Made by a program: the position numbers and the translations under genes
Assembly: GCA_028713895.1 (NCBI GenBank)
Contig: JAQTNH010000001.1
Span: 438,610 to 502,609, forward strand
Direction of reading: 5' to 3'
DNA length: 64,000 bases
Origin: Candidatus Nanoarchaeia archaeon
Lineage (GTDB): Archaea > Nanobdellota > Nanobdellia > CSSed11-243R1
The notes under the pieces: model-generated
Databases searched by the model: none
What the model saw: the letters and a program-made list of their open reading frames with translations, nothing else
Told to the model about the DNA's origin: nothing
In this document: positions 1 to 64,000 of the stretch, piece after piece
How positions within the stretch are numbered: the stretch's first letter is position 1
Layout: each line of letters starts with the position of its first letter

Positions 1-919
1 GGGATTGTTTGGGCAGTTTCTTTACAGTATCATCAGTTGAATCGCTCTCATCCTTCTCTTCTGCTGCGTCCACATCAGTCTCATCTATTTTTTCCTTGTT
101 CAAGCGCTCAGCAAGCTCGCCTGCAATACGCAGAAGATTAAGAGCTTTGCGCGCGTCTCCATGCTCCCGCGCTGCGTAGGCTGCGCATTTTGAGATGACT
201 GATTCCTGGATTGTGTTCGGGGCGAATGCTATTTTTGCGCGCTCCATCAGGATATCTTTTAGCTGGACTGCGTCATACGGCGGGAAAACCATCTTTTCCT
301 CGCTGAGCGAAGATTTTACACGGGAATCAAGGTTGTTGATGAAGGTGACGTCGTTTGATATGCCAATTATGCTTATTTTGGAATTCTTGAGCTCCTGGTT
401 TATGCGGGTCAGGTTGTATAATACTTCATCGCCTGCTCTTTTAATCAGGCTGTCAATTTCATCTAGAATAAGGATAATCTCCTGTTTGGATGAGTCAATT
501 ACATTTTTGAACAGCTTGTAAACCTCATTTGTTGGCAGTCCTGTGGCTGGGATTTCCTGGCCAAAGTCCCTGGCTATTTCTGCAATCAGGCGGTATTCAG
601 TATCAGCGACCTTGTGCATCTTGCAGTTTATGCGAACAACCTTCAAGGGGATGTTCTTTTCTTTTGCTATCCTGCTAAGCTGGTTTGTAACGTGGTCAAC
701 AGTGAGAGTTTTTCCTGTACCGGTTTTCCCAAAAATGAAAACGTTTGACGGGCGCTCCAATCGGAGCGCAGGAGCAAGGATGCGAGCAAGCATGTTTATC
801 TCTTCCTCGCGGTGCGGTATGGTTTCTGGCGTAAATTTGATATTAAGTGCATCCTTATTTACAAAGAAAGATTTCTTGTTCAGGAAATCTTCGAATATTT
901 TGTCTACTGAACACCCCAT
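1..919 (-). CDS. cdc6: Orc1/Cdc6 replication initiator; the C-terminus runs off the window start
   Basis: I translated the minus strand from the ATG at 919: MGCSVDKIFEDFLNKKSFFVNKDALNIKFTPETIPHREEEINMLARIL... It has Walker A FIFGKTGTGKT, Walker B IILILDEID, ISIIGISND and REHGDARKALNLLR. It is absent from the ORF track because there is no stop inside the window. Confidence 0.9.
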   Translation of the reverse strand, partial: MGCSVDKIFEDFLNKKSFFVNKDALNIKFTPETIPHREEEINMLARILAPALRLERPSNVFIFGKTGTGKTLTVDHVTNQLSRIAKEKNIPLKVVRINCKMHKVADTEYRLIAEIARDFGQEIPATGLPTNEVYKLFKNVIDSSKQEIILILDEIDSLIKRAGDEVLYNLTRINQELKNSKISIIGISNDVTFINNLDSRVKSSLSEEKMVFPPYDAVQLKDILMERAKIAFAPNTIQESVISKCAAYAAREHGDARKALNLLRIAGELAERLNKEKIDETDVDAAEEKDESDSTDDTVKKLPKQS

Positions 920-1026
920 AACGAGATTCTCAAGAGAAAGGATGTTTAAAACCATTTATATTGTGGAGAATATAGTTCCATAGGAAGAGCAGGCTTAAAA
1001 AAATTTCCTATGAATCCAAAAAGCGA

Positions 1027-1470
1027 AGCCCATGGTTTCGTATGGAAGCTCTTTTTTCCTTATAAACTCTACGGCACCAAAATACAGTCACCCTATGGTT
1101 TCGTGTGCAGAATGGTTTTTGGGCTGCAAAAGGGGCGCGTTTGTTTGCGTTTGTTTTGAGTCGTCGTTGTTTTGTTCATCTTTTTTTTAAGAAGAGAAGA
1201 AAACGTCGTTCGTTTTTGATTTTGAGTTATATTGTATATATTATCTATATAGTAAAATATTATATAATATATATATTTAAAAATATATTTTATAAAATCT
1301 ATATATTGTTTTTGTTTCCATAAGAAAGAGAGGGGTAGTGGCTTTTTGTTAAACTAAGGCTGTTTTAAGCTCCAAAGGAAGCGAAGGGGTATAAAAAATT
1401 ATTTCTGGCTTAAACGTGCGATCAAAAGCAAGTTTTTGCAATGAAAAGTTCCACAGGAAGTAATAGGGTG
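1027..1470. other. Candidate replication origin (oriC): four ORB-like boxes in two inverted pairs flanking an AT-rich DUE
   Basis: Boxes read in their own orientation: 1049-1027 GCTTCCATACGAAACCATGGGCT; 1112-1089 TTCTGCACACGAAACCATAGGGTG; 1369-1390 GCTCCAAAGGAAGCGAAGGGGT; 1448-1470 GTTCCACAGGAAGTAATAGGGTG. The left pair is on the minus strand and the right pair on the plus strand. A nearly pure A/T stretch lies between them, directly upstream of orc1/cdc6. Confidence 0.7.
1225..1308. other. AT-rich duplex unwinding element candidate
   Basis: About 85 nt of almost uninterrupted A/T (tatattgtatatattatctatatagtaaaatattatataatatatatatttaaaaatatattttataaaatctatatatt), centred between the ORB pairs. 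Confidence 0.65.
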
Positions 1471-1552
1471 TGACACCCCTCAATTGCCTATGTGTTGTTT
1501 GGGATTAAAAATATTAGTGGACAAACACCCCTATATAGTCTGTAGGCTATAA

Positions 1553-2239
1553 ATGATTATAAAAAGCAAAATATTGAAGAAGCGTATGTTAATTGAATCT
1601 TTTAATTCAGGCTATATCTGCGGAGCACTGCTTGGCAGAGGGCATGTAACAGCTGACAAAACAGCTGCAAAGTATGCAATGTTCCTGGAATCCAAAGACA
1701 AAGAGTTCACAGAGTTGTTTGGACAGCGCCTGGATGCATTTCTTGAGAACAAAGCCAAGAGGTACGAAAGGGTAAAGGGCAACTTAAATCTCTATGCTGT
1801 GGCTTTCCATAAGAAATCAGGTATAATAGAATTCTGTGATAAATTCAGGTTCAAGCAGGGCTCTTTTGACTGGACTGTTCCGCAGCAGTGCTATGAAGAC
1901 AAGCACTTCCGCAAGGGATTTTTGCAGGGATTTTTTGATGCTAAAGCACAGGTAAAAGTAAGATTCAGGAAAAAGCAGAAGAAGACAGAAAACACCTTTA
2001 GGTTTGACAAGGTCAGGCACATAAGGGTTTCAGCTGTGCATCGCAAGGGCCTGAATGAGATAAAGACACTTCTGGAGAGCTTTGGCATAGGCAGCACAAT
2101 AAGCCAGAGCGGAATAAACAATATTCTGGATATAGAAGGAAAGCATAGAGTAATGATGTTCAAGGACAAAGTCGGGTTCGGAATCCAGAACAAGAAAACA
2201 GAACTTGACCGCGCGCTTGAAAGAAGTTCAGGGATTTAA
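1553..2239 (+). CDS. Free-standing double-motif LAGLIDADG homing-endonuclease-like protein
   Basis: Two LAGLIDADG-type motifs, SGYICGALLGRGHV and KGFLQGFFDAKAQV. No intron or intein host context. It lies immediately beside the origin boxes. Confidence 0.7.
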   Translation: MIIKSKILKKRMLIESFNSGYICGALLGRGHVTADKTAAKYAMFLESKDKEFTELFGQRLDAFLENKAKRYERVKGNLNLYAVAFHKKSGIIEFCDKFRFKQGSFDWTVPQQCYEDKHFRKGFLQGFFDAKAQVKVRFRKKQKKTENTFRFDKVRHIRVSAVHRKGLNEIKTLLESFGIGSTISQSGINNILDIEGKHRVMMFKDKVGFGIQNKKTELDRALERSSGI

Positions 2240-2290
2240 CTGAACCAAAATGACACAAATTTTATAATTCCAAAACCTATTATTTAATTT

Positions 2291-2623
2291 ATGGCAAAGA
2301 AAGTTGAAAATCCTCCTGCACTGCGGGCAAATCACGGTTTAGTGGCTGTTATTGAGACTCTTAATAAACCCGCCAGAAAAACCAAACCAGACGAACTAGA
2401 TAGACTTATTGAAGAAGCAAAAAAGAAATATCCTGGATATACTCGAGTTGAACATGAACATGGAGACGTTTGTCCGAAAACAAAAAAGACGTATGTAATC
2501 AATATGGTTCCTGACAAAGAAGGAATAGAAATGCCGCTTAGTTATTCAGGGATTACTGCTAAAGGATATTGCAGTCAATGCGGAGAACACATATATACAG
2601 AACAAGGAAATTTTAGAACATAA
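2291..2623 (+). CDS. Hypothetical small protein with a C-terminal CxxC
   Basis: 110-aa ORF with YCSQCGEH near the C-terminus. No family recognised. Confidence 0.4.
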   Translation: MAKKVENPPALRANHGLVAVIETLNKPARKTKPDELDRLIEEAKKKYPGYTRVEHEHGDVCPKTKKTYVINMVPDKEGIEMPLSYSGITAKGYCSQCGEHIYTEQGNFRT

Positions 2624-3187
2624 TTATTGATTTAACTGCGCAAACATCAGGTCAAGCTTTACGTGAAGCTCGTGCGCTTTCTGCTTGTCGAATTTTGAAG
2701 CCATCCATTCCTTAAGCATGTCAATCCTGTGCTTGACGCTTGAGCGGAACTTTGTTTTGTCCTCGTACTTTAATCTTGCCTGTTCTGCTTTGTAATGTTG
2801 TATCTGCTGCTCTAGCTCGCTGATTTTCTGCGCGACTTCCTTGTCAAAATCAATTTTCACTTCTTTCTGCGGGAGAGCTGCAAGGACCTCGTTCTGCTTC
2901 TCGCCAATCGCATAAGTTTTTGCGTAAGGCCCTATAGTATAATAGATGCGCTGGGACTCTGCGCCCCATGTGAACGCGCCTACTTCACGCTTTATGTCAG
3001 CTATTATGAACTCGCCGAGCGCAAGCCCTTTTTTGATATTATAATAGAGGTTTCGCAGATTGATTTTTCCGAAGACTTTGAGGTAGGATTTGTAGATTTC
3101 ATAGCCGTAGGACTGCCCAGTGTGCATGAGAATCGAGGCTATCTTCTCGCGAATTTCTGTTTTAAGGGGGCGTCCGCGTCCTGTCAT
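2624..3187 (-). CDS. Winged-helix (PadR-like) DNA-binding protein with a coiled-coil tail
   Basis: The N-terminus ILMHTGQSYGYEIYKSYLKVFGKINLRNLYYNIKKGLALGEF resembles the PadR-type wHTH pattern. The C-terminal half is a heptad-like charged helix. Confidence 0.45.
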   Translation of the reverse strand: MTGRGRPLKTEIREKIASILMHTGQSYGYEIYKSYLKVFGKINLRNLYYNIKKGLALGEFIIADIKREVGAFTWGAESQRIYYTIGPYAKTYAIGEKQNEVLAALPQKEVKIDFDKEVAQKISELEQQIQHYKAEQARLKYEDKTKFRSSVKHRIDMLKEWMASKFDKQKAHELHVKLDLMFAQLNQ

Positions 3188-3293
3188 ATGCTTTTTTAGA
3201 GAATTTTCGTATTAATATTTTTCCATATTGAATAAAAAGGGGCAATGGAAAGTTATTTATTGAGCAGAATTTTTTTAATTGAAGGTGCTTATT

Positions 3294-4310
3294 ATGTTAA
3301 AAATTCCTATTGAGGAGATAGTCTCAAAAATAAAAGAAAAAACAGGGCTAGACGATTCGCTAATCAGCAAGAAGATAGAGGACAAAATACACGAGCTTTC
3401 CGGACTGGTTTCACGCGAGGGAGCTGCGCATATTGTTGCAAATGAATTCGGTGTGAAGCTGTTCAGCCCGAGCGAATCAGGAAGACTACAGATAAAAAAC
3501 ATTCTTCCGGGGCTGCGAAATGTTTCATTCCTTGGAAGAGTTCTTAATATCTATCCTGTGCGAAGCTACAAGACAGACAAGAAAGAGGGAAAGATAGGCA
3601 CAATGGTGCTTGGGGATGAGACTGGAAAGATAAGAGTTGTCCTGTGGGATACGAATCACATACAGCTTATTGAAGACGGCAAAATAAAGCAGGGAGATGT
3701 TCTGAAGATAAAACAGGGATATGTGCGCGAATCCAGAATGGTGGAAGGAATTGAAGTTCATCTATCCGGCAACAGCACAATTGAAATAAATCCGGCTGAT
3801 GTCGATATAAAGAAAATACCAGAAATGCAGGCTGTAATCTCAACAGCTGAACGAGTAAGAATCGCTGATGTAAGCGAGGGATTCCACCAGATACGCGGTG
3901 CGATCGTAAATGTTATTGACGCAAATCCTTTCTTTGAAGTCTGCCCGCAGTGCGGAAAACGAGCGCGGGACAACGTGTGCCAGGAACACGGGGAAGTGAC
4001 TCCAAAGCAGTCGCTTGTTGTGTCAACAATTATTGATGACGGCTCAGACAACATGAGGGTTGTATTCTTCGGGCAGCAGGCATCGCAGATACTCGGCATG
4101 AGCGCAGAAGAAGCTTACAAAGAAGCGCAGGAGCATGCCAACAACAACTATCCAATTGAAGCGCAGAAAATGAAGATGCTTGGCAAGGAAGTTGTCATCG
4201 AGGGAAAAGTTGCACGAAATTCATTTTCAAACGAGCTTGAGATGGTCGGCAGGAAGATATTAGCGCCGAACTATCCAGCAGAAGCAAAGAAGCTTTTGGG
4301 CGAAGTTTAA
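3294..4310 (+). CDS. rpa: Replication protein A-like ssDNA-binding protein (OB folds plus a zinc ribbon)
   Basis: OB-fold signature GKIGTMVLGDETGKIRVVLWD, and a Cys4-type insert CPQCGKRARDNVCQEHG. A GGTG Shine-Dalgarno sits 8 nt before the ATG at 3294; the track start at 3279 is a TTG. Confidence 0.75.
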   Translation: MLKIPIEEIVSKIKEKTGLDDSLISKKIEDKIHELSGLVSREGAAHIVANEFGVKLFSPSESGRLQIKNILPGLRNVSFLGRVLNIYPVRSYKTDKKEGKIGTMVLGDETGKIRVVLWDTNHIQLIEDGKIKQGDVLKIKQGYVRESRMVEGIEVHLSGNSTIEINPADVDIKKIPEMQAVISTAERVRIADVSEGFHQIRGAIVNVIDANPFFEVCPQCGKRARDNVCQEHGEVTPKQSLVVSTIIDDGSDNMRVVFFGQQASQILGMSAEEAYKEAQEHANNNYPIEAQKMKMLGKEVVIEGKVARNSFSNELEMVGRKILAPNYPAEAKKLLGEV

Positions 4311-4343
4311 TAATCATTGGGTGGGGTTCTGGAGGATTAGATA

Positions 4344-5372
4344 ATGAATATTAAAGATGCTTTAGACATATTTGGAGCAGATGAAAATACCGCATTTGCC
4401 CTGGTGCAGTCCAGATATAGAAAACTTGCAAAGGAGTATCACCCTGATATTGTAAGTTCGATGTATATAGGGCATGAAGAAAAAAGCGAAAGGACAGAGT
4501 ATTGGAAACGAGTATCAGAAGCATATAACCTGATTAAGAAACGCGCTCCAGACGCAAATGACTTAATCTGGTATTCTTCAGCAGGCATGAAAAAGATAGA
4601 AGATTTGTTTGCAATGCGCTTTGATGAAGAAGGCATAAAACAAGAAGTGGCGCACCAGAAACTTTTGAAAGAACTGGAATCTTACTTTGGTGATGCAGGA
4701 TATCCAAAAAAGATACCTATCCTCTATGAGTCGCACTGCATTCCTTTGTCCCACCCCTGTGTTAATCTTGAAAAAGATATCAGGATATCCTGTTACGAAT
4801 CCAGCGTGACGTTCAACGGCGTCTTTCTGACTTTCAATCCTTCAGGAATGGAAAATTATAAATCCATTTATGGCTTAGTGGACGCTGTACGCGCCAGGGA
4901 CAGGTTGTTCAACAAAAAATATATCCCCATTTATCTTAATCCTTTTTTGGAAGAGTTTGGTTTGGACTTGAAAATCAATTCAAAAACAATACAAGAAATG
5001 TGTGAGGATATTGAAAAAATAGAAACTGACTCATTGTCAGAGCGCGAGTTCCAGATTGAAAATTCCGACAGGGGTATGAACATTTCTTCAAAATCCATGG
5101 CGTTGTTGTCAAAATACAAGGTAGACGAAATCGCAGAGAATTACGGGGAAGTACTCGAATCTTTTATCAGAAGTTCAATAGGTTATAATTTCCGCGCGGA
5201 ACAGAAAGACAGCGAATATCGCATAGAAACGATTGGCTCATGGGATGTTTTAGGCGAAGAGCAAGAAAAGGCGCATTTTACATTGTCAGAAGACGACTAC
5301 AAACTGATAGAGCTTATGTTCCTTGGAAAATCTTTGTTCGAAGAGGGTTTGTTGACGCTATTAAAACCATAA
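4344..5372 (+). CDS. J-domain protein with an uncharacterised C-terminal region of about 270 aa
   Basis: The N-terminus ALDIFGADENTAFALVQSRYRKLAKEYHPDIV contains the HPD tripeptide of DnaJ J-domains. There is no Gly/Phe or Zn-finger region. Confidence 0.7.
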   Translation: MNIKDALDIFGADENTAFALVQSRYRKLAKEYHPDIVSSMYIGHEEKSERTEYWKRVSEAYNLIKKRAPDANDLIWYSSAGMKKIEDLFAMRFDEEGIKQEVAHQKLLKELESYFGDAGYPKKIPILYESHCIPLSHPCVNLEKDIRISCYESSVTFNGVFLTFNPSGMENYKSIYGLVDAVRARDRLFNKKYIPIYLNPFLEEFGLDLKINSKTIQEMCEDIEKIETDSLSEREFQIENSDRGMNISSKSMALLSKYKVDEIAENYGEVLESFIRSSIGYNFRAEQKDSEYRIETIGSWDVLGEEQEKAHFTLSEDDYKLIELMFLGKSLFEEGLLTLLKP

Positions 5373-5415
5373 TATTTTCAAAAGTGATATAAACGCGCTT
5401 TCTTTTTGATGTTAT

Positions 5416-5790
5416 ATGAAAATAACAGTGACAACGCAGCTGAACGCAACCGAGAACGCGGAGAAGATAAAGACCGCGCTGGAAAAGGTTTTTCCGAAAA
5501 TTTCTTTCAAGATTTCAAAAACAAGCATAAGCGGAAGCTCAGACGATGTTGTAAATTTGGGTTACATAAAGGAAAAAGTAATGGAGAAGCGGATAAAAAA
5601 TACGGCCAGGTATTTGATTCTGCAATACAAGACTGATGCAGGCGCGCGGATAATGCTTAACAAGCAGACGCTCCTGCTTGGAAAGATAAATTTTGTCGAG
5701 GAAGAATACCCGCTTGGCAACGTGGTTGTTGATATTGAAACGGACAATGTCGATGGACTGGCTGACTACATTGTCGGGTTGATTAATTAG
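5416..5790 (+). CDS. UPF0201/COG1931-like predicted RNA-binding protein
   Basis: 124 aa. The pattern (NATENAEKIKTALEKVFP ... IMLNKQTLLLGKINF) matches my recollection of the archaeal UPF0201 family. The assignment is from memory only. Confidence 0.45.
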   Translation: MKITVTTQLNATENAEKIKTALEKVFPKISFKISKTSISGSSDDVVNLGYIKEKVMEKRIKNTARYLILQYKTDAGARIMLNKQTLLLGKINFVEEEYPLGNVVVDIETDNVDGLADYIVGLIN

Positions 5791-5799
5791 GTGAGGCAG

Positions 5800-6129
5800 A
5801 TGGCACGCAAAAGAAAAGTATACTATGACCCGACTCTTGAGATAGAAAAGAAGGAATTTTTTGTAGGCACAAAACTCGGAAGGAAACTTTCAAGCGTGAA
5901 GGACTTTTTCAACAACCTCCCTGTTGGTTTGCAGTGGTTCACAACACTGATGATAAGCAGCATAATTTCTGGGATTGTCGGCGTTGCAGTGATGATTTAT
6001 TTCAATATCGGAGTCAGCACAATAGCAGAAATGAATACATATCTCAAGGTGCAGTTCATCTTTGACATAGTCGTGCTTGTAACGCTTGTCACGTTTATCC
6101 TGCTTTTAATAAAAGAAGCAAAAAGTTAA
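5800..6129 (+). CDS. Small membrane protein
   Basis: Basic N-terminus MARKRKV followed by two long hydrophobic segments. The track start at 5791 is a GTG; the ATG is at 5800. Confidence 0.5.
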   Translation: MARKRKVYYDPTLEIEKKEFFVGTKLGRKLSSVKDFFNNLPVGLQWFTTLMISSIISGIVGVAVMIYFNIGVSTIAEMNTYLKVQFIFDIVVLVTLVTFILLLIKEAKS

Positions 6130-6153
6130 CTGCCAAAAGAAAGGCAAAATAGA

Positions 6154-6540
6154 TTACTTAATTCCCTTGATTATCTTGACGCCCAAGTCCCAGTAAAGGA
6201 CCTGCGCGCCCTCGGTGAGCTTTCCCTTGAACTCTGCAGGGATATCCAGCTCAAAAGTTTCGTAACTCTCTGTGTCCATTACGCTTGCCTTGTCTTCTGT
6301 CAGCGAAATTACCTGCGCGCCCCTCTTTTCTATAATCGGGATCTCTACGCGTGCATCAGAAGAATTTACAATAGAACGCCTGCGCTCATCAACAAGCCCA
6401 AGTGCTTCTATGCGTATTTTTGCTGCGCCGTGCTTTCCAGGCTTTGATTTTGTATAGCTGACTACCCTGCATGGTATTCCGTCAATCAGAACATAACTTC
6501 CTTCTTTAAGCTCATTTATTATAGCAAACTTAGTTTCCAA
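6154..6540 (-). CDS. eif5a: Translation initiation factor 5A (aIF5A)
   Basis: Hypusination loop TKSKPGKHGAAKIRIE. The 128-aa size is typical. Confidence 0.92.
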   Translation of the reverse strand: METKFAIINELKEGSYVLIDGIPCRVVSYTKSKPGKHGAAKIRIEALGLVDERRRSIVNSSDARVEIPIIEKRGAQVISLTEDKASVMDTESYETFELDIPAEFKGKLTEGAQVLYWDLGVKIIKGIK

Positions 6541-6566
6541 TGTTTCACCATTCTTTAGGAAAAAGT

Positions 6567-6794
6567 TCAGGTTTTCTCTGCGAGGGCGATATCTTCAGCC
6601 TTTAAGGTTGTGCGTCCGCCATGTTTTGCCAGATTCACTGCTCTATTTGCTATTTTTTCTGCATGTGCCTCAAGCAAGTCACGAAGGGCTTTTTTTGCAC
6701 TTTCGCTCACTCTGTGCGCTCCAAACTTCCGCATAAGCTTGTCCATGGAAGCAAGAGCCAAAATACCTTCTCTTTTTCCCCCTTTACTTTTCAT
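6567..6794 (-). CDS. Archaeal histone (HMf-type histone fold)
   Basis: RVSESAKKALRDLLEAHAEKIANRAVNLAKHGGRTTLKAEDIALA matches the archaeal histone pattern (RVS...A..A.HAGRKT.KAEDI). Confidence 0.85.
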   Translation of the reverse strand: MKSKGGKREGILALASMDKLMRKFGAHRVSESAKKALRDLLEAHAEKIANRAVNLAKHGGRTTLKAEDIALAEKT

Positions 6795-6862
6795 AAGATA
6801 AAAATAGGGATTTTGGTTATATAAGTCTTATTATTTCATTTTCTAAACTAAGGAAAGGAGAA

Positions 6863-7942
6863 TTAAACTTTGTATCTTAAAATGGCTGCGATGCCGCCGA
6901 GTTCCTTAAGCTGGATTCCTTCTGGGAAATCCACAGAAATCAACTCAATTTTCGTGCCGAATTTCTCTGCTTCTGCGCTGAACCTGTCAACAGTGTCCAT
7001 TGGCAGCGATTCAGACAGGATAAGCAGCTCAACAGTTCCGTTCTTGAGATTCTTCATTACTTCCTCCTCGCCGTAGCTCTCCAGCCCGTCATCCTTTGCA
7101 AGGTGCAGGAGGAACCTGTCAACTATTTTTTTCTCAGAGTATATCTCCTCCTGGTGGAACAAGTCCTCGGATTTCGCAAGAAGCTCCTTCAAACCCTGCT
7201 CGCCAGTGTATCCTATGTCAACCATTCCGAGAATAAGCTTTTTTATGTCGCTTGAAAGGTAATTATCAACCAAATCCTCTTTTGCGGGACCTGGGCCTCC
7301 GACAACTATGCCCTCAACTTTCTTCTCGCGGAAAACCGTGCTCATCAAAGCAGAGGTTCGCTTCATGAACTCAACAATCTGGTTCTCGCGGATGCGATGA
7401 AAACGTCCTGCACTTTGTCCGCCCGCCTTAAATTTTCCCATGACTGCGGACTCGATTTCTTTTACAGGAACAATTGAATTGCCTTTCAGGAATGCAACTG
7501 CTGCATCGCGCAGGTCAACAACAACCAAGCCGAAAGTATGTTTTGGCTCAATCAGCTCTTTCAGGGGCTCGGTTATGAAAGTTGAATCGCAGCGGTAAAG
7601 ATTATTGCGGATTGGCTCGGGCGGATTAATCGCCCAGGCGCGGAAATCAGGCTTCCCCTCAACCTCAGAAACATTTCCAGAGAACAGTGCCAGACCGTTC
7701 GGGGGGGTCTGCTTGAACCTGCGGAGCTCAGTAATCATCCGTTCGATAGCTGTCACCACATTTGTGCGGACTGTTTTTGACTGGATGTTTCCTGCTGTGC
7801 CTGCTTCATCTGACAACTGGTTTATCTTTATGTTAAGGTTATAGCCGGCAGGAACATATACAGTAACAAGTTCAGTGTGGCGTCCGCGAACACTTTCAAG
7901 GTATCTAACCAGCTGTTTGAGCTGGTATCTTTCCTTATCCAT
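6863..7942 (-). CDS. prf1: Peptide chain release factor aRF1
   Basis: GGQ motif KAGGQSAGRF. The NIKS-region reads TAGNIQSKTVRTNV (Lys to Gln). Confidence 0.88.
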   Translation of the reverse strand: MDKERYQLKQLVRYLESVRGRHTELVTVYVPAGYNLNIKINQLSDEAGTAGNIQSKTVRTNVVTAIERMITELRRFKQTPPNGLALFSGNVSEVEGKPDFRAWAINPPEPIRNNLYRCDSTFITEPLKELIEPKHTFGLVVVDLRDAAVAFLKGNSIVPVKEIESAVMGKFKAGGQSAGRFHRIRENQIVEFMKRTSALMSTVFREKKVEGIVVGGPGPAKEDLVDNYLSSDIKKLILGMVDIGYTGEQGLKELLAKSEDLFHQEEIYSEKKIVDRFLLHLAKDDGLESYGEEEVMKNLKNGTVELLILSESLPMDTVDRFSAEAEKFGTKIELISVDFPEGIQLKELGGIAAILRYKV

Positions 7943-7950
7943 AAAAACCG

Positions 7951-10299
7951 CTACTCAATCGACAGTTCCTTGCCGAATTCTAATGTAGTAATCCTGTGCA
8001 TGCTTTTTAAGTCTTCGGAAAAGTCCCTCAAAGATTCGGGAAGAATAACTTTTTTCAGCTCGCTGTTCAAGGCAAGCCCCTTTTCTTTCTTGAACTTCCA
8101 TATTTCAGAATTTGTCTTGATAATCAAATCAGTAAGCTTGCACAGTTCTTCGCCCGCTTTTTTGTTTGGTTTCGGGAACTCTTCAAGGTGTATTGACTCC
8201 TTTGAATATAATGAGAGCCAGACTTTCTCTGTGATAAACGGCGAGATTGGCGCGAGCATCTTGATTATTGACTGCAAACAGTAATGCAATGTGTACAGCG
8301 CAGACAAATCATTGTTGTATGCGCGCGCCTTGACCATTTCAAGATAATGGTCAGCGAAAATGTTCCATGAAAATTGTTTCATCTCATTTGCAGGCACAAA
8401 GAAATTGAAATCTCCATAGCCTGCTGCGCTTTTTGCCACTGCCTTGTTGAGCTCAGCAAGAACCCATCTGTCAGCGGGCTGTAGCTCCTTCGCAGTCTTT
8501 TTTACAGGGAACATTGAAATGAATCGCGAGATGTTCCACAGCTTTGTGAGGAACTTCTGCGCGCTCTGAATTTTATCCTCTGAGTAGCGGAAGTCTGAGC
8601 CAAGAGTTGCCTCGGACATGTTCCAGAAGCGGAATGCATCCCCGCCGTATTTTTCAATCACTGGAACTGGGTCAACAACATTCCCAAGGCTCTTGCTCAT
8701 CTTTACGCCGTGCTCATCAACGCCGTGCCCGGATACCCAGACATGCTTGAAAACGTTTTTTCCTGTGAGCAGGTAAGTGCGAAGCATTGTATAATAAAGC
8801 CAGGTGCGGATGATTTCTTTTGCCTGCGGTCTTATTGTAACCGGGAATGCCTTTGCAAACAATTCTTCATCACGCTTGTATCCTGAAATAAACAGGGCTG
8901 AAATGCTTGAGTCCATCCATGTGTCAAATGTGCGGGAATCCCCGACAAATTCTTCATTGCCGCATTTCTCGCATTTTTTGAACGTGGCTGCGTCTTTCCA
9001 TGGCTGATAGTACTTTCCGGGTTTTGGAACATGGGGTGTGTTGCATTTTTTACAGTACCATATCGGGACTTCAGTGCCGTAGAATCTTCTGCGCGTAATC
9101 GGCCAGTCCATTGACACAGACTCAATCCAGTCCAGCAGAATCTGCCGCTTATCCTCAGGATGGAATTTTATTTCGTTTGCAAATTTCCTGAGAACGTCCT
9201 TGAATTCCATCTGTTTGAGGTACCATTCTTTCATCGGGATTATCTCAATCGGGCACTTGCCACGCTCGGACATTGGTGTTCTGTGCATTATTTCCTCGAT
9301 TTTATCGACTTTGTTTTCATTTTTGAATTCCTTGATTATCTCTTCGCGGGCTTCTTTGATATTCAAGCCAGCATATTTTCCAGCATTTTTGTTCATTCTT
9401 CCGTTTTCATCAATGCAGATTTTTTCTTTCAGCTTTAATTCGCGGAAGATGCGCACATCAGCATAATCCCCGTAGGAGCAAATCATTACAACACCTGAGC
9501 CAAATTCTACTTTTGCGTACGGGTGCGCAATCAGCGGAACTTCGTCGCCAATCGGAGTTACCACTGTTTTCTTTCCAAGCTTGTTGTAGCGCTCATCAGA
9601 GGGATTGTAAAGAACTGCTGCGCATGAGAAAATAAGTTCAGGGCGCGTGGTTGCTATTATTATGTCCCTGCCAGTTTCCTTAATCCTAAACTTGAGGTAA
9701 ACGAGCTTTGTCTGTATATCCTGGTATTCTATTTCGGCATCTGCAATCGTTGTCCTTGTCTTGATGTCGTAATTGTTCGGACGCGTGTCTTCGTAAATCA
9801 AACCCTTATTCCAAAGCTCGATGAATGTTTCCTGAGTCAGCTTTCTGTATTCTGGAGAATCTGTGCGGTAGCGGAATTTTTTCATGTCTCCGCTCCAGCC
9901 AAAACTCTGCATAATTTCAATCATGTACGCTTCCAAGTCATCAAGTGATTCTGCGCAAAGCTTCACAAATTCTTCGCGCGGTATCTTGTGCATTGAAATG
10001 TTGTTTTTCTTTTCAGTGTAAAGCTCAACAGGCAGGCCATTTCTGTCAATGCCTGTCGGGAAGAGAACATTAAATCCGGACATCCTTCCAGTGCGTGCAA
10101 CCGTGTCAATCATAGAATAATGCGCTGTTGCCCCAATGTGCCAGGGCTTTCCAGACGGATAAGGCGGCGGAGTGTCTATTGAAAAGACAGGCTTGTCAAT
10201 CTTTGGGTCAAAGTCGTTGAGCTTTTTTTCCAGCCAGAACTTCTTTATCTCAGCCTCTATGTCCTTGTTCCACCTGTTTTCCTTTATTTTAGGCTCCAT
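7951..10299 (-). CDS. valS: Valyl-tRNA synthetase (class Ia)
   Basis: SIDTPPPYPSGKPWHIGATAHY (HIGH region), GIDRNGLPVE, FDTWMDSS and KMSKSLGNVV. The size and the IDTPPP/NGLP motifs fit archaeal ValRS better than Ile or Leu. Confidence 0.75.
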   Translation of the reverse strand: MEPKIKENRWNKDIEAEIKKFWLEKKLNDFDPKIDKPVFSIDTPPPYPSGKPWHIGATAHYSMIDTVARTGRMSGFNVLFPTGIDRNGLPVELYTEKKNNISMHKIPREEFVKLCAESLDDLEAYMIEIMQSFGWSGDMKKFRYRTDSPEYRKLTQETFIELWNKGLIYEDTRPNNYDIKTRTTIADAEIEYQDIQTKLVYLKFRIKETGRDIIIATTRPELIFSCAAVLYNPSDERYNKLGKKTVVTPIGDEVPLIAHPYAKVEFGSGVVMICSYGDYADVRIFRELKLKEKICIDENGRMNKNAGKYAGLNIKEAREEIIKEFKNENKVDKIEEIMHRTPMSERGKCPIEIIPMKEWYLKQMEFKDVLRKFANEIKFHPEDKRQILLDWIESVSMDWPITRRRFYGTEVPIWYCKKCNTPHVPKPGKYYQPWKDAATFKKCEKCGNEEFVGDSRTFDTWMDSSISALFISGYKRDEELFAKAFPVTIRPQAKEIIRTWLYYTMLRTYLLTGKNVFKHVWVSGHGVDEHGVKMSKSLGNVVDPVPVIEKYGGDAFRFWNMSEATLGSDFRYSEDKIQSAQKFLTKLWNISRFISMFPVKKTAKELQPADRWVLAELNKAVAKSAAGYGDFNFFVPANEMKQFSWNIFADHYLEMVKARAYNNDLSALYTLHYCLQSIIKMLAPISPFITEKVWLSLYSKESIHLEEFPKPNKKAGEELCKLTDLIIKTNSEIWKFKKEKGLALNSELKKVILPESLRDFSEDLKSMHRITTLEFGKELSIE

Positions 10300-10361
10300 A
10301 AGAACCTCAAAATTTGGTTTGTTTAAAAAGGTTTTTATTGCAGTAGGTTTTAGCTGTTTCC

Positions 10362-10958
10362 ATGGTTGATGTCAGCACAGCGCTTTCAGTTGCGCTTACA
10401 ATTGTGGGGTCTTTCATTTTTATAGCGCTCAAATTTTTTACTGCAAAGCTGTTCAAAGGCTGGAAAGGCATGATTGCAAAGGCAGTGATAAGCCTTGTGC
10501 TGTCTGTTCTATGCGCAGTTACATGGAGCATCTGCCCGTCGCTTTCAATGATACTTGTTTTTGCGGTGCTGATAGTGTGCGATTTGATAGGATTTGGAGT
10601 CATTTATCTCGCGCAAAATATCCCTTTTGTCGGGGGAACAATAACCTACGCTTTCAGCTTAATCGCGCCCTTTGTTACAATATGGGTAATCATCGCAATA
10701 ATTGCATTTTTATTTGATGTTGTCATGGCAATCCTGGAAATTGTTTTGCTGTTCATTCCAGGCATAGGGTGGCTTATTGATATTTTAGTCCTTGTAGTGT
10801 CGCTCATAGTCCCAATAATATTCCCAATACTCCAGATAGCTGTCTCGTGGTTTGTGTTCACAGCACAGTTCTCCGGAGTCTCAGACTGCATACTTGGGAT
10901 GGGCAGGACAGAAGCTATCCCACTTACCGGTGGAGTGCACATAGGCGCAACAAAGTGA
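10362..10958 (+). CDS. Polytopic membrane protein, unknown function
   Basis: 198 aa, almost entirely hydrophobic helices. Confidence 0.5.
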   Translation: MVDVSTALSVALTIVGSFIFIALKFFTAKLFKGWKGMIAKAVISLVLSVLCAVTWSICPSLSMILVFAVLIVCDLIGFGVIYLAQNIPFVGGTITYAFSLIAPFVTIWVIIAIIAFLFDVVMAILEIVLLFIPGIGWLIDILVLVVSLIVPIIFPILQIAVSWFVFTAQFSGVSDCILGMGRTEAIPLTGGVHIGATK

Positions 10959-10997
10959 TGATACTTGGAAATTGTTAAAGGAAAAGGCATACGCGTA

Positions 10998-11120
10998 ATG
11001 TGCACGCACTGCGGCAGAGAAAGGTTCTATGTGCCAATGCCAGGGACTAAGATAGAAGACTTGGGAGAGAAACGCGTGCAGTGCTTTTTCTGCGGAAAGA
11101 GCTTCAAGGTGGTGCCATAA
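10998..11120 (+). CDS. 40-aa zinc-ribbon protein (below the ORF-track length cutoff)
   Basis: My translation is MCTHCGRERFYVPMPGTKIEDLGEKRVQCFFCGKSFKVVP, with two CxxC pairs. Its TAA stop overlaps the ATG of the next gene (TAATG at 11118-11122). Confidence 0.5.
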   Translation: MCTHCGRERFYVPMPGTKIEDLGEKRVQCFFCGKSFKVVP

Positions 11121-11527
11121 TGGAAAAAACTTTTTTGGAACTTGCAAAAGCAATTGAACAATGCATGGACAAGTGCCCATGGAACAAGGAGCAAACCCTG
11201 GATTCTATGAAGGAAGAACCCATAAAAGAAGCGATGGAAGTAAAAGAAGCAATAGAAAAGAAAGATTACGAAAACCTCAAGGAAGAATTGGGGGATTTGA
11301 TTTACGATACTCTTAACTTAGCGACAATTGCAGAAAGAAAAGGGCTTTTGACAAGAAAAGAGGTTCTACAGACAATTATTGACAAGCTCAAGAGAAGAAA
11401 ACCCTGGGTGTTCGGGAATGAAACTGTAAGGGACTCTGCAGAAGCTGTCAGGCGATGGCATGAAATAAAGAAACAAGAAAAAAGCCTTTCTTCAGAAAAG
11501 AAAGCCTTGGGAAAGAAAAAAGATTAA
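11120..11527 (+). CDS. MazG-like nucleotide pyrophosphohydrolase
   Basis: [38 protein letters not shown] fits the EExxE...D all-alpha NTP-PPase pattern. The ATG at 11120 is preferred over the upstream track start. Confidence 0.7.
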
Positions 11528-12681
11528 ATCCCGCAGGCTTTCCTGAGCTCATCTGCCTTGTTGGTTTTCTCCCATGTGAAATCAGGGTCATTCCTTCCGA
11601 AGTGGCCGTATGCCGCTGTCTTCTCGTAAATCGGGCGCTTCAGCTGGAGGTAGTCAATGATTGCTTTTGGGCGCAAGTCAAAAACCTTCCGGATGGCTTC
11701 AAGAATCTTTTCTTCAGGGACTTTGTGCGTTCCCTTTGTGTCAACATAAATTGAAACTGGGTGCGCTACTCCGATTGCATAAGCGACCTGGAACTCACAT
11801 TTGTCAGCCAGTCCAGCTGCAACGATGTTCTTTGCTATGTGGCGCGCCATATAAGCTGCTGAGCGGTCAACCTTGCTTGGGTCCTTCCCGCTGAAAGCTC
11901 CTCCGCCGTGTGCGCCAACTCCGCCGTATGTGTCAACGATAATCTTTCTGCCTGTCAAGCCAGAATCTCCTGGCGGACCGCCTATTATGAATTTTCCAGT
12001 AGGATTAATGTGGTAAATGGTTTTGTCGTCAATCCATTTTCCGCAGACCGGCTTGATTACATGCTCTATGACATCTTTCTTTATCTGCGCATGCTCAACT
12101 TCAGGAGAATGCTGTGTCGAGACAACTATTGTGTGGACACGCACCGGCTTTCCATTCTCATACTCAACCGTAACCTGGGATTTCCCATCAGGGCGCACCC
12201 ATGGAAGAATCTTTTTCCTGCGCACTTCTGCAAGCCGCATTGTAAGCTTGTGTGCAAGAAGGATTGGCAGCGGCATCAGTTCAGGAGTCTCGTTTGAAGC
12301 ATAACCAAACATAAGCCCCTGGTCTCCAGCGCCTTGTTCATGACCCTCTTTTTCAGTAACTCCCTGCGAAATATCAGGAGATTGTTCGTGCAGCGAAACA
12401 AGAACAGAGCAGTGGTCAAAATCAAAACCATACTCTGGTTTGTCATAGCCGATTTTCTTTATGGTTGTCCTGGCAACGGCCTGAATATCAACATCAGCTT
12501 TTGTGGTAACTTCTCCAGCCACTACAACCAAGCCTGTGGTTGTCAAACATTCTACAGCCACCCTTGAGTTAGGGTCCTGGCTAATCATCGCATCAAGAAC
12601 TGCATCTGAAATCTGGTCACACAATTTGTCAGGGTGGCCTTCAGTTACAGATTCGGATGTAAACAAATATTTATTTGTCAT
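11524..12681 (-). CDS. metK: S-adenosylmethionine synthetase of the bacterial/eukaryotic MetK type
   Basis: [37 protein letters not shown] and [19 protein letters not shown] are hallmark MetK motifs. Confidence 0.92.
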
Positions 12682-12758
12682 GTAATCACCTTTACTTTCA
12701 AAAACAATAAAAACCTATATATACATTAGTATATTAATTTATGATATAAACTATAACT

Positions 12759-13286
12759 GTGAGTTATATGATAAAAATTGAAGAACTGAAAGCTCTACGC
12801 GAGAAGAAAGGCATTACCCAGAGCGAACTCGCCCGCAGGGCTGGAGTAACCCAGGCTCACATTGCAAAGATAGAGTCTGGCAAGGTTGACCCACGATATT
12901 CTACCTTTTCAAAAATCATCTCAGAACTTTTGAAAGAAGAGAAGGAAACCTGCGAGAAATACATGACAAAAAAGATGTATTTTGTCAAGCCAAACGATTT
13001 TATCGGGGCTGCATCAAAGCTCATGACTTCAAAAGGGATATCCCAGATTCCTGTTATCGAACACAAAAAGATTGTCGGGCTGGTTTCGGAAACCGAGCTG
13101 CTTTACCGCAAAACAAACGAGGAGACGCGCATAAAGGAGATAATGGGGGATGTTCCGCCGCAAGTTTCAAAGAACGCAAGCATTGATGTTGCGAAGGATT
13201 TGCTTCATGAGTACGGCGCTGTAATCGTAGTTGACAAAGGCATGCCTGTTGGGATAATAACAAAAGCCAATTTCCTGAAAAAATAA
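12759..13286 (+). CDS. XRE-type HTH regulator fused to a CBS-domain pair
   Basis: KGITQSELARRAGVTQAHIAKIESGK is the HTH. It is followed by two CBS-like repeats (ISQIPVIEHKKIVGLVSETELL and GAVIVVDKGMPVGIITKANFL). Confidence 0.75.
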   Translation: MSYMIKIEELKALREKKGITQSELARRAGVTQAHIAKIESGKVDPRYSTFSKIISELLKEEKETCEKYMTKKMYFVKPNDFIGAASKLMTSKGISQIPVIEHKKIVGLVSETELLYRKTNEETRIKEIMGDVPPQVSKNASIDVAKDLLHEYGAVIVVDKGMPVGIITKANFLKK

Positions 13287-13288
13287 AG

Positions 13289-13362
13289 TGGCCCAGGAGA
13301 GATTTGAACTCTCGACCCCGCGATTATCAGTCGCGTGCACCACCAGGCTATGCTACTGGGCC
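13289..13362 (-). tRNA. tRNA-Ile (anticodon GAU), no intron
   Basis: The reverse complement is GGCCCAGTAGCATAGCCTGGTGGTGCACGCGACTGATAATCGCGGGGTCGAGAGTTCAAATCTCTCCTGGGCCA. It folds as a clean cloverleaf with anticodon loop CTGATAA. CCA is not encoded. Confidence 0.9.
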
Positions 13363-13689
13363 AATAGAAAACTCAAAAGTCTGACGCTTTAAAAAAGTTA
13401 CTTTTATTCAAATTTCAGAAGAATAGAAAAAGCACCTCACCTGCTGATGTTCACTCTTTTTTGTGGTGAACGTTTGAAAATTCCTTCAATGTGAACTGTT
13501 TCAAAAACGAAGACTGCTGTATATCATCGTTTCTTTTATTTTCAGGTTCTGTTGTTTTTGGCCACATTTTTGTTACACCTAAAATGAAGGAGGCTGCTGC
13601 GCTTTATATACAAGTATTTGCTGCAGACTATACTTCTCAGAACTAAATAATTTAAAAAGGGTGTTTAAAAAGCGAGTCACTGTACAGTG

Positions 13690-14013
13690 CTAATGGACAT
13701 TTGCGCCGTTTGAGATGTCACCGTCGACAGTAAGAAGCCTGACAGCGCCTTCAGCATCCTCTGCTGCGAGAAGCATGCCCTGTGATTCAACTCCGCGAAG
13801 CACAGCAGGCTCAAGATTGGCAACCACAATTATTTTTTTCCCAATCAAATCATCAATTCCATAATATTTTTTTATTCCTGCAACCAGCTGCCTTTCCTCA
13901 CCGCCCAAATCAACTTTCAAAACAAGCAGTTTGTCAGCTTTTGGGTGGGGTTCGGCAGATTTTATTGTCCCCACCTTCAGTTCAATTTTTTGAAATTCTT
14001 CAAAGCTTACCAT
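13690..14013 (-). CDS. Stand-alone tRNA-binding domain protein (Trbp111/CsaA, like the MetRS C-terminal domain)
   Basis: FQKIELKVGTIKSAEPHPKADKLLVLKVDLGGEERQLVAGIKKYY...IVVANLEPAVLRGVESQGMLLAA is the classic OB-fold tRNA-binding domain. Confidence 0.85.
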   Translation of the reverse strand: MVSFEEFQKIELKVGTIKSAEPHPKADKLLVLKVDLGGEERQLVAGIKKYYGIDDLIGKKIIVVANLEPAVLRGVESQGMLLAAEDAEGAVRLLTVDGDISNGANVH

Positions 14014-14402
14014 TTTTTATTTCTCTTTATTTTTTTGAATTCAATCAGTTCTATAACAGCCCCATTATGCTTGACCATTGCAACTCGTATATCATCAGAA
14101 GGTGAATTTGGTTTGGTAATAACCTTTAAATCACGATTTGCCAATTCATAGTCTAAATTCTTTACTTCAAATGCTACGTGCGGAGCCTTTTGTACTAATC
14201 TATTGACTGGACTATCTTTTTTATATCTCATCCATTCAATCCCAAAAGGGCTAGTTTCAAAGCCAGATCTATACAGCTTAAACTTAGGCAAGTAGGTCTC
14301 ATGAGGCATTTTCTTTTTTGTCGGAAGCCCAAGATGATGGTATTTCCACCCCCAGCTAACAATTGATTCTGGAAGCTCGTAATCCTGCCTTATTTTTCTC
14401 AT
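14007..14402 (-). CDS. Glyoxalase/VOC-fold family protein
   Basis: WKYHHLGLP...GIEWMRY...PHVAFEVKNLD...NGAVIELIEF fits the vicinal-oxygen-chelate fold pattern. It overlaps both neighbours by 4-7 nt. Confidence 0.55.
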   Translation of the reverse strand: MRKIRQDYELPESIVSWGWKYHHLGLPTKKKMPHETYLPKFKLYRSGFETSPFGIEWMRYKKDSPVNRLVQKAPHVAFEVKNLDYELANRDLKVITKPNSPSDDIRVAMVKHNGAVIELIEFKKIKRNKKW

Positions 14403-16042
14403 TTTTTCAATGCCTCGTACTTTTTTTGTAATTCGATGATATCAATCTTTTCAACAAGAATCTCAGGCTTGTTTATCTTGTGCTCAGGCTCTATTTCCTG
14501 CTTTAATCCATCCCAAGACATTTTTGTTTCAATGTTGAGCATTCTCCAAAGCCTCTCTGAGAATGATGGGAGGAAAGGCTCAAGGAATATTGCCAAAGCC
14601 TTGCATATCTGTGCGCAGACATAAAGCGTGTTCGGCTTGGTTTCCTCGTTTTTCCACGGCTCGCGCTTCTGGAAGTATGCATTTACCTTGTTTGCAAGCT
14701 GGGAAACTGCATCAAGAGCCAGGCGAAGATGCCCTTCTTCCATATTCTTGTCAATCACTTCAGCTGTTTGGTCAATCAAGCCAAGAATGTCCCTGTCCTC
14801 TGCATTGAGTTTTGCCTTTGGCACTTTTCCATTGAATTTGGAATCTATAAATGTCAAAGCCCTGTTCACCAAATTTGAGATTGAACCTATAAGCACCTGG
14901 CTGACGCATTTGTCAAGCTCTTCCCATGAAAACGATGTATCTTTTGTTTCAGGGCGGTCAAACAGCAGATAGAAGCGCCAGTGAGTTGCAGGCATGAGCT
15001 TCAAAGCCTCGTCTGTGAAAACACCGACTCCGCGGGACTTTGAGAACTTCTGATTGCTTTCCCAGTTAAGATTTTCTGTAGCAGCTATCTGGTCTGGTAA
15101 GTGGTACCCTTCTTTTGCGGCTATCAACTGTCCCGGAAATACAATTGTATGAAATGGAATATTATCTTTTCCAATTGCATATATTTGCTTTACATAGTCT
15201 CCAAACCAGAACTCTTTCCAGTCTTCAGACACTTCTTTTGTTGCAGAAACATATCCTAAAGCTGCCTCCATCCATACCCAGATTGTCTTATCTTCTGCGC
15301 CTTCAAACGGAGCAGGTATTCCCCAAGCAACATCTCTTGTGATAGAACGTGACTTAAGTCCCTCATTTAAGAAATTTGTAGTGAAATTTTTAACATTATC
15401 CTGCCATTCAGGATGTGATTTGACATATTTCTTTAGTTCAGGTTCAAGCTTTTTCAAATCAAAGAACCAGTGTTTTGTTTCCTTGAATGTTACATCAGAT
15501 TTTCCGCACATTCTGCATATAGGATTTTTTAAATCCTCGGGTTCAAGGAGTTTTCCGCATGCATCACATTGATCCCCTTTTGCCCCTTTTGCGCCGCAGT
15601 ATGGGCATTCTCCTTCAATGAACGTATCAGCAAGAAATTTCTTGTCATTTTTGCAGAAAGCCCTTTTTTCGACCTTTGTGCTTATGTATCCATTTTCATA
15701 AACTGTTTTGTAATAATCTGCTACAAATTCCTTGTGGATAACAGATTCGGTGGTTGTATAATTATCAAATTTTATTTCAAAATCCTTGATTATTTTCTTT
15801 ATATGTTCGTGGTTCTCTTTTGTCAGTTGTTCTGCAGTGATCCCTTTTTTAGCAGCTTCAAGTTCTGCACGGGTTCCGTGCATGTCTGTGCCAGAAACAT
15901 AAAGTGTTTTGTGTCCTTTCAAACGATAATATCTGGCGAAAACATCTCCTGATAGTAAACAGCCTACCAAATTTCCAAGATGCGGTATAGCCTGAGCATA
16001 AGGCCAAGCCGAACAGACCAATATATTTTTGATAACAATCAC
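14399..16042 (-). CDS. metG: Methionyl-tRNA synthetase, core enzyme without the C-terminal tRNA-binding domain
   Basis: PYAQAIPHLGNLVG (HIGH-like), zinc knuckles CPYCGAKGAKGDQCDACG and CRMCG, and KFSKSRGVGV (KMSKS). Confidence 0.9.
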   Translation of the reverse strand: MIVIKNILVCSAWPYAQAIPHLGNLVGCLLSGDVFARYYRLKGHKTLYVSGTDMHGTRAELEAAKKGITAEQLTKENHEHIKKIIKDFEIKFDNYTTTESVIHKEFVADYYKTVYENGYISTKVEKRAFCKNDKKFLADTFIEGECPYCGAKGAKGDQCDACGKLLEPEDLKNPICRMCGKSDVTFKETKHWFFDLKKLEPELKKYVKSHPEWQDNVKNFTTNFLNEGLKSRSITRDVAWGIPAPFEGAEDKTIWVWMEAALGYVSATKEVSEDWKEFWFGDYVKQIYAIGKDNIPFHTIVFPGQLIAAKEGYHLPDQIAATENLNWESNQKFSKSRGVGVFTDEALKLMPATHWRFYLLFDRPETKDTSFSWEELDKCVSQVLIGSISNLVNRALTFIDSKFNGKVPKAKLNAEDRDILGLIDQTAEVIDKNMEEGHLRLALDAVSQLANKVNAYFQKREPWKNEETKPNTLYVCAQICKALAIFLEPFLPSFSERLWRMLNIETKMSWDGLKQEIEPEHKINKPEILVEKIDIIELQKKYEALKK

Positions 16043-17019
16043 CTTTTGTTTGCAAAATAAATTTTGTTCCTAGTTATAATATTATTTTTAGCCCTTTTTA
16101 TATCTTTTATTTTTTGTGGATGTTTGATATATGGTGCTAAACATTCAAATAATGATAAAAGATGCTGTTTTCTGTTTATACAAAAATGCCAATAATCATG
16201 ATTTCTACAATAACCGTCTTTTCCGACATACCCTCTAAGGTTATCACATTGAAGCTTTGTGCAAATAAAACCTAATTGCTCAAGTTTTATTTTAATTTTA
16301 TTCAACAAAGGAGAGTCATAATTACCTAGACTGTAACGAGCTTTTCCATTGCTTACAAACACACTTCCTTCTGCATCACTGAATCCAGCTAAAAAAGAAT
16401 AGAATGTTTTATTGTTCTCAAAAATCCAATTCCCAGCCTTTTTATTTAACAAAAATGAAAAGGATAAGTCCAAATAAGCTTCCATGTTGATTTTACCTTT
16501 GCATCTCTTGGACCAAATCCGCCCATACTTTTGGAATAAATTTTTAAATAGTTCTAATTGGGACTCTTGCGTGCTTCCACAAGCAACATAAATTGTTTTA
16601 CTGCAGGAACCTCCTGTTTTTGTTCTTAAGTCTCCTATTGTAAAACCAAGTAAATATGCATGTTCCAATAAGTCCCCGCTAAACTTTCTGCGTGGGTAGA
16701 TTATATGAGAATCTGCTCTGTCGCGTAGGTTAAACTCGTATTTTTTCAATTTTCTATCTATAGTTGAATAATGGCATCCGAAAACTTTTGATATCTTTCG
16801 ACTAGACATTTTCTTTTTTAGATAAAACTCTTGAAGTTCAGTTTTACTTACATCAACCCTTTTGTGACCAGGAGCTCTCAAATGTATTTTATTTTCTTTA
16901 AGTCGTTTTAGTATTGTAGCTTTGCAACATCCAAACAATTTACAAATTTTCGTAGAAGGCAAGTTCTGATCGATGTAAAGCTGAACTAATCTTTCTTTTG
17001 AAATATCAATTTTTGCCAT
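16039..17019 (-). CDS. LAGLIDADG endonuclease-like protein with two N-terminal HTH repeats
   Basis: Tandem repeats of about 45 aa (SKERLVQLYIDQNLPSTKICKLFGCCKATILKRLKENKIHLR and SKTELQEFYLKKKMSSRKISKVFGCHYSTIDRKLKKYEFNLR). These are followed by the motifs YLLGFTIGDLR and FLAGFSDAEGSV. Its TGA stop overlaps the metG ATG (ATGA). Confidence 0.75.
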   Translation of the reverse strand: MAKIDISKERLVQLYIDQNLPSTKICKLFGCCKATILKRLKENKIHLRAPGHKRVDVSKTELQEFYLKKKMSSRKISKVFGCHYSTIDRKLKKYEFNLRDRADSHIIYPRRKFSGDLLEHAYLLGFTIGDLRTKTGGSCSKTIYVACGSTQESQLELFKNLFQKYGRIWSKRCKGKINMEAYLDLSFSFLLNKKAGNWIFENNKTFYSFLAGFSDAEGSVFVSNGKARYSLGNYDSPLLNKIKIKLEQLGFICTKLQCDNLRGYVGKDGYCRNHDYWHFCINRKQHLLSLFECLAPYIKHPQKIKDIKRAKNNIITRNKIYFANKR

Positions 17020-17020
17020 T

Positions 17021-17128
17021 TTAAATCACCGAGCCGACTTGGGCGAAGATTGTTTATGAAGTTTTAGCGAAGCGACACGAAGTGGAAAACTCAATAAACA
17101 AGCTGAGCCAGGCTCACAGGTGATTTAA
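17021..17128. promoter_or_regulatory. 108-nt imperfect palindrome / long hairpin in the leader of the LAGLIDADG-metG operon
   Basis: Arms: ttaaatcacc-gagcc (17021-17035) pairs with ggctc-aca-ggtgatttaa (17111-17128), and tgtttatgaagtttt (17051-17065) pairs with aaaactcaataaaca (17086-17100). On the minus strand one arm is the GGTGAT Shine-Dalgarno in front of the ATG at 17019. Confidence 0.5.
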
Positions 17129-17240
17129 AAGAAATAATACTATATGGGTTTGTCGGGGTGTTGTCCAGTATGTCCAGTAATCGTCTGTAGCAATCTTAAT
17201 ATAATACTATTTTTTAGTTGTTTATTGAGAGATGTGATTT

Positions 17241-18692
17241 ATGGCAGACAAGGAAAAACTGACTCAGGCGCTTCAGGCCAAAAAGGCTAATATGGATGAC
17301 TGGTATCCTGAAGTGATTCTTAAATCAGAACTTGCAGACTACTCAAAAGTCAGCGGATGCATTGTTTTAAGGCCATACGGCTATGCAATATGGGAAAAAA
17401 TAGTTGCTGTGGTAGACGAAAAGCTCAAGAAAATGGGAGTCAAGAACTGCTATTTCCCGCTTCTTATACCTGAATCCCTGCTCGCAAAGGAGCAGGAGCA
17501 CGTCAAGGGGTTCACTCCAGAAGTTGCGTGGGTGACTGAAACAGGCAACTCAAAGCTTGACGAAAAACTTGCAATACGCCCGACAAGCGAGACAATAATG
17601 TATGACTCCTATTCAAAGTGGATTCAGTCGTGGCGCGACCTGCCGCTGAAGCTTAACCAGTGGAACAATGTTGTGCGCTGGGAATTCAAGCACCCCAAGC
17701 CATTTTTGCGAAGCCGCGAATTCCTTTGGAATGAGGGGCACACTGTCTTTGCAAGCGAAAAAGAAGCAATAAAAGACAGCCAAGAAGTTCTTGACATGTA
17801 TCACAATTTTGTGGAAGAATATATGGCTCTTGCAGGCGCAAAAGTAAAGAAATCCGAGAACGAGAAATTTGCAGGGGCTGTTTATTCCATGTCAGTAGAA
17901 TGCATGATGCCGGACGGAAAGATGATTCAGGGCCCGGATTCGCATTTTGACGGGCAAAAATTCGCAAAAGCTTATGACATAAAATTCCTGAACAAAGACG
18001 GAAAAATGGAGCATGCATGGCAGAACACATTTGCAATATCATGGCGAATGATTGGTGTTTTGGTTGCGTCACACGGCGATGACAGAGGGCTTGTGCTTCC
18101 GCCAAAACTTGCGCCCATCCCTGTCGTAATAGTCCCTATTTACAAAGATGATACAAAGAAAGAAGTCATGAAAAAGGCAGAAGAGATTTCAAAGGAAATG
18201 AAAAAGTTCGGCGTCCACCTTGATGACAGGGAAGAGTACACACCAGGATGGAAATTCAATGAATGGGAGCTCAAGGGAGTTCCGCTCAGAATAGAGATTG
18301 GGCCAAAAGATATCGAGAAAAAATCAGTTGTGCTTGTGCGAAGAGATACAGGCGAAAAAAGCTTTGTAAAGATGAGCGAACTGAAGGACAAAGTCCCAGA
18401 AGTTCTTGATGCTATCCAGAAAAATCTTTTTGAAAAATCAAAAAAGTTCCTTGAAGAGAGAACAAAGACGGCAAAAACATATGCTGAAATGAAGAAACTT
18501 GTGGATGGCAACCGCGTTTTGGTTGATTTCTGCAATGAGCCGGCATGCGAGGAAAAAGTAAAGGGCGAACTAAGCGCAAAAACAACAGGAATACCGCTTG
18601 ATGACAAATTTAATGCTGCAAAAGGGACTGGAAAATGCATTATCTGCGGAAAACCTGCAACGTGCAAAGCTTATTTTTCAAAATCTTACTAA
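17241..18692 (+). CDS. proS: Prolyl-tRNA synthetase (archaeal/eukaryotic type)
   Basis: RPTSETIMY and WRDLPLKLNQWNNVVRWE...FLRSREFLWNEGHT. The C-terminal Cys cluster ends in ...YFSKSY. Confidence 0.9.
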   Translation: MADKEKLTQALQAKKANMDDWYPEVILKSELADYSKVSGCIVLRPYGYAIWEKIVAVVDEKLKKMGVKNCYFPLLIPESLLAKEQEHVKGFTPEVAWVTETGNSKLDEKLAIRPTSETIMYDSYSKWIQSWRDLPLKLNQWNNVVRWEFKHPKPFLRSREFLWNEGHTVFASEKEAIKDSQEVLDMYHNFVEEYMALAGAKVKKSENEKFAGAVYSMSVECMMPDGKMIQGPDSHFDGQKFAKAYDIKFLNKDGKMEHAWQNTFAISWRMIGVLVASHGDDRGLVLPPKLAPIPVVIVPIYKDDTKKEVMKKAEEISKEMKKFGVHLDDREEYTPGWKFNEWELKGVPLRIEIGPKDIEKKSVVLVRRDTGEKSFVKMSELKDKVPEVLDAIQKNLFEKSKKFLEERTKTAKTYAEMKKLVDGNRVLVDFCNEPACEEKVKGELSAKTTGIPLDDKFNAAKGTGKCIICGKPATCKAYFSKSY

Positions 18693-18703
18693 GACGGATT
18701 CAT

Positions 18704-18982
18704 ATGAAAACAAATAACATACCTGCGTATTTTACGCAGGATAATTTCGAGAAACTTGTTACTAAAATAACAAGAGATAAATTAATGGTTGGTTTAGTTA
18801 AGACTATATGGGAATTTTATGACTTGAATAACAAACAGGATCAGAGATATCTTGTTAACAGAGTCAAGTATACAATCCGCGATTTCCATGGAGCAGTATG
18901 CGGAGAGCTATTTGAGAAAGAACTTTACGGAGAGAATTACCTGAAGATGGACAACAACGACCGCAAAAATGCAAGCATTTAG
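18704..18982 (+). CDS. Hypothetical protein
   Basis: 92-aa ORF from the ATG at 18704; the track start at 18635 overlaps proS. No family recognised. Confidence 0.35.
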   Translation: MKTNNIPAYFTQDNFEKLVTKITRDKLMVGLVKTIWEFYDLNNKQDQRYLVNRVKYTIRDFHGAVCGELFEKELYGENYLKMDNNDRKNASI

Positions 18983-19017
18983 AAACCTTTATAAACAATC
19001 GGTGAGGACTTCATAAT

Positions 19018-19674
19018 ATGCCTTCTAATTTCGGTGGTGGCGAGAAAATGAACATTTCAGAAGATAATTCAAGACACGGTACTACAACAATAGGCGTTGT
19101 GTGCACTGACGGCGTAATTTTGGCAGCTGACAAGCGCGCCAGCATGGGCTACATGATAGCCAGCAAAACAGTAGAAAAGATAATCATGATTACAGACAAA
19201 ATTGCAATGACAACAGCAGGAATGGTTGGAGACGCACAGATGCTTGCAAGATATCTCAAGGCAGAGATGGAGCTTTATGAGATAAGGCGACAGAAAACAG
19301 TGAATGTCAAGGCATCAGCAACACTTTTGGGCAACATCATGTTCGGGCAGAGGCCATTCCCATTTTATGTCCAGCTGCTTCTTGCAGGATATGACGAAAC
19401 AGGCGGACATCTTTATTCGCTTGACCCGAGCGGTTCAGTTATCGGAGACAAATACACTGCAACCGGAAGCGGAAGCGTATTCGCATTCGGAGTGCTTGAC
19501 GACCAATTCAAAGAAGGAATGAATGTCGCAGAAGGCAAAGTTGTCATATTAAAGGCGCTCAAATCTGCAATGTCACGTGACATTGCAACAGGCGATGGTA
19601 TGGATGTGTGGGTGATTAATGAGAAAGGAATAACCAAGCTTAAGAAAGAAGAAATCACAAAAATCTTAGCTTAA
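19018..19674 (+). CDS. psmB: Proteasome subunit beta (with propeptide)
   Basis: Propeptide junction HG/TTTIGVVCTDGVILAADKRASMG. BRE/TATA agaaacc-tttataaa at 18981-18995. An alternative ATG is at 19048. Confidence 0.9.
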   Translation: MPSNFGGGEKMNISEDNSRHGTTTIGVVCTDGVILAADKRASMGYMIASKTVEKIIMITDKIAMTTAGMVGDAQMLARYLKAEMELYEIRRQKTVNVKASATLLGNIMFGQRPFPFYVQLLLAGYDETGGHLYSLDPSGSVIGDKYTATGSGSVFAFGVLDDQFKEGMNVAEGKVVILKALKSAMSRDIATGDGMDVWVINEKGITKLKKEEITKILA

Positions 19675-19691
19675 TTCTCTTTGGTGTTTTT

Positions 19692-21596
19692 ATGAAAAAT
19701 GGAGATGTCGTATCAGAAATCAAGAAAGAGCTACCTGAATCAGCGAAAATCAGCGATGTACTGTATGAAGGGGCGAACATTGTTCTTTACACAAAGAACG
19801 CAGAATTTTTCCTTGAGTCAAAGGACTTAATACGAAGCATTGTAAACAAGGTAAAGAAAAGGATAGAGCTGCGAATGGACCCCTCAATGCTTACACCTCC
19901 TGAAGAGACGCAGGAGATTCTTGATCAGATAATCCCGAAAGAAGCAGGACTTGGAGAAACATGGTTTGACTACAAGCGCTCAATCCTCATAATTGAGTCT
20001 GAAAAACCAGGGCTTGTAATCGGAAAAGAAGGAAAAGTGATGAATGAGGTGCTCAGAAAAACGCTTTGGGTTCCAAAAGTCAGGAGAGCGCCGGTCATTG
20101 CATCCGAGCTTATCAACACAATACGCCAGACAATATTCCAGAACTCGGAATACCGAAGGGACTTCATGGATAAAATAGGAAAAAAGATTTATCTCACCAA
20201 GTGGGAACGGGACCAGAAATACTGGATAAGATTATCCGCACTTGGAGGCGCACGCGAAGTAGGGCGAAGCTGTTTCCTTCTCCAGACACCACTTTCAAAT
20301 GTAATGCTTGACTGCGGGCTGAATGTCGCATCATCAGATTTCACATTCCCGCATTTTGATTCGCCGGATTTCAACATATCAAAACTTGACGCCGTGATAA
20401 TATCGCACGCGCACCTGGACCATTCAGGCTCGCTGCCTGTGCTTTACAAATACGGATACACAGGCCCGATTTATTGCACAGAGCCGACACGCGATGTAAT
20501 GACCCTGCTTCAGCTGGATTATGTTGATGTCATACAGAGACAGGGCAGAAAGCCGGAATATACAAGCAAGGAAATAAAAGAAGCCGTAAAAAACACAATA
20601 ACCCTTGACTCGGATGAGGTAACAGACATAACACCTGATGTGCGGCTGACGCTTCACAATGCAGGGCACATACTCGGCTCTTCAATGGTGCATCTGAACA
20701 TAGGAGAAGGGTTCCATAACATGCTTTACACAGGAGACTTCAAGTTTGCCAGGACAAAACTGCTGGAGCCGTCGCTGACTGATTTCCAGCGGCTTGAAAC
20801 GCTCATAATGGAATCAACATACGGGGCGCCTGAAGACATGCAACCAACGCGAAAGGAGTCGGAGGATTTCCTTATCGGAGTAATAAAAGAGAAAATAGAA
20901 GCAAAAGGAAAAGTTCTTATCCCTGTTTTGGGGGTGGGGCGCGCACAGGACGTAATGCTGATTGTTGAGGAAGCAGTACGCACAGGACTAATCCCGGAAG
21001 TCCCGGTTTATGTTGACGGAATGGTATGGGATGTAACTGCGATACACACAACATACCCGGAATTCATGAACCGAGAAGTCAAGAAACAAATTTTCGGGCA
21101 GGACACAAACCCATTCCTTTCAAAAATATTCATCAGGGTTGCTTCGCAGGATGAAAGAGAAGAGATAATCAAAAGCAAAAAACCCTGCATAGTAATCGCA
21201 ACTTCAGGCATGCTTACCGGAGGGGCGTCTGTCGAGTATTTCAGAAATTTCGCAGAGAATAAGAAAAATGCAATTGTTTTTACATCATACCAGGGAGAGG
21301 GCTCGCTTGGACGAAAGGTGCAAAGGGGAGAAAAACAGGTCACTGTTGAAACCTACGGCGGAAAACAGGAGATGATACCTGTAAACATAGACGTGTTCTC
21401 AGTGGAAGGGCTTTCAGGGCACAGCGACAGGAACCAGCTGATAAATTTCGTGAAAAAAATAGAGCCAAAACCGCGCAAAATAATACTTGTTCACGGAGAA
21501 AGCAGCAAATGCCTTGACATGGCCTCGACACTGCACAAGATGGTCAAGATAGAAACGAGCGCACCGCGAAACCTTGACGCCATAAGGATACGCTAA
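19692..21596 (+). CDS. aCPSF1-type RNase (KH domains plus metallo-beta-lactamase/beta-CASP)
   Basis: The N-terminal KH-like region is followed by HAHLDHSGSLP, ESTYG and LVHGE motifs. The 634-aa size is typical of archaeal CPSF1. Confidence 0.88.
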   Translation: MKNGDVVSEIKKELPESAKISDVLYEGANIVLYTKNAEFFLESKDLIRSIVNKVKKRIELRMDPSMLTPPEETQEILDQIIPKEAGLGETWFDYKRSILIIESEKPGLVIGKEGKVMNEVLRKTLWVPKVRRAPVIASELINTIRQTIFQNSEYRRDFMDKIGKKIYLTKWERDQKYWIRLSALGGAREVGRSCFLLQTPLSNVMLDCGLNVASSDFTFPHFDSPDFNISKLDAVIISHAHLDHSGSLPVLYKYGYTGPIYCTEPTRDVMTLLQLDYVDVIQRQGRKPEYTSKEIKEAVKNTITLDSDEVTDITPDVRLTLHNAGHILGSSMVHLNIGEGFHNMLYTGDFKFARTKLLEPSLTDFQRLETLIMESTYGAPEDMQPTRKESEDFLIGVIKEKIEAKGKVLIPVLGVGRAQDVMLIVEEAVRTGLIPEVPVYVDGMVWDVTAIHTTYPEFMNREVKKQIFGQDTNPFLSKIFIRVASQDEREEIIKSKKPCIVIATSGMLTGGASVEYFRNFAENKKNAIVFTSYQGEGSLGRKVQRGEKQVTVETYGGKQEMIPVNIDVFSVEGLSGHSDRNQLINFVKKIEPKPRKIILVHGESSKCLDMASTLHKMVKIETSAPRNLDAIRIR

Positions 21597-21678
21597 AACC
21601 CCAACAAAAAAGTATTTTAATTAAGGTTTTCTTTTAATGCTTACCGGATATAGGATACAGGCAAGGGTCGTGTAAAAA

Positions 21679-22176
21679 ATGGAAGAAATAAACATAACAC
21701 TCGCAAGGGTAAGATACAGCGGCATTTTTTCGTATGATGACTTCTATAAACTCCTTTATGACTTGTTCAGGAGCCTTGGATACGATATCGAAGAAGCCAA
21801 ATACTCGCATAAAACAACCCCTGTGGGGGACACGGCAACAATAGAATGGAACTGCTACAAAAAAGTGGATGATTATGCGCAGTTCAAGGTTTGGGCAAAG
21901 ATAGAGATTGAAGGGCTTGAAAAAGTTCAGGTGCAGGTAAAGGACCAGACCTCAACAAAAAACAAAGGCTCATGCTATGTTGAAATGAAAGCGAACATAA
22001 TGACTGATTACGAAAACAGGTGGGAAATCAACCCACTTTTAAAATTCCTGAAGGGATTTTACGATGTTTATTTCTACAAATCAACATTTGACACATGGAA
22101 AGCGAAAATAGCGCTTGATTTGCACACTGTTGAAAACGAGGTAAAGGCGTTCTTTAACATGCAGAGGTTCATGTAA
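21679..22176 (+). CDS. Hypothetical protein, tandem paralog A
   Basis: 165 aa. It shares FY.LLYD..R.LGYD.EE.KY..K, W(E/V).NPL, and a C-terminal (V/M)KAFFNMQ(R/K) with the next ORF. Confidence 0.6.
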   Translation: MEEINITLARVRYSGIFSYDDFYKLLYDLFRSLGYDIEEAKYSHKTTPVGDTATIEWNCYKKVDDYAQFKVWAKIEIEGLEKVQVQVKDQTSTKNKGSCYVEMKANIMTDYENRWEINPLLKFLKGFYDVYFYKSTFDTWKAKIALDLHTVENEVKAFFNMQRFM

Positions 22177-22180
22177 ACCC

Positions 22181-22684
22181 ATGGAAACACTGGCAATAAC
22201 AAAAAGCAGGTGGAAGCACAACGGGCTTTATGATTTAACCAGTTTCTATAATATCCTTTATGACACTCTCAGAGTCCTTGGCTATGATGTTGAAGAAACA
22301 AAGTACAGAAACAAGCTCGGGCCAGACGGGTCAACTGTTGAGCTTGAAATGTTCTGGGATGCAAGACGGAACTATGACAATTACGCAAGAATTTACATAA
22401 AATGCAAGACGCTTATTGTCGGAATGTCAAAACAGCAGACCCAGATAGACGGCAAGCCTGTGACAAGGGACAAAGGAACCCTTGAGCTTGAGCTTAAGGT
22501 CAGCGTTGAACTGGATTACAAGAACCTCTGGGTAAGCAACCCCTTATTTTCGCAGATAAGGTGGGTTTATGACAGGTTTTTCTTCAAAACCCCGCTGGCA
22601 ATAATCAAATCCAAAGCTGAGTCTGAAATGAACAAATTCAGCAATGAGATGAAAGCCTTCTTTAACATGCAGAAATATGTCTAA
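22181..22684 (+). CDS. Hypothetical protein, tandem paralog B
   Basis: 167 aa, colinear similarity to 21679-22176, separated from it by 4 nt. Confidence 0.6.
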   Translation: METLAITKSRWKHNGLYDLTSFYNILYDTLRVLGYDVEETKYRNKLGPDGSTVELEMFWDARRNYDNYARIYIKCKTLIVGMSKQQTQIDGKPVTRDKGTLELELKVSVELDYKNLWVSNPLFSQIRWVYDRFFFKTPLAIIKSKAESEMNKFSNEMKAFFNMQKYV

Positions 22685-22724
22685 ATACCCAAAGTTTATA
22701 AACGGATACTTCATTAATTAAAGT

Positions 22725-22890
22725 GGCAAGGCGACCTTTAAGCGGTAACTTGCACGACTAATGCGCAAGCATTTTGGTTGACTGCAATTCACACTTATAA
22801 GGTTCAGGCCCGTTAAAGGTACTGACCGACAAACTTGCTTCAAGTAAGGATGAAAATCAGGCAGTAACGGGCCAATTTATGCTCACTGCC
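22725..22890 (+). ncRNA. Candidate structured small RNA of unknown class
   Basis: TATA tttataaa at 22694-22701, about 25 nt upstream. The ORF-free stretch has long-range complementarity (ggcccgtta 22807-22815 with taacgggcc 22865-22873) and local hairpins. It is followed by a T-rich hairpin. Confidence 0.3.
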
Positions 22891-22950
22891 CTCTTTTCTT
22901 CGGAAAGAAAAGAGTGCAAGATGCCCAGAAAAGAAGGCATTAATATAAAT
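22887..22950 (+). repeat. Intergenic repeat family, copy 1
   Basis: ctgccctcttttcttcggaaagaaaagagtgcaagatgcccagaaaagaaggcattaatataaat is colinear with the copy at 45181-45266. Confidence 0.6.
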
Positions 22951-23115
22951 CACATAAAAACAAACAAAAAACAGCCCATGGCGGGGAATTACATTTCATA
23001 GTCATCCAATATTCAATTTGAATTGGAAAAACAACGAAACGACAGGATTATGCGCTATAATCAAGAGCGCTCTCTGTGAACTTTTTCTCGCCAGGCACTA
23101 AAAAGAGGGATAAAT

Positions 23116-24516
23116 ATGGGAAAAATAAGTCCTGTATCCGCGAAATATATCATTCATGTTGATATTAACGCTGACGGTACAGTTGATAAACCAGATGTAA
23201 TCGGGGCAATCTTCGGGCAGACTGAGGGATTGCTTGGTGCAGAACTGGAATTAAGGGAATTACAGAAAAACGGAAGAATCGGAAGAATTGAGGTGAACAT
23301 AGACACCAAGGGCGGAAAAGCCGGCGGGGTAATAACTATTCCTTCATCGCTTGACATGGCAGAAACTGCTATCATAGCAGGAGCTGTGGAGACAATCCAG
23401 AGAATCGGGCCATGCAATGCAAAGCTGAAAGTCAGGCACATAGAGGATGTCAGAGTCAGCAAGAGGGAATATGTCGTTGACCGGGCAAAAGAACTGCTCA
23501 GGGAAATGATTGCAAAAGGGCCAGAGTCCACGGAAATCATGGAAGAAATAAAAAGCACAGTACGCGCACTGGAGATAGTCGAGTACGGGCCGGAAAAGCT
23601 TCCAGCAGGGCCTGGAATCAATGAAAGCGACGAACTGATTGTCGTCGAGGGAAGGGCAGATGTAATCGCGCTTCTAAAGAACGGATTCAAGAATGTAATC
23701 GGGATAAACGGGACTTCGGTTCCGCCAAGCGTTGCAGAACTGACACGCCAGAAGACATCAACAATCTTCACTGACGGAGACCGCGGCGGACTCCTGATTA
23801 TAAAGGAAATCGCAGCAGTCGGAGAAGTTGATTTCGCAATACAGGCTCCGGACGGAAAGGAAGTCGAGGAGCTCACGCAGAAAGAAATCAACAAAGCCCT
23901 GCGCGCGAGAATGCCGCTTGACCAGTTCCTCCAGGAACACGGCCTTGAAGCACAGAGCACAGAAGGAAAAGGGCAGAGCAAGCCAACTTCTGCGCCATCA
24001 TACCAGGCAGCGCCGCAAGCACAGCCACAAAGGGCAGAGCCTGTGCAGCACGAACAGCGGGAGCAGCCGAGATATGAGCAGAGAGAACAGAGATACGACC
24101 GCAGGCCAGACAGACGATTCGGGGACAGGCGCTTTGACAGGCGCGATGACAGAAGAGACAGCGGTTATGGCAGAGACATGCGCGGACCAATGCCGACTGA
24201 AAGGTATGAGTCCAAGCCAAAACTCAGCCCTGAAATCGCTGAACAGTTCAAGAAAATGCTTGACGAGCTAATTGGCACACGCGGAGCATACCTGCTTGAC
24301 GAGCCAATGAACATACTCGGAAAAGTCCCAGTAAGCGAGCTTGGAACAACAATCCAGAACCTTCCAGAAGTGAGCATAATCATAATGGACGGAGCAGTGA
24401 CGCCTGATATCGTAACAATATTCGAAGCAACAAACATACAGCAGGTTGTCGCAATGGAAGTAAACGCAACAAGCAGAAAATTCAGAACATTTTCAGCAGC
24501 AGATTTGGGAGCTTAG
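23116..24516 (+). CDS. dnaG: Archaeal DnaG-type Toprim protein with a low-complexity insert
   Basis: The N-terminus KYIIHVDINADGTVDKPDVIGAIFGQTEGLLG is typical of archaeal DnaG. Toprim motifs are IVVEGRADV and FTDGDRGG. A Q/R/D-rich insert lies at about 23950-24190. Confidence 0.88.
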   Translation: MGKISPVSAKYIIHVDINADGTVDKPDVIGAIFGQTEGLLGAELELRELQKNGRIGRIEVNIDTKGGKAGGVITIPSSLDMAETAIIAGAVETIQRIGPCNAKLKVRHIEDVRVSKREYVVDRAKELLREMIAKGPESTEIMEEIKSTVRALEIVEYGPEKLPAGPGINESDELIVVEGRADVIALLKNGFKNVIGINGTSVPPSVAELTRQKTSTIFTDGDRGGLLIIKEIAAVGEVDFAIQAPDGKEVEELTQKEINKALRARMPLDQFLQEHGLEAQSTEGKGQSKPTSAPSYQAAPQAQPQRAEPVQHEQREQPRYEQREQRYDRRPDRRFGDRRFDRRDDRRDSGYGRDMRGPMPTERYESKPKLSPEIAEQFKKMLDELIGTRGAYLLDEPMNILGKVPVSELGTTIQNLPEVSIIIMDGAVTPDIVTIFEATNIQQVVAMEVNATSRKFRTFSAADLGA

Positions 24517-24554
24517 TCTCCCTTTCTTATTTTTTCTTTTTTATTTTTAGATTT

Positions 24555-25412
24555 TTAATTGACGTATCCAAAATCCCATTTTCTTTTACATGCAAGGGGT
24601 TCAGGTTCTACAGGTTCAGGCGCCATATGCTCGGGAGGGTTAGGCCCTTGCGGCCCCAACTCTGCGGTTTCTTCGGTTTCTATTTCTTCTTTAATATCCC
24701 CTTCTTCATCCAAAAAGATGTTATACACAGGGTGGTGTTGTTCAAATTTGAGCTTTAGCATGTCTTTCATTATAGCAGCCACTTCTGAAATCGGGAGAAC
24801 TTTTGATTTTGTTGCTACAACATAAGCATTAACGCCACGCTCTGACAATAAGTCTATGTTTTCCTTTTTTATCTCCCTTTCAAAAACTTCCTTGTTGAGT
24901 TTTGAAAGAGATGAATTCTTTGGATTAACAAAATCTTCAGTAACACACATATAATCCAAATTTCCTGTCCTATCCTTTCCTGCAATAAAGTATACTGCTT
25001 TGCTGCGGTTGAGATTTTCGTCATTAAGGCTTTTTTTGGTTGTAAATTCATCAAATAATCTTGTTTTAACATAGCTCAAGAGATTGCGTAAAGCGCTTTC
25101 ATAACCTGCGTAGTACGCAACATCAATCACATGATTCGAGTTTTCTATTTCCATTTCCGTAAACTTTGTTATATCATACTTTAAACCAGTCCTGTACTCA
25201 TTAAGCAACTGATTATGTTTTTGCTGTCCTGCCTGCGCGTCAACTCTCTTCGGAAACACAATTTCCAGAGTAGACTCTATCCTTGGATAATAATAATCCA
25301 ATTCTCTCTTTTTAGTATGCAGACTTTTAGCGTTTCCAAGACTTTTTAATACAGACTCAAGATTATCAGCATCAAGTTCTGCAGGTATTTTGAATTTTGG
25401 ATCTGCGGGCAT
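24555..25412 (-). CDS. Hypothetical protein with an acidic, Pro-rich C-terminus
   Basis: 285-aa ORF. No family recognised. Confidence 0.4.
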   Translation of the reverse strand: MPADPKFKIPAELDADNLESVLKSLGNAKSLHTKKRELDYYYPRIESTLEIVFPKRVDAQAGQQKHNQLLNEYRTGLKYDITKFTEMEIENSNHVIDVAYYAGYESALRNLLSYVKTRLFDEFTTKKSLNDENLNRSKAVYFIAGKDRTGNLDYMCVTEDFVNPKNSSLSKLNKEVFEREIKKENIDLLSERGVNAYVVATKSKVLPISEVAAIMKDMLKLKFEQHHPVYNIFLDEEGDIKEEIETEETAELGPQGPNPPEHMAPEPVEPEPLACKRKWDFGYVN

Positions 25413-25482
25413 AACATTTGTTTTACGAATCTTTATTCTTAAAAATCTTATGTAACTGGAATGTAGTGCTATGAACTAAAAG

Positions 25483-25496
25483 AAAAACTTTAAAAC
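25483..25496 (+). promoter_or_regulatory. BRE/TATA promoter of the SRP RNA
   Basis: gaaaaac-tttaaaac, about 25-30 nt upstream of the GGGCCC 5' end at 25519. Confidence 0.6.
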
Positions 25497-25518
25497 AGGC
25501 GATTTGCTATACTATTCT

Positions 25519-25790
25519 GGGCCCATAGCTGGAGGGTTAGCTGTCCTCTGTTACTGCAAATCAGCTTCACGGCAGGGTGAGCGCAAGGGCGGCTTAGGGA
25601 GATATGAGTCAAGCTCAGGATGTATCTGCGAAGCCATGCCCTAAGGGATGTATTATTCTTTGAACCGGGTCAGGCCAGGAATGGAGCAGCCCTAATGAGC
25701 GTAATGCGTGCTCTTTGGATACATGGTGGAGAAAAGTTTTGAGGACTGCTTATGTCTTTTTATTCCCACCTTGGGCGCGGGTCCGCTATA
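25519..25790 (+). ncRNA. Signal recognition particle RNA (7S RNA)
   Basis: The helix-8 signature gggtcaggccaggaatggagcagcc is at about 25676-25692. The 5' GGGCCC pairs with the 3' GGGTCC. Length is about 270 nt, with its own promoter. Confidence 0.8.
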
Positions 25791-25800
25791 TTTTCTATCT

Positions 25801-25815
25801 GAAAACGTTTAAAAA
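25801..25815 (+). promoter_or_regulatory. BRE/TATA promoter of the Cys-rich surface protein gene
   Basis: gaaaac-g-tttaaaaa. A GGAGGAG Shine-Dalgarno precedes the ATG at 25858. Confidence 0.55.
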
Positions 25816-25857
25816 CAAGCAACTGTTTGAAATTCTAAATTGTATGGAGGAGAAATA

Positions 25858-27651
25858 ATGAATTTCAAACTAATTTTAGGTGTTTTGATGATATCAGTCG
25901 CGCTCACAGCAGCGCAGGCAGTTTGTGCTGCTAATGGTGCAGATTGTGCAACCTGTTTAGCTTCGGGTCCAAACTGTGTATACTCTTTTGAAGACGGGGA
26001 CGCCTACTGCAGCGATACCGGGGGCAACAAATGTTCAAGCATTTTTACGTGTTATTCGGGTTATGAATGCAAAGACTCGGTTACTACTTGCGGTGCAGAC
26101 TTTTGTGATACAGCATGTTCAGATGACGTCCTAAATCAGGACGAAACTGCAACAGACTGCGGCGGAGTATGTGGAGCAACGTGCGGAACAGGGGATGCAT
26201 GTAACACTGGCGCAGACTGTATATCCAACAATTGTGATGGAGTTTGTATAGCCGGGCCTCCGGCAAATGACTTGTTGGCAAATGCGATAACAATTAACGC
26301 AGGCCCAACAGTTTTTGATACAACAGCCGCCACTAATGACGGACCTGAAACACAAATAAATGTGCATAATAATATATGGTACAAATATACGCCAGCAGAA
26401 AGCGGAACCTTGACAGTGGATACCTGCGGTTCAGCCTTGGATACTTCCGTGGTTATTTTTGAAGGATGTGTTGGTGTAGGCTGGAACGACCAACTTGTAT
26501 GGGGCTCCAGTTCTGATGAATGTGGAGATGATGTTTATGTCCAGACAGCTGTTACCGCGGGAACCTGTTATCTCATAGATGTTGGCAGCGGCATTTTTGG
26601 CGTAACTGGAACCGGAACTTTAGCACTTGAATTTGGAGAAACACCACCTACAGAGTGCCCGGCTGGATTTGGCTGCGATATTGGCGCGCTTTGTTTTACA
26701 GATGAAACGTGCGATTCGTATAACTGCGACAGCGCAGGGCGCTGTGCAGCATCTGATAATGGCGGGTATGGACGTTTAAGTTATGATGACAATTTTGACA
26801 CGAACACATACAATTTCTGGAGAGGGGGAGAACCTTCGTCAGCAATATACCCCAGAGAAGACAATTACTTTGGAAGCGCAGACGGAGACTATTATGCTGT
26901 CATCCACGGAGATGGACTTGGCGGAGCAAATCCCGGTGACTTTGTAAATGCCCTTTGGGATGTTAGCAGTTTGGGCGTTGAAACACAAACTGTGCAATCA
27001 GACCGCTTTTTGATATTTGACGGAACTTTGTACTCAGGCCAAAGCAGCACAATGACAAAAGACCTGATAATCCCTGTTTTGCCAGGCACTTTGGAGATAA
27101 GATGTTACAGTGGCTCAGTGGGCTTGGAAGACTTGACTGAAACTGGCGGAGTCATAACAACAAGCACAGTAATCATAGAAGGAGTCACGTATGGAATATG
27201 CCCGAACATTGCAGGTTCTGCAATAGCCTCCTTTGGAAATGCAAACCTGACAATCTTTGATGAGTATGAAAGCTCAAGCATAATAGCCGGCAATGACTCG
27301 GACTTTTTTGCGTTCTATTACAATGAGAGCGATGACACAGACACAATTACTCCTGGGGACGGCGGAGGATGCTGGATTGAATTTGACGATGCTTGGGGAA
27401 CATTAATTGCGATGGACTGGAACGGAACGCATTACAATTACACAAAAGTTGGCGGATTCGCTTCCGGCGGAACACGCAACTGGAATGTAACCTGCAATGA
27501 TTCAAATGCAGTATACGCCGCAATAACTGATTTGCAGGATGACATTGAGATAATTGGCGGAGTCCCAGAATTCAGCGATGTTGCGTGGGTATTGGCAGCA
27601 GTGCTTGGAGCAGGCGGATTCTTCCTAATCAGAAGGAAAAAATCCTTCTAG
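25858..27651 (+). CDS. Secreted cysteine-rich surface protein with a C-terminal PEF/PGF-CTERM-like anchor
   Basis: Signal peptide MNFKLILGVLMISVALTAAQAVCAA. Repeated Cys modules (CGGVCGATCGTGDACNTGADCISNNCDGVC and CPAGFGCDIGALCFTDETCDSYNCDSAGRC). C-terminus VPEFSDVAWVLAAVLGAGGFFLIRRKKSF. Confidence 0.7.
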   Translation: MNFKLILGVLMISVALTAAQAVCAANGADCATCLASGPNCVYSFEDGDAYCSDTGGNKCSSIFTCYSGYECKDSVTTCGADFCDTACSDDVLNQDETATDCGGVCGATCGTGDACNTGADCISNNCDGVCIAGPPANDLLANAITINAGPTVFDTTAATNDGPETQINVHNNIWYKYTPAESGTLTVDTCGSALDTSVVIFEGCVGVGWNDQLVWGSSSDECGDDVYVQTAVTAGTCYLIDVGSGIFGVTGTGTLALEFGETPPTECPAGFGCDIGALCFTDETCDSYNCDSAGRCAASDNGGYGRLSYDDNFDTNTYNFWRGGEPSSAIYPREDNYFGSADGDYYAVIHGDGLGGANPGDFVNALWDVSSLGVETQTVQSDRFLIFDGTLYSGQSSTMTKDLIIPVLPGTLEIRCYSGSVGLEDLTETGGVITTSTVIIEGVTYGICPNIAGSAIASFGNANLTIFDEYESSSIIAGNDSDFFAFYYNESDDTDTITPGDGGGCWIEFDDAWGTLIAMDWNGTHYNYTKVGGFASGGTRNWNVTCNDSNAVYAAITDLQDDIEIIGGVPEFSDVAWVLAAVLGAGGFFLIRRKKSF

Positions 27652-27740
27652 ATTTTTCTTTTTTATTTTTCGTTTTGATTTTTAATAATAACTCCCTTTT
27701 TAGTAAAATTTATTATGGCGGAGTACTTTAATATTATGCC

Positions 27741-28409
27741 ATGGACTCTGCACTTTCTGAAATTTCCGGGGCTTTTGCAGGAGACGGGAGCCTGTACAAG
27801 AATGGGAAAAGTTTTACTTTTGAGATAAGAGGCGCTCCAGACGAATTGCAGTATTATCACGACATTTTAAAACCTAAATTAGAGAAACTTTTTGGATTTT
27901 CCCTAAAAATTATAAAACGATGTTATGTCGGAGGATATGTTATCGGGCTTAGAACCTCCAAGCGAAAAGCGTATGAAATATTCCATGAAAAACTTGATTT
28001 CCCGATTGGAGAGAAATCAAAAATTGTTGAAGTTCCTAAAACGATTATTAATGACAAAAGAGCATGGATTCATTATCTGAGAGGACTGTTTGATACAGAT
28101 GGTTCGATATACATAAGGCATACTGGCTGGTTTCGATTGAAGAGTGGCGAAAGAAAAAGATACAGCCATCCTGTTGTGGAATTCTCAACCAGCTCAGAGA
28201 AACACAAGGAACAGATCCATTTTATGCTGAAAAATTTAGGTTTTAACTCATGGATGGAAAAGACGAAGGTCAGGCTGGGCGGTAAATCTACAGCAGAAAC
28301 TTTTTTTATATTAATAAACCCAAACAATAATAAACACAAAAATCGGTATAAATTATGCCGGGATCGCCTAGTCGGTTATGGCGCTGAATCCTCGTTCAAG
28401 TCAAATTGA
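27741..28409 (+). CDS. Free-standing double-motif LAGLIDADG endonuclease-like protein
   Basis: Motifs ISGAFAGDGSLY and YLRGLFDTDGSIY. The last roughly 17 codons read through the 5' part of the tRNA gene that starts at 28357. Confidence 0.75.
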   Translation: MDSALSEISGAFAGDGSLYKNGKSFTFEIRGAPDELQYYHDILKPKLEKLFGFSLKIIKRCYVGGYVIGLRTSKRKAYEIFHEKLDFPIGEKSKIVEVPKTIINDKRAWIHYLRGLFDTDGSIYIRHTGWFRLKSGERKRYSHPVVEFSTSSEKHKEQIHFMLKNLGFNSWMEKTKVRLGGKSTAETFFILINPNNNKHKNRYKLCRDRLVGYGAESSFKSN

Positions 28410-28476
28410 TGAGGGTGTGCAAGCTTGCTAAGCCGGTTTCCTTCGGGATTCCAGGGTTCGAATCCCTGTCCCGGCG
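28357..28476 (+). tRNA. Intron-containing tRNA, isotype unresolved
   Basis: Acceptor GCCGGGA/TCCCGGC, discriminator G. D-arm GCCT-AGTCGGTTA-TGGC, anticodon stem CTGAA/TTCGG, T-arm CAGGG-TTCGAAT-CCCTG. There are 53 nt between the anticodon stem strands, so about 46 nt are intervening. A formal 37/38 reading gives CUC but puts a C at position 33. Confidence 0.7.
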
Positions 28477-28491
28477 CTCATAGGCACAAAC

Positions 28492-29217
28492 ATGAAAACT
28501 GTCCTCTTAGACGTGAAAGCTGTGTTATTGGATATGACTGAGACTATCCACACGCTGGATAAGGAACGGATGCTTAAGGAATTCAAGGAAAAACTTTGGG
28601 GCAAATATTTTTCAAATGTGGAGTTCAGTGAATTCAAGACAGCTTATTTTCAAGCATATTCCTATTATCAGGTCGGGCTGATAAGCAATGACAAACAATT
28701 CTTTAAAATGCTTGCGAAAACACTCGGCTGCAGGTTTTCAGATACAGAAATCAAAGAGCTAATTAGCTTACACCAGAAACTGAGAATACATTTCATAAGA
28801 TTGATGCCTGGCGTCATTCCAACTCTTAACTATTTAAGAAAAAAAGGATACAAACTGGCAATGGTTTCTAATTGCGTAAAAAATTGGGCAGACAAGGATT
28901 TCAAAAGAATGGGATTCAATCCCAAGGATTTTTTTGATGTCCAAGTCTCATCACAAAATACACATTATTTGAAACCAAACCCCCGAGCTTTTCTTGCAGC
29001 AATAAAAAAACTTAAAGTTAAGCCTGAAGAATGCGTATATATTGGAGATGACATCCTTGACATAAATGGCGCAAAATATACAGGGATTAAACTCAGGATT
29101 TTGTTTGAAAAACCAACACAGGTCTGCCATTATGTTGAGCATATCGCAGGAACAAAGAGCCCTACAACAGCAGACTATGTCATACAAAAGTTGAGCGATA
29201 TCAGGACAATTCTTTAA
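28492..29217 (+). CDS. HAD-superfamily hydrolase-like protein
   Basis: Motif I LLDMTETI (DxT rather than DxD), motif II LAMVSNC, motif III YLKPNP, motif IV YIGDDILDINGA. Confidence 0.65.
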   Translation: MKTVLLDVKAVLLDMTETIHTLDKERMLKEFKEKLWGKYFSNVEFSEFKTAYFQAYSYYQVGLISNDKQFFKMLAKTLGCRFSDTEIKELISLHQKLRIHFIRLMPGVIPTLNYLRKKGYKLAMVSNCVKNWADKDFKRMGFNPKDFFDVQVSSQNTHYLKPNPRAFLAAIKKLKVKPEECVYIGDDILDINGAKYTGIKLRILFEKPTQVCHYVEHIAGTKSPTTADYVIQKLSDIRTIL

Positions 29218-29260
29218 AACAGCAAATTTTTAAACCCACAAAATTCTCATGATTTGATAT

Positions 29261-29380
29261 GGGTCTATGGCCTAACGGCATGGCGTCCGCTTGACGGAGC
29301 CTTTCTTTTGCGAAAAGAAACGCTCGCGAAAGAAAACTTCAAATTGCGGGAGGTTTCCGGTTCGAATCCGGATAGGCCCA
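29261..29380 (+). tRNA. tRNA-Val (GAC) with a 48-nt canonical 37/38 intron
   Basis: GGGTCTA...TCCGC-TTGACG|intron 29297-29344|T-GCGGG-AGGTT-TCCGG-TTCGAAT-CCGGA-TAGGCCC-A. BHB support: central helix TTGA (nt 32-35) pairs with TCAA (29339-29342), flanked by 3-nt bulges. Confidence 0.88.
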
Positions 29381-29408
29381 CTTTAATCCTTTTCTTGTAA
29401 GAAAAGCA

Positions 29409-29478
29409 TTAGTGGAAAAGAACTGATTTAGAAAAGAAACACTGGTGAAAGAAAAGTGATTAGAGAAAACATATTAAT
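29409..29478 (+). promoter_or_regulatory. Four tandem purine-rich boxes ending in BRE/TATA
   Basis: attagtggaaaagaac / tgatttagaaaagaaac / actggtgaaagaaaag / tgattagagaaaac, then atattaat. The ATG at 29500 is 22 nt after the TATA, so the start looks leaderless. Confidence 0.5.
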
Positions 29479-29499
29479 CACACGTTCTTTGGTTATTGC

Positions 29500-29811
29500 A
29501 TGGCAAAAGGGTTCATACCTGCGTTTGCAGGAGCTTTCATTGCAGTTGTCCTTGTTGTAATAATAATTGGAATCCTTGTTTTTGTTTTTGGGCCGAACTT
29601 TATTCCGAACACGCCCTGTTTGCTGGACAGCCACTGCCAGCCGCAGAAAGTATGCTGCACGTGGAGATGCGACTCAACACCAATGGAAAAGTGGACATGC
29701 CCGGATACCCTGTGCGATATGCTTGGCAAATCAAATGAGGACCCTGGACTGGCGTGCGGATGCAGAAACCTGAAATGCGAAGATGTCAGTTCGGACGTGT
29801 CAACTGAGTGA
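29500..29811 (+). CDS. Small membrane-anchored cysteine-rich protein
   Basis: One N-terminal TM helix, then a 10-Cys ectodomain ending GLACGCRNLKCEDV. Confidence 0.6.
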   Translation: MAKGFIPAFAGAFIAVVLVVIIIGILVFVFGPNFIPNTPCLLDSHCQPQKVCCTWRCDSTPMEKWTCPDTLCDMLGKSNEDPGLACGCRNLKCEDVSSDVSTE

Positions 29812-29816
29812 TTACA

Positions 29817-32800
29817 CTATTTTTCTGGAAGCTTCATGCTGATTATGTGGGACTCCCCGAGCTCGTTCATTGAGACGCCGTATACGTTGTCTGCCTGCGA
29901 GATTATTGAGTCATTATGCGAGATTATTATGAACTGGGATGTTTCTGCATATTTGCTGATAAGCATGCCAAGGCGCTCGGAATTCTCCTTGTCCAATGCG
30001 GCGTCAACTTCGTCCATTATGTAGAACGGCGAGGGCGTGTATTCCTGCACAGCGAAGATGAAAGCAAGAGTTGTAAGAGTTTTCTCGCCGCCGCTCATTG
30101 AACGCAGGCTGACAACTTTCTTTCCGCCAGGGCGCGCAATTATGTCAACGCCAGCTTCGAACGGGGATTCAGGATTTTCAAGAAGCATTTTTCCCTCACC
30201 GTTTATTGAAATTATTGAAAAAACCCGCGCGAAATTCTCCGAGACATGGTTGAATGTCTCCATGAAAGCATCTTTTTTCTGCGATTCAACTTCGCCCATT
30301 ATTTTTATGACCTCGCTCTTTTCCTCAATAAGCTTGTCCGCCCTGACCTTGATTTCATTGTATTCGCGCTCTACTTCCTTGTATACGTCAAGGGCGCGCA
30401 TGTTGACATTTCCGAAATTTGAAAGCTGGTTTTCGAGCTCAAGAATCTGTTTGGTAATCTCCTCGATAGAATCCTTTACAGCCGTTATTTCAATCCCTTT
30501 GAACTCTTCAAGGGCAATTTTCCTTCCCTCGATTTTTGCATTTATTTCCGCAAGCTTAAGCTGGATTTCCTGGGCTATGCCACGAAGGCCGTCTGTTTCA
30601 GTTTCTATTTTTCCACGCCTTATCTCCTCGTCCTTCAGCTTTTCCATAAGCTTGTTGCGCTTGTCATAAAGCTCCTCAAGCTTTCCGTGGAATTTCTTTT
30701 CATCCTCCAGCTTTTTGGAGAGCTTTAGCTCAGAAGAAGCAAGCTCCCTTTCATTCTCCTTTATCCTGGATTCGAACGTGATTTTTTCTTTCTGGTGCCC
30801 TTTTATCAGCTGGTTTGCCCTGTCAATATCCCTGTCAATGACCTGCAGCTCAACTTCAGCGCCTTTTTTCTTTCCTTCAAGGGCAGTAATCTCATTCCTC
30901 TGGGCTGTGATTCTTTCGTTCAGCTTTGCAAGGACATCCTTTGCGACATTTTTCGGGAGCTCCTTTATTTCTTCCCACATCCTTTTCTGTTCAACCTGTT
31001 TTTCATCCAGTTTGCGCTGAAGTTTTTCAACCTCGCTCATATCAATTTTTTCAAATTCCTTCAGCTGGCGCTCCAGTTCGAATGTCCTTCCGCGCAGGAT
31101 TGAAATTTCGTCAGATATCTTTTCCACTTTGGGTTCAATGTCAAAGATTCCGGACTCAGCCATTGAAAGCCTTTCCTTAAGTGTGGCAAGCTGTTCTTCA
31201 ATAGGCTCTTCCTTGAAGCCTATGTGCTCTTTTTTGTGGTATCCTCCGTGCATTGAACCTGTCTTTTCAATCAAGTCCCCACAGAGAGTAACCATGCGGT
31301 ATCTGTTTATGCCGATTGATTTTGCAGAATCAATGTCGTCCACCACTATTGTGTCTCCAAGAACATAATCAAAAACATTCTTGTATTTGGGGCTGAACTT
31401 TATGAGCTTTATTGCATAATTTATGAATCCAGACAAAACAATCTTTTCACCGCCTATCTCGGAACCTTTTATTTTGTCAAGCGGGAGAAAGGTTGCCAAC
31501 CCAAGTTCATTTTTCCTGAGATATTCGATGCATTCCCTTGCAACGTCAACATTTTCAACAACTATTGCATTCGCACGGCTTCCTGCTGCAACACGCAACG
31601 GCAATGCATACTTCTCATCTGCTTTTCCAAGCTCAGACACTATTCCGTAAATCCCCTTGAGCTTTCCCTTGTCTTTGGCATCAATTATCGCCTTTGCGCC
31701 CTGGTCAAGCATCCGCAGCATAGCTTCGCGCTTTCCCTCAAGAAGATGCATTTCGCGCAGTATAGCATCCTTCAGGTTTTGTTTTCCGCCAAGCTCTTTG
31801 GACAGCGCAGAATCCTCATCAAGCTTATCCTGCAGTTCCTTCTGCATTTTCTTCAGCTGGGACTCAATGTCATCCTTTTTGTCGAGCTCAAGTTTCAGCC
31901 TCTGGAATTTTCCAATATCCTCCTTTATTTTGAGAATCTCTGTTTCAACTGCATGGAGCTTTGTCATAAGCTCAATGCGCTCGCGGTCAACATTAGTTAA
32001 TTTCTGGAACTTTTCTTCGAGACTTTTCAATTCAGCATGTCTTGTTTCAAAGTTCGAGTTAACATCCCCTGCTGTCTTGTTTATGTCCGCCTTTTTCTGG
32101 CTGTTTATCCTGAGGTCATTTTCAAGCTGTCTTACCCTTTCCTCAATGCGTTTTATCTCGTTCTGGTTGCTTTCAATGCTGATGCGCAGTTCATGCGTGC
32201 GGGTGCGCAGCCCCTCAATCTCTTTTGTGAGCTCAACCTGTTCAGTTCCTCCCTTGCGGTTAATTTCGTTATTCAGGTCTTCAAGGGCTTTTACTTCATT
32301 GTCAATAGAAACAAGAATCTTGTTGCGCTTTTCAAGAAGCTCGGATATCTCAGCCTCTTTTTTGTCAAGCTGCTTCTGATGCGTCTGGCGCACCGCGTCT
32401 ATTTCCTGCATTTCCTTAAAAATTCTTGACGCTTTTTTGAAATCATACTCGCCCTGTATTGCGGCTTTCTTTTCAGCCTGTTCTTTCTCTTTTTTCAGGT
32501 TTTCCATGTGGCGTATCTTTTCATTAAGGACAATGCGCGCCTCATTCAGGTGAGCCTCGACTTTTTCAAGTTCAAGCATGCTCTTGTGCTTTTTTTCCTC
32601 ATAGATGGAAATTCCCGCAAGCTCCTCGATTATTTTCCTGCGCTCTTCAGGGGACAGCCCGATGAACTTTTCAATTTCGCCCTGCATCACTATATTATAA
32701 CCGTCAGGGTCAATTTCTGCCTGGTAAAGCATGTTTCGCACATATTCAAGCGGCTGGCGATTTCCGTTGACTTTGTAAACGCTGTTTCCATTGGGGTCGA

Positions 32801-33113
32801 CTTTTCTGCTGATTCGGATTTCGTCCTCCTCGATGGGAATTTTGTGGTTTGAATTGTCAATATAAATTGTGACTTTTGCGAATTTTGAAGGCGGCAGTTT
32901 TTTGCTTCCGTGAAAAACAAGATGCCCCATCCGCTCGGCACGAAGCTCTTTTTTCGAGGTTTTCCCCAGTGCAAAACAAATGGCATCCGCTACATTGGAT
33001 TTGCCAGAGCCGTTGGGGCCCATTACCACGTTCATGTGCGGAGGAAAGATGAGTTCTTTGCGATTGTAGAATGACTTAAAACCGAAAACCTCCACCTTTT
33101 TTATAGTGTTCAT
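29817..33113 (-). CDS. smc: SMC chromosome segregation ATPase
   Basis: N-terminal Walker A GPNGSGKSNVADAICFALG, long coiled coils with a central hinge, and C-terminal LSGGEKTLTTLAFIFA and FYIMDEVDAALD. Confidence 0.92.
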   Translation of the reverse strand: MNTIKKVEVFGFKSFYNRKELIFPPHMNVVMGPNGSGKSNVADAICFALGKTSKKELRAERMGHLVFHGSKKLPPSKFAKVTIYIDNSNHKIPIEEDEIRISRKVDPNGNSVYKVNGNRQPLEYVRNMLYQAEIDPDGYNIVMQGEIEKFIGLSPEERRKIIEELAGISIYEEKKHKSMLELEKVEAHLNEARIVLNEKIRHMENLKKEKEQAEKKAAIQGEYDFKKASRIFKEMQEIDAVRQTHQKQLDKKEAEISELLEKRNKILVSIDNEVKALEDLNNEINRKGGTEQVELTKEIEGLRTRTHELRISIESNQNEIKRIEERVRQLENDLRINSQKKADINKTAGDVNSNFETRHAELKSLEEKFQKLTNVDRERIELMTKLHAVETEILKIKEDIGKFQRLKLELDKKDDIESQLKKMQKELQDKLDEDSALSKELGGKQNLKDAILREMHLLEGKREAMLRMLDQGAKAIIDAKDKGKLKGIYGIVSELGKADEKYALPLRVAAGSRANAIVVENVDVARECIEYLRKNELGLATFLPLDKIKGSEIGGEKIVLSGFINYAIKLIKFSPKYKNVFDYVLGDTIVVDDIDSAKSIGINRYRMVTLCGDLIEKTGSMHGGYHKKEHIGFKEEPIEEQLATLKERLSMAESGIFDIEPKVEKISDEISILRGRTFELERQLKEFEKIDMSEVEKLQRKLDEKQVEQKRMWEEIKELPKNVAKDVLAKLNERITAQRNEITALEGKKKGAEVELQVIDRDIDRANQLIKGHQKEKITFESRIKENERELASSELKLSKKLEDEKKFHGKLEELYDKRNKLMEKLKDEEIRRGKIETETDGLRGIAQEIQLKLAEINAKIEGRKIALEEFKGIEITAVKDSIEEITKQILELENQLSNFGNVNMRALDVYKEVEREYNEIKVRADKLIEEKSEVIKIMGEVESQKKDAFMETFNHVSENFARVFSIISINGEGKMLLENPESPFEAGVDIIARPGGKKVVSLRSMSGGEKTLTTLAFIFAVQEYTPSPFYIMDEVDAALDKENSERLGMLISKYAETSQFIIISHNDSIISQADNVYGVSMNELGESHIISMKLPEK

Positions 33114-33166
33114 TAATTTAGAAAGCTATTTTAAAAGATATAAGCTTTATCTAGACAGAGAAAAAT

Positions 33167-34702
33167 ATGGAAAAGGCTGAGGTGGATAGGTATAATGTTA
33201 TGCTGGATAACATACCTATAGAGGTTTCTATCCGGAAAGAGCCGGATGAGTTCACCCTCATATATTCCATTTCACTGCCTACATTTGAAGAAGCCTCTAT
33301 GGCGCTTATTGAGGAGCTGAGAGACAGGATAATAACAACAATTCCTGTAAAATTAGAGGTTCTCAGGGACCCTGTTGCGCTTGAAGAAACCCGCAAAAAA
33401 ATAAAAGCAGAGGCCACAAAACTTCTTAAGAGATTCATAAAAGAGCCAAGCCAGGATATACTGGAATACACCAGCTCTTTCCTTGCGGACGAGATGCTCG
33501 GGCTCGGAAATATTGAAATTCTTCTCCGCGATGAGAATCTTGAAGAAATCGTAATCAACGGGAGCAAGGAACCTGTATGGGTTTACCACAAAAAATTCGG
33601 GTGGCTAAAGACAAATGTCACAATAAACAATGAGGCACAGATAGAAAATTACGCGTCAATAATCGGAAGAAGAGTCGGAAGGCAGATAACTGTCCTTGAC
33701 CCGCTGATGGATGCGCACTTAATAACGGGAGACAGGGTAAACGCAACCCTTTTCCCGATTTCAACCCGCGGAAACACACTTACAATAAGAAAGTTCAGGC
33801 GAAAGCCGTGGACAATCACAGACCTAATCAAAAATAATACGATAAACCTTGAAGTAGCAAGCTTTTTCTGGCTCGGGGTGCAGTATGAACTGAGCATGCT
33901 GATAGGAGGGGGAACTGCATCAGGAAAGACGACATTCCTGAATGTGCTTATGCCGTTTATCCCCCCGAATGAAAGAATAATCAGCATAGAAGACACCCGC
34001 GAACTTACACTTCCAAAATTCCTTCACTGGGTGCCCCTGACAACACGCGAGCCAAACCCGGAAGGAAAAGGCGAAGTAACAATGCTTGATTTGCTCATCA
34101 ATTCCCTCCGTATGCGCCCGGACAGGATAGTTGTCGGAGAGATAAGGCGCAGGCCAGAAGCAGAAGTTCTTTTTGAAGCCCTTAACACAGGGCACTCAGT
34201 ATACTCAACCTTGCATGCAAACACAGCGGAAGAGGCGTTCAGAAGGCTGACATCCCCGCCGATTGATTTGCCTCCAGAGCTGATACAATCGCTGCCTTTA
34301 TTCGGAGTGATGTTCAGGCACAGAAAGCTCAGGATACGACGTTTGTTCGAGATATCAGAGCTTGTCAATGTTTCAGAAAAAGGAAGCAAAGCAAACATGA
34401 GAAGGCTTTACAGCTGGAGCGCACGCACAGACAAGATAAGCAAGGACGCAGATTCAATAAGGGTTGCAGACGAACTCAATCTGTTTACTGGCATGACCAA
34501 ACAGGAAATCAAGAGCAACCTTGACACAAAGCAGGAAATACTCAAATGGATGGTAAAAAACAGCGTAGACTCTGTTGATGACGTCGGGAAAGTAATAAGC
34601 CATTATTATACAAACGAGAACGAATTTTTCAAGATACTTGAAAAGAAGGATGCAAAAGATATTCTGCTGAAATACACAGGCGGTCCAGAGAATGAAAAGT
34701 AA
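33167..34702 (+). CDS. Type IV pilus/archaellum-family secretion ATPase (FlaI/PilB/VirB11 superfamily)
   Basis: Walker A GGGTASGKTTFLN, IISIEDTRELTL, Walker B RPDRIVVGEIR, His box TGHSVYSTLHAN. Confidence 0.88.
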   Translation: MEKAEVDRYNVMLDNIPIEVSIRKEPDEFTLIYSISLPTFEEASMALIEELRDRIITTIPVKLEVLRDPVALEETRKKIKAEATKLLKRFIKEPSQDILEYTSSFLADEMLGLGNIEILLRDENLEEIVINGSKEPVWVYHKKFGWLKTNVTINNEAQIENYASIIGRRVGRQITVLDPLMDAHLITGDRVNATLFPISTRGNTLTIRKFRRKPWTITDLIKNNTINLEVASFFWLGVQYELSMLIGGGTASGKTTFLNVLMPFIPPNERIISIEDTRELTLPKFLHWVPLTTREPNPEGKGEVTMLDLLINSLRMRPDRIVVGEIRRRPEAEVLFEALNTGHSVYSTLHANTAEEAFRRLTSPPIDLPPELIQSLPLFGVMFRHRKLRIRRLFEISELVNVSEKGSKANMRRLYSWSARTDKISKDADSIRVADELNLFTGMTKQEIKSNLDTKQEILKWMVKNSVDSVDDVGKVISHYYTNENEFFKILEKKDAKDILLKYTGGPENEK

Positions 34703-35582
34703 TATTTTTCCATTCCTGCCGATGCCCATCGAGGCTGCAGAGAATATTTCAAGGCGTTTTGATTTTTTCTCAAATATACTTTTCAAAGTCAACCCGAACA
34801 TAAAAAAAGAACTGAACCAGGCGGATATTGAAATTGAGCCCCGAAGATATTTTTCAGTCTCGCTCATGTCCGCATTTCTGGTATTCCTGAGCGCATTTGC
34901 GGTCATACTTGTGATAGGGCTGCAGATTAAAACTATTTTTGAAGTGCTGCCGTCCGCTTTCCTGTTCAGCTTTGCTGTCGCAGTGATAATACTCTTTTAT
35001 TACATAACCTACCCCAAGCTGGTGATAATGCGCAAAAACAAGATGATTGACAGGGATTTGCTTTTCGCGCTGCGTTACATTACAATAAGGCTGCACTCAG
35101 GAATCCCCCTTTATGATGCGATGGTGAGCGTTGCACAGGGAGACTACGGGCTTGTTTCAGACGAGTTCAAAAAAACGATAAAAGAGATATCAAACGGGGT
35201 AAGCGAAACAAAAGCGCTCGAGGACATGGCAATACGCAATCCCTCGGAATTTTTCAGAAGGACAATATGGCAGATAGCAAACAACATGCGTTCCGGAGCT
35301 GATGTCGGAAGTACCCTGGAGAGCATTACCAAAAACCTTGTTGAAGAGCACAAAATTCTTGTAAGACGGTATGGCTCTGAGCTGAACCCGCTTATCCTGC
35401 TGTACATGATGTTTTCAGTAATCATCCCTGCGCTCAGCATAACTGTCCTGGTGGTAATGAGCTCATTTTCAGGGGTAAAAGTCCCGGTTATACTGTTTTA
35501 CATAATACCCATCGCAGTATTTTTACTGCAGATTTTTTTCATTTCAGTAATAAAAAACAAGAGGCCTATGCTTACAATTTAG
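34692..35582 (+). CDS. Pilus platform membrane protein, T2SS-F/TadC-like, first half
   Basis: T2SF-type domain LRYITIRLHSGIPLYDAMVSVAQGDYGLVSDEFKKTIKEISNGVSETKALEDM, plus TM helices. Confidence 0.75.
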   Translation: MKSNIFPFLPMPIEAAENISRRFDFFSNILFKVNPNIKKELNQADIEIEPRRYFSVSLMSAFLVFLSAFAVILVIGLQIKTIFEVLPSAFLFSFAVAVIILFYYITYPKLVIMRKNKMIDRDLLFALRYITIRLHSGIPLYDAMVSVAQGDYGLVSDEFKKTIKEISNGVSETKALEDMAIRNPSEFFRRTIWQIANNMRSGADVGSTLESITKNLVEEHKILVRRYGSELNPLILLYMMFSVIIPALSITVLVVMSSFSGVKVPVILFYIIPIAVFLLQIFFISVIKNKRPMLTI

Positions 35583-35589
35583 TGATAGT

Positions 35590-36579
35590 ATGAATGATTT
35601 GCTTGAGAAAATAGGAAGAATGATTGCGCGGGACAACATAGTCAAGATTAGAGCCAAGCTTAATTATGCCGGGCTGAAGGTAAACGCGGAGAGCTTTGTC
35701 GCAATAACTGTGATGGTGGGAGTCCTGTTCTCAATTGCTGCTGCAGTAATATTTTATTTCTGGCTGAAAAATCCGATATACCCTGCTCTTGCACTGATTG
35801 GCGCAGGCGTAACATTTTACTTTTTGATGTCAGGGATAATAGGCCTGCTGGTTGACAACAGGGCAAAATTTGTCGAGAAAACACTGCCTGATGCGCTTCT
35901 GCTTATGGCGTCAAACCTGAAGAGCGGAGTCGCTCCGGATGAAGCGCTGATTCTAAGCGCCAAATCCGAATTTGGTTTTCTTGCCAAGAACATAAAAACA
36001 GCAGGACACAAAATTGCAACAGGCATACCTATTGAACAGGCGCTTGAAACAATATCCGAGGATGTTGATTCCGAAATCCTTAACCAGACTATAGGGCTGA
36101 TAATAGAAGGCATCTCCTCGGGAGGAGAGCTGGCATCAATACTTGAAGGCACTGCGCGCGACATCAAGGACAATGAAATAATACGCAAGGAGATACGCGC
36201 GATAATAATGCTTTATGCAACCTTTATCATGATGGCGGTTACATTCATATCCCCAATCCTGTATGCTGTCTCCACTGAACTTGCGGGGATATTATCCAGT
36301 CTTAGCCAGACTCTTGCGGCAGGATTCCTTGTTGAGGGCTCGTCCTCGGTTGTCCCAATCGCAGCAGCGGACATATCCACTGATTTCCTTCTGGTATTTG
36401 CATACGTCAATATAATCATAACTGGTGTGTTCGGTTCGATGATGATTGCGCTGATAAACAAGGGAAATGAAAAATACGGGCTCAAATACATGCCTTTCAT
36501 TGTAGGCGCTGCGATAATACTGTTCAATGTCGGGAGACTGGCTATGAAGTACTTTTTCGGGAGCATCAGAATACTGTAA
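35590..36579 (+). CDS. Pilus platform membrane protein, T2SS-F/TadC-like, second half
   Basis: LPDALLLMASNLKSGVAPDEALILSAKSEFGFLAKNIKTAGHKIATGIPIEQALE, plus TM helices. Together with the previous ORF it resembles a split FlaJ/PilC. Confidence 0.75.
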   Translation: MNDLLEKIGRMIARDNIVKIRAKLNYAGLKVNAESFVAITVMVGVLFSIAAAVIFYFWLKNPIYPALALIGAGVTFYFLMSGIIGLLVDNRAKFVEKTLPDALLLMASNLKSGVAPDEALILSAKSEFGFLAKNIKTAGHKIATGIPIEQALETISEDVDSEILNQTIGLIIEGISSGGELASILEGTARDIKDNEIIRKEIRAIIMLYATFIMMAVTFISPILYAVSTELAGILSSLSQTLAAGFLVEGSSSVVPIAAADISTDFLLVFAYVNIIITGVFGSMMIALINKGNEKYGLKYMPFIVGAAIILFNVGRLAMKYFFGSIRIL

Positions 36580-36582
36580 CCA

Positions 36583-36598
36583 AGAAAACCTTTTAAAC
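36583..36598 (+). promoter_or_regulatory. BRE/TATA promoter of the stand-alone pilin gene
   Basis: agaaaacc-ttttaaac. A GGAGAGGTG Shine-Dalgarno precedes the ATG at 36640. Confidence 0.55.
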
Positions 36599-36639
36599 AA
36601 GCAGGATGTTGATATATTATCAAGGAGAGGTGTTGTTAA

Positions 36640-37116
36640 ATGTATAATAAAAAAGCGCAATCAGCACTTGAATATCTGCTTACTTACGGCTGGGCAATTC
36701 TTATCGTAATCATTGTCGGTGCATCATTGTATGCGCTTGGCGTCTTCAATCCAGGAACCTTTACAGGAAAAAGAGTCACAGGGTTCACACAATTCCAGGT
36801 TATAGACCACAAGCTGGATGATAACGGGGAAATGACCCTTATGATTGGCAACAGGCTTGGAAAGGCTGTTGAAGTCGGCAATGTCTCCTTTGAATACAAG
36901 AATGACGTGTGCTACAACGCCACTTATGCAAGCTCCCATTTTACGCTGGGGCCGAACACAGAACTGTCCATAACAGAGGACTGCACTGCTGAATGGGGAA
37001 ATCTGGACTTAAGGTCCTCTTATTCAATAATTGTGGACATAGAATTTGATGACCCTGACTCAGCCCTGACGCACACAGATTCAGGAACATTGTTCGGAGC
37101 AGTAGAAGCGCATTAG
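36640..37116 (+). CDS. Type IV prepilin-like protein (class III signal peptide), candidate major pilin
   Basis: MYNKKAQSALEYLLTYGWAILIVIIVGASLYAL: KKA/QSALE with Glu at +5, then a hydrophobic helix. It has its own promoter. Confidence 0.75.
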   Translation: MYNKKAQSALEYLLTYGWAILIVIIVGASLYALGVFNPGTFTGKRVTGFTQFQVIDHKLDDNGEMTLMIGNRLGKAVEVGNVSFEYKNDVCYNATYASSHFTLGPNTELSITEDCTAEWGNLDLRSSYSIIVDIEFDDPDSALTHTDSGTLFGAVEAH

Positions 37117-37126
37117 TATTCTATCC

Positions 37127-38116
37127 TTATTTTTTTATTAATTCGATAGTGCCTATTATCGGGTACTCTATCTTGATAAGATTGTGGTCGTCAAGGATTG
37201 ACGCCCATTCTTCAACAAGCTTTGCATCCACCTTAAGCGCTTTTGAAGCGTCTTCAGTGGAAATTTTTCCTTTTTGCTCGACAAGCTCAAGAAGCTTGTC
37301 AATTCCAGTCTCTATCTTCATACCCATAACAGAGCTTGTCTGTGAAACTCTTTTTAGAATATCTGCCTTTGAAACAACACTGACTGGCTTCTGGTCTTCA
37401 ATTACAAAAAGACGGTTTGCTTTTGCTGCATTCATCTTTTGCATTACATTCCCGAATGTTTCCTTCGGTGCAATTGTTTCAGCAGGGCGCGTCATTTCCT
37501 TTACAGGCCTTGACATCAAAACCTGAACTTGGCTTGGTTCAGTCTTTTCAATACGTTTTACAATGTCCTCAGACTCTATAGCGCCCTTAAGCTCGCGCTT
37601 GGATGTAACTGCCAGACCGCGTATGTCATTCTGCAGCATGAGCTCAATTGCCCTTGCCACCTTTTCATTCTCCTCGATTGACACAACACCCTCAGTCAGC
37701 ATGGACTCTACGGGCTCGGCATGATAACTTTTCTCCCTAGTTATTATGCGCTTTAGCCCCAACTTGCCGAAATCCTCAGAATTCTTTAACTTGTGGGACT
37801 CTGTCGCCAGTATAGCATTTTCTATTCTTGACTTGGTTTTTTGTTCATGATGTTTTTTAACAAGCGCAATGAATGGTTTGCTTCGGAGCTTTAGCCTGTT
37901 TTGAGGATGAATCTTAGGAATCCCAAGAACTTCATGCATCTTTTTCTGGGGCGCTTTCCTTGCGGATTTTTTTGCCGATTTTCTCTTTTTTGATATCTTC
38001 TTTTCAGGAACATGTTTGGGTTCAGGCTTCTTTTTGCGGAACACATTTTCCTTCTTCATTTTGTCCACTACCAACTCCAATCTCCTGAATACATCATCTG
38101 TTTCAGCCCTCGCCAT
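37127..38116 (-). CDS. CBS-pair protein with a Lys-rich N-terminus and a C-terminal winged-helix-like module
   Basis: Basic tract KKKPEPKHVPEKKISKKRKSAKKSARKAPQKK. Two CBS repeats (IRGLAVTSKRELKGAIESEDIV and NRLFVIEDQKPVSVVSKADIL). C-terminus IDKLLELVEQKGKISTEDASKALKVDAKLVEEWASILDDHNLIKIEYP. Confidence 0.6.
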   Translation of the reverse strand: MARAETDDVFRRLELVVDKMKKENVFRKKKPEPKHVPEKKISKKRKSAKKSARKAPQKKMHEVLGIPKIHPQNRLKLRSKPFIALVKKHHEQKTKSRIENAILATESHKLKNSEDFGKLGLKRIITREKSYHAEPVESMLTEGVVSIEENEKVARAIELMLQNDIRGLAVTSKRELKGAIESEDIVKRIEKTEPSQVQVLMSRPVKEMTRPAETIAPKETFGNVMQKMNAAKANRLFVIEDQKPVSVVSKADILKRVSQTSSVMGMKIETGIDKLLELVEQKGKISTEDASKALKVDAKLVEEWASILDDHNLIKIEYPIIGTIELIKK

Positions 38117-38152
38117 AGCTATTCCATAAAAGCTGTATATTAAAAAACCTAA

Positions 38153-38878
38153 CTAAGTTACATTGAAAAGCGCGGTTCCAAGAACCTTTTCAGAGGCTAT
38201 GCTGACAGAAATAAGCTGATGCCCTGTATTCCCAATAACTGAGATAGTTCCATTATAAATTCCATTTACAGTTGATTCAGACGCGCTGCTTATCAATGAG
38301 CTGTTTGAATCATAATAGCTTATGTCTATTGCAGAATCAACAGCAGTGCCGTTAAAATGTTCCAGCACAACCTGATAATAAAGTGTTGCTCCGGCGCTGA
38401 ATGTGTCATTCTCATATAAATATCCGGAGTCGTTGTAAGTTTTGACTCCAACAAAAGCGACATTATCATCAATTTTTAATTTGACGCCCTCGCTTGTCAT
38501 CTGGAGATACAGAACATTTAAGCCGGGTTTAACAGGCATGGTTCCGTATATGGACGCTGCAGGCTGTCCGATTGCGTCGCGGGGAGGGTCGCTGAAACGT
38601 ATGTTTATTTCCTGGTCATGGATATATGTGCGATTTCTGACTATGTCGCCCGGAACATTAATTGTTACTTTTGTGCTTGCATTCAAGCCCTGCGAATAAA
38701 CAAGGTTCGCAGCAGAAGTTGTGACACTGACCATCTGCTTTGCATTCATCCCGTTTGTATCAAAGAAGTAACCGCTTACATAATTGTATCCAAGATACGA
38801 GGTTACTATCAAAAGTATAAGCCCTAATGCAATAACACTCAGGAATTCAATTGCGCTCTGCGCCTTCATCACAGCCAA
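38153..38878 (-). CDS. Prepilin-like protein
   Basis: MAVMKAQSAIEFLSVIALGLILLIV: KA/QSAIE class III signal. Confidence 0.7.
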   Translation of the reverse strand: MAVMKAQSAIEFLSVIALGLILLIVTSYLGYNYVSGYFFDTNGMNAKQMVSVTTSAANLVYSQGLNASTKVTINVPGDIVRNRTYIHDQEINIRFSDPPRDAIGQPAASIYGTMPVKPGLNVLYLQMTSEGVKLKIDDNVAFVGVKTYNDSGYLYENDTFSAGATLYYQVVLEHFNGTAVDSAIDISYYDSNSSLISSASESTVNGIYNGTISVIGNTGHQLISVSIASEKVLGTALFNVT

Positions 38879-39207
38879 ACCTCTTTTACGATTTCAAGAT
38901 TTGAGTCCTCTATCCTGATGTAGCTTTCATTGAACTCAATGTCTATGCCGTAGTAATCAGCAAAATCTGTGTTGATGTAATTGACGTAAGACGCTATTGT
39001 CTGGGCATCAGCATTTTTGCTGTGAAGATAATTTAATCCCTCTATGACGTCGTCATAGATTGCCGAAATCCTGTAGCTTGCAACAACCCTGTATTCTTTG
39101 TCATGCTCAAACTGGACGCGCTCATTCTGAACAACAAAAATTGTAAGTATCACCAGAAAAATCAGCTGTATTACAAGTATTGTTGCGAAAATTCCCTTCC
39201 TGTTCAC
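38869..39207 (-). CDS. Small prepilin-like protein
   Basis: MNRKGIFATILVIQLIFLVILTIFVV: RKG/IF followed by a hydrophobic helix. It overlaps both neighbours. Confidence 0.55.
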   Translation of the reverse strand: MNRKGIFATILVIQLIFLVILTIFVVQNERVQFEHDKEYRVVASYRISAIYDDVIEGLNYLHSKNADAQTIASYVNYINTDFADYYGIDIEFNESYIRIEDSNLEIVKEVWL

Positions 39208-39989
39208 GATGTCCCAACCTCAAGCTCAGCTATGCCGTAGCGGATGACATTGAATGATTTGTAAGCAAACTGGTTGTAAGTCGGCCCGCTTACAGATGCA
39301 GAAATGTTGTATTCACCTATGACTGCGTCAGGCGGAAGAATTACATTGTATTCGAATGTTTTTGACTCGCCCTGAGTCGTAAACAGGAATTCCGGGGTTG
39401 GATAATTCCACAAAATTATGGGCCAGCCTTCCAATTGGCCGCCAGAGCTATAGATATTAGTGACTACTGTTCCCTGCTGTGGCAAGCCTTCCTCCTGATT
39501 TGCCATTACTATAACACTTAATGGCACTGATGCCGGAGCCTGAGAAGACTGAATATTAATATTCATCCACGGGGCCGGCAGTATCCCTAAGTTTTCAGTC
39601 AGGGTTAAAACAAGGAATTTCCGCACAACAATGCTAGTTTCAAAATCATGTTCATTGACAGTAAGGCTGTTGACAAGGTTTCCGCCGTCGTAAACATTAA
39701 GACGCATTTCAGCAGGGTATGGAAGTTCGCCCAGCATTTCCTGTACTATCGCTTCAGCCTGCGGTATATTGTTCAGCTGTAGCTGCTCAAATGCCTGCGA
39801 CAAATTTTCTGCCTTGTCAGAAGCGCGGAGAAAGTTCTCGCTGTTCATGTAAATAGTTGAATCCTGCACACTTACCTGCGGGTCAGGCGTCAATAGCGAA
39901 TAGACCGCTACTATCACTGCAATGAAAATTGAAAATGCAACAAGTGCATCAATCGTGAATATTATCGCTTTTTTGTTCATTCGTACCAC
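39204..39989 (-). CDS. Prepilin-like protein
   Basis: MVRMNKKAIIFTIDALVAFSIFIAVIVAV: KKA/IIFTID. Confidence 0.6.
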   Translation of the reverse strand: MVRMNKKAIIFTIDALVAFSIFIAVIVAVYSLLTPDPQVSVQDSTIYMNSENFLRASDKAENLSQAFEQLQLNNIPQAEAIVQEMLGELPYPAEMRLNVYDGGNLVNSLTVNEHDFETSIVVRKFLVLTLTENLGILPAPWMNINIQSSQAPASVPLSVIVMANQEEGLPQQGTVVTNIYSSGGQLEGWPIILWNYPTPEFLFTTQGESKTFEYNVILPPDAVIGEYNISASVSGPTYNQFAYKSFNVIRYGIAELEVGTS

Positions 39990-40037
39990 ACTCCCACAGC
40001 CCTTCTGCGCCTTTGGTTTGAAGCCCTGGCGGAACTG

Positions 40038-40541
40038 TTATTCATACCATATCCCCAATGTTATCATAGCAAGATAGCTGCTGTCTACCCAAGCCTTTCG
40101 TTCGGAAAATATTGCCTCGCTTCCAGCAGGAGGCTCATATCCTGTGATTATGCTTACTCCGTCAATATTCAATAAGTTTCCGTCTGCATCCCTGGCATCA
40201 AAATAAAAGTTGTATCCCCTGATTCCGAGAAGCGCCTGGCTGCAGTTGTAGTCCAGGCTTGCAAATGCCTTTAATTTTTGTCCGGAAATAATACCCGGCG
40301 CGCTCATGAAACCCAGCGAATTTATCTGGGCGCAACCTTTTGTTTCCCAGTCATCAGGATTACCTTTTGTTGACATCAGGACATTAAGCGCCGGCTGTGA
40401 ACGCAGTTCCAAATCACCGAGTTCAGCCTGCTGTTTTTCATAAATTGTATATTGGTAAAGAAGGACTCCAAGCCCGCCGATTATAGTCAGCACAATCAGG
40501 GCGGCAAACATGACATCCAATGAGATTATCTGTGCCTTCAT
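40038..40541 (-). CDS. Prepilin-like protein
   Basis: MKAQIISLDVMFAALIVLTIIGG: KA/QIISLD. Confidence 0.6.
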   Translation of the reverse strand: MKAQIISLDVMFAALIVLTIIGGLGVLLYQYTIYEKQQAELGDLELRSQPALNVLMSTKGNPDDWETKGCAQINSLGFMSAPGIISGQKLKAFASLDYNCSQALLGIRGYNFYFDARDADGNLLNIDGVSIITGYEPPAGSEAIFSERKAWVDSSYLAMITLGIWYE

Positions 40542-41188
40542 CTGACCCTCACCAATTTTTCAGCATTTAAGTTCTTGTAATCATTGTCAGCTACAAATAC
40601 GGTGTAATCATCAGACGCAATCCCTGCCGTGTTCCATGTGTAGTTTATTGAATTGCTGGCTGCTGTGCGTGTTAACGGGCCAAGCAGTGCAGTGCCATTG
40701 CTGTAAAATATTGTAAGGTTTGCAGCAGCCCCATTGATGTATTGTGACATTATCAGCGCAGCTTCTCCAACCAAATAATCGGACTGATTTGTGTCTATTG
40801 AAGTAAGATATACTGTGCTGTCCATATTAGTTGCAGAAACTTTTCCAGAATAAACAACCTGGCTTGTTATGTTACGCGTGACAATAGAGCATACAGCTAT
40901 CTTGTCGCTCCACTCAACTGTTGCAGTGTAATTGCCCGAAACTCTTATTGCTGTAAGAGGGTCGGCATAAACTTTGTAAGGAACGCTCATGTTTATTGAG
41001 AAACCATCCCCCCCAATCACGGCTGCGTTAATGCCTTCAGAAAACTTGTAGCAGACATGTTCGGCAAAAGTGTCCTCAATTATGTTGTTCTCTGTGTAAT
41101 AACTGTAGGCGCCTATCGCAATAACATAGATAACCAGCATTATTGTAACGCCTGTGATAAATTCAAGCCCTGACTGCGCCCTCACCAT
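40538..41188 (-). CDS. Prepilin-like protein, first gene of the minus-strand pilin operon
   Basis: MVRAQSGLEFITGVTIMLVIYVIAIGA: RA/QSGLE. Confidence 0.7.
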   Translation of the reverse strand: MVRAQSGLEFITGVTIMLVIYVIAIGAYSYYTENNIIEDTFAEHVCYKFSEGINAAVIGGDGFSINMSVPYKVYADPLTAIRVSGNYTATVEWSDKIAVCSIVTRNITSQVVYSGKVSATNMDSTVYLTSIDTNQSDYLVGEAALIMSQYINGAAANLTIFYSNGTALLGPLTRTAASNSINYTWNTAGIASDDYTVFVADNDYKNLNAEKLVRVR

Positions 41189-41319
41189 GTTAAGACTTAA
41201 AAATTATGGATTTATTATGTTTTAGATAGCATATTATTGTAGAATTGGTTTTTTTAACCAAATTGTATTTTGGTATCACAAGCCAAACATTTATAAATAA
41301 GTTCTTCTTAGTCTACATC

Positions 41320-42108
41320 ATGTTCAAAACTGAAAGTGAAATCGCGGATTTCATAATAAAAAACTCATGGATAATCGAGGAAGATCTAACTTTGATAGGC
41401 AAAGAAATTGGTACTGGGTTTGATGAGGTAGGCAAAATAGATATTTTGTTTAAAAATAAACAAAACCAGTTCGTAGTAATAGAACTGAAGCTAAACAAGC
41501 TTACATCATCGGCAGTAGCACAAATGGTTAAGTATACAGGAGCCCTAGCAGCCAAGTACAGTTTAAACAGAGAATCCATAAAAATGATACTTATCGGAAA
41601 TTCAGCAACTGCTGAAGTAAAATCTTTTTGTTCTCTCTTGGGTATCCGCATTATAGAATTCGGTCTTGTGAACGAGCTCCAGCTTAAAATTGAGTCCTAT
41701 CTAAATAATTTTGAAAAATATAAAAGTAAAGAAAATTTGGAACATCCAAAACTAATCAAAGATGTTATTGATGTGCCCAAACAAATTACTCGGGTAAAAT
41801 ATAGAATAATAAAACTAAAAACTGTGCCTGCTATCGCATCAGGCAGTTTTTTAGAAGTAGGCAATAATGACAATCTGTTTAGCCTTTTCACGCCAAAGCG
41901 AATTCAATTAATAAATGAATTAATCAGAACCAAACATTTTTCGATTAGAGAACTTGCAAATTCTCTTAACAGAGACATTAAAAATGTTTTTGATGATTTG
42001 ACAATGCTGAATCAAGCTGATATAATCGAATTGGTCCAAGAAGGAAAACGTAAAGTTCCCTATCTAAAAAACAATACGTTACTAATCAGGTTTGGAGAAC
42101 AAAGGTGA
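41320..42108 (+). CDS. PD-(D/E)xK nuclease domain (DUF91/NucS C-terminal-like) fused to an ArsR-like wHTH
   Basis: [39 protein letters not shown] fits the D...ExK...Q..Y pattern. The C-terminus is [50 protein letters not shown] tttataaataa at 41290-41300 suggests a leaderless start at 41320. Confidence 0.65.
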
Positions 42109-42113
42109 ATAAA

Positions 42114-44414
42114 ATGATGCCAAAAAAAGAAGAAGAACCAAAAGGATTGAAAATGAAAGTTGCGGAAGCAATACAGGATGATGTCGGAAAAGGGATAGTA
42201 CGACTTGATACTTCCATAATGAAGGAAATAGGCGTTTCTCCAGGAGATGTTGTCGAAATAATCGGAGAAAAGACAACAGCGGCGATTGTTGACAGGGCGT
42301 ATCCAGCTGACATAGGGCTGTCCATCATAAGGATGGACGGACTCACGCGATGGAACGCAAAATCAGGGATAGGCGAACCTGTTGTAATCAAAAAAGCAGA
42401 CTACAAGCGGGCAAAGACAGTAACAATAGCCCCGGCACAAAAAGGAGTTTTTGTACAGATGCATCCTGACTCTTTCAAACAGGCGCTTCTTGGCAGGGCT
42501 GTTGTGAAAGGCGACATGATAACTTTGGGCGGAACAAAGCGGAGACGCTCAACATTCTCAGGAAGCCCGTTCGAAGACATATTCAAAATGATGGAAGACA
42601 TGGAGGGAATCGGCAATCTTGGATTCGGACTTAGCGACATAAAATTTGTTGTTTCAAGCACGAATCCGAAAGGAGCAGTCCTGATTACAGGAGAAACCCA
42701 GCTGACAGTGTCTCCGGAAGCAGTTGAAATCGAAGAGAAAAATGTCCCTGGAATCGCATATGAGGATATTGGCGGACTGGGAGACGAGCTTACAAAAGTC
42801 AGGGAAATGGTTGAAATCCCGATGAGACATCCCGAGGTATTTGAAAGGCTTGGAGTAGAGCCCCCAAAAGGAGTCCTGCTGTACGGGCCGCCAGGAACAG
42901 GCAAGACACTTCTTGCGCGCGCAGTTGCAAATGAGGCAGATGCATATTTCATTTCAATTGCAGGGCCTGAAATAATGAGCAAGTGGGTTGGAGAAGCAGA
43001 GAAAAAACTCAGGGAAATATTTGACCAGGCAGAGAAAAATGCCCCTGCAATAATCTTCATTGACGAGATAGATGCAATCGCTCCAAAGCGTGAGGATGCT
43101 GTGGGAGAAGTCGAGCGAAGAGTTGTAGCGCAGCTTCTTGCAACAATGGACGGCTTGAAATCACGCGGAAGAGTGGTTGTCATTGCAGCAACAAACAGGC
43201 CCAATGACATAGACCCTGCTCTGCGGCGCCCTGGAAGGTTTGACAGGGAAATTGAGATAGGAGTCCCGGACAGGGAAGGAAGGCTGGAGATACTGCAGAT
43301 TCACACGCGTAACATGCCATTGACAAAAGACGTTGACCTAAAAAAGCTCGCAGACATAACGCATGGATTTGTCGGAGCAGACATGTCAGCGCTTGCAAAA
43401 GAAGCTGCAATGAATGTCCTGCGAAAAGTCCTTCCAGACATCAAGCTAAGGGAAGGGGAACCGCTGTCACGCATTGACCTTGACAAGCTTGTTGTTTCAA
43501 TGGAAGACTTCAAAGCAGCGCTCAAGATTGTCAGGCCAAGCTCAATGAGGGAAGTCCTGATTGAAATTCCAAAAATAGGCTGGGCTGATGTAGGCGGGCT
43601 TAATGATGTCAAGCAGAGCCTTAAGGAAGCGGTGGAATGGCCCATAAAATATCCGAAGTCATTCCAGAGGATAGGAATACGAGCTCCGCGAGGAGTCCTG
43701 CTGATGGGGCCGCCAGGCACAGGAAAAACAATGCTTGCAAAAGCAGTTGCAAAAGAGAGCGAGGCAAACTTCATCTCTATCAAAGGGCCTGAGATATTCA
43801 GCAAATGGGTTGGCGAAAGCGAAAAAGCAATACGTGAAATATTCCGCAGAGCCAGACAGGCATCGCCATGCATAGTGTTCTTTGACGAGATAGACTCAAT
43901 AGCGTCACGAAGGGCAGCAGGGGACGGAAGCAGGGTAAATGAAAATGTCATTGCCCAGCTTCTGACAGAAATGGACGGGCTTGAAGACATGTCAGATGTT
44001 GTTGTGATTGCAGCAACAAACCGCCCGGACATGATTGATGCAGCCCTGTTGAGGCCTGGAAGGTTTGACAGAGTGATATTCATCCCTCCTCCAGATGAAA
44101 AGGCAAGACTTGAAGTCTTTAAAGTACATACAAAAGAAATGCCCTTGGCCAAGGACGTTGACATAAAAGACTTAACGCAAAGAACCGACGGTTACTCAGG
44201 AGCGGACATAGAGGCAGTGTGCAGGGAAGCCGGGATAAGCGCGCTTAAGGAAGACATTGAAGCAAAGGAAGTCAAAGGAAAACACTTTGAGAAGGCAATG
44301 GAAATAGTGAAGCCAAGCATTACACAGAAGGACATAGCAATCTACAAGGGATTCATTGAGCAGTTCAGGAAGCACACAATAGAAGCTCCAAAGGGAATCA
44401 ATTATTTGGGTTGA
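42114..44414 (+). CDS. cdc48: CDC48/VCP-type AAA+ ATPase (two AAA modules)
   Basis: N-domain [21 protein letters not shown]. Two Walker A motifs ([11 protein letters not shown] and [11 protein letters not shown]) and two Walker B motifs (IIFIDEID and IVFFDEID). The track start at 42105 is a GTG overlapping the previous stop. Confidence 0.92.
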
Positions 44415-44433
44415 TGGGGAATCCCCATCTTTC

Positions 44434-44563
44434 TGCCCTTTTCTTTAGAACCGAGAGACTTTGTCTCTGGGCACTTTGAGACTGCATCTCGAAGCATCGT
44501 GGTGTAGCCACAATGTCGCGACATGGTCGCAATGAAGAAAAGCGTAAGCTGCGGAAAAGAAAC
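44434..44563 (+). repeat. Intergenic repeat family, copy 2 (long form)
   Basis: It starts tgcccttttctttagaa and ends gcgtaagctgcggaaaagaaac, and is followed by TATA ttttttatatta. Internal hairpins are gagac-tttg-tctc, gagac-tgca-tctc, gtgg-tgtag-ccac and gcgac-atg-gtcgc. Confidence 0.65.
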
Positions 44564-44595
44564 CTTTTTTATATTACCTTTCTCTTTAGTTTTAT

Positions 44596-45177
44596 ATGGC
44601 AAAAGCAAATAACACGATTTATTTTGTTTGCGTACACCCAGGGGCATGCTGGTTCTGGGACAAAATATTCAATCTCAACAAAAGAATATCGCTTTCAATC
44701 GTTCTCGCATTTTTGCTGACAATGGTTTCGCAGACATATCCTGTATGCACGGAAAAATTCTGCTACACAATATTCGCGCAGTTTTTTACAAATCCTCTGC
44801 TGCTGTTAAAGCCATTCGCATATTCCCTCATCTACCTGCCTGCGCTTTTCACTTTTGCGCTGTTATTTGCACTGCTGTTCGCAGTCTTCTCAGTATTCAG
44901 CGCAGTTCAAAAAAGCGGGGTTGTGCACGAAATGTTTTTTCCCGTGGTATCATTGGTAATCGTAGCATATATGGCGCTGGCAGTTTCAGGCGCGATGAGC
45001 TCATTGTTCCTCAACGCAGGGCTTATGGAATGCGTGAACAATGATGACTGCATCAGGGCAGGGTATATTGGAGAGACATGCACAAGCGTCTATCGCCCGG
45101 TTTATACCCAATACACCCCTGATATGAAGCCCCTGGAAAAATGCGGCTGTGTTGAGAACAAGTGCATTGGTAGTTAA
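44596..45177 (+). CDS. Membrane protein with a C-terminal cysteine-rich ectodomain
   Basis: Several TM helices, then ECVNNDDCIRAGYIGETCTSVYRPVYTQYTPDMKPLEKCGCVENKCIGS. The terminal CGC.(E/R)N.KC motif is shared with ORF 29500-29811. Confidence 0.6.
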   Translation: MAKANNTIYFVCVHPGACWFWDKIFNLNKRISLSIVLAFLLTMVSQTYPVCTEKFCYTIFAQFFTNPLLLLKPFAYSLIYLPALFTFALLFALLFAVFSVFSAVQKSGVVHEMFFPVVSLVIVAYMALAVSGAMSSLFLNAGLMECVNNDDCIRAGYIGETCTSVYRPVYTQYTPDMKPLEKCGCVENKCIGS

Positions 45178-45181
45178 TGTC

Positions 45182-45257
45182 TGCCCTTTCTATTAGAAAG
45201 AGAAAGTGTAAGTTGCCCAAAGAGAAACTAATCTGGGCGTAAGCTGCGGAAAGAAAC
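45182..45257 (+). repeat. Intergenic repeat family, copy 3 (short form)
   Basis: tgccctttctattagaa ... gcgtaagctgcggaaagaaac, followed by TATA attatatag. It is a direct repeat of the ends of copy 2. Confidence 0.65.
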
Positions 45258-45287
45258 ATTATATAGCACATCCTTCTTTATTCTGTT

Positions 45288-45998
45288 ATGGACGAGGACA
45301 AGCTGTATAATTTAATGATTTCAAAAGAGCTTACTGTTGAAATCCTGATAAGGGATATTGTACAGTCTGAGGGGCTTGACCCATGGAACATAGACGTGGG
45401 GGCGCTTGCACGGAAATATCTTGACGCAATCCACTCAATGCAGCAGAGAGACATAAAAATATCCGGGCAATTCCTGCTTGCAGCATCAATCCTCCTCAAG
45501 ATGAAATCGGATTACCTGCTTCCTGTTGAAGAGGAAGAAGTAATGAAGAATGTAAGCGAGGAGTTCCTTGAAGACATTGCAAAATATGAACTTGAATCGC
45601 ATGTTCCGCAGCCAAAGCAGAGGAAAGTCACACTGGACGAGCTTCTTTCATCCCTTAAGCAGGCAATCGTGGTAAGCGACAGGAGGGAAGTGCGCACAAA
45701 GGAAAGGGACGATGTCAAGATGCCGATAAAAATCAGAAAAGTTGACATAGGCAAAAAAATAGTCTCCCTTTACGAAAGAATAGTTGAATTTTTCAGCAAA
45801 CTCAAGATTTTTGAAATCAAATTTTCGCAGCTGGTCCCAAGCAAGCACAGGTGGGACATAATATGGACTTTTATCCCGCTGATACATCTTGCGAACAAGG
45901 ACAAAATAAGACTGCGCCAGGAAGAGGAATTTGGTGAAATATATGTCACAAGAGGAGAAGGAGACGCAGCAGTCAGTGAAGCAAAAAGCAGAGATTGA
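45288..45998 (+). CDS. scpA: Segregation and condensation protein A (kleisin)
   Basis: LDPWNIDVGALARKYLDAIHSMQQRDIKISGQFLLAASILLKMKSDYLLP is a typical ScpA N-terminus. Confidence 0.85.
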   Translation: MDEDKLYNLMISKELTVEILIRDIVQSEGLDPWNIDVGALARKYLDAIHSMQQRDIKISGQFLLAASILLKMKSDYLLPVEEEEVMKNVSEEFLEDIAKYELESHVPQPKQRKVTLDELLSSLKQAIVVSDRREVRTKERDDVKMPIKIRKVDIGKKIVSLYERIVEFFSKLKIFEIKFSQLVPSKHRWDIIWTFIPLIHLANKDKIRLRQEEEFGEIYVTRGEGDAAVSEAKSRD

Positions 45999-46530
45999 AG
46001 CTGTACTTTTTGCAACAAACGGGCTGACTGTCGCAGAAATATCCAAACGGACAGGCATTACCGAGAAAACAGTAAAAGACATTCTCGAAGAGCTTGAGCT
46101 GGAGCACATGAACAATGTTCGGGGAATACATGTGCTGCAGGAAGGAGATATCTGGAAAATGAGCATAAAGCCAGAAATGACTGTTTTTGTAAAAGACCTG
46201 CTTCCGCCAGAATTTCCAAAAGCCCTCATGAAAACGCTTGCTATAATAGCTGCAAAAAAGCCTGTCAAGCAGTCAGTCATAGTCAGGATAAGGGGAAACA
46301 AGGCGTATGAACAAGTAAAGAAGCTCATACGGCTTGGGTTTGTAACCTCTGAAAAATTCGGCAGCACAATGATGCTGGATTTGACGCAGAAGTTCTTTGA
46401 TTACTTCCAGCTCAGGGAGACTGAAATCCCTGAAAAGTTCAAGCTGGACAGTGAAACCGAAGCTGCAGTCAAGAGGGCTGAGAAAGAGGCAGAAGAAGAG
46501 GAAAAAAAGGCTGAAAATGGGGCAAAGTAG
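45943..46530 (+). CDS. scpB: Segregation and condensation protein B
   Basis: AEIEAVLFATNGLTVAEISKRTGITEKTVKDILEELE, then a second wHTH (KALMKTLAIIAAKKPVKQSVIVRIRG). It overlaps the scpA 3' end. Confidence 0.85.
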   Translation: MSQEEKETQQSVKQKAEIEAVLFATNGLTVAEISKRTGITEKTVKDILEELELEHMNNVRGIHVLQEGDIWKMSIKPEMTVFVKDLLPPEFPKALMKTLAIIAAKKPVKQSVIVRIRGNKAYEQVKKLIRLGFVTSEKFGSTMMLDLTQKFFDYFQLRETEIPEKFKLDSETEAAVKRAEKEAEEEEKKAENGAK

Positions 46531-46604
46531 CACTTATTTGCAGTTCCGAAAATTATTTATTAGCTGTTTGACTAGGTTATTTTTATAATTTGGAGGTAAT
46601 AGCG

Positions 46605-46877
46605 ATGTTAAATTTAATGGATGTTTCAAAAACATACGGACTGAAGGTGTTTACAGACGTAGGAGAATACTTCGGAGACGTAGACGAAGTAATAATACAG
46701 AACAACAAGATCTTCGGATGGAAGATAAAGGCGACAAGAGAGTCATACCTTAACAAAACAATGTCCGGAGCAAAGGGCGTAATCGTTCCGCACCAGCTTG
46801 TAAAAGCAGCAGGAGACATAATGATAATCTCAAAGGCTGCAATACCGTCTGGCGAGGAATCAACAACCAGCGAGTAA
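46605..46877 (+). CDS. PRC-barrel domain protein
   Basis: KVFTDVGEYFGDVDEVIIQNNKIFGWKI...GVIVPHQLVKAAGDIMIIS. GGAGG Shine-Dalgarno before the ATG at 46605. Confidence 0.6.
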   Translation: MLNLMDVSKTYGLKVFTDVGEYFGDVDEVIIQNNKIFGWKIKATRESYLNKTMSGAKGVIVPHQLVKAAGDIMIISKAAIPSGEESTTSE

Positions 46878-46921
46878 TCAATTAGTTTTTAAATACTTCT
46901 GTTATTTTATTTATTTGTAAT

Positions 46922-48811
46922 ATGGATAAACTTAACTTTAAAACAACTGCTGAAATCAAGATTCCTAAAGAGCTAGACCAGCAAGTAATCGGACAGGAAC
47001 AGGCGGTTGAAGTAATCAGGAAAGCCGCAAAGCAAAAGCGCCACGTTCTTCTTCTGGGAGAACCTGGAACAGGAAAAAGCATGGTGGGACAGGCACTGGC
47101 TGAGCTCATGCCTGCGGAAAAACTTACTGATGTCATCTGCTCGATGAATCCCAAAGATGAAAACAACCCGCTGATAAGCGAAGTTCCTGCGGGGCAGGGA
47201 AGGCGCATGATTGAAAACCTGAAAGTACAGGCAATCAGCGCAATGGGCGGGAACAGCTGGACATTTTTGATAATCATTTTTGCATTGTTCTTTGCAGGCT
47301 CGACTGTGCTTGACTGGATAATCACAAAAGAGGCAAGCGACATACTGAAAGCAGCAGACAGGATTTCAGGAACAATGTTCATAATACTGATTTTCATCGG
47401 CGTGCTAGTATTCTACAGCGTAAGCAAACTGCGCAAGGGACAGATGAGAATCTCCGCGCCGAAAGTCATAATTGACAACAGCGAGGAAAAGCATGCGCCG
47501 TTTGTTGATGCGACTGGCTTGCATGAAGGGGCGCTGCTTGGAGATGTGCAGCATGACCCGTTCCAGACAGGCGGGCTTGGAACGCCAGCGCATGAAAGAG
47601 TTTCAGCAGGCGCGCTGCACCGGGCAAATCGCGGAGTGCTTTTCATTGACGAGATTGCAACGCTGAAACCTGAGATGCAGGTTGAGATTCTTACAGCAAT
47701 GCAGGAGAAAAAATATTCCATCACCGGAAGAAGCGAACGCTCGGCAGGCGCAATGGTAAAAACAAAACCAGTGCCGACAGATTTTATCCTTGTTGCAGCA
47801 GGAAATCTTGAGACTATCAAGCACCTTCATATTGCCCTGAGAAGCAGGATAAGGGGAAGCGGCTATGAAGTCTACATGAAGGACAAGATGGATGACACCC
47901 CTGAAAATGTCAAGAAACTTGTCACGTTCATCGCGCAGGAAGTCCGCAAGGACAAAAAGATTCCAGAGTTCACCAGAGATGCGGTTCAGGAAATAATAAA
48001 TGAAGCGCGCATGCGCGCAGGCAGAAAAGGCTATCTCACCCTGAAGCTGAGGGATTTGGGCGGACTGATAAGAGTATCTGGAGACATGGCAAAAGAGGAC
48101 AATGCAAAGTTTGTCAGCAGGGAACATGTAATCCGCGCCAAGAGTTATGCTGCAACATTTGAGCAGCAGATTGCAAAGAAATACACACAGGAGAAAAAAG
48201 AATACCAGCTGATACGCAACAAAGGGCAGGAAGTCGGGCATGTAAACGGGCTCGCAGTTATCGGAGACGAGACCGGCTCAGGGCTTATACTCCCAATCGA
48301 GGCAGCTGTAGTGCCTGCAATGTCAAAAGGACAGGGCAAAATATTAGCCACTGGAAAACTCGGAGAGATTGCAAAAGAGGCAATAACAAACGTGAGCTCA
48401 GTAATCAAGAAGTATTCAGGACAGTCGCTTAGCGGATTTGATATTCACATACAATTCTTACAAACATTTGAGGGTGTAGAAGGAGACTCAGCATCAATCT
48501 CAGTCGCTACAGCTGTAATGTCTGCGCTTGAAAAGATTCCAGTGCGCCAGGATGTTGCAATGACAGGCTCGCTTTCAATCCGCGGAGAAGTCCTTCCAAT
48601 CGGCGGAGTCAACGCAAAGATTCAGGCTGCGAGGGATGCTGGAGTAACAACAATAATAATCCCGAAATCTAACCTGAAAGACATTCTTGTGGACAAAAAG
48701 GGCATAACAATAATCCCTGTAGAAACAATAGCAGATGTTCTTGAGCACGCATTCAAGTGGCCGGCAGGCAAGAAACCTGTGCTGAGCAAAATCAAAAAAG
48801 CGGTTCGTTAA
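46922..48811 (+). CDS. lonB: Archaeal membrane-bound Lon protease (LonB)
   Basis: Walker [12 protein letters not shown], two TM helices inserted in the AAA module, Walker B VLFIDEI, and a protease Ser in [16 protein letters not shown]. Confidence 0.9.
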
Positions 48812-48891
48812 CCTTTCTTTTGATAACCTAGAGATAAAATCTCTGGGCATCGCGATGAAATCGCAATGAAGAAACCTTAACGAAAGAAAAC
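48812..48891 (+). repeat. Intergenic repeat family, copy 4
   Basis: cctttcttttg ... agagat-aaa-atctctgggcat ... cgcgat-gaa-atcgcaatgaagaaa ... cgaaagaaaac, followed by TATA atattaaa. It shares tctctgggca and tcgcaatgaagaaa with copy 2. Confidence 0.65.
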
Positions 48892-48913
48892 ATATTAAAG
48901 CAATTGCGCCCTG

Positions 48914-50308
48914 ATGTATCCCATGATTGATTTCGCAAAGTACAGCAAGCCGATTGAAAAGCAGGGCGCAGAGTACATTGATTTGCGCATAATGGAACTC
49001 ACTTCTGAAGCGTATTCTGCAAAAGACGGAAACATAAGCTCTGTGCAGTCAATGGAACACGTGGCTTTTGGAGCGCGGGTTTTCTTCAAAGGCGCGTGGG
49101 GATTTGCATTCTGCACCGAGATGTCAGATGTGGACAAGATATTTTCGTCTGCATGGCGCATGGCAAAGCTCAATTCAATAAAAATCAAGGAGCGCTTTGA
49201 ACTCAAAAATGTCAGCACAATAAAAGACGAAGTCAACCACCAGATAAAACAAAACCCTGTTGATATCCCTTCAGAGGAAAAAATAAAGGAAGTTCTTGAA
49301 ATCGACAGGCTGCTCAAGCGCGACAATGTCAAGAGCAGGCAGAGCGAGATAGGATTTTCCTCGCGAAAGTCATGGTTCTTCAACTCGAGCGGAGCAGACA
49401 TCTTTGAGCCGCGATATGCAATGGCAATACGGCTGAGCCTGGTTGGCAGGGGCAAAACAGGGCTTGTCAATTCATTCAACCGGACAGGCAAAACAGGCGG
49501 ATACGAGATATACACAGGGATAAACAAAACCGAATTCTGCAATCATCTTTACAAAAAATTCAAAAACGCGCTTAAGGCAGAAAAAGCTCCAGCCGGAAGG
49601 TTCCCTATTGTGATTGACAACGGCTTGTGCGGAGTGTTTTTCCACGAGGCTGTAGGGCATGCATGCGAGGCAGATGCAGTGCTTGAAAAGTCCTCTGTGT
49701 TCCAGAAAATGCTCGGCAAGAAGATTGCGCCGGAACACCTTACCCTGGTTGACTCGCCGAATGTGCTGAACGAGGGCGGGCATTTCAGGTATGATGACGA
49801 GGGAATGCCTGCAGGAGAGACTTTTTTGATAACAAACGGGAAGCTCACATCATACATCAACTCGCTTGAGTCATCAAGCCTGATGAATGCAAAACCAACA
49901 GGCAACGGCAGGGCAATGGACCCGACGCACATGCCCATACCGCGGATGACAAACACAGTTCTGCGGCCCGGAAGATTCAGCAGAGACGAGCTATTCGAAG
50001 GAATAAAAAATGGAATCTATGCGTGCGGCTCAAGCGGAGGGGTTGTGGAGCCGATAAACGGAAACTTTGTATTCAATGCAGAAGAGGCTTTCATGATTGA
50101 AAACGGCAAAATAACAAAGCCCCTGCGGGATGTTTCGCTTGCAGGGAACATAATGGAGATACTCCCAAAAATAGAAAAGATTGCGAATGATGACGCGCCC
50201 AATTTCTGGGGCGGAAGATGCGGAAAACAGGAACAGCTGGTGCCTGTGGGCGAGAAAACACCACACATCAAAATATCAGAGGCGATAATTGGTGGAAAAA
50301 GTAATTAG
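48914..50308 (+). CDS. tldD: TldD-family metalloprotease
   Basis: GVFFHEAVGHACEAD (HExxxH) and a Gly-rich C-terminal core. Confidence 0.85.
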   Translation: MYPMIDFAKYSKPIEKQGAEYIDLRIMELTSEAYSAKDGNISSVQSMEHVAFGARVFFKGAWGFAFCTEMSDVDKIFSSAWRMAKLNSIKIKERFELKNVSTIKDEVNHQIKQNPVDIPSEEKIKEVLEIDRLLKRDNVKSRQSEIGFSSRKSWFFNSSGADIFEPRYAMAIRLSLVGRGKTGLVNSFNRTGKTGGYEIYTGINKTEFCNHLYKKFKNALKAEKAPAGRFPIVIDNGLCGVFFHEAVGHACEADAVLEKSSVFQKMLGKKIAPEHLTLVDSPNVLNEGGHFRYDDEGMPAGETFLITNGKLTSYINSLESSSLMNAKPTGNGRAMDPTHMPIPRMTNTVLRPGRFSRDELFEGIKNGIYACGSSGGVVEPINGNFVFNAEEAFMIENGKITKPLRDVSLAGNIMEILPKIEKIANDDAPNFWGGRCGKQEQLVPVGEKTPHIKISEAIIGGKSN

Positions 50309-51593
50309 CGGAATATTAAAAAAAGCAGAAGAGAATCATGTAGACGCCTCGATAAGCATAGGCAAAGAAAAAGTACTTTCTTTTGAATACAACCGCGACA
50401 AGCTGAAAGGCAGCACAGAAGGGAACACATCGCTTCTCGAGATAAGGCTTTCCAAGGGAAAGAAGTACGGGTTCTCGACAACAACGCTCGTGAACAACTG
50501 GGAAAGATGCTTTGACAGGGCGCTGAAAATAATGCGGGTTTCAAAGCCGATAAAACACGATATAATACTTGCAGAGCCCAAGAAGCTAAAGCCAGCAGAA
50601 GGGATTTACTCCAAAACAGTCGCTGAAATGCCTGTTGAAAAACTTTTTGACAAAGCAGAAGATGCTGTTGCAGAAGCCAAAAGTGTTAAAAAAGAGATTC
50701 TAGTAATCTCGGGAAAGTTCTCTAGGGAAGAAGAAGAAACACTCTTTGCGAATTCAAACGGCGTGACTGCCGCAGACAAGAGCACAACACTCTCAGGAAG
50801 CATTGAATGCGGGCTTGGAACTGCAGTCGGACTGGATGGGAAATCGTCGCATTCAGACATTAATTTCATAAAAACAGGAAAAAGCGCAGGGCAGATGTGC
50901 ATTGACTGCCTGAACCCAAAACCAATAAAGACAATGAGAACAGGGCTGATTCTTGACTACTTCGCAGCCTCTGACCTGATAAATGCGGCGCTGGTGCCAG
51001 CAGTGCTTTCGGAAAATGTCCAGAACAAACGAAGCTATCTTTCAGGCAAGCTCGGAAGAAAAGTTTTCGCTGACAGCATTACCATTTATGATGACGGATT
51101 GCTTGCAAAAGGATTAAACTCAGGGAGGATAGATGGCGAGGGAAGCCCGTCGCAGCGCACAGAAATAATCTCAAAAGGAGTTTTGAAAAATTATCTTTAT
51201 GACCTGTACTCTGCAAAAATTGACAAGAAAAAGACGACAGGAAACAGCAGTTCAATCGCGAAGGTTCCGTCAGTCGGAGTTTCAAACTTTGTGATGAAGC
51301 CCGGCAGGTACAGCAGGGAAGAAATCATCAGGGAAACAAAAAACGGAATCCTTGCCGAGTTCTTGATGGGAACGCACTTTGTGAACTCAGTCACAGGAGA
51401 CGCCTCGGTCGGAGTTTCAAACGCTTTCTATGTTGAGGATGGAGAAATAAAGCACCCCATCAAACAGGCGATGATATCGCTGAACATCTTTGACGCGCTG
51501 AAAAAGATTGAAATAATAGGGAACAACATGCGACAGGAATCTGATGTAGTGTGCCCGACAATCAAGCTTGAAGGTGTGCAGATTGTTGCATGA
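50289..51593 (+). CDS. pmbA: PmbA/TldE-family protein
   Basis: Colinear with the TldD fold but lacks HExxxH. It overlaps tldD by 20 nt. The start is TTG/GTG at 50289-50292. Confidence 0.75.
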   Translation: MVEKVISGILKKAEENHVDASISIGKEKVLSFEYNRDKLKGSTEGNTSLLEIRLSKGKKYGFSTTTLVNNWERCFDRALKIMRVSKPIKHDIILAEPKKLKPAEGIYSKTVAEMPVEKLFDKAEDAVAEAKSVKKEILVISGKFSREEEETLFANSNGVTAADKSTTLSGSIECGLGTAVGLDGKSSHSDINFIKTGKSAGQMCIDCLNPKPIKTMRTGLILDYFAASDLINAALVPAVLSENVQNKRSYLSGKLGRKVFADSITIYDDGLLAKGLNSGRIDGEGSPSQRTEIISKGVLKNYLYDLYSAKIDKKKTTGNSSSIAKVPSVGVSNFVMKPGRYSREEIIRETKNGILAEFLMGTHFVNSVTGDASVGVSNAFYVEDGEIKHPIKQAMISLNIFDALKKIEIIGNNMRQESDVVCPTIKLEGVQIVA

Positions 51594-52917
51594 GAAAACA
51601 TTCGAAAAGTTGTGCAAACTCAAGGCAATAGAGTATTACAAGATGTATGCCGGCCTGAGTTATGATGAGTCAAAAATCAAATCCTGCTCTACAGCTATTT
51701 CGAAACTTTCAAAATCTATTTTGGACAGCAGGGAAGAAGTTCCAGAACGGATAAAGTACTGGCTTATTGACAATGCCGCGTCCAGGGATGTAGAAAAATA
51801 TTTCATGAAGCAGATAAAGATACGCTCAAAATTCAGATGCGGAAATGTAGACTACGCCAGCTGGAGAAGCTGGCTGCCCAGTTCAAAGCCAGAAGAACGA
51901 AAAAAGGTATTTGACTATTTTGTTAAAGAATCAAAAAAGTTAAGCCCATTGATACAAAAATGGTTTAATGTATACAGCGATTCGTACAGGAGATACGACT
52001 GCGATGTCCTTGGGTCATACTTTGATACGCAAAAAATAAAAATGAATTCTCTTGTAAGACTGCTTAAAACGCTTGGCAGAGAGGGAAGACATGCTTTTGA
52101 CAGCGGAGAGATTGAAAGCGTTGTCGGACACCCGCTGAAGTATTATGATGAATACTACTATCTGGGCTCGAAGCTAAGGCTGGGAGTCCAGCTCAAACTG
52201 GATACATTGCCTTCGATAAAAAAGATATTTTCCGATATGGGCTTTGATTTTGACAAAGTCAGAATAGACTCAGCCAACAGGAAAAAGAAGTTTGGGTATG
52301 GCTACTGTATCTCACCCAACCCCCCAGAGGATGTAAGGGTGGTTTACCGCTCAGTCGGGGGGCTAAAGGAAACTGAAGTTGTCTACCATGAGTTCGGGCA
52401 TGCGATGCAGGGAATTTCCATGACAGGCTCGTTCTTCAAGAAAGAGGTAATCGGCAGCAGCATCAATGAAATATTTTCAATGTTTTTTGAGAGCCTTATC
52501 TCGAACAGACAGTATCTTGGCGAGAAAGGAATTGCGAACCCGGACGAGATAGTCCACAGGGAGAAACTGGCGAACAAGCTTTTCTTTGCAGGCTATGCAG
52601 CAAACTCCTTTTTGAACCTCAAATTCTTGAGCGGGGGCATAAAGTTCAACGAAATGGATGAAACTTACGGCGAGCTCCTGAAAAAGTACACAGGGATAGA
52701 GACTCCAGGAGGGTACTGGAAGCTGCATCACATACTCTCCGAATTCCTGATATACAGCCCAAGCTACATGATTTCGCATGTGAGAGCAGGCGGATTAAAC
52801 AAGCTGATGACAGCCAAATTTGGAGACTGGTGGAAAAGCAAAGAAGCAGGCAATCACCTCAAGCGCATAATGGCAGATGCAGAAGACATAAAACTAAGCG
52901 AATTTTCTTCGATATGA
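51568..52917 (+). CDS. Zinc metallopeptidase, M3/oligoendopeptidase-like
   Basis: VVYHEFGHAMQG (HExxH) about two thirds into the protein. The start is uncertain: TTG 51568, GTG 51574 or ATG 51643. Confidence 0.6.
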   Translation: MKVCRLLHEKTFEKLCKLKAIEYYKMYAGLSYDESKIKSCSTAISKLSKSILDSREEVPERIKYWLIDNAASRDVEKYFMKQIKIRSKFRCGNVDYASWRSWLPSSKPEERKKVFDYFVKESKKLSPLIQKWFNVYSDSYRRYDCDVLGSYFDTQKIKMNSLVRLLKTLGREGRHAFDSGEIESVVGHPLKYYDEYYYLGSKLRLGVQLKLDTLPSIKKIFSDMGFDFDKVRIDSANRKKKFGYGYCISPNPPEDVRVVYRSVGGLKETEVVYHEFGHAMQGISMTGSFFKKEVIGSSINEIFSMFFESLISNRQYLGEKGIANPDEIVHREKLANKLFFAGYAANSFLNLKFLSGGIKFNEMDETYGELLKKYTGIETPGGYWKLHHILSEFLIYSPSYMISHVRAGGLNKLMTAKFGDWWKSKEAGNHLKRIMADAEDIKLSEFSSI

Positions 52918-52979
52918 TGCACTGTATTATAAGCTGATTACAAAACTTTTTAAGTATAGACTCATCCTATAATAACATC

Positions 52980-53546
52980 ATGCGAGGTGGAGAATTTAAG
53001 CTGTATCCTTTGTCCCCAATCGAGCAGGGGTATCTTTTTGGTTTATTTGAAGGAGACGGATACAAATTATGGGACAAAAATAGTAGACATTATCAGGTTG
53101 AATTTTACCTTAACTCAGTTAACGATACAAAAACAATCAATTTTCTTGTTAGTTTGCTTAGAAAGATAGGACTAAAGCCCGGGCTATATCAAGACAAACG
53201 ATTCAATTGCAAGCGAATCAGAGTATACTCTAAAGAATTTTTTGGAATTATAAACAAAAATGAAGATATAACTTACAGAACAAAACAGTTTAACATAGGT
53301 TTTGTTTCTGGTATGATAGACTCTGAGGGTTATGTAAATAAAAAAAAGTCGTATATAACAATTGTAAATACCAATAAAACAGTTTTGAAGCGCATTTTGA
53401 CTTTTTTAGAGTCAATACATCTAAAATCAACGTTAACTAAGCGAAAAAGATGTATTAGAGATAAATTGGATTCTTATAGAATGTACATTTCAGTTAGTTT
53501 TAAAAAGCTACAAAATATCTCAATAAAATGTAGAGTACTTCAATAG
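52980..53546 (+). CDS. Free-standing double-motif LAGLIDADG endonuclease-like protein
   Basis: Motifs YLFGLFEGDGY and FVSGMIDSEGYV. The TAG stop (53544-53546) overlaps nucleotides 1-2 of the following tRNA. Confidence 0.75.
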   Translation: MRGGEFKLYPLSPIEQGYLFGLFEGDGYKLWDKNSRHYQVEFYLNSVNDTKTINFLVSLLRKIGLKPGLYQDKRFNCKRIRVYSKEFFGIINKNEDITYRTKQFNIGFVSGMIDSEGYVNKKKSYITIVNTNKTVLKRILTFLESIHLKSTLTKRKRCIRDKLDSYRMYISVSFKKLQNISIKCRVLQ

Positions 53547-53714
53547 CGAGGTAGATTCTTGTCGGATAAACAAGGAGCCTTAAGCAGCCTGGAGTGCTCG
53601 TCGGATTGGACTCGCGAAAGTAAGTCCAAGGCGAAGCTCATAAAGTGCTTAACACTTTTGAGGCAAGCACAATGGGAGACCCGAAGGTCGGCGGTTCAAA
53701 TCCGCTCCTCGCTA
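53545..53714 (+). tRNA. Initiator tRNA-Met (CAU) interrupted by three intervening sequences
   Basis: Removing 53556-53583, 53605-53635 and 53643-53678 yields a 75-nt cloverleaf: AGCGAGG-TA-GAGC-AGCCTGGAGT-GCTC-G-TCGGG-CTCATAA-CCCGA-AGGTC-GGCGG-TTCAAAT-CCGCT-CCTCGCT-A. It has the A1:U72 pair and three consecutive G:C pairs at 29-31:39-41, the archaeal initiator hallmarks. Confidence 0.75.
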
Positions 53715-53722
53715 TTTTTTTT
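53715..53722 (+). terminator. Oligo-T terminator after the initiator tRNA
   Basis: A run of eight T directly after the discriminator base. Confidence 0.5.
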
Positions 53723-53953
53723 CTAAAAAATTTCTTCCAAAACTTTTTTCTGAAAAATAAAAATGTATTTAAGCAAGAAACGATTTAGTATTAACATCAA
53801 ACAGAAAAAAAATCATGTTCAACTTCAAAAAAAGTTGGAGGGAATGACTAAAATGGCAAAAAAACATGCAAAGAAAAAATCACACAAGAAGTGATGATTT
53901 AATTCAGAAGAAAAAAGAGTGCGTGGTTTTCGGTGTTCTTGCGCCCCTTTTCT

Positions 53954-54892
53954 TCACATTTTTATAATCTTTACAAATTCTCCGATGTTCTTTGAAACAA
54001 AATCACGCGTTTTCTTGCTGAGCTCGTTTGAAACAAAAATTATGCCTGGTTTTTTAAGATGCAGGCACTCCGTGTAAAAAGTTGAAATGTCGCTCTCCGC
54101 AACATTCGCTTTTCCCGAAATTTTGACAAGCAAGTTTTGGGAACCCAATGCGGTTGGAAGGCTTGCTTCGTGGATTGTTTCGCCTTTTTTCCCTTTTGTT
54201 GAAATAATCTCAATCTTTTTTTCTTTCAAATATTCATGAACCTTCCTTTCAAATTCTGAGTCCTGCTTTGGAGCATGTTCCTTGCGAACGCGCTTTGGTT
54301 TGGGAACTTCAACAGTTTCCTGTTTTGGAGGTTCGGAAAATATTGACAGGGGCTTCATTTCCTCGACAGCCTGGGACTGTTGAGCTGTCGGTTGTAGTGT
54401 CTGCTGGACCTCGAGCTGGGTAAGTTCCTGCTTTGGCTCGGTTTTGTGGAGCTTGCTGCTGATTATGCTGTTAAGCTCGTCCTGAGAAACCGAGTAATGC
54501 TTCCATAGCTTCAGCTCCTGTCCGTCGGAATTTATTGTAAGAGCTTCAACAAAATCTTTTAGCTCGCTGACAAGGAAACGCTCCTGGGGATACAATTCTT
54601 CAGTGAATGCGACTTTCAAGTCTCTTATGCGCTCGAGAGCTTTCTTCTCAAGCTCATTAAGCTCCTTGTGAAGGCGCTCACGCACTTTGTTTTCCTGTCC
54701 AGGAACGTAGTATAACGGGGAAGAGCCGATTCGTCTGAAAGACAGCTTAAGGTGCCCGTTTTGTACGAGACCTGAAAGGATTGCTGAAGCAAGATAAATT
54801 TCAGTATTCAGCTGCTTTGCTACTACATTTGGAAGAGTAGGGCCTGACATGCGTACAAGCTGCATTATTTTTTCTTCTTTCTCGTTCAACAT
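53954..54892 (-). CDS. Winged-helix DNA-binding protein with an uncharacterised C-terminal domain
   Basis: The N-terminus KIMQLVRMSGPTLPNVVAKQLNTEIYLASAILSGLVQNGHLKLSFRRIGSSPLYYVPGQE is wHTH-like. The middle is a Q/E/P-rich linker. Confidence 0.5.
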   Translation of the reverse strand: MLNEKEEKIMQLVRMSGPTLPNVVAKQLNTEIYLASAILSGLVQNGHLKLSFRRIGSSPLYYVPGQENKVRERLHKELNELEKKALERIRDLKVAFTEELYPQERFLVSELKDFVEALTINSDGQELKLWKHYSVSQDELNSIISSKLHKTEPKQELTQLEVQQTLQPTAQQSQAVEEMKPLSIFSEPPKQETVEVPKPKRVRKEHAPKQDSEFERKVHEYLKEKKIEIISTKGKKGETIHEASLPTALGSQNLLVKISGKANVAESDISTFYTECLHLKKPGIIFVSNELSKKTRDFVSKNIGEFVKIIKM

Positions 54893-54923
54893 ACTTAAAT
54901 AGAGGTATTACTTGTATATAAAA

Positions 54924-55469
54924 ATGATAACTGAAAGCGATGCCGAATTCCTTTTTAAAGCAGCGCGGGCAGCCATAAAAGGGGAGAAATTCAACAATAA
55001 ATTCCCGGAGTCTCTTGATGAGCGGACAGGCATTTTTGTCACTCTTTACACTTATCCAAACAAGGAACTGCGCGGATGCATCGGATTCCCAGAGCCGATG
55101 CACAGCCTGATAACTGGAGTACGGGAAGCTGCAAAAGCGGCTGCATACGATGACTACAGATTTGAGCCGCTGCGTCCGGAAGAATTCAACCATATAATCC
55201 TTGAGATATCAATTCTCACAAAACCGCTTCCATGCAAGCTTGATGACATTGAAGAAGGAGACGGCGTAATACTCCACAAAAACTCAAAGAGCGCATTATT
55301 CCTTCCGCAGGTTTGGGAACATTTTTCAGGGAAAGAAGAATTTTTAGACCAATTGTGCCTGAAAGCAGGATTAAATGTCGGAGACTGGAAAGACGCGAAA
55401 TTCATGAAATTCAGCGTTGTTTCTTTTGAAGAAACCGAACCTAACGGGAAATTAAAGCAGATTTTGTGA
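54924..55469 (+). CDS. AMMECR1-domain protein
   Basis: ELRGCIGFPEP is the AMMECR1 hallmark (LRGCIG). TATA tatataaaaa lies immediately upstream, so the start looks leaderless. Confidence 0.85.
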   Translation: MITESDAEFLFKAARAAIKGEKFNNKFPESLDERTGIFVTLYTYPNKELRGCIGFPEPMHSLITGVREAAKAAAYDDYRFEPLRPEEFNHIILEISILTKPLPCKLDDIEEGDGVILHKNSKSALFLPQVWEHFSGKEEFLDQLCLKAGLNVGDWKDAKFMKFSVVSFEETEPNGKLKQIL

Positions 55470-56144
55470 TTTCTTTTTGTCAGGCGATTCCTCTTTGTAT
55501 TCAGCCTCAACAATACTCTTTATTTTATGTGCCTTAAGCTTCCCGATTTTTTCAACTTCCTGGAGTCCCTTGACATCTGCGTTGACAATGTTTTTTATTG
55601 TCTTGAAATGCTTCAGAAGGTTCTGCGCGATTCCCTGCCCGATCCCAGGAAAGCTTGTGACAATATATTCCTGGAGATATCTGTCGCTCTGCGGCTTTTT
55701 CTCACCGTGTAAACTTATGCTGACTTTCTTGTCAATCTGCTCTCGCTGCGCAATAAGAAACAGGAACATTGCAGTTTCGTGCTCGCAGGTTGTGTATATT
55801 ATAGGTATACGGAAGTCAATTGCCAGAGCAGCGATTGCGCCGCGGATTGCATTCGGATGCATCATGCGCTTTTCATAAATGTCCTCGTTGCCCTCCACAA
55901 TCATTATTGGGCGCTCGAACTGGGAAACAAGGTTCTGAATCTGTACGAACAACCTGCCGTCAATGATGCTCTGGAGAAAATCAGAGACGCTCTTGCGCTC
56001 GGCTACAACACGCTCGGAAAGTATGAAATCTCCAACAGGCAGCATTGAATTCTCTATCTTTGCGCCCATGTCAAAGAGGCTCTTTACAACAGTGGTGCGA
56101 AGCTCGCGCGTATCCGCAATTATTTTTACAGTTTCGTCTGCCAT
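55452..56144 (-). CDS. XPF/Hef-type ERCC4 nuclease with a C-terminal (HhH)2
   Basis: IIADTRELRTT...LPVGDFILSERVVAERKSVSDFLQSIIDGRLFVQ is the ERCC4 motif. FPGIGQGIAQNLLKHF...LQEVEKIGKLKAHKI is the HhH. Confidence 0.85.
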   Translation of the reverse strand: MADETVKIIADTRELRTTVVKSLFDMGAKIENSMLPVGDFILSERVVAERKSVSDFLQSIIDGRLFVQIQNLVSQFERPIMIVEGNEDIYEKRMMHPNAIRGAIAALAIDFRIPIIYTTCEHETAMFLFLIAQREQIDKKVSISLHGEKKPQSDRYLQEYIVTSFPGIGQGIAQNLLKHFKTIKNIVNADVKGLQEVEKIGKLKAHKIKSIVEAEYKEESPDKKKSQNLL

Positions 56145-57637
56145 GTCACACCCTCTTTTTTAATGTCTTCAAGAGCTTTTTTCATTTTATTCCGCTTGTG
56201 GAACGAGACCCAGTAATACTTTTCGTCTATTGTATCCTGCGTAATCAGGACAAACACTGTGCCTATATGGGTTCTGCCTATCCTTCCCTCGCGCTGTATG
56301 CTTCGAAGCGTTGATGGAACTGGCTCGAAAAATATCCCCAAGTCAGCGTTCTCAACATGGAGCCCCTCTTCAGCAATGCAGGTTGCAACAAGCGTGTTGT
56401 AAACTCCTGCCTTGAAATCATTTATTGTCTGCAGCTGCTCCTTTTGTGACATCCCGGATTTTTGCCCTATGAATTTTACAGGTTTGATGCCTGGAATATT
56501 TGACAGATGCTCAACAATTTTGTCTGCTGTGTTGCGGTACTGGGTAAAAATAATGATGCGCTTGTTCGGAGCTGTGTATCCCCTGATAAGTTCGACAAGC
56601 TTTGCGAACTTTGGATGCTCGATTCCTTTTGATTCCATCTCGTAAATCCGCTTCATGGCTTCGCGAAAGTCTGTGTCCTCCATAAGGGACTGGGCAGCCT
56701 TTACTTTGAGGGCCTGAATCTTGAGGCTGTCAAGAAAGACACGAAGGGGCTGGATCCCCTGGGTTTGCAGCAGTTCAAGGCAGTGCATCACTTTTATTGC
56801 AGCCGCGATTGTAGAGATATTCTTCATAAGAAACCAGTTGCCTTTTGCCTGGCGCACAAAGCTTCCCTGCATCATGAGCAATTGCCTCTTGCGGACTTTG
56901 TCAATGTCCTCGCTCTGCAACACTTTGTTCTCCTTGAGAATATGAAGCCTGCTCTTGAGGCTGCGTTCAAGCATCTGCTTGACTTCTTTTATCTCCTCGG
57001 GCAGCTCAATCATTATGCGCTTGACTTCCTTTTCCTGCACGTACTCAGCAACATCCTCGCTTGTTTCATCGCGGACCTCGACTTCCTCAATGAACAGATT
57101 TGTGCAGATTTGCTTAATTTCTGCCTTGCTTGTGCCGGGCGAGGCTGTCAAAGCAAGAATGCGCTGGTGCCTTGCTTTTTCAGCATAATGCTTTGCGAGA
57201 AAAACATAGTCATAGTCCCCGACTGCGCGGTGCGCTTCATCAATGACAAGAAGGGAAATATCATCGAGCTTCAGCTTTCCGCTGATTAAATCATTGGCAA
57301 GAGTCTGCGGAGTCGCGAAAATAAATCTCTTTTTGTAGAGCTCCTCGCGCTCAGAGGGCTTGACAAGCCCTGTGACAAGAGCGAACTCCGATTCTTTCAG
57401 CTCTGGGAGATGGTGCTGAAACGTGTGAAGATGCTGGTCGCACAATGGCTTGGTTGGCGCAGAGAAAATAATTCGCGATTCTGGAAACTGCTTCAGGCGG
57501 TGGATTGCGAGCATGAGCGCGATTGCTGTCTTGCCCAAGCCTGTCGGCAGAATCGCAAGGACATTTTTCTGCGTAGCTGTGCTGAATATCTGCTCCTGGT
57601 ATAATCGCGGCTGAAGATTTGTGAGTTCCATGAACAT
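56126..57637 (-). CDS. Hef-type DEAH helicase encoded as a separate ORF
   Basis: PRLYQEQIF...ILPTGLGKT (motif I), LLVIDEAHR (motif II), LTASPG, and QREGRIGR (motif VI). The ATG at 57637 overlaps the upstream stop (TAATG). The 3' end overlaps the nuclease ORF by 19 nt in another frame. Confidence 0.85.
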   Translation of the reverse strand: MFMELTNLQPRLYQEQIFSTATQKNVLAILPTGLGKTAIALMLAIHRLKQFPESRIIFSAPTKPLCDQHLHTFQHHLPELKESEFALVTGLVKPSEREELYKKRFIFATPQTLANDLISGKLKLDDISLLVIDEAHRAVGDYDYVFLAKHYAEKARHQRILALTASPGTSKAEIKQICTNLFIEEVEVRDETSEDVAEYVQEKEVKRIMIELPEEIKEVKQMLERSLKSRLHILKENKVLQSEDIDKVRKRQLLMMQGSFVRQAKGNWFLMKNISTIAAAIKVMHCLELLQTQGIQPLRVFLDSLKIQALKVKAAQSLMEDTDFREAMKRIYEMESKGIEHPKFAKLVELIRGYTAPNKRIIIFTQYRNTADKIVEHLSNIPGIKPVKFIGQKSGMSQKEQLQTINDFKAGVYNTLVATCIAEEGLHVENADLGIFFEPVPSTLRSIQREGRIGRTHIGTVFVLITQDTIDEKYYWVSFHKRNKMKKALEDIKKEGVTWQTKL

Positions 57638-57792
57638 TAACCCTTTCCCAGCATGCCGAAAAGTATTGACAGTATCATATACCCAAAAAGCATCCAGCCA
57701 ACATAGGATGCCGCGCATAATATGCTTCCTGTAAACGCAACACCCAGTAGGAATATTATGATTGCAAGCACCAAAATTAACAATTTTCCCAT
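57637..57792 (-). CDS. 51-aa two-helix membrane peptide (below the ORF-track cutoff)
   Basis: My translation is MGKLLILVLAIIIFLLGVAFTGSILCAASYVGWMLFGYMILSILFGMLGKG. Its stop is coupled to the helicase start. Confidence 0.4.
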   Translation of the reverse strand: MGKLLILVLAIIIFLLGVAFTGSILCAASYVGWMLFGYMILSILFGMLGKG

Positions 57793-57811
57793 GTTATCAC
57801 AAAAATAAAAG

Positions 57812-57968
57812 TGCGGAGGAAGGGATTTGAACCCCCGAAGGCACTAAGCCACAAGATATCGAAACTTTTGGCTGGCATTCAGATGCCGGCTGGTCAAGTT
57901 CTTGAGTTTGGCATTCTCCTGACTTTCATCAAGAAATCTTGCCCGTTTGACCGCTCCGGAACCTCCGC
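57812..57968 (-). tRNA. Type II tRNA, probably tRNA-Leu (CAA), with two intervening sequences
   Basis: In the reverse complement, removing 57936-57907 (30 nt) and 57900-57858 (43 nt) gives an 84-nt tRNA: GCGGAGG-TT-CCG-GAGCGGTCAAA-CGG-G-CAAGA-CTCAAGA-TCTTG-TGGCTTAGTGCCTTC-GGGGG-TTCAAAT-CCCTT-CCTCCGC-A. The long variable arm and A73 favour Leu. Confidence 0.6.
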
Positions 57969-58022
57969 ACAATATTATAACCTAGGCTACTGATTCTTTT
58001 TAAGCGTTTTTGTAAAGAAAAA

Positions 58023-58385
58023 TTAACGCAGCTTCTCGAGCTCGCCGCGGATGTTCTCAAATTCCTGGCGCAATCCTTCGAGCGGGTCGCTGTATCTGTA
58101 CTCAACTTCCTTCGCTTTTGAGCCTGGATAATCAGGCGACTTGATTTTTATGCCCTCAGGAATTTTTGGAAGCTCCTTGATGAAAGCATTGTACTTGGTT
58201 TCAAAATCAACCATCTTGTCCGCAAGATTCTTGCGGAGCTCTTTTTTCTGGTCATTGAGCTTTTTAATGTTCAGAATCAAATGGGCATAATCTGTGTAAA
58301 GTTTTGAAAGCTTTGTCAGGGAAAGCTTAATCATATTAGAATCATTAATTTTTACATATGAAATGTCTTCGTCCCTTTTTTGCAT
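58023..58385 (-). CDS. Coiled-coil hypothetical protein
   Basis: 120 aa, heptad-rich. No family recognised. Confidence 0.4.
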   Translation of the reverse strand: MQKRDEDISYVKINDSNMIKLSLTKLSKLYTDYAHLILNIKKLNDQKKELRKNLADKMVDFETKYNAFIKELPKIPEGIKIKSPDYPGSKAKEVEYRYSDPLEGLRQEFENIRGELEKLR

Positions 58386-58402
58386 TCACAACACCTGATA
58401 TT

Positions 58403-58645
58403 TCAAGCATTTTTGTATTTAATTGGTTTGTCGTTTTCAAGATAGTATAATTTCCCTCGTCCAAGAGGAACATAACGTGCTTTTGGGGCTACATATGACT
58501 TATTAGTATGATGCCACCATTCTGGCTCGTTTTGAAATTCGTCTATGGGTCTTGCGAGTTCTTCTATTGCCATACCTTTAATCCTAGGCGCATCTTTAAG
58601 TGCCTCAGCTATTCTTTCATCCATTGTAGACTTATGTTTTTTCAT
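58403..58645 (-). CDS. Hypothetical small protein
   Basis: 80-aa ORF. No family recognised. Confidence 0.35.
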   Translation of the reverse strand: MKKHKSTMDERIAEALKDAPRIKGMAIEELARPIDEFQNEPEWWHHTNKSYVAPKARYVPLGRGKLYYLENDKPIKYKNA

Positions 58646-58688
58646 AGTTTTTGCCTATTAATTAAATGCGATTTTTATATATAAATGA

Positions 58689-58802
58689 TGGGCCTGCCCG
58701 GATTCGAACCGGGGAACTCCCGCGCGCTCAGTTTCTTTCCCAGGGCGTTCTCCTGAGAAAGGCCTTGTGAGGCGGACGTCATAACCACTAGACCACAAGC
58801 CC
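58689..58802 (-). tRNA. tRNA-Val (CAC) with a 41-nt canonical 37/38 intron
   Basis: Reverse complement: GGGCTTG-TG-GTCT-AGTGGTTA-TGAC-G-TCCGC-CTCACA|41-nt intron|C-GCGGG-AGTTC-CCCGG-TTCGAAT-CCGGG-CAGGCCC-A. The BHB central helix CTCA pairs perfectly with TGAG. Confidence 0.88.
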
Positions 58803-58854
58803 CTAAGATAAGGCAACCTATTTGGGATTTATAAAATATATAGAAACGAGGTTT

Positions 58855-59448
58855 TTAAGCCTCAGGCGATGAAAATGTTGTTTCCAGGTATCGCAAAATG
58901 TCCTCGATTTTCAGGATGACTTCTGCGGCTTCCCTGAGCTTTGAAGTCTCGTCTGTGTTGATTGCATGGATGTCGTCCAAATCTTTTTTGGCATCCTGTA
59001 CCCTTCGGTGCAGCTCATTTATTGCATCCATTACTTCCTTGTATTTGTTTATGCGGACGAAAACATGCGGCTTGTCCAATGAGAAACTTTGTTTTGGCAT
59101 TGGTGTGAAAAGGCTTCCCTGCTCAGGCATAGGCTCTTCTTCCGGAGGACGCATTGAAGCTGACATTGAAGACTCCATCTGCGGGTATCGTGAAGGCTCA
59201 GGTGTAACCATCCTGTCCAGCGGAACAAATCCTTCCCCGAAAGTTCCAGAATGTGCTGATGTCGCTATTGGCGGCATCGGAAACCCTTCAGGAGGCGGCG
59301 GAAGTTCACCCATTTGGGGTTCCGGGCTTAAATCAGGAGGCGGGCCAAATTCAGGCAGCTGTTCTGCGCCAAACGGCTGGTCCAGTACCGATGCCTTCTC
59401 TTCAGGATAATTAAGTTCCTCTTTCTTTTTGAAAAAATTAAATGCCAT
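58855..59448 (-). CDS. Proline-rich protein with a C-terminal coiled coil
   Basis: The N-terminal half is P/E-rich (GPPPDLSPEPQMGELPPPPEGFPMPP). The C-terminal roughly 70 aa are helical. Confidence 0.45.
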   Translation of the reverse strand: MAFNFFKKKEELNYPEEKASVLDQPFGAEQLPEFGPPPDLSPEPQMGELPPPPEGFPMPPIATSAHSGTFGEGFVPLDRMVTPEPSRYPQMESSMSASMRPPEEEPMPEQGSLFTPMPKQSFSLDKPHVFVRINKYKEVMDAINELHRRVQDAKKDLDDIHAINTDETSKLREAAEVILKIEDILRYLETTFSSPEA

Positions 59449-59540
59449 GTCAAACTCACCTTTAATAACTGAAATTAGTAGTGATTAATAAACTTTCTTA
59501 AATAAGAAAGGCATTTAGGCAGCTGCGTTCTTCAGAGTGT

Positions 59541-60551
59541 ATGCATCAGGCAAAATACTGGAAAAATGAAGACAGTTTTGTTAAATGCGGTTTATGCCCG
59601 AGAATATGTTCAATCGCAAGGGACAAAACAGGGTTCTGCGGAGTCCGCAGGAACATTGACAACAAGCTCTATTCGCTGGTGTATGGCAGGCCTGCTGCGA
59701 TGAACGTAGACCCCATTGAAAAAAAGCCGTTTTATCATTTTAATCCTGGCAGCAAAGTCTTTTCAATCGGGACTCTGGGCTGCAATTTCCGCTGCAAGTT
59801 CTGCATCAACTGGGACATCTCGCAGGCAAAAATAAACGAGGCTTTTGAAGAACGAACTCCCGAGGAAATTGTCCATATGGCCATGAAAACAGGCTCGCAG
59901 GGAATAGCGTACACTTATGTTGAGCCCACAATATTTTTTGAATACGCGCTGGACTGCGCAAAGCTTGCAAAGAAAAAAGGGCTTTTCAATGTTTTTGTAA
60001 CAAACGGATACTCTATGCAAAAGCCGCTCAAGGACATCAAGCCGTACCTTGACGGAGTTGTTATTGACTTCAAGGGAAACAATGAGGACTTTTACAGGGA
60101 CGCGTCAACGGCAAGCCTGAAGGAAGTGAAAAAAGGGGCGCTGCGCTATAAGCATTATACAAACGCATTTGTTGAGATAACAAACCTTGTTGTAACCGGG
60201 AAGAATGACAGCAAGGACGAGATTCTGGAGCAGGTGAAATGGATTAAAAAACACTTTGGGAAGCAGACGCCGTACCATCTGATACGCTTTTACCCGTCGC
60301 ATAAAATGACTGACATACCGCAGACGCCTGTGGAAACAATGGTAAAGCTTTACAAGCTTGCCAAGGAAGAGCTGGATTATGTTTATCTCGGGAATGTTGA
60401 CGGGACAAATTATGACAACACATTTTGCCCTAAATGCAAAGAAGTGCTGATTAAGAGAGAGATGTTTTCCTCGGAGAACACCAACTTGAGGGATGGAAAA
60501 TGCAAAAAATGCGGCTCAAAAATAAATATCTCTGGACAGGTTTACTGCTGA
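59541..60551 (+). CDS. AmmeMemoRadiSam-system radical SAM enzyme (AmrS-like)
   Basis: CGLCPRICSI...GFCGVRRN at the N-terminus, a radical-SAM cluster GCNFRCKFCINWDIS, and C-terminal CPKC...CKKCG. Confidence 0.8.
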   Translation: MHQAKYWKNEDSFVKCGLCPRICSIARDKTGFCGVRRNIDNKLYSLVYGRPAAMNVDPIEKKPFYHFNPGSKVFSIGTLGCNFRCKFCINWDISQAKINEAFEERTPEEIVHMAMKTGSQGIAYTYVEPTIFFEYALDCAKLAKKKGLFNVFVTNGYSMQKPLKDIKPYLDGVVIDFKGNNEDFYRDASTASLKEVKKGALRYKHYTNAFVEITNLVVTGKNDSKDEILEQVKWIKKHFGKQTPYHLIRFYPSHKMTDIPQTPVETMVKLYKLAKEELDYVYLGNVDGTNYDNTFCPKCKEVLIKREMFSSENTNLRDGKCKKCGSKINISGQVYC

Positions 60552-60988
60552 TTCTGTGCATGAACGCGGCAGAAGCGCTGGAGTACAACATCTCAGCGCC
60601 AGACTGGGTGGCTGCAGGGGAATGGTTTGCTGTAACTGTGACTGCAAGCTCAGATGAGAGCGTGACATTTGATGCGTATTCATATGTTTACCAAGGATTC
60701 AACTGTGTCGGGCAGGGCTGGATTGCAAACAAAAAGGAAATCTCGCTTGCAGCAGGAGAAACAAAAACATTTTCGCTGGACGACCTGGTCAAATTCGGCA
60801 CTGAAGCAGGGCTATATAATCTAAGGGTGCGGTTCAAGTTCAACGAAAGCAGCAACATAACAGAGACTTTCAGCGTAAAAGTCCTGGAAGGCGATGCTGG
60901 AATGCCGTTCAAGGAAATCTATTTATACATTGGTTTGATTGCTGTTTGTGCGATTGGAGTGTTTTTAGCGTTTAAATTTAATCGGTAA
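60509..60988 (+). CDS. Secreted protein with a C-terminal TM anchor
   Basis: Signal peptide MRLKNKYLWTGLLLILCMNAAEA. C-terminal helix IYLYIGLIAVCAIGVFLAF. It overlaps the amrS 3' end. Confidence 0.5.
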   Translation: MRLKNKYLWTGLLLILCMNAAEALEYNISAPDWVAAGEWFAVTVTASSDESVTFDAYSYVYQGFNCVGQGWIANKKEISLAAGETKTFSLDDLVKFGTEAGLYNLRVRFKFNESSNITETFSVKVLEGDAGMPFKEIYLYIGLIAVCAIGVFLAFKFNR

Positions 60989-61000
60989 TAGGGGGATATT

Positions 61001-61474
61001 ATGGCGTTTTTCAAAAATAAGGAAAAAATCAAAATCCGCGTTTTCATGGAAGTAATGGGGTGGCCAAAGGAGAACCTGACTGAACATCTCAAAAAGGTGG
61101 TTAATGTTCTTAGAGAAAATCTTAAGTGGAAGATATCAAGGGAGGACTATGCAGAGCCTGAACAGGCAAGCGAAAAGATGTACAGCACCCATGTTGAGTT
61201 CGAAGCGGAATTCAATGACATAAACCAGCTGTTTACCTTTGCAATGGCGCACGGGCCCTCTGTAATAGAGATACTTGAACCCTCAGAACTGTACCTTTCA
61301 GCAAGCGAAATGCAGGATATACTGGCAGACATGGTTTCAAAGGCGCAAAGCATGGATAAAGAGATAAAAGTACTGGCTGCCCAGAATAAGCAAATGTCAG
61401 GTTTTATCAATATGCTCGAAAAGAAGGGAATAATCAAAAAAGAGCCTCCAAATGACGAACAGAGCCCAAAATAA
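61001..61474 (+). CDS. Hypothetical protein
   Basis: 157-aa ORF with a coiled-coil tail. No family recognised. Confidence 0.4.
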   Translation: MAFFKNKEKIKIRVFMEVMGWPKENLTEHLKKVVNVLRENLKWKISREDYAEPEQASEKMYSTHVEFEAEFNDINQLFTFAMAHGPSVIEILEPSELYLSASEMQDILADMVSKAQSMDKEIKVLAAQNKQMSGFINMLEKKGIIKKEPPNDEQSPK

Positions 61475-61701
61475 GCTTTGTTTGTAACCATTAGACAGTT
61501 ACGAAACAGACTTTTGGCTGGGGAAAGCCTTAAAAGCGCTTATTTCAGCTTTTTAGTATAGTAACCTCGAAAAAATAGAGAAAGCGCGCTATCCGTACGT
61601 TCTGTGGAACGTTTACGGGTAATCACAAAAAAAGAGGTTTCGAAACCAGAATACAAAAAACAAAAAAAATATAACCTTAAAATGGAGATAGGTGAAACAA
61701 A

Positions 61702-64000
61702 ATGGAGAGATTTAAACAAACAATTAAAAAAATAGCAGCTATTGCTGGAGGAGCAGTAATGGTTGGAGCTACAATGGCCGGAGCACTGGCAGCATTGGAC
61801 AGCTTACCACAGCCATTCGTTACCACAGCAGGCGTCTTTGACTCGTACATCGTAGTAGGCACATTGGGATGGAACCCAAACGCAGCCTTTGACGGCGTAG
61901 CAGTCAGCGGACTTGCAAGAGATGTAGCAGTAGGTATTGATGTAGGTGCAGCATTTGCACAGAAAGCATCATCCGCAGCATCTGGAGCAAGCTCAACAAC
62001 AACTGTTAGCGAAGGTAAATTAATCGACGCAGCAGGAAACCCACTTAACTTTGGGGACAGCATCTTTGATGTAGATTCAAAGCTTGACAAAAACGACATA
62101 GATTTACTTGCAGACGGAACCTTTAAAGACACAAAAGGGACAAACAAAGCAACAACTGACTACAAACAAACAATCGATTTCACAGACGGAACTGGAACGC
62201 TTTTGTTTGAAAAAGACACAGATGCAGCAGACAAAAAGTCTACAGACTACCTTAAATTTGTAGATACATCAGACGTATGGACATACACATACACACTTGA
62301 CTTTGAAACGGCAATCACAATGGCTGATGAAGCAGACATTGACCAGAACAAAATCAAGATGCTTGGAAAGACATACACAATTTCCGAATCTGATGTAACA
62401 ACAAACTTGACAAAGATGAACCTTCTTAGCGGAGCTGTAACAGCAACCCAGGGAGAATACACAACACAAACATACACAATGAACGGACAGACATATGAAA
62501 TCGAAGTGTTAATCATTTCTGACACAGCACCAACATCTGTTAAATTCAGAATCAACGGAGAAACAACAGATGCACTTGGAGCAGCAGAAACATACACACT
62601 TGCGGATGACACTGTTATCGGCATTGAAGAAATTCTTCCAAACGAAGGTTCAGAAGCAGCTGGAGCAGACCAGGTATCGTTCTATTTGGGAGCAAACAAA
62701 ATATTGCTTAAACCAACAGACTCAAACATTAAAGTGAACGATATCGAAGTGAAAGACACTGATGTAACCTTTACGCACTCTGCAGCAACAAAGCTTGACA
62801 AAGTAATCGTATCCTGGAAAGTAGATGACACATCTGACTTAGAAGCAGGAGAAGAGCTTGAAGACCCAGTATTCGGAGCATTCAAGTTTGTATTTGCAGG
62901 CCTTAACTCAGTTGCAACAGAAGATTTAGCAATTACACCAGACGGCACTGACAAAATACAGCTGGACACCACAAACAAGGAAGGAGACACACTGTCGTAT
63001 GATGTGTTCTATGCAAACTCCACAGGATGCGTGTTCAACGGAGAAAGTGCAGACAACCCATTAATAATTGGGAACAACAATGTTTCAGCAGTTGGGGCAA
63101 CAAGCATCGAATCCCTTAAGGGAATAAGGTTCTTGTATGACTTTGACAACATTGCACACCTTGTAGAAATCACAGACATTGACCAGGACGCAGACAAGGT
63201 ATGGTTTGAAACACTTGACTCTGACGGACGAAAAGGAACAGAACTTGCATACACTGACGTAACAAACACAAACTTCACCTTCTTAGACAGGGATGTAGTT
63301 TTGATGCTGAACGAAACAGCAAAGACAATCAAGTTTGTTGCAATAAACGACAATGCAGGCGGCTGGTCACAGATAGAGACTGAAAAAGGCGCAGTAATCA
63401 GCTTCGGTGGAATTCCAAACACAGACGTAGACGCTGGATGGGGTTCAATAAACATAGCAGAAGTGGATGCATCAGCTACAGTAGCGTTAGTCACGGCAAA
63501 TGTTGTGAACTGCACATGGGACTCAACAGATGACGAGATGGACATTGGCGCACCAAGCGGAGTGACTTTGTACGAGAAATCAACAGCAGACAAAGACAAC
63601 CAGCATGGAAGAACAGCGTACGGCACCTACTTTGACTATTACACCAAAGACCAGAAGGACCTGGCAATTACATACCCAGATGAGGAAATAACTGGTAAGG
63701 TATATGTCGCACCAACAGGCGCAACAACCACAACCACAGCAACATCTGGAGCAGTAAATGTCAATTACTTCAACGCAGCGACCGGCATCTCAAGAACAGA
63801 TGCAGACTTTGCAACAGCAGTTCCAACCAAGAACGTAATCTTGATTGGAGGACCAACAGTTAACGAGCTTGTAAGCGACTTGGCAACAGCTGGAAAGACC
63901 TGGACCTCAGCAGAATGGGCAACAAAGGTTGACACAGCAGTTATCAAACTTGTGGAAGATGCATACGGAACCTATGATGCATTAATCATTGCAGGTTACG
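61702..64000 (+). CDS. S-layer/surface glycoprotein-like protein; the C-terminus runs off the window end
   Basis: My translation from the ATG at 61702 is MERFKQTIKKIAAIAGGAVMVGATMAGALAALDSLPQPFVTTAGVFDSYIVVGTLGW... The frame stayed open at the points I translated (61702 onward, around 62221, and the last 40 nt), and no complete plus-strand ORF is listed after 61474. The composition is T/D/A/G/V-rich, and the end region reads KNVILIGGPTVNELVSDLA. GGTGA Shine-Dalgarno at 61691. Confidence 0.75.
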   Translation, partial: MERFKQTIKKIAAIAGGAVMVGATMAGALAALDSLPQPFVTTAGVFDSYIVVGTLGWNPNAAFDGVAVSGLARDVAVGIDVGAAFAQKASSAASGASSTTTVSEGKLIDAAGNPLNFGDSIFDVDSKLDKNDIDLLADGTFKDTKGTNKATTDYKQTIDFTDGTGTLLFEKDTDAADKKSTDYLKFVDTSDVWTYTYTLDFETAITMADEADIDQNKIKMLGKTYTISESDVTTNLTKMNLLSGAVTATQGEYTTQTYTMNGQTYEIEVLIISDTAPTSVKFRINGETTDALGAAETYTLADDTVIGIEEILPNEGSEAAGADQVSFYLGANKILLKPTDSNIKVNDIEVKDTDVTFTHSAATKLDKVIVSWKVDDTSDLEAGEELEDPVFGAFKFVFAGLNSVATEDLAITPDGTDKIQLDTTNKEGDTLSYDVFYANSTGCVFNGESADNPLIIGNNNVSAVGATSIESLKGIRFLYDFDNIAHLVEITDIDQDADKVWFETLDSDGRKGTELAYTDVTNTNFTFLDRDVVLMLNETAKTIKFVAINDNAGGWSQIETEKGAVISFGGIPNTDVDAGWGSINIAEVDASATVALVTANVVNCTWDSTDDEMDIGAPSGVTLYEKSTADKDNQHGRTAYGTYFDYYTKDQKDLAITYPDEEITGKVYVAPTGATTTTTATSGAVNVNYFNAATGISRTDADFATAVPTKNVILIGGPTVNELVSDLATAGKTWTSAEWATKVDTAVIKLVEDAYGTYDALIIAGY

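Follow-up and report, generated by a model that had tools for sequence, protein, structure and literature searches.

A complete type IV pilus gene cluster with a split platform and six prepilin-like genes in a DPANN archaeon

We analyzed a stretch of 64,000 nucleotides from a Candidatus Nanoarchaeia archaeon (contig JAQTNH010000001.1, positions 438,610 to 502,609), in the following referred to as the window, in which ten genes of a type IV pilus-like locus are arranged in two convergent operons. All ten open reading frames were found exactly as described in the initial annotation. They are given here together with the putative signals next to them, with the predicted cleavage sites of the pilin-like proteins marked by a slash.

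33121..33137, plus strand: BRE/TATA-like element gaaagc-tattttaaaa, about 30 nt 5' of the start codon of the ATPase gene, putative plus-strand operon promoter
33167..34702, plus strand: pilus assembly ATPase of the PilB/FlaI/CpaF family, 511 aa (PF00437, E 2.5e-35)
34692..35582, plus strand: platform protein 1 (F1), single T2SSF domain, 296 aa (PF00482, E 1e-17, 64.7 bits, cut-off 25.2)
35590..36579, plus strand: platform protein 2 (F2), single T2SSF domain, 329 aa (PF00482, E 1.4e-14, 54.6 bits, cut-off 25.2)
36584-36597, plus strand: promoter-like element GAAAAC-CTTTTAAA 5' of the major pilin gene, read from the sequence
36624-36632, plus strand: Shine-Dalgarno sequence GGAGAGGTG 5' of the major pilin gene
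36640..37116, plus strand: major pilin candidate, 158 aa, MYNKKA/QSALEYLLTYGWAIL..., with an invariant processing site and a predicted pilin-like fold
37130..37136, plus strand: T7 run 14 nt past the pilin stop, candidate archaeal oligo-T terminator of the plus-strand operon
37127..38116, minus strand: accessory or regulatory protein with a Lys-rich disordered N-terminus, a CBS pair (about 134-263; PF00571, E 1.3e-16), and a winged helix-turn-helix (wHTH) domain (271-328)
38153..38878, minus strand: minor pilin-like p241, MAVMKA/QSAIEFL..., class III-type N-terminus, single transmembrane (TM) helix
38869..39207, minus strand: minor pilin-like p112, MNRKG/IFATILVIQ..., without an acidic residue, single TM helix
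39204..39989, minus strand: minor pilin-like p261, MVRMNKKA/IIFTIDAL..., single TM helix
40038..40541, minus strand: minor pilin-like p167, MKA/QIISLD..., single TM helix
40538..41188, minus strand: minor pilin-like p216, MVRA/QSGLEFI..., first gene of the minus-strand operon, single TM helix

The minus-strand genes had been described as five overlapping genes. Three of the five junctions indeed overlap, but gaps of 48 nt and 36 nt separate p167 from p261 and p241 from the CBS gene, respectively. The T7 run lies within the final codons of the CBS gene on the opposite strand.

The ATPase reached 122 bits with PF00437 (VirB11/PilB-family secretion ATPase; cut-off 24.9), and its Walker A motif (GGGTASGKTT), Asp box, Walker B motif, and His box are all intact. 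Its closest solved relative is GspE of Archaeoglobus fulgidus (afGspE; 2OAP, 257 bits over the full length), which has the same length of 511 aa and aligns across the N-terminal domain, the ATPase core, and the C-terminal helical region, followed by FlaI with 203 bits and CpaF with 179 bits. Related loci were retrieved in 76 cases, and 72 ATPases formed a separate, monophyletic DPANN clade (SH-aLRT 98) in a tree that contained only afGspE, FlaI, and CpaF as references. In this tree, afGspE paired with FlaI of S. acidocaldarius and not with the DPANN clade. The two platform proteins are paralogues (hhalign probability 99.3%). F1, which has a cytoplasmic domain flanked by predicted TM helices, aligns to positions 5-248 of 555 of the ArlJ model and thus to the N-terminal half of FlaJ/ArlJ, and F2 aligns to positions 192-464 of 465 and thus to the C-terminal half, as expected for the proposed split equivalent of FlaJ/PilC. 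Such a split is not unusual, being a hallmark of archaeal 'system 1'/Epd-like pili and of bacterial Tad pili (PMC6668835, PMC13705601).

Archaella have a homologous ATPase, a homologous platform, and class III signal peptides, and a reduced archaellum, that is, a rotary swimming filament, would be in line with the finding that among curated models the ATPase scored best on the ArlI/FlaI equivalog model (296.7 bits; TadA model 207.5 bits) and both platform halves on ArlJ. However, the FlaI score falls well short of the equivalog cut-off (550), the ATPase branches outside the pair of FlaI and afGspE, and the platform is split. Moreover, the search of the genome, which is 89.5% complete, gave no match to archaellin (PF01917) or ArlD/E (PF04659) and no ArlC above cut-off, with PF05377 yielding only sub-threshold coiled-coil noise. 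There is no ArlF/G in the locus and no KaiC-like ArlH next to it, and the KaiC-like matches of the genome are far away. The residue at +3 of the major pilin is Ala, in contrast to the Gly that is universal in archaellins (PMC4390842). The initial annotation was thus right in stating that archaellum-specific genes are lacking from the window, and an archaellum, which was already disfavoured, is extremely improbable.

The major pilin candidate is the last gene of the plus-strand operon. Its Q+1 and E+5, as well as a T, a Y, an A, and an L, are invariant across 37 pilin orthologues, and its identity within the family of this genome is 51-59%. AlphaFold2 predicted a helix (residues 5-32) followed by a beta-sandwich with a pLDDT of 90.4, and the top Foldseek match of this model in the PDB was 8fk7, an archaeal type IV pilin of Pyrobaculum (E 1.6e-4), with the Aap pilin of S. 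acidocaldarius (8q30) in fifth place. The TM-scores to solved pilins are low (about 0.37), as the helix and the globular domain are set at a different angle. No pilin-like protein of the locus reached a Pfam pilin family, and PF04021 matched only 4 of the 37 major-pilin orthologues, with a best E of 0.012. A strong promoter of its own had been claimed for this gene at 36583-36598; the promoter-like motif is indeed present at 36584-36597, but with 5 matches in the window versus 2.25 expected such motifs show no significant excess, and the element is a plausible, putative promoter.

In all six pilin-like proteins, a short, basic, class III-type leader with [KR][GA] at positions -2/-1 precedes exactly one N-terminal hydrophobic helix, and four of the six have Q+1. 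The motif (Q/I)xx(L/I)(E/D) that had been assigned to the minus-strand proteins is exact in p216 and p241, and also in the major pilin, but p167 and p261 have their acidic residue at +6 and p112 has none. Homology to pilin-like proteins of related loci was detectable for four of the five minor pilins. In related operons, homologues of p241, p216, and p167 take the first, second, and third positions, respectively, with E values down to 9e-18 for p167. The N-terminal motif of p261 matches the fourth pilin-like gene of the relatives (141-1468 aa), and p112, which is conserved within the family, is weakly similar to their fifth pilin-like gene of about 320 aa (E 0.017). Both p241 and p216 are rich in N-glycosylation sequons (8 versus 3.2 expected, p 0.007, and 7 versus 3.0 expected, p 0.02). 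In two of the related loci (L074 and L036), the fourth pilin-like gene carries an adhesin-type VWA domain, which is absent from p261 of the window. With this module missing, and with p261 and p112 being far smaller than the corresponding proteins of the relatives, an adhesin function may lie elsewhere. It is reasonable to regard the five minus-strand proteins as a putative minor-pilin or tip complex.

The statement that no prepilin peptidase is encoded in the window was confirmed. The genome contains a single FlaK/PibD-like A24 peptidase about 38 kb before the start of the window and about 71 kb from the ATPase gene (G000:C1:400398-401246; PF01478 match of 60.9 bits at G000:C1:400428-400763). 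The 282-aa protein has about six TM helices and both catalytic Asp motifs (D22, GGGD84). Its score on the FlaK model was 43.9 bits (cut-off 330), and the search of the genome for a 9-TM EppA returned only 23.9 bits for this peptidase on the EppA model (cut-off 450). With it, all elements of the core definition of type IV filaments are present, namely the ATPase, the T2SSF platform, a class III filament protein, and a genomic A24 peptidase (PMC6668835, PMC13705601). A working model for filament formation would be that each of the six prepilins is inserted into the membrane through its one N-terminal helix and is cleaved by the distant aspartic peptidase after [KR][GA]. A hexameric ATPase would dock on the platform of the two half-size T2SSF proteins and power polymerization, with the 158-aa pilin, which has a promoter-like element and a strong Shine-Dalgarno sequence of its own, forming the shaft. 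The five pilin-like proteins of presumably low abundance may initiate assembly and either cap the fibre or decorate it, as bacterial minor pilins do.

The same genes occur together in dozens of independently assembled genomes, and the grouping is therefore more than chance. Orthologous ATPases from Micr-, Iain-, Woese-, Nanohalo-, and Aenigmarchaeota, about 50% identical, group in a single clade, and 116 of 201 sampled genomes of the same phylum have an orthologue. Both platform genes are present in 55 of 71 related loci, and a gene similar to that of the 158-aa pilin in 41 of 71, located downstream of F2. In many of these loci, the module is unidirectional, with five pilin-like genes, the wHTH gene, the ATPase gene, F1, F2, and the major pilin gene in this order (L028, L036, L052, L069, L074, L077, L079, L080). 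In the family of the window's genome, the block of pilin and wHTH genes is inverted relative to other DPANN.

This inversion, the shortened p261 and p112, and the p167 gene that is split by an inversion in sister genera might indicate a decaying remnant that no longer makes a filament, and Sivabalasarma and Albers (2026, PMC13705601) raise the question whether the type IV filament genes of DPANN give rise to filaments. Yet all ten reading frames and the catalytic motifs of the ATPase are intact, the genes are tightly packed or overlapping and the locus has promoter-like and Shine-Dalgarno elements, every examined member of the family retains the gene set, and the major pilin retains its invariant processing site at the above identity within the family. 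We thus consider decay very unlikely and conclude that the locus is a genuine, complete type IV pilus gene cluster of a DPANN archaeon.

The pilus machine itself is already known (Hamm et al., 2024; Makarova et al., 2016; Sivabalasarma and Albers, 2026). Among the closest known systems are the cluster 2 DPANN loci of Hamm et al. (2024, PMC11291902), which likewise have a CpaF/FlaI-like ATPase, a TadC-like platform, a PilA-like filament protein, and, next to these, an accessory protein. ATPases about 50% identical to that of the window occur in MAGs labelled as Nanohaloarchaea, Woesearchaeota, and Aenigmarchaeota. Their 'Locus 1' is matched by an amidase (GatE-like) neighbour in loci of the Nanohaloarchaea type. 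Products of the conserved type IV pilus loci of Ca. Nanohaloarchaeum antarcticus itself were detected by proteomics (PMC11291902). The locus of the window differs by the inversion of the pilin/wHTH block, which forms a convergent operon, and in place of the adjacent coiled-coil protein it encodes a CBS pair joined to the common wHTH domain. The cluster type is thus already known across DPANN, and the window contains an ordinary member with rearranged gene order and one swapped accessory domain.

Among characterized systems, the Epd pilus of Methanococcus maripaludis (clade 1 of Makarova et al., 2016, PMC4858521; 'System 1', PMC13705601) also has its platform encoded by two genes of one domain each, five or more minor pilin-like genes in its locus and Gln at +1 of most pilins (PMC4390842, PMC4858521), and a simple ATPase that lacks long extensions. 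The occurrence of System 1 in Nanobdellati has been reported (Sivabalasarma and Albers, 2026, PMC13705601). In contrast to Epd, which has the 9-TM EppA and a stand-alone major pilin of about 70 aa, the genome of the window has only the enzyme with about six TM helices, and its 158-aa pilin has a globular beta-sandwich domain and is encoded in an operon. Short stand-alone pilins are also present elsewhere in the genome. The bacterial Tad (Flp) pilus, which also functions in adhesion, resembles the locus in its two half-size platform proteins, the CpaF-like ATPase, and several pseudopilins. TadG of bacterial Tad systems carries a VWA domain, as does one pilin in the DPANN relatives. On the other hand, a secretin, TadZ, and a short Flp pilin are lacking here, and the platform order is N-half followed by C-half. 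When the F1 and F2 profiles were compared with one bacterial Tad-like locus (L082), its platform genes were not detected.

The tests support the initial view of a type IV pilus-like system, distinct from archaella, in which two genes encode the platform and six encode prepilin-like proteins, and very probably the locus encodes a non-motility type IV pilus of the Epd/Tad-like 'system 1' architecture that matches the conserved DPANN loci of Hamm et al. (2024). A surface filament of this kind probably has an adhesive role, with adhesion to surfaces or partner cells as its likely function, and attachment to host cells is a reasonable assumption. Bacterial T2SS and competence pseudopili use the same core set of an ATPase, a platform, a major pilin, and four to five minor pilins (PMC6668835), the window copy has no VWA adhesin module, and DPANN archaea rely on their hosts for many metabolites (PMC11291902), all of which would also suit a short pseudopilus or a pilus for DNA uptake or exchange of the T2SS, competence Com, or Sulfolobus Ups type that imports DNA or other material from the host. 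As the locus contains no identified secretin, DNA translocase, or DNA-binding pilin, VWA-type pilins occur in relatives, and Epd and Tad, the closest characterized relatives, are adhesion pili (PMC6668835), we regard such an import function as unlikely. Two further ATPases of type IV filaments and numerous additional pilin-like genes are encoded in the genome, which makes the function of this particular locus uncertain.

DPANN archaea are tiny, most of them depend on a host, and their surface filaments rank among the leading candidates for host contact. The locus is a well-resolved example in which every part has been mapped, and it indicates that at least some DPANN lineages retain an ordered ten-gene pilus module, whereas recent surveys describe the type IV filament genes of DPANN as scattered.

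The CBS/wHTH protein ends the minus-strand operon, as had been proposed, and its two CBS domains, which are modules for nucleotide sensing, and its wHTH domain were confirmed by profile matches and by the AlphaFold2 model (pLDDT above 90 for the CBS pair and 97 for the winged helix). The C-terminal domain has the topology a1-b1-a2-a3-b2-b3 of a true winged helix, with profile matches to LrpA (2.7e-5) and IclR (4e-5), and Foldseek matched the CBS pair to those of AcuB, CcpN, and MJ0922. In 42 of 58 related loci, a gene upstream of the ATPase gene carries this same wHTH domain, which is usually joined to a coiled coil. In the family of the window's genome, this partner is replaced by the two CBS domains, and only the wHTH domain of about 55 aa is common to the CBS/wHTH protein and the coiled-coil proteins. 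Hamm et al. (2024, PMC11291902) read the coiled-coil proteins as resembling viral attachment proteins. These proteins start with the wHTH domain, have no TM helix or signal, and their gene often overlaps the ATPase gene, which points to a cytoplasmic role.

The CBS/wHTH protein may be the local form of the wHTH protein that is encoded directly upstream of the ATPase in DPANN and would probably regulate or scaffold the system in response to an adenosine-containing ligand, a role suggested by its domain content and gene linkage. It is conceivable, albeit rather doubtful, that the conserved accessory element is not the coiled coil but the small wHTH domain coupled to the ATPase gene, with the coiled coil swapped here for a CBS pair that senses adenosine ligands, so that nucleotide or energy status, e.g., host supply, would gate expression or assembly of the pilus. 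If true, this would define a class of cytoplasmic regulators or adaptors specific to DPANN type IV pili and argue against coiled-coil proteins as extracellular attachment proteins. A wHTH domain combined with a CBS pair or a coiled coil would be a concrete accessory protein that could explain pilus control. The CBS+wHTH fusion is kept in all six genomes of the family, and the neighbourhood of SMC, ATPase-F1-F2-pilin, and CBS-wHTH genes was found in five of the six (L095-L099), in full or in part as the contigs allow.

The ORF list for 30-44 kb of the window recovered all genes that the initial annotation had named for the pilus locus, where p216, p167, p261, p112, and p241 are minor-pilin-like proteins named by their length in amino acids:

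33167-34702, plus strand: ATPase, 511 aa (ORF list; T2SSE, E 2.5e-35, Pfam)
34692-35582, plus strand: F1 membrane protein, 296 aa (one T2SSF domain, E 1e-17, Pfam)
35590-36579, plus strand: F2 membrane protein, 329 aa (one T2SSF domain, E 1.4e-14, Pfam)
36640-37116, plus strand: major pilin, 158 aa, N-terminus MYNKKAQSALEYLLTYGWAIL (ORF list)
37127-38116, minus strand: CBS-wHTH protein, 329 aa, last of the minus-strand genes (CBS, E 1.3e-16, Pfam)
38153-38878, minus strand: p241, fifth in transcription order (ORF list)
38869-39207, minus strand: p112, fourth in transcription order (ORF list)
39204-39989, minus strand: p261, third in transcription order (ORF list)
40038-40541, minus strand: p167, second in transcription order (ORF list)
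40538-41188, minus strand: p216, first in transcription order (ORF list)

In NCBIfam searches, F1 matched the N-terminal half of ArlJ and F2 the C-terminal half, and F1 and F2 are paralogous (hhalign probability 99.3%). Therefore, the platform is indeed split into two genes, as had been suggested, with one T2SSF domain on each product (Pfam), and F1 and F2 may form a heterodimeric platform. The identities of the ATPase and of both platform proteins are established.

All six pilin-like proteins have a short basic leader, [KR][GA] at positions -2/-1, and exactly one N-terminal hydrophobic helix. The class III motif, to which all minus-strand N-termini had been assigned, was exact in p216 and p241, as well as in the major pilin (Q+1, E+5), but it was one residue off in p167 and p261, and p112 lacks the acidic residue. 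None of the six proteins reached a family in Pfam and NCBIfam searches. N-glycosylation sequons were enriched in p241 (8 versus 3.2 expected) and p216 (7 versus 3.0 expected), in keeping with archaeal surface proteins. The five minor pilins may have priming or tip roles.

An alignment of 37 major-pilin orthologues showed the invariant residues Q+1, E+5, T, Y, A, and L, with the consensus N-terminus KG|QAAMEYLMTYGWAILV. The AlphaFold2 model that was generated with this alignment as input (pLDDT 90.4) consists of a helix (residues 5-32) followed by a beta-sandwich; the pilin fold is established. Among solved structures, the top Foldseek match was the archaeal type IV pilin of Pyrobaculum calidifontis (8fk7, E 1.6e-4), and the Sulfolobus Aap pilin (8q30) ranked fifth. 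The TM-scores in comparison to solved pilins were low (about 0.37), as the helix and the globular domain are set at a different angle. The major pilin reached none of the Pfam pilin families, and the class III signal peptide family PF04021 matched 4 of the 37 orthologues, with a best E of 0.012. Upstream of the gene, there is a BRE/TATA-like element, GAAAAC-CTTTTAAA, at 36584-36597, together with a Shine-Dalgarno site, GGAGAGGTG, and a T7 run follows the stop codon. The promoter-like motif was not significantly enriched within the window, so that we can only infer the strong promoter of its own that had been attributed to this gene.

An archaellum reading was considered and rejected on the basis of the FlaI score of the ATPase, the absence of archaellum genes from the 89.5%-complete genome, and the position of the ATPase in the tree. 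Against the FlaI equivalog model, the ATPase reached 296.7 bits, below the cut-off of 550. In the genome (1.07 Mb, 89.5% complete), there was neither an archaellin nor ArlD/E, the search for ArlC gave nothing but sub-threshold coiled-coil noise, and no KaiC-like gene was found near the pilus locus. The +3 residue of the major pilin is Ala; Gly is universal at this position in archaellins (PMC4390842). In a maximum-likelihood tree with afGspE, FlaI, CpaF, and one bacterial locus as the only references, 72 DPANN ATPases formed one clade (SH-aLRT 98), outside of which lay the afGspE+FlaI pair and the two other ATPases of the genome.

The search for a PibD/EppA peptidase elsewhere in the genome yielded one A24 enzyme, encoded at G000:C1:400398-401246 on the same contig, about 38 kb before the start of the window. 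Its identity is established. It is a FlaK/PibD-like enzyme, unlike the 9-TM EppA, in which both catalytic Asp motifs are present and about six TM helices are predicted. The six candidate prepilins would be cleaved by this distantly encoded peptidase.

A scan of species-representative genomes gave 76 related loci, whose ATPases are about 50% identical to that of the window and which derive from MAGs labeled Micr-, Iain-, Woese-, Nanohalo-, and Aenigmarchaeota. At a threshold of E <= 1e-90, an ATPase orthologue was encoded by 116 of the 201 genomes that had been sampled within the phylum of the window, often in two copies. The gene maps revealed a recurrent one-directional module of five pilin-like genes, the wHTH protein, the ATPase, F1, F2, and the major pilin, which is complete in loci L028, L036, L052, L069, L074, L077, L079, and L080. 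With profiles from the window's family, homologues of p241, p216, p167, and p261 were found at operon positions 1 to 4 of the relatives, and p112 is weakly similar to their fifth pilin-like gene. At the fourth position, the pilin-like gene of the relatives encodes up to 1468 aa (in L080), and in L074 (4930-7671) and L036 (3334-5247) its product has a von Willebrand factor A (VWA) domain above Pfam cut-offs; it is a modular pilin and a candidate tip adhesin. The VWA domain was not found in p261, which shows no similarity to the VWA-bearing pilins past the N-terminus. The Micrarchaeota variant has the order wHTH-coiled-coil, ATPase, extra gene, F1, F2, and pilin; the extra gene (about 500-570 aa in the gene maps, and about 440-590 aa across L017:11439-13157 and its equivalents in about 30 loci) had no Pfam match.

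The window differs from the one-directional module in that its five pilin-like genes and its wHTH gene are located 3' of the core genes, on the opposite strand. The neighborhood SMC, ATPase-F1-F2-pilin, CBS-wHTH ... CDC48 was also found in L095-L099 of the window's family, whole or partial depending on contig extent, and this recurrence in five family genomes rules out an assembly artefact at the convergent junction. Relative to the window, the sub-block p167C-p261-p112-p241 is inverted again in three of these loci, with the breakpoint inside p167, of which residues 36-144 in the window match residues 364-468 of a 542-aa opposite-strand protein. A programmed inversion, that is, a shufflon-like switch of the minor-pilin block, is disfavored, as no long inverted repeats flank the block in the window, and we read the inversion as an evolutionary rearrangement. 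Where the sub-block is inverted among L095-L099, p167 is reduced to a 68-71-aa stub with class III signal and TM helix only, and its globular part belongs to a protein of 542-568 aa that is encoded on the other strand and has a Sec-like N-terminus. The window ORF at 41245-42108, located between the pilin operon and cdc48, combines a nuclease-like N-terminus with a wHTH; the sister genomes L096, L097, and L099 have only a protein of about 100 aa that matches its C-terminal part.

The minus-strand operon ends, as described initially, with a CBS/wHTH protein, and both domain identities are established. Only its last approximately 55 residues are common to other DPANN, and these were modeled as a canonical winged helix (pLDDT 97). 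A wHTH-only profile matched LrpA, IclR, and other generic wHTH regulators; the fold search of the model was dominated by the CBS pair, with no informative match for the wHTH part. Of the 58 related loci with enough upstream sequence, 42 have a gene with this domain 5' of the ATPase gene and in the same orientation; in 36 it directly adjoins the ATPase gene, often a few bases apart or overlapping. In most lineages, the wHTH domain is N-terminal to a coiled coil of 200-500 residues without TM helix; in the window's family, a Lys-rich disordered region and the CBS pair take the place of the coiled coil. The CBS-wHTH protein may be a regulator or adaptor. The coiled-coil proteins encoded 5' of the ATPase (L017, L025, L028, L068, L069, L074, L080, and others) start with a wHTH and are predicted to lack TM helices and signals, and their genes often overlap the ATPase gene. 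These features point to a cytoplasmic regulator or scaffold and away from the virus-attachment-like surface protein that was proposed previously (PMC11291902).

A platform encoded by two single-domain genes is the defining feature of the Epd-like/Tad group (Denise 2019, PMC6668835) and likewise of 'System 1', reported in Nanobdellati (Sivabalasarma & Albers 2026, PMC13705601), and many clade 2 systems also have two tadC genes (Makarova 2016, PMC4858521). For clade 1, five or more minor pilins are described together with the 9-TM EppA peptidase (Makarova 2016, PMC4858521). The window locus departs from clade 1 in two features, as EppA is absent and the major pilin has 158 aa instead of about 70 aa. 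In a test of TadC/TadB orthology, the platform genes of the bacterial Tad-like locus L082 gave no match to the F1/F2 profiles. Two type IV pilus loci that include coiled-coil proteins are reported to be conserved across cluster 2 DPANN, and several of their products were detected by proteomics in Ca. Nanohaloarchaeum antarcticus (Hamm et al. 2024, PMC11291902). In view of this match with the literature, the window locus belongs to a described kind and is very probably one of the conserved DPANN type IV pilus loci. The filament would function in adhesion, and for adhesion to a partner cell in particular we see roughly even chances.

Outside the window, the genome encodes two further type IV filament ATPases (690 and 769 aa). 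Each has a Cys-rich N-terminus, and one of them adjoins a large cluster of pilin-like genes. The 769-aa enzyme belongs to a second, larger filament locus (G000:C1:315704-333122), which also encodes a platform protein of 754 aa and in which >15 genes have class III N-termini of the KKA|Q type; the third ATPase, of 690 aa, is encoded at C1:239693-241765. A 512-aa protein with PIN domain, PilT-like ATPase, and KH domain (G000:C1:427779-429317) gave a weak T2SSE match but is not a pilus ATPase. An orphan 668-aa platform gene and pilin-like genes lie near C1:584032-587505. Two tandem giant ORFs of 2119 and 1889 aa (G000:C1:197274-209408) have the N-terminal sequence MNSKGESRLNLILNRFGASKA|SASLKIFLALIIFG in common, apparently a class III signal, and possibly encode giant pilin-like surface proteins.

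Follow-up and report, generated by a model that had tools for sequence, protein, structure and literature searches.

A DPANN initiator tRNA gene with three predicted BHB introns and an adjoining LAGLIDADG endonuclease gene

How does the gene for an essential initiator tRNA come to be divided into four pieces, and can such a gene be functional? A 170-nt locus in a member of the Nanoarchaeia (DPANN archaea) raises both questions. It lies on a 956-kb contig of a metagenome-assembled genome (MAG), of which a 64-kb stretch, referred to here as ‘the window’, was analysed. The features of the locus are collected in Table 1; related loci in other genomes are designated by ‘L’ numbers, of which L132 belongs to the closest relative.

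Table 1. Features of the locus, in coordinates of the window
Feature	Position	Strand	Description
TATA-like element	52946..52954	+	CTTTTTAAG; 25 nt upstream of ATG at 52980
Pseudo-5' exon, ‘copy 1’	52980..52992	+	ATGCGAGGTGGAG; tRNA nt 1-12, forms start of endonuclease ORF
LAGLIDADG homing-endonuclease gene	52980..53546	+	188 aa; TAG stop overlaps tRNA nt 1-2
tRNA-iMet(CAU) gene	53545-53714	+	170 nt; three predicted BHB introns, four exons
Exon 1	53545..53554	+	tRNA nt 1-10, AGCGAGGTAG
Intron I1	53555..53582	+	28 nt, 10/11, D stem; HBh' motif
Exon 2	53583..53604	+	tRNA nt 11-30; D arm and 5' strand of anticodon stem
Intron I2	53605..53635	+	31 nt, 30/31, anticodon stem; HBh' motif
Exon 3	53636..53642	+	tRNA nt 31-37, GCTCATA including CAT anticodon
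Intron I3	53643..53678	+	36 nt, canonical 37/38
Exon 4	53679..53714	+	tRNA nt 38-73, last = discriminator A; no encoded CCA
Eight-T run	53715..53722	+	directly after discriminator

The tRNA gene and its introns

When the exon pieces 53545-53555, 53584-53604, 53636-53642 and 53679-53714 are joined, the resulting 75 nt are identified by ARAGORN as tRNA-Met(CAT), a cloverleaf with a CAU anticodon. Archaeal and eukaryotic initiator tRNAs are marked by the A1:U72 pair and by three consecutive G:C pairs at 29-31:39-41. Read directly, the joined sequence has A1:T72, G29-G31:C39-C41, the loop CTCATAA and the T arm GGCGG-TTCAAAT-CCGCT, all as given in the preliminary description of this DNA; the A1:U72 and 29-31:39-41 marks are found also in 119 DPANN orthologues. 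The joined exons are identical to uninterrupted DPANN iMet genes at 63-71 of the 75 positions. A degenerate 21-mer of exon 2 (Y at two positions) has at least 119 matching stretches in GTDB genomes, nearly all of them DPANN, and a window-specific 22-mer from the 3' end has no match in the contigs of GTDB representatives. The unspliced gene is called neither by ARAGORN nor by Rfam in gathering or E-value mode, and the E-value scan of the locus returned chance matches only. The run of eight Ts is likely an archaeal terminator, and a T-run is also present in L132.

The three introns share a common architecture: two 3-nt bulges on opposite strands, a 4-bp helix between them, and a predicted splice site after the second bulge nucleotide (arrows). 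In I1, the central helix, H, is AGGT/GCCT, the bulges are AG↓A and TA↓A, and h' is TTCTTGT/ACAAGGA (7 bp). In I2, these elements are CGTC/GGCG, GG↓A and AA↓G, and TTGGACT/AGTCCAA (7 bp). I3 has H = CTCA/TGGG, bulges TA↓A and AG↓A, and an inner helix, GTGCTT/AAGCAC, offset by a 1x2 internal loop; its outer helix is the 5-bp anticodon stem, and its canonical motif forms once I2 is gone. Because this outer helix exists only after the removal of I2, I2 is probably excised before, or independently of, I3. A BHB scanner set to demand a central helix of 4 bp, a pair of 3-nt bulges and 7 bp or more of flanking helix returned I1, I2 and one spurious match in the gene; shuffles of the gene average 0.31. 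Forced together, the three motifs lie 6.4 kcal/mol above the MFE, and the central helix of I1 competes with the acceptor stem (+5.9 kcal/mol). EndA would cut the precursor at each pair of 3-nt bulges and an RNA ligase would join the exons, with predicted junctions GGTAG↓AGCAGCC, CGTCGG↓GCTCATA and GCTCATA↓ACCCGAAG. Genes for EndA, ligase and RNase P were not found in the 64-kb window; the EndA search (tblastn with an approximate M. jannaschii query) gave noise and is a weak test.

The preliminary description had proposed that three introns, two at non-canonical sites, interrupt an initiator tRNA-Met gene, and this is borne out by the ARAGORN call on the joined exons and by intron-less syntenic orthologues. 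BHB scanning, which it had suggested as a check, finds motifs at I1 and I2 directly, and at I3 after I2 is removed. Its I2 (31 nt at 30/31, 53605-53635) has a BHB motif, and orthologues without I2 are contiguous there; the features that it gave for I3 (36 nt at 37/38, CTCA/TGGG, 3-nt bulges and GTGCTT/AAGCAC) are present. Of its I1, placed at 10/11 or 11/12 (28 nt, 53556-53583), the size and the product stand, and BHB geometry sets the position at 10/11, 53555-53582.

In syntenic orthologues, the exons are contiguous across each proposed junction. L001 has the 37/38 intron only, with neither I1 nor I2; L004 and L132 have the 30/31 and 37/38 introns, and no I1. The I1 site is uninterrupted in all three, AGCG(A/G)GGTAGAGCAGCC being contiguous. 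I2 is missing from L006-L010 as well as from L001; L132 has it unchanged, and L004 has a homologue whose h' differs from that of the window by compensatory double changes in two base pairs. I3 matches L132 at 34/36 positions, and L004 again has a homologous intron. I2 and I3 combined are identical to L132 at 65 of 67 positions, compared with 84.7% identity in the flanking DNA. The acceptor stem, whose strands are separated by the introns, covaries, with G-C or A-T at pair 7:66 and one of G-C, A-T and G.T at pair 5:68. Since I2 and I3 are common to related species, they are judged to be older, and I1 the newest of the three.

Among public sequences, this is not the only three-intron iMet gene. 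L049 (Aenigmatarchaeota) also has three introns, and L138 has four. ORF-containing BHB introns occur in the iMet genes of L009 (in the D loop) and of L017 and L076 (at 37/38). Some intron families are common to different tRNAs, namely the tRNA at 29261-29380 of the window and the iMet 37/38 introns of L006 and L001; among I1, I2, I3 and the tRNA-Leu introns we found no convincing sequence similarity. The spliced-alignment script used in this survey gave false multi-intron calls where the 3' acceptor strand differs. Inspection by eye showed such calls to be false in L014, L091, L101, L105, L110, L117, L120 and L127 (3' end) and in L039/L068 (5' end), and three further low-scoring loci were left unclassified. 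We consider it very likely that 53545-53714 is a functional DPANN initiator tRNA gene with BHB introns at 10/11, 30/31 and 37/38.

The endonuclease gene and the displaced exon

Of the whole locus, the gene that abuts the tRNA tells us most; the preliminary description does not mention it. This gene is free-standing, being neither intron- nor intein-encoded: its ORF precedes the tRNA and terminates at tRNA nt 2. The predicted protein has two LAGLIDADG motifs, LFGLFEGDGY and GFVSGMIDSEGY, and matches the Pfam families LAGLIDADG_3 (2.5e-14) and Hom_end (2.8e-11). Its AF2 model (pLDDT 90.3) contains the alpha-beta-beta-alpha-beta-beta-alpha fold twice. In a Foldseek search of the PDB the best fold match is I-DmoI (E 3e-11, TM 0.67, 25% identity), as are all of the top 34 matches; phmmer found no match among PDB sequences, and the I-DmoI link comes from the fold search only. 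The family comprises at least 93 clusters. Among 35 members, with a mean column identity of ~58%, G25, G27, D114 and G117 are invariant, and D26 and E116, the conserved catalytic acidic residues of the two motifs, are nearly so.

The ORF begins within a second, displaced copy of the tRNA 5' exon (copy 1), which differs from tRNA nt 1-12 by one inserted T (AG to ATG) and by the change of A9 to G. Copy 1 likewise forms the ORF start in L105, L044, L134 and L136; in L137 an exact copy, AGCGGGGTGGAG, lies upstream of the ATG, and in L135 the copy is unrecognisable. Altogether, it is found at the ORF start in 6/7 same-strand cases, always ending at nt 12. Partial 5'-exon copies occur, too, in L134, L105 and L138. 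The TATA-like element upstream of copy 1 is found also in L132, which lacks the endonuclease gene, ~24 nt upstream of tRNA +1, and L132 and the window have GATTACAAAACTTTTTAA in common. From this spacing we infer that the element is a promoter; relative to it, copy 1 occupies the position of the tRNA's own start in L132. In the window, no TATA-like box lies 22-25 nt before tRNA +1, the nearest ending 37 nt upstream. A TCCAG(A/T)T motif immediately preceding the tRNA was considered as a BHB for 5'-end cleavage, and rejected for want of a consistent partner strand.

I1 and the endonuclease gene as a composite element

All eight members of the endonuclease family that we examined (8/8) adjoin a tRNA-iMet gene with a short intron within nt 7-16, a region where the base rate of introns is ~5% (6/119); in the GTDB set the association has a Fisher p = 0.002. 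The position of the small intron varies (7/8, 10/11, 14/15 or 15/16); that of the cassette junction is always nt 12/13. L132 has neither I1 nor the ORF. The ORF always accompanies the tRNA despite differing neighbourhoods (peptidase, rnhB, PCNA and Cdc6), and ORF–tRNA junctions are nucleotide-conserved in different reading frames. L138 departs from the upstream arrangement, ORF and tRNA being convergent there. Of the sites between rnhB and tRNA, >50 are empty and 5 are filled; in the 818-nt gap at this place in L049 no remnant of an endonuclease was found. In L016 and L028 the endonuclease is gone, and what survives is the intron with the final ORF codons. Three states can thus be distinguished: ‘filled’ (endonuclease and intron), ‘empty’ (neither) and ‘decayed’ (intron and ORF tail only). 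Four alleles carry a 10/11 intron without the endonuclease, so this intron can persist alone. At the level of sequence, these patterns show I1 and the adjacent I-DmoI-like gene to be one composite element.

In our reading this composite element is mobile, in a way resembling collaborative homing, and is built on a BHB intron. The endonuclease would be made from a leaderless mRNA off the captured tRNA promoter, and would cut those tRNA-iMet genes that lack the intron, near nt 12/13 in the conserved D arm; the proposed target is the intron-less D-arm sequence AGCGAGGTAGAGCAGCCTGGAGTGCTCG, in the intron-less gene stretch AGCGAGGTAGAGCAGCCTGGAGTGCTCGTCGG. Repair would then copy the cassette in, supplying a replacement 5' exon. 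A carrier allele would be immune because the short intron splits the recognition sequence. We lean, by a little, towards this account of homing and immunity. That a three-intron, functional iMet gene has its I1 in a homing composite element, the explanation taken as a whole, we regard as likely. The wider proposition is evenly poised: that BHB tRNA introns are gained and spread by homing, a DPANN metagenome family of at least 93 clusters targeting the iMet D arm, inserting at nt 12/13, capturing the promoter, using a mutated 5'-exon copy as a leaderless start, and supplying both a 5' exon and a target-splitting intron.

Could the locus instead be a decaying tRNA pseudogene, or chance tRNA-like fragments separated by junk insertions, with a separate, intact initiator gene serving the cell? 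The silence of the standard tools and the partial 5'-exon copies here and in L134, L105 and L138 speak for this, but the four intact exons yield a perfect cloverleaf, the stem pairs covary across the introns among orthologues, and in each insertion a 4-bp helix and its two 3-nt bulges are correctly phased. I2 and I3, moreover, are conserved far beyond the flanking DNA, a likely terminator follows the gene, and no relative that we examined has another iMet at the syntenic position; we give a pseudogene hardly any credence. Nor do we think it at all probable that copy 1 is the true 5' exon, and that everything from ~52993 to 53582/53583—the endonuclease ORF, the second 5'-exon copy and I1—is one large ORF-containing BHB intron, in the manner of archaeal rRNA introns and of L009. 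Measured from copy 1, such an insertion would share the 3' splice site of I1 and can be placed at 11/12; ORF-containing BHB introns are known in the iMet genes of relatives (L009, L017 and L076), and copy 1 of L137 is exact. Against this, the inserted T (ATGCG...) in the window and in L105, L044, L134 and L136 would destroy acceptor-stem pairing and A1:U72. Copy 1 has no inner helix beside its bulge, whereas the second copy has a directly adjacent 7-bp h' and pairs perfectly with the 3' acceptor strand.

The association of endonuclease and intron could also reflect common descent plus loss instead of mobility. On that view, descent alone would have kept the LAGLIDADG gene beside I1; the endonuclease would be an inactive or domesticated remnant, or target another site, and I1 would have been gained otherwise, for example by the intron transposition proposed for Thermoproteales. 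This has something to recommend it: the four 10/11-intron alleles lack the endonuclease, and the introns common to different tRNAs (29261-29380, and the 37/38 introns of L006 and L001 iMet) point to endonuclease-independent spread of some. It is harder to reconcile with the adjacency of all eight family members to an nt 7-16 intron against so low a base rate, with the conservation of the junctions across reading frames, and with the travelling of the ORF with the tRNA through four kinds of neighbourhood. The catalytic residues, furthermore, are kept across the 35 members, and the intron-only loci L016 and L028 retain the ORF's last codons. We consider descent alone unlikely, while allowing it some weight, and prefer the mobile element.

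Comparison with known systems

I-DmoI and other LAGLIDADG endonucleases are encoded in the BHB introns of archaeal rRNA genes. The putative enzyme described here resembles I-DmoI in its monomeric, two-motif LAGLIDADG fold, in its archaeal host, and in being associated with a stable-RNA gene that has a BHB intron. It differs in that its gene is free-standing and upstream of the intron, the intron is in a tRNA rather than an rRNA gene, and the first codons of the ORF lie in the displaced 5'-exon copy.

Multi-intron tRNA genes are known from Thermoproteales (Sugahara et al. 2007/2008; reviews PMC4033280, PMC4090602). Common to both systems are genes with two or more introns, related introns in different tRNAs, and splicing by EndA, which here is predicted. 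The host in the present case is not a crenarchaeon, however, but a DPANN nanoarchaeon, a neighbouring protein (MDD5182362.1 / MDD5239367.1, locus tag PHC66_04305) being 100% identical to one from a Candidatus Nanoarchaeia MAG, with relatives among the Woese-, Pace- and Aenigmat-archaeota; one of its introns is physically linked to a homing-endonuclease gene, and its DPANN relatives reach four introns (L138). The EndA of Thermoproteales-type hosts is (alpha-beta)2 with a Crenarchaea-specific loop. Going by the available portion of PMC5829648, the EndA here is likely of another class, alpha4 with an L3 loop. The same portion (Kaneta et al. 2018) associates DPANN EndA bearing an extra loop with raised disruption of tRNA genes, reports such disruption in Woese-, Pace- and related archaea, and takes incomplete predicted tRNA sets to imply hidden disrupted genes. 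It makes no mention of this gene, of multi-intron initiator tRNAs, or of a link to an endonuclease; the iMet locus, and a hidden tRNA-Leu in the same window, would be examples of its hidden genes. Default tRNA finders miss such genes—two in these 64 kb—with consequences for how the tRNA complement and the completeness of genomes are estimated in DPANN lineages. The essential initiator tRNA of many DPANN archaea evidently tolerates up to three or four introns. With multi-intron tRNAs and DPANN disruption already known, a three-intron tRNA is not by itself unexpected; the link between I1 and the endonuclease is.

For that link the closest parallel is collaborative, or trans, homing, which is established for phage group I introns (PMC3984707). 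In psbA/F-CphI and T4 mobE, the target of the endonuclease is the insertion site of the intron, and this gives immunity (PMC3984707, PMC2790892). Here, too, a free-standing endonuclease gene adjoins an ORF-less intron in a conserved gene, and the two are linked in presence and absence. I1, in contrast, is a 28-nt BHB intron that is predicted to be spliced by protein, not a self-splicing group I ribozyme, and Rfam finds no group I intron at the locus. The present element also duplicates the 5' exon, for which it supplies a replacement, and seems to have captured the promoter of its host gene; its target site is a proposed one. The arrival of I1 with a neighbouring endonuclease gene suggests how such tRNA introns spread. 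If true, non-canonical archaeal tRNA introns would have their first demonstrated mobility mechanism, an archaeal, non-ribozyme counterpart of collaborative homing.

The interrupted initiator tRNA gene

The initiator tRNA-Met gene (tRNA-iMet), whose 170 bases are as the preliminary description gave them, is passed over by standard scans. Across the window, ARAGORN makes a single call, a tRNA-Ile at 13288-13362; Rfam at gathering threshold reports four tRNAs and an archaeal SRP RNA, and nothing at 53545-53714; and an Rfam E-value scan of 53400-53860 returns chance matches only. The SRP RNA scores 96.7 bits (threshold, 96.5). When exons 53545-53555, 53584-53604, 53636-53642 and 53679-53714 are joined, the resulting 75 nt are called tRNA-Met(CAT) by ARAGORN and are richer in G+C than the window (61% versus 43%). 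The joined sequence has A1:T72, A11:T24, G29-G31:C39-C41, the loop CTCATAA and the T loop TTCAAAT, which are established marks of archaeal initiator tRNA, and the original proposal that removing three segments restores a proper 75-nt initiator tRNA holds.

Our BHB scanner looks for a central helix (H) of 4 bp, for one 3-nt bulge per strand, cleaved behind its second base, and for a flanking helix, inner (h') or outer (h). With H at 4 bp and the flanking helix at 7 bp or more, it finds three matches in the gene, against a mean of 0.31 in shuffled versions; two are the introns I1 (position 10/11) and I2 (30/31). I3 (37/38) is visible once these are removed. It is the canonical anticodon-loop motif, its outer helix being the 5-bp anticodon stem, and its inner helix (GTGCTT/AAGCAC) is displaced by a 1x2 loop. 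I2 (31 nt) and I3 (36 nt, helix CTCA/TGGG with 3-nt bulges) stand as first proposed; the D-stem intron, placed earlier at 53556-53583, is present and gives the same product, its position being refined to 10/11 by BHB geometry. When the whole precursor is folded under constraints, the I3 motif belongs to the minimum-energy structure and the I2 motif lies 1.8 kcal/mol higher. For the I1 motif the cost is 5.9 kcal/mol, owing to competition between its central helix and the acceptor stem; jointly, the three cost 6.4 kcal/mol.

Features of the window and of related loci (L-handles; brackets enclose bulges, ^ marks the cut)
Feature	Coordinates	Strand	Description
tRNA-iMet	53545-53714	+	Three introns
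I1	53555-53582	+	AGGT[AG^A]TTCTTGT ... ACAAGGA GCCT[TA^A]; BHB scanner
I2	53605-53635	+	CGTC[GG^A]TTGGACT ... AGTCCAA GGCG[AA^G]; BHB scanner
I3	53643-53678	+	TCGGG CTCA[TA^A] ... TGGG[AG^A]CCCGA
Endonuclease ORF	52980-53546	+	188 aa, LAGLIDADG
Metallopeptidase gene	51568-52917	+	M32/M3-like
Tiny Lys-rich ORF	53853-53894	+	MAKKHAKKKSHKK, then stop
312-aa gene	53954-54892	-	Downstream of tRNA-iMet
tRNA-Leu(CAA)	57968-57812	-	Class II, two introns; joined sequence called tRNA-Leu by ARAGORN
Shared intron family	29261-29380	+	GCCTTTCTTT...GAAAGAAA
Shared intron family	58689-58802	-	GCCTTTCTTT...GAAAGAAA
SRP RNA	25517-25786	+	Archaeal
L001 iMet			37/38 intron only
L001 tiny ORF	6939-7001	-	Lys-rich
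L004 iMet			30/31 (31 nt, homologous to I2) and 37/38 (homologous to I3)
L006 iMet	5796-5987	-	37/38 and T-loop introns
L007 iMet	3847-4038	-	37/38 and T-loop introns
L008, L010 iMet			37/38 intron only
L009 iMet	3342-3785	-	No 37/38 intron; D-loop intron (~390 nt) encoding a 121-aa LAGLIDADG_1 protein
L049 iMet	2041 to about 2279	+	10/11 (30 nt), 37/38 (81 nt), T loop (~44 nt)
L138 iMet	1776-1923	-	14/15, 29/30, 37/38, 45/46

The product of the downstream 312-aa gene matches, at 100% identity, a protein from a 'Candidatus Nanoarchaeia archaeon' MAG (locus tag PHC66_04305, on a 956-kb contig). Its homologues lie in the order Hef helicase, Hef nuclease, AMMECR1 or DUF460, 312-aa-gene homologue, gap, PmbA/TldD, and in every relative examined the gap contains an initiator tRNA of varying intron content. 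The closest relative found, the metagenome contig L132 (84.7% identical over 1.55 kb upstream), has I2 at 31/31 identities and I3 at 34/36, and lacks I1; the homologue of I2 recurs in L004. Exons are contiguous in the orthologues exactly at the proposed splice sites. Comparison shows a gene with three predicted introns and confirms their junctions at the DNA level. These genes are under selection as tRNAs: among orthologues, the acceptor pairs 7:66 and 5:68 show covariation across the introns; two pairs of the I2 inner helix differ in a compensatory way when the window is compared with L004; and the introns are conserved far above flanking DNA.

The tiny Lys-rich ORF, between tRNA-iMet and the ~300-aa gene, follows a conserved GTTGGAGGGA Shine-Dalgarno-like sequence and is conserved in L001, L006, L007 and L008. 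The metallopeptidase gene, between PmbA and tRNA-iMet, is present in L132 and absent from L001, L004 and L006; L008 and L007 have similar-sized ORFs in its position, with a weak M3 match and no Pfam match, respectively.

Interrupted tRNAs in other archaea

We surveyed GTDB species genomes with a degenerate exon-2 21-mer (Y at two positions). It matches at least 119 stretches, almost all in DPANN (Woese-, Pace-, Aenigmat-, Iain- and Nanoarchaeota); by spliced alignment, 72 are uninterrupted, 20 have a 37/38 intron only and 6 an intron in the 5' part. T-loop introns, after TTCAAA, accompany the 37/38 intron in L006, L007 and L036. Many DPANN iMet genes (L105, L120, L127, L134, L135, L136, L137 and others) have C at position 33 (GGCCCATAACC); U33 is near-universal in tRNAs. 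Some iMet introns encode proteins or could do so, that of L009 among them: those at 37/38 in L017 and L076 (639 and 693 nt) contain LAGLIDADG-like ..AFWDDEG.. sequence, and those of ~285 nt in L034 and L083 could encode ~89 aa with no Pfam match and a DRIG..FIEFK pattern, nuclease-like by eye.

Because L049 (Aenigmatarchaeota NC_groundwater_903) has three introns and L138 (Aenigmarchaeota GCA_014728985.1, WJKS01000053.1) four, the window gene stands, on present gene predictions, at the far end of a phenomenon that is real in DPANN, and is not unique. A multi-intron tRNA is in itself an already known kind of gene, and both the observation and the interpretation in the preliminary description are supported. 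Three introns are given as the maximum for Thermoproteales tRNA genes (PMC4033280), a figure quoted in reviews that L138 exceeds. One study already connects EndA variants of DPANN with increased disruption of tRNAs as well as with 'unidentified disrupted tRNA genes' (PMC5829648).

The window's tRNA-Leu(CAA) gene, called by neither ARAGORN nor Rfam in the window scans, has a 30-nt intron at 30/31 (GGCA[AG^A]...TGCC[AA^A]) and, at 37/38 or 38/39, a 42-nt intron whose motif is loose. A GCCTTTCTTT...GAAAGAAA sequence family recurs in the anticodon-region introns of different tRNAs and genomes, at two window loci and in the 37/38 introns of L001, L006 and L008 iMet, which suggests that one intron family has spread from one tRNA gene to another, as has been described in Thermoproteales.

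The adjoining endonuclease gene

The terminal TAG of the endonuclease ORF overlaps tRNA nt 1-2. Its product is a two-motif LAGLIDADG protein (Pfam); an AlphaFold model (pLDDT 90.3), for which 35 family members were used, has I-DmoI alone as its best PDB matches, an endonuclease that belongs to a BHB intron in archaeal rRNA. The exact protein is on record from Logan assemblies only and is missing in the MAG's NCBI annotation; the gene seems unannotated in the public record.

Seven relatives (L001, L004, L006, L007, L009, L010 and L132) have a TATA-like box, TTTTTAAAG, whose end lies 22-25 nt ahead of nt 1 of the tRNA, which suggests that transcripts begin at the mature 5' end or very close to it, as do those of Nanoarchaeum equitans, which has no RNase P. 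L132, which lacks both the endonuclease ORF and I1, has its box ~24 nt before tRNA +1. The window keeps this box (GATTACAAAACTTTTTAA), and 25 nt on comes ATGCGAGGTGGAG instead: tRNA nt 1-12 plus one inserted T, with which the ORF begins. The real 5' exon, together with I1, sits after the ORF, and the TATA-like box nearest to it (53498-53507) ends 37 nt before tRNA +1, within the ORF. This arrangement shows that the predicted ORF begins in a displaced copy of the 5' exon at the putative tRNA promoter. The family comprises at least 93 clusters (43-66% identity; tblastn and protein search), of which 36 have the MRG(R/G)E-like N-terminus encoded by the tRNA-derived sequence, and 40 have K-(A/V)-G within the last 14 residues, a motif that tRNA-like AAAGCGGGG encodes in frame.

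We inspected the genomic context of eight members (window, L044, L105 and L134-L138). All eight adjoin an iMet gene with a short BHB-type intron (at 7/8, 10/11, 14/15 or 15/16); in L138 the ORF converges on the 3' end. A copy of tRNA nt 1-12, always ending at nt 12, starts the ORF in six of seven same-strand cases. The other neighbours vary (peptidase, RNase HII, PCNA, Cdc6), and therefore the ORF travels with the tRNA, not with the neighbourhood. More than 50 GTDB loci are 'empty', having RNase HII near iMet with neither endonuclease nor 5' intron (gap 44-180 nt where coordinates were checked); five are 'filled'. L016 and L028, which keep the 10/11 intron and the last ORF codons without the endonuclease, look like a decayed state. 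Endonuclease and 5' intron are associated in the GTDB set (p = 0.002), and I1 and the endonuclease gene are shown, as predicted elements, to be linked in presence and absence.

Directly 5' of tRNA +1, TCCAG(A/T)T is conserved in L105, L134, L135, L044, L016, L028, L049 and L013, alleles that carry, or once carried, the cassette; the window has CTTCAAT. Its reading frame differs by locus, and it is complementary to the D-loop sequence CTGGAG.

A proposed scheme for intron gain

We propose that EndA and a ligase would take out the introns, I2 being cut before I3 or independently of it. The endonuclease would be made from a leaderless mRNA and would cut intron-less iMet genes near nt 12/13; repair would copy the cassette in, and the small intron would shield the carrier allele. 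The linked endonuclease would provide a testable mechanism for tRNA intron gain. We found no description of an endonuclease-BHB-intron element of this sort in the open-access literature searched, and a survey of archaeal group I introns places them in rRNA genes only (PMC6125680). The proposed scheme resembles the collaborative homing of phage group I introns (PMC3984707), except that here the intron would be protein-spliced.
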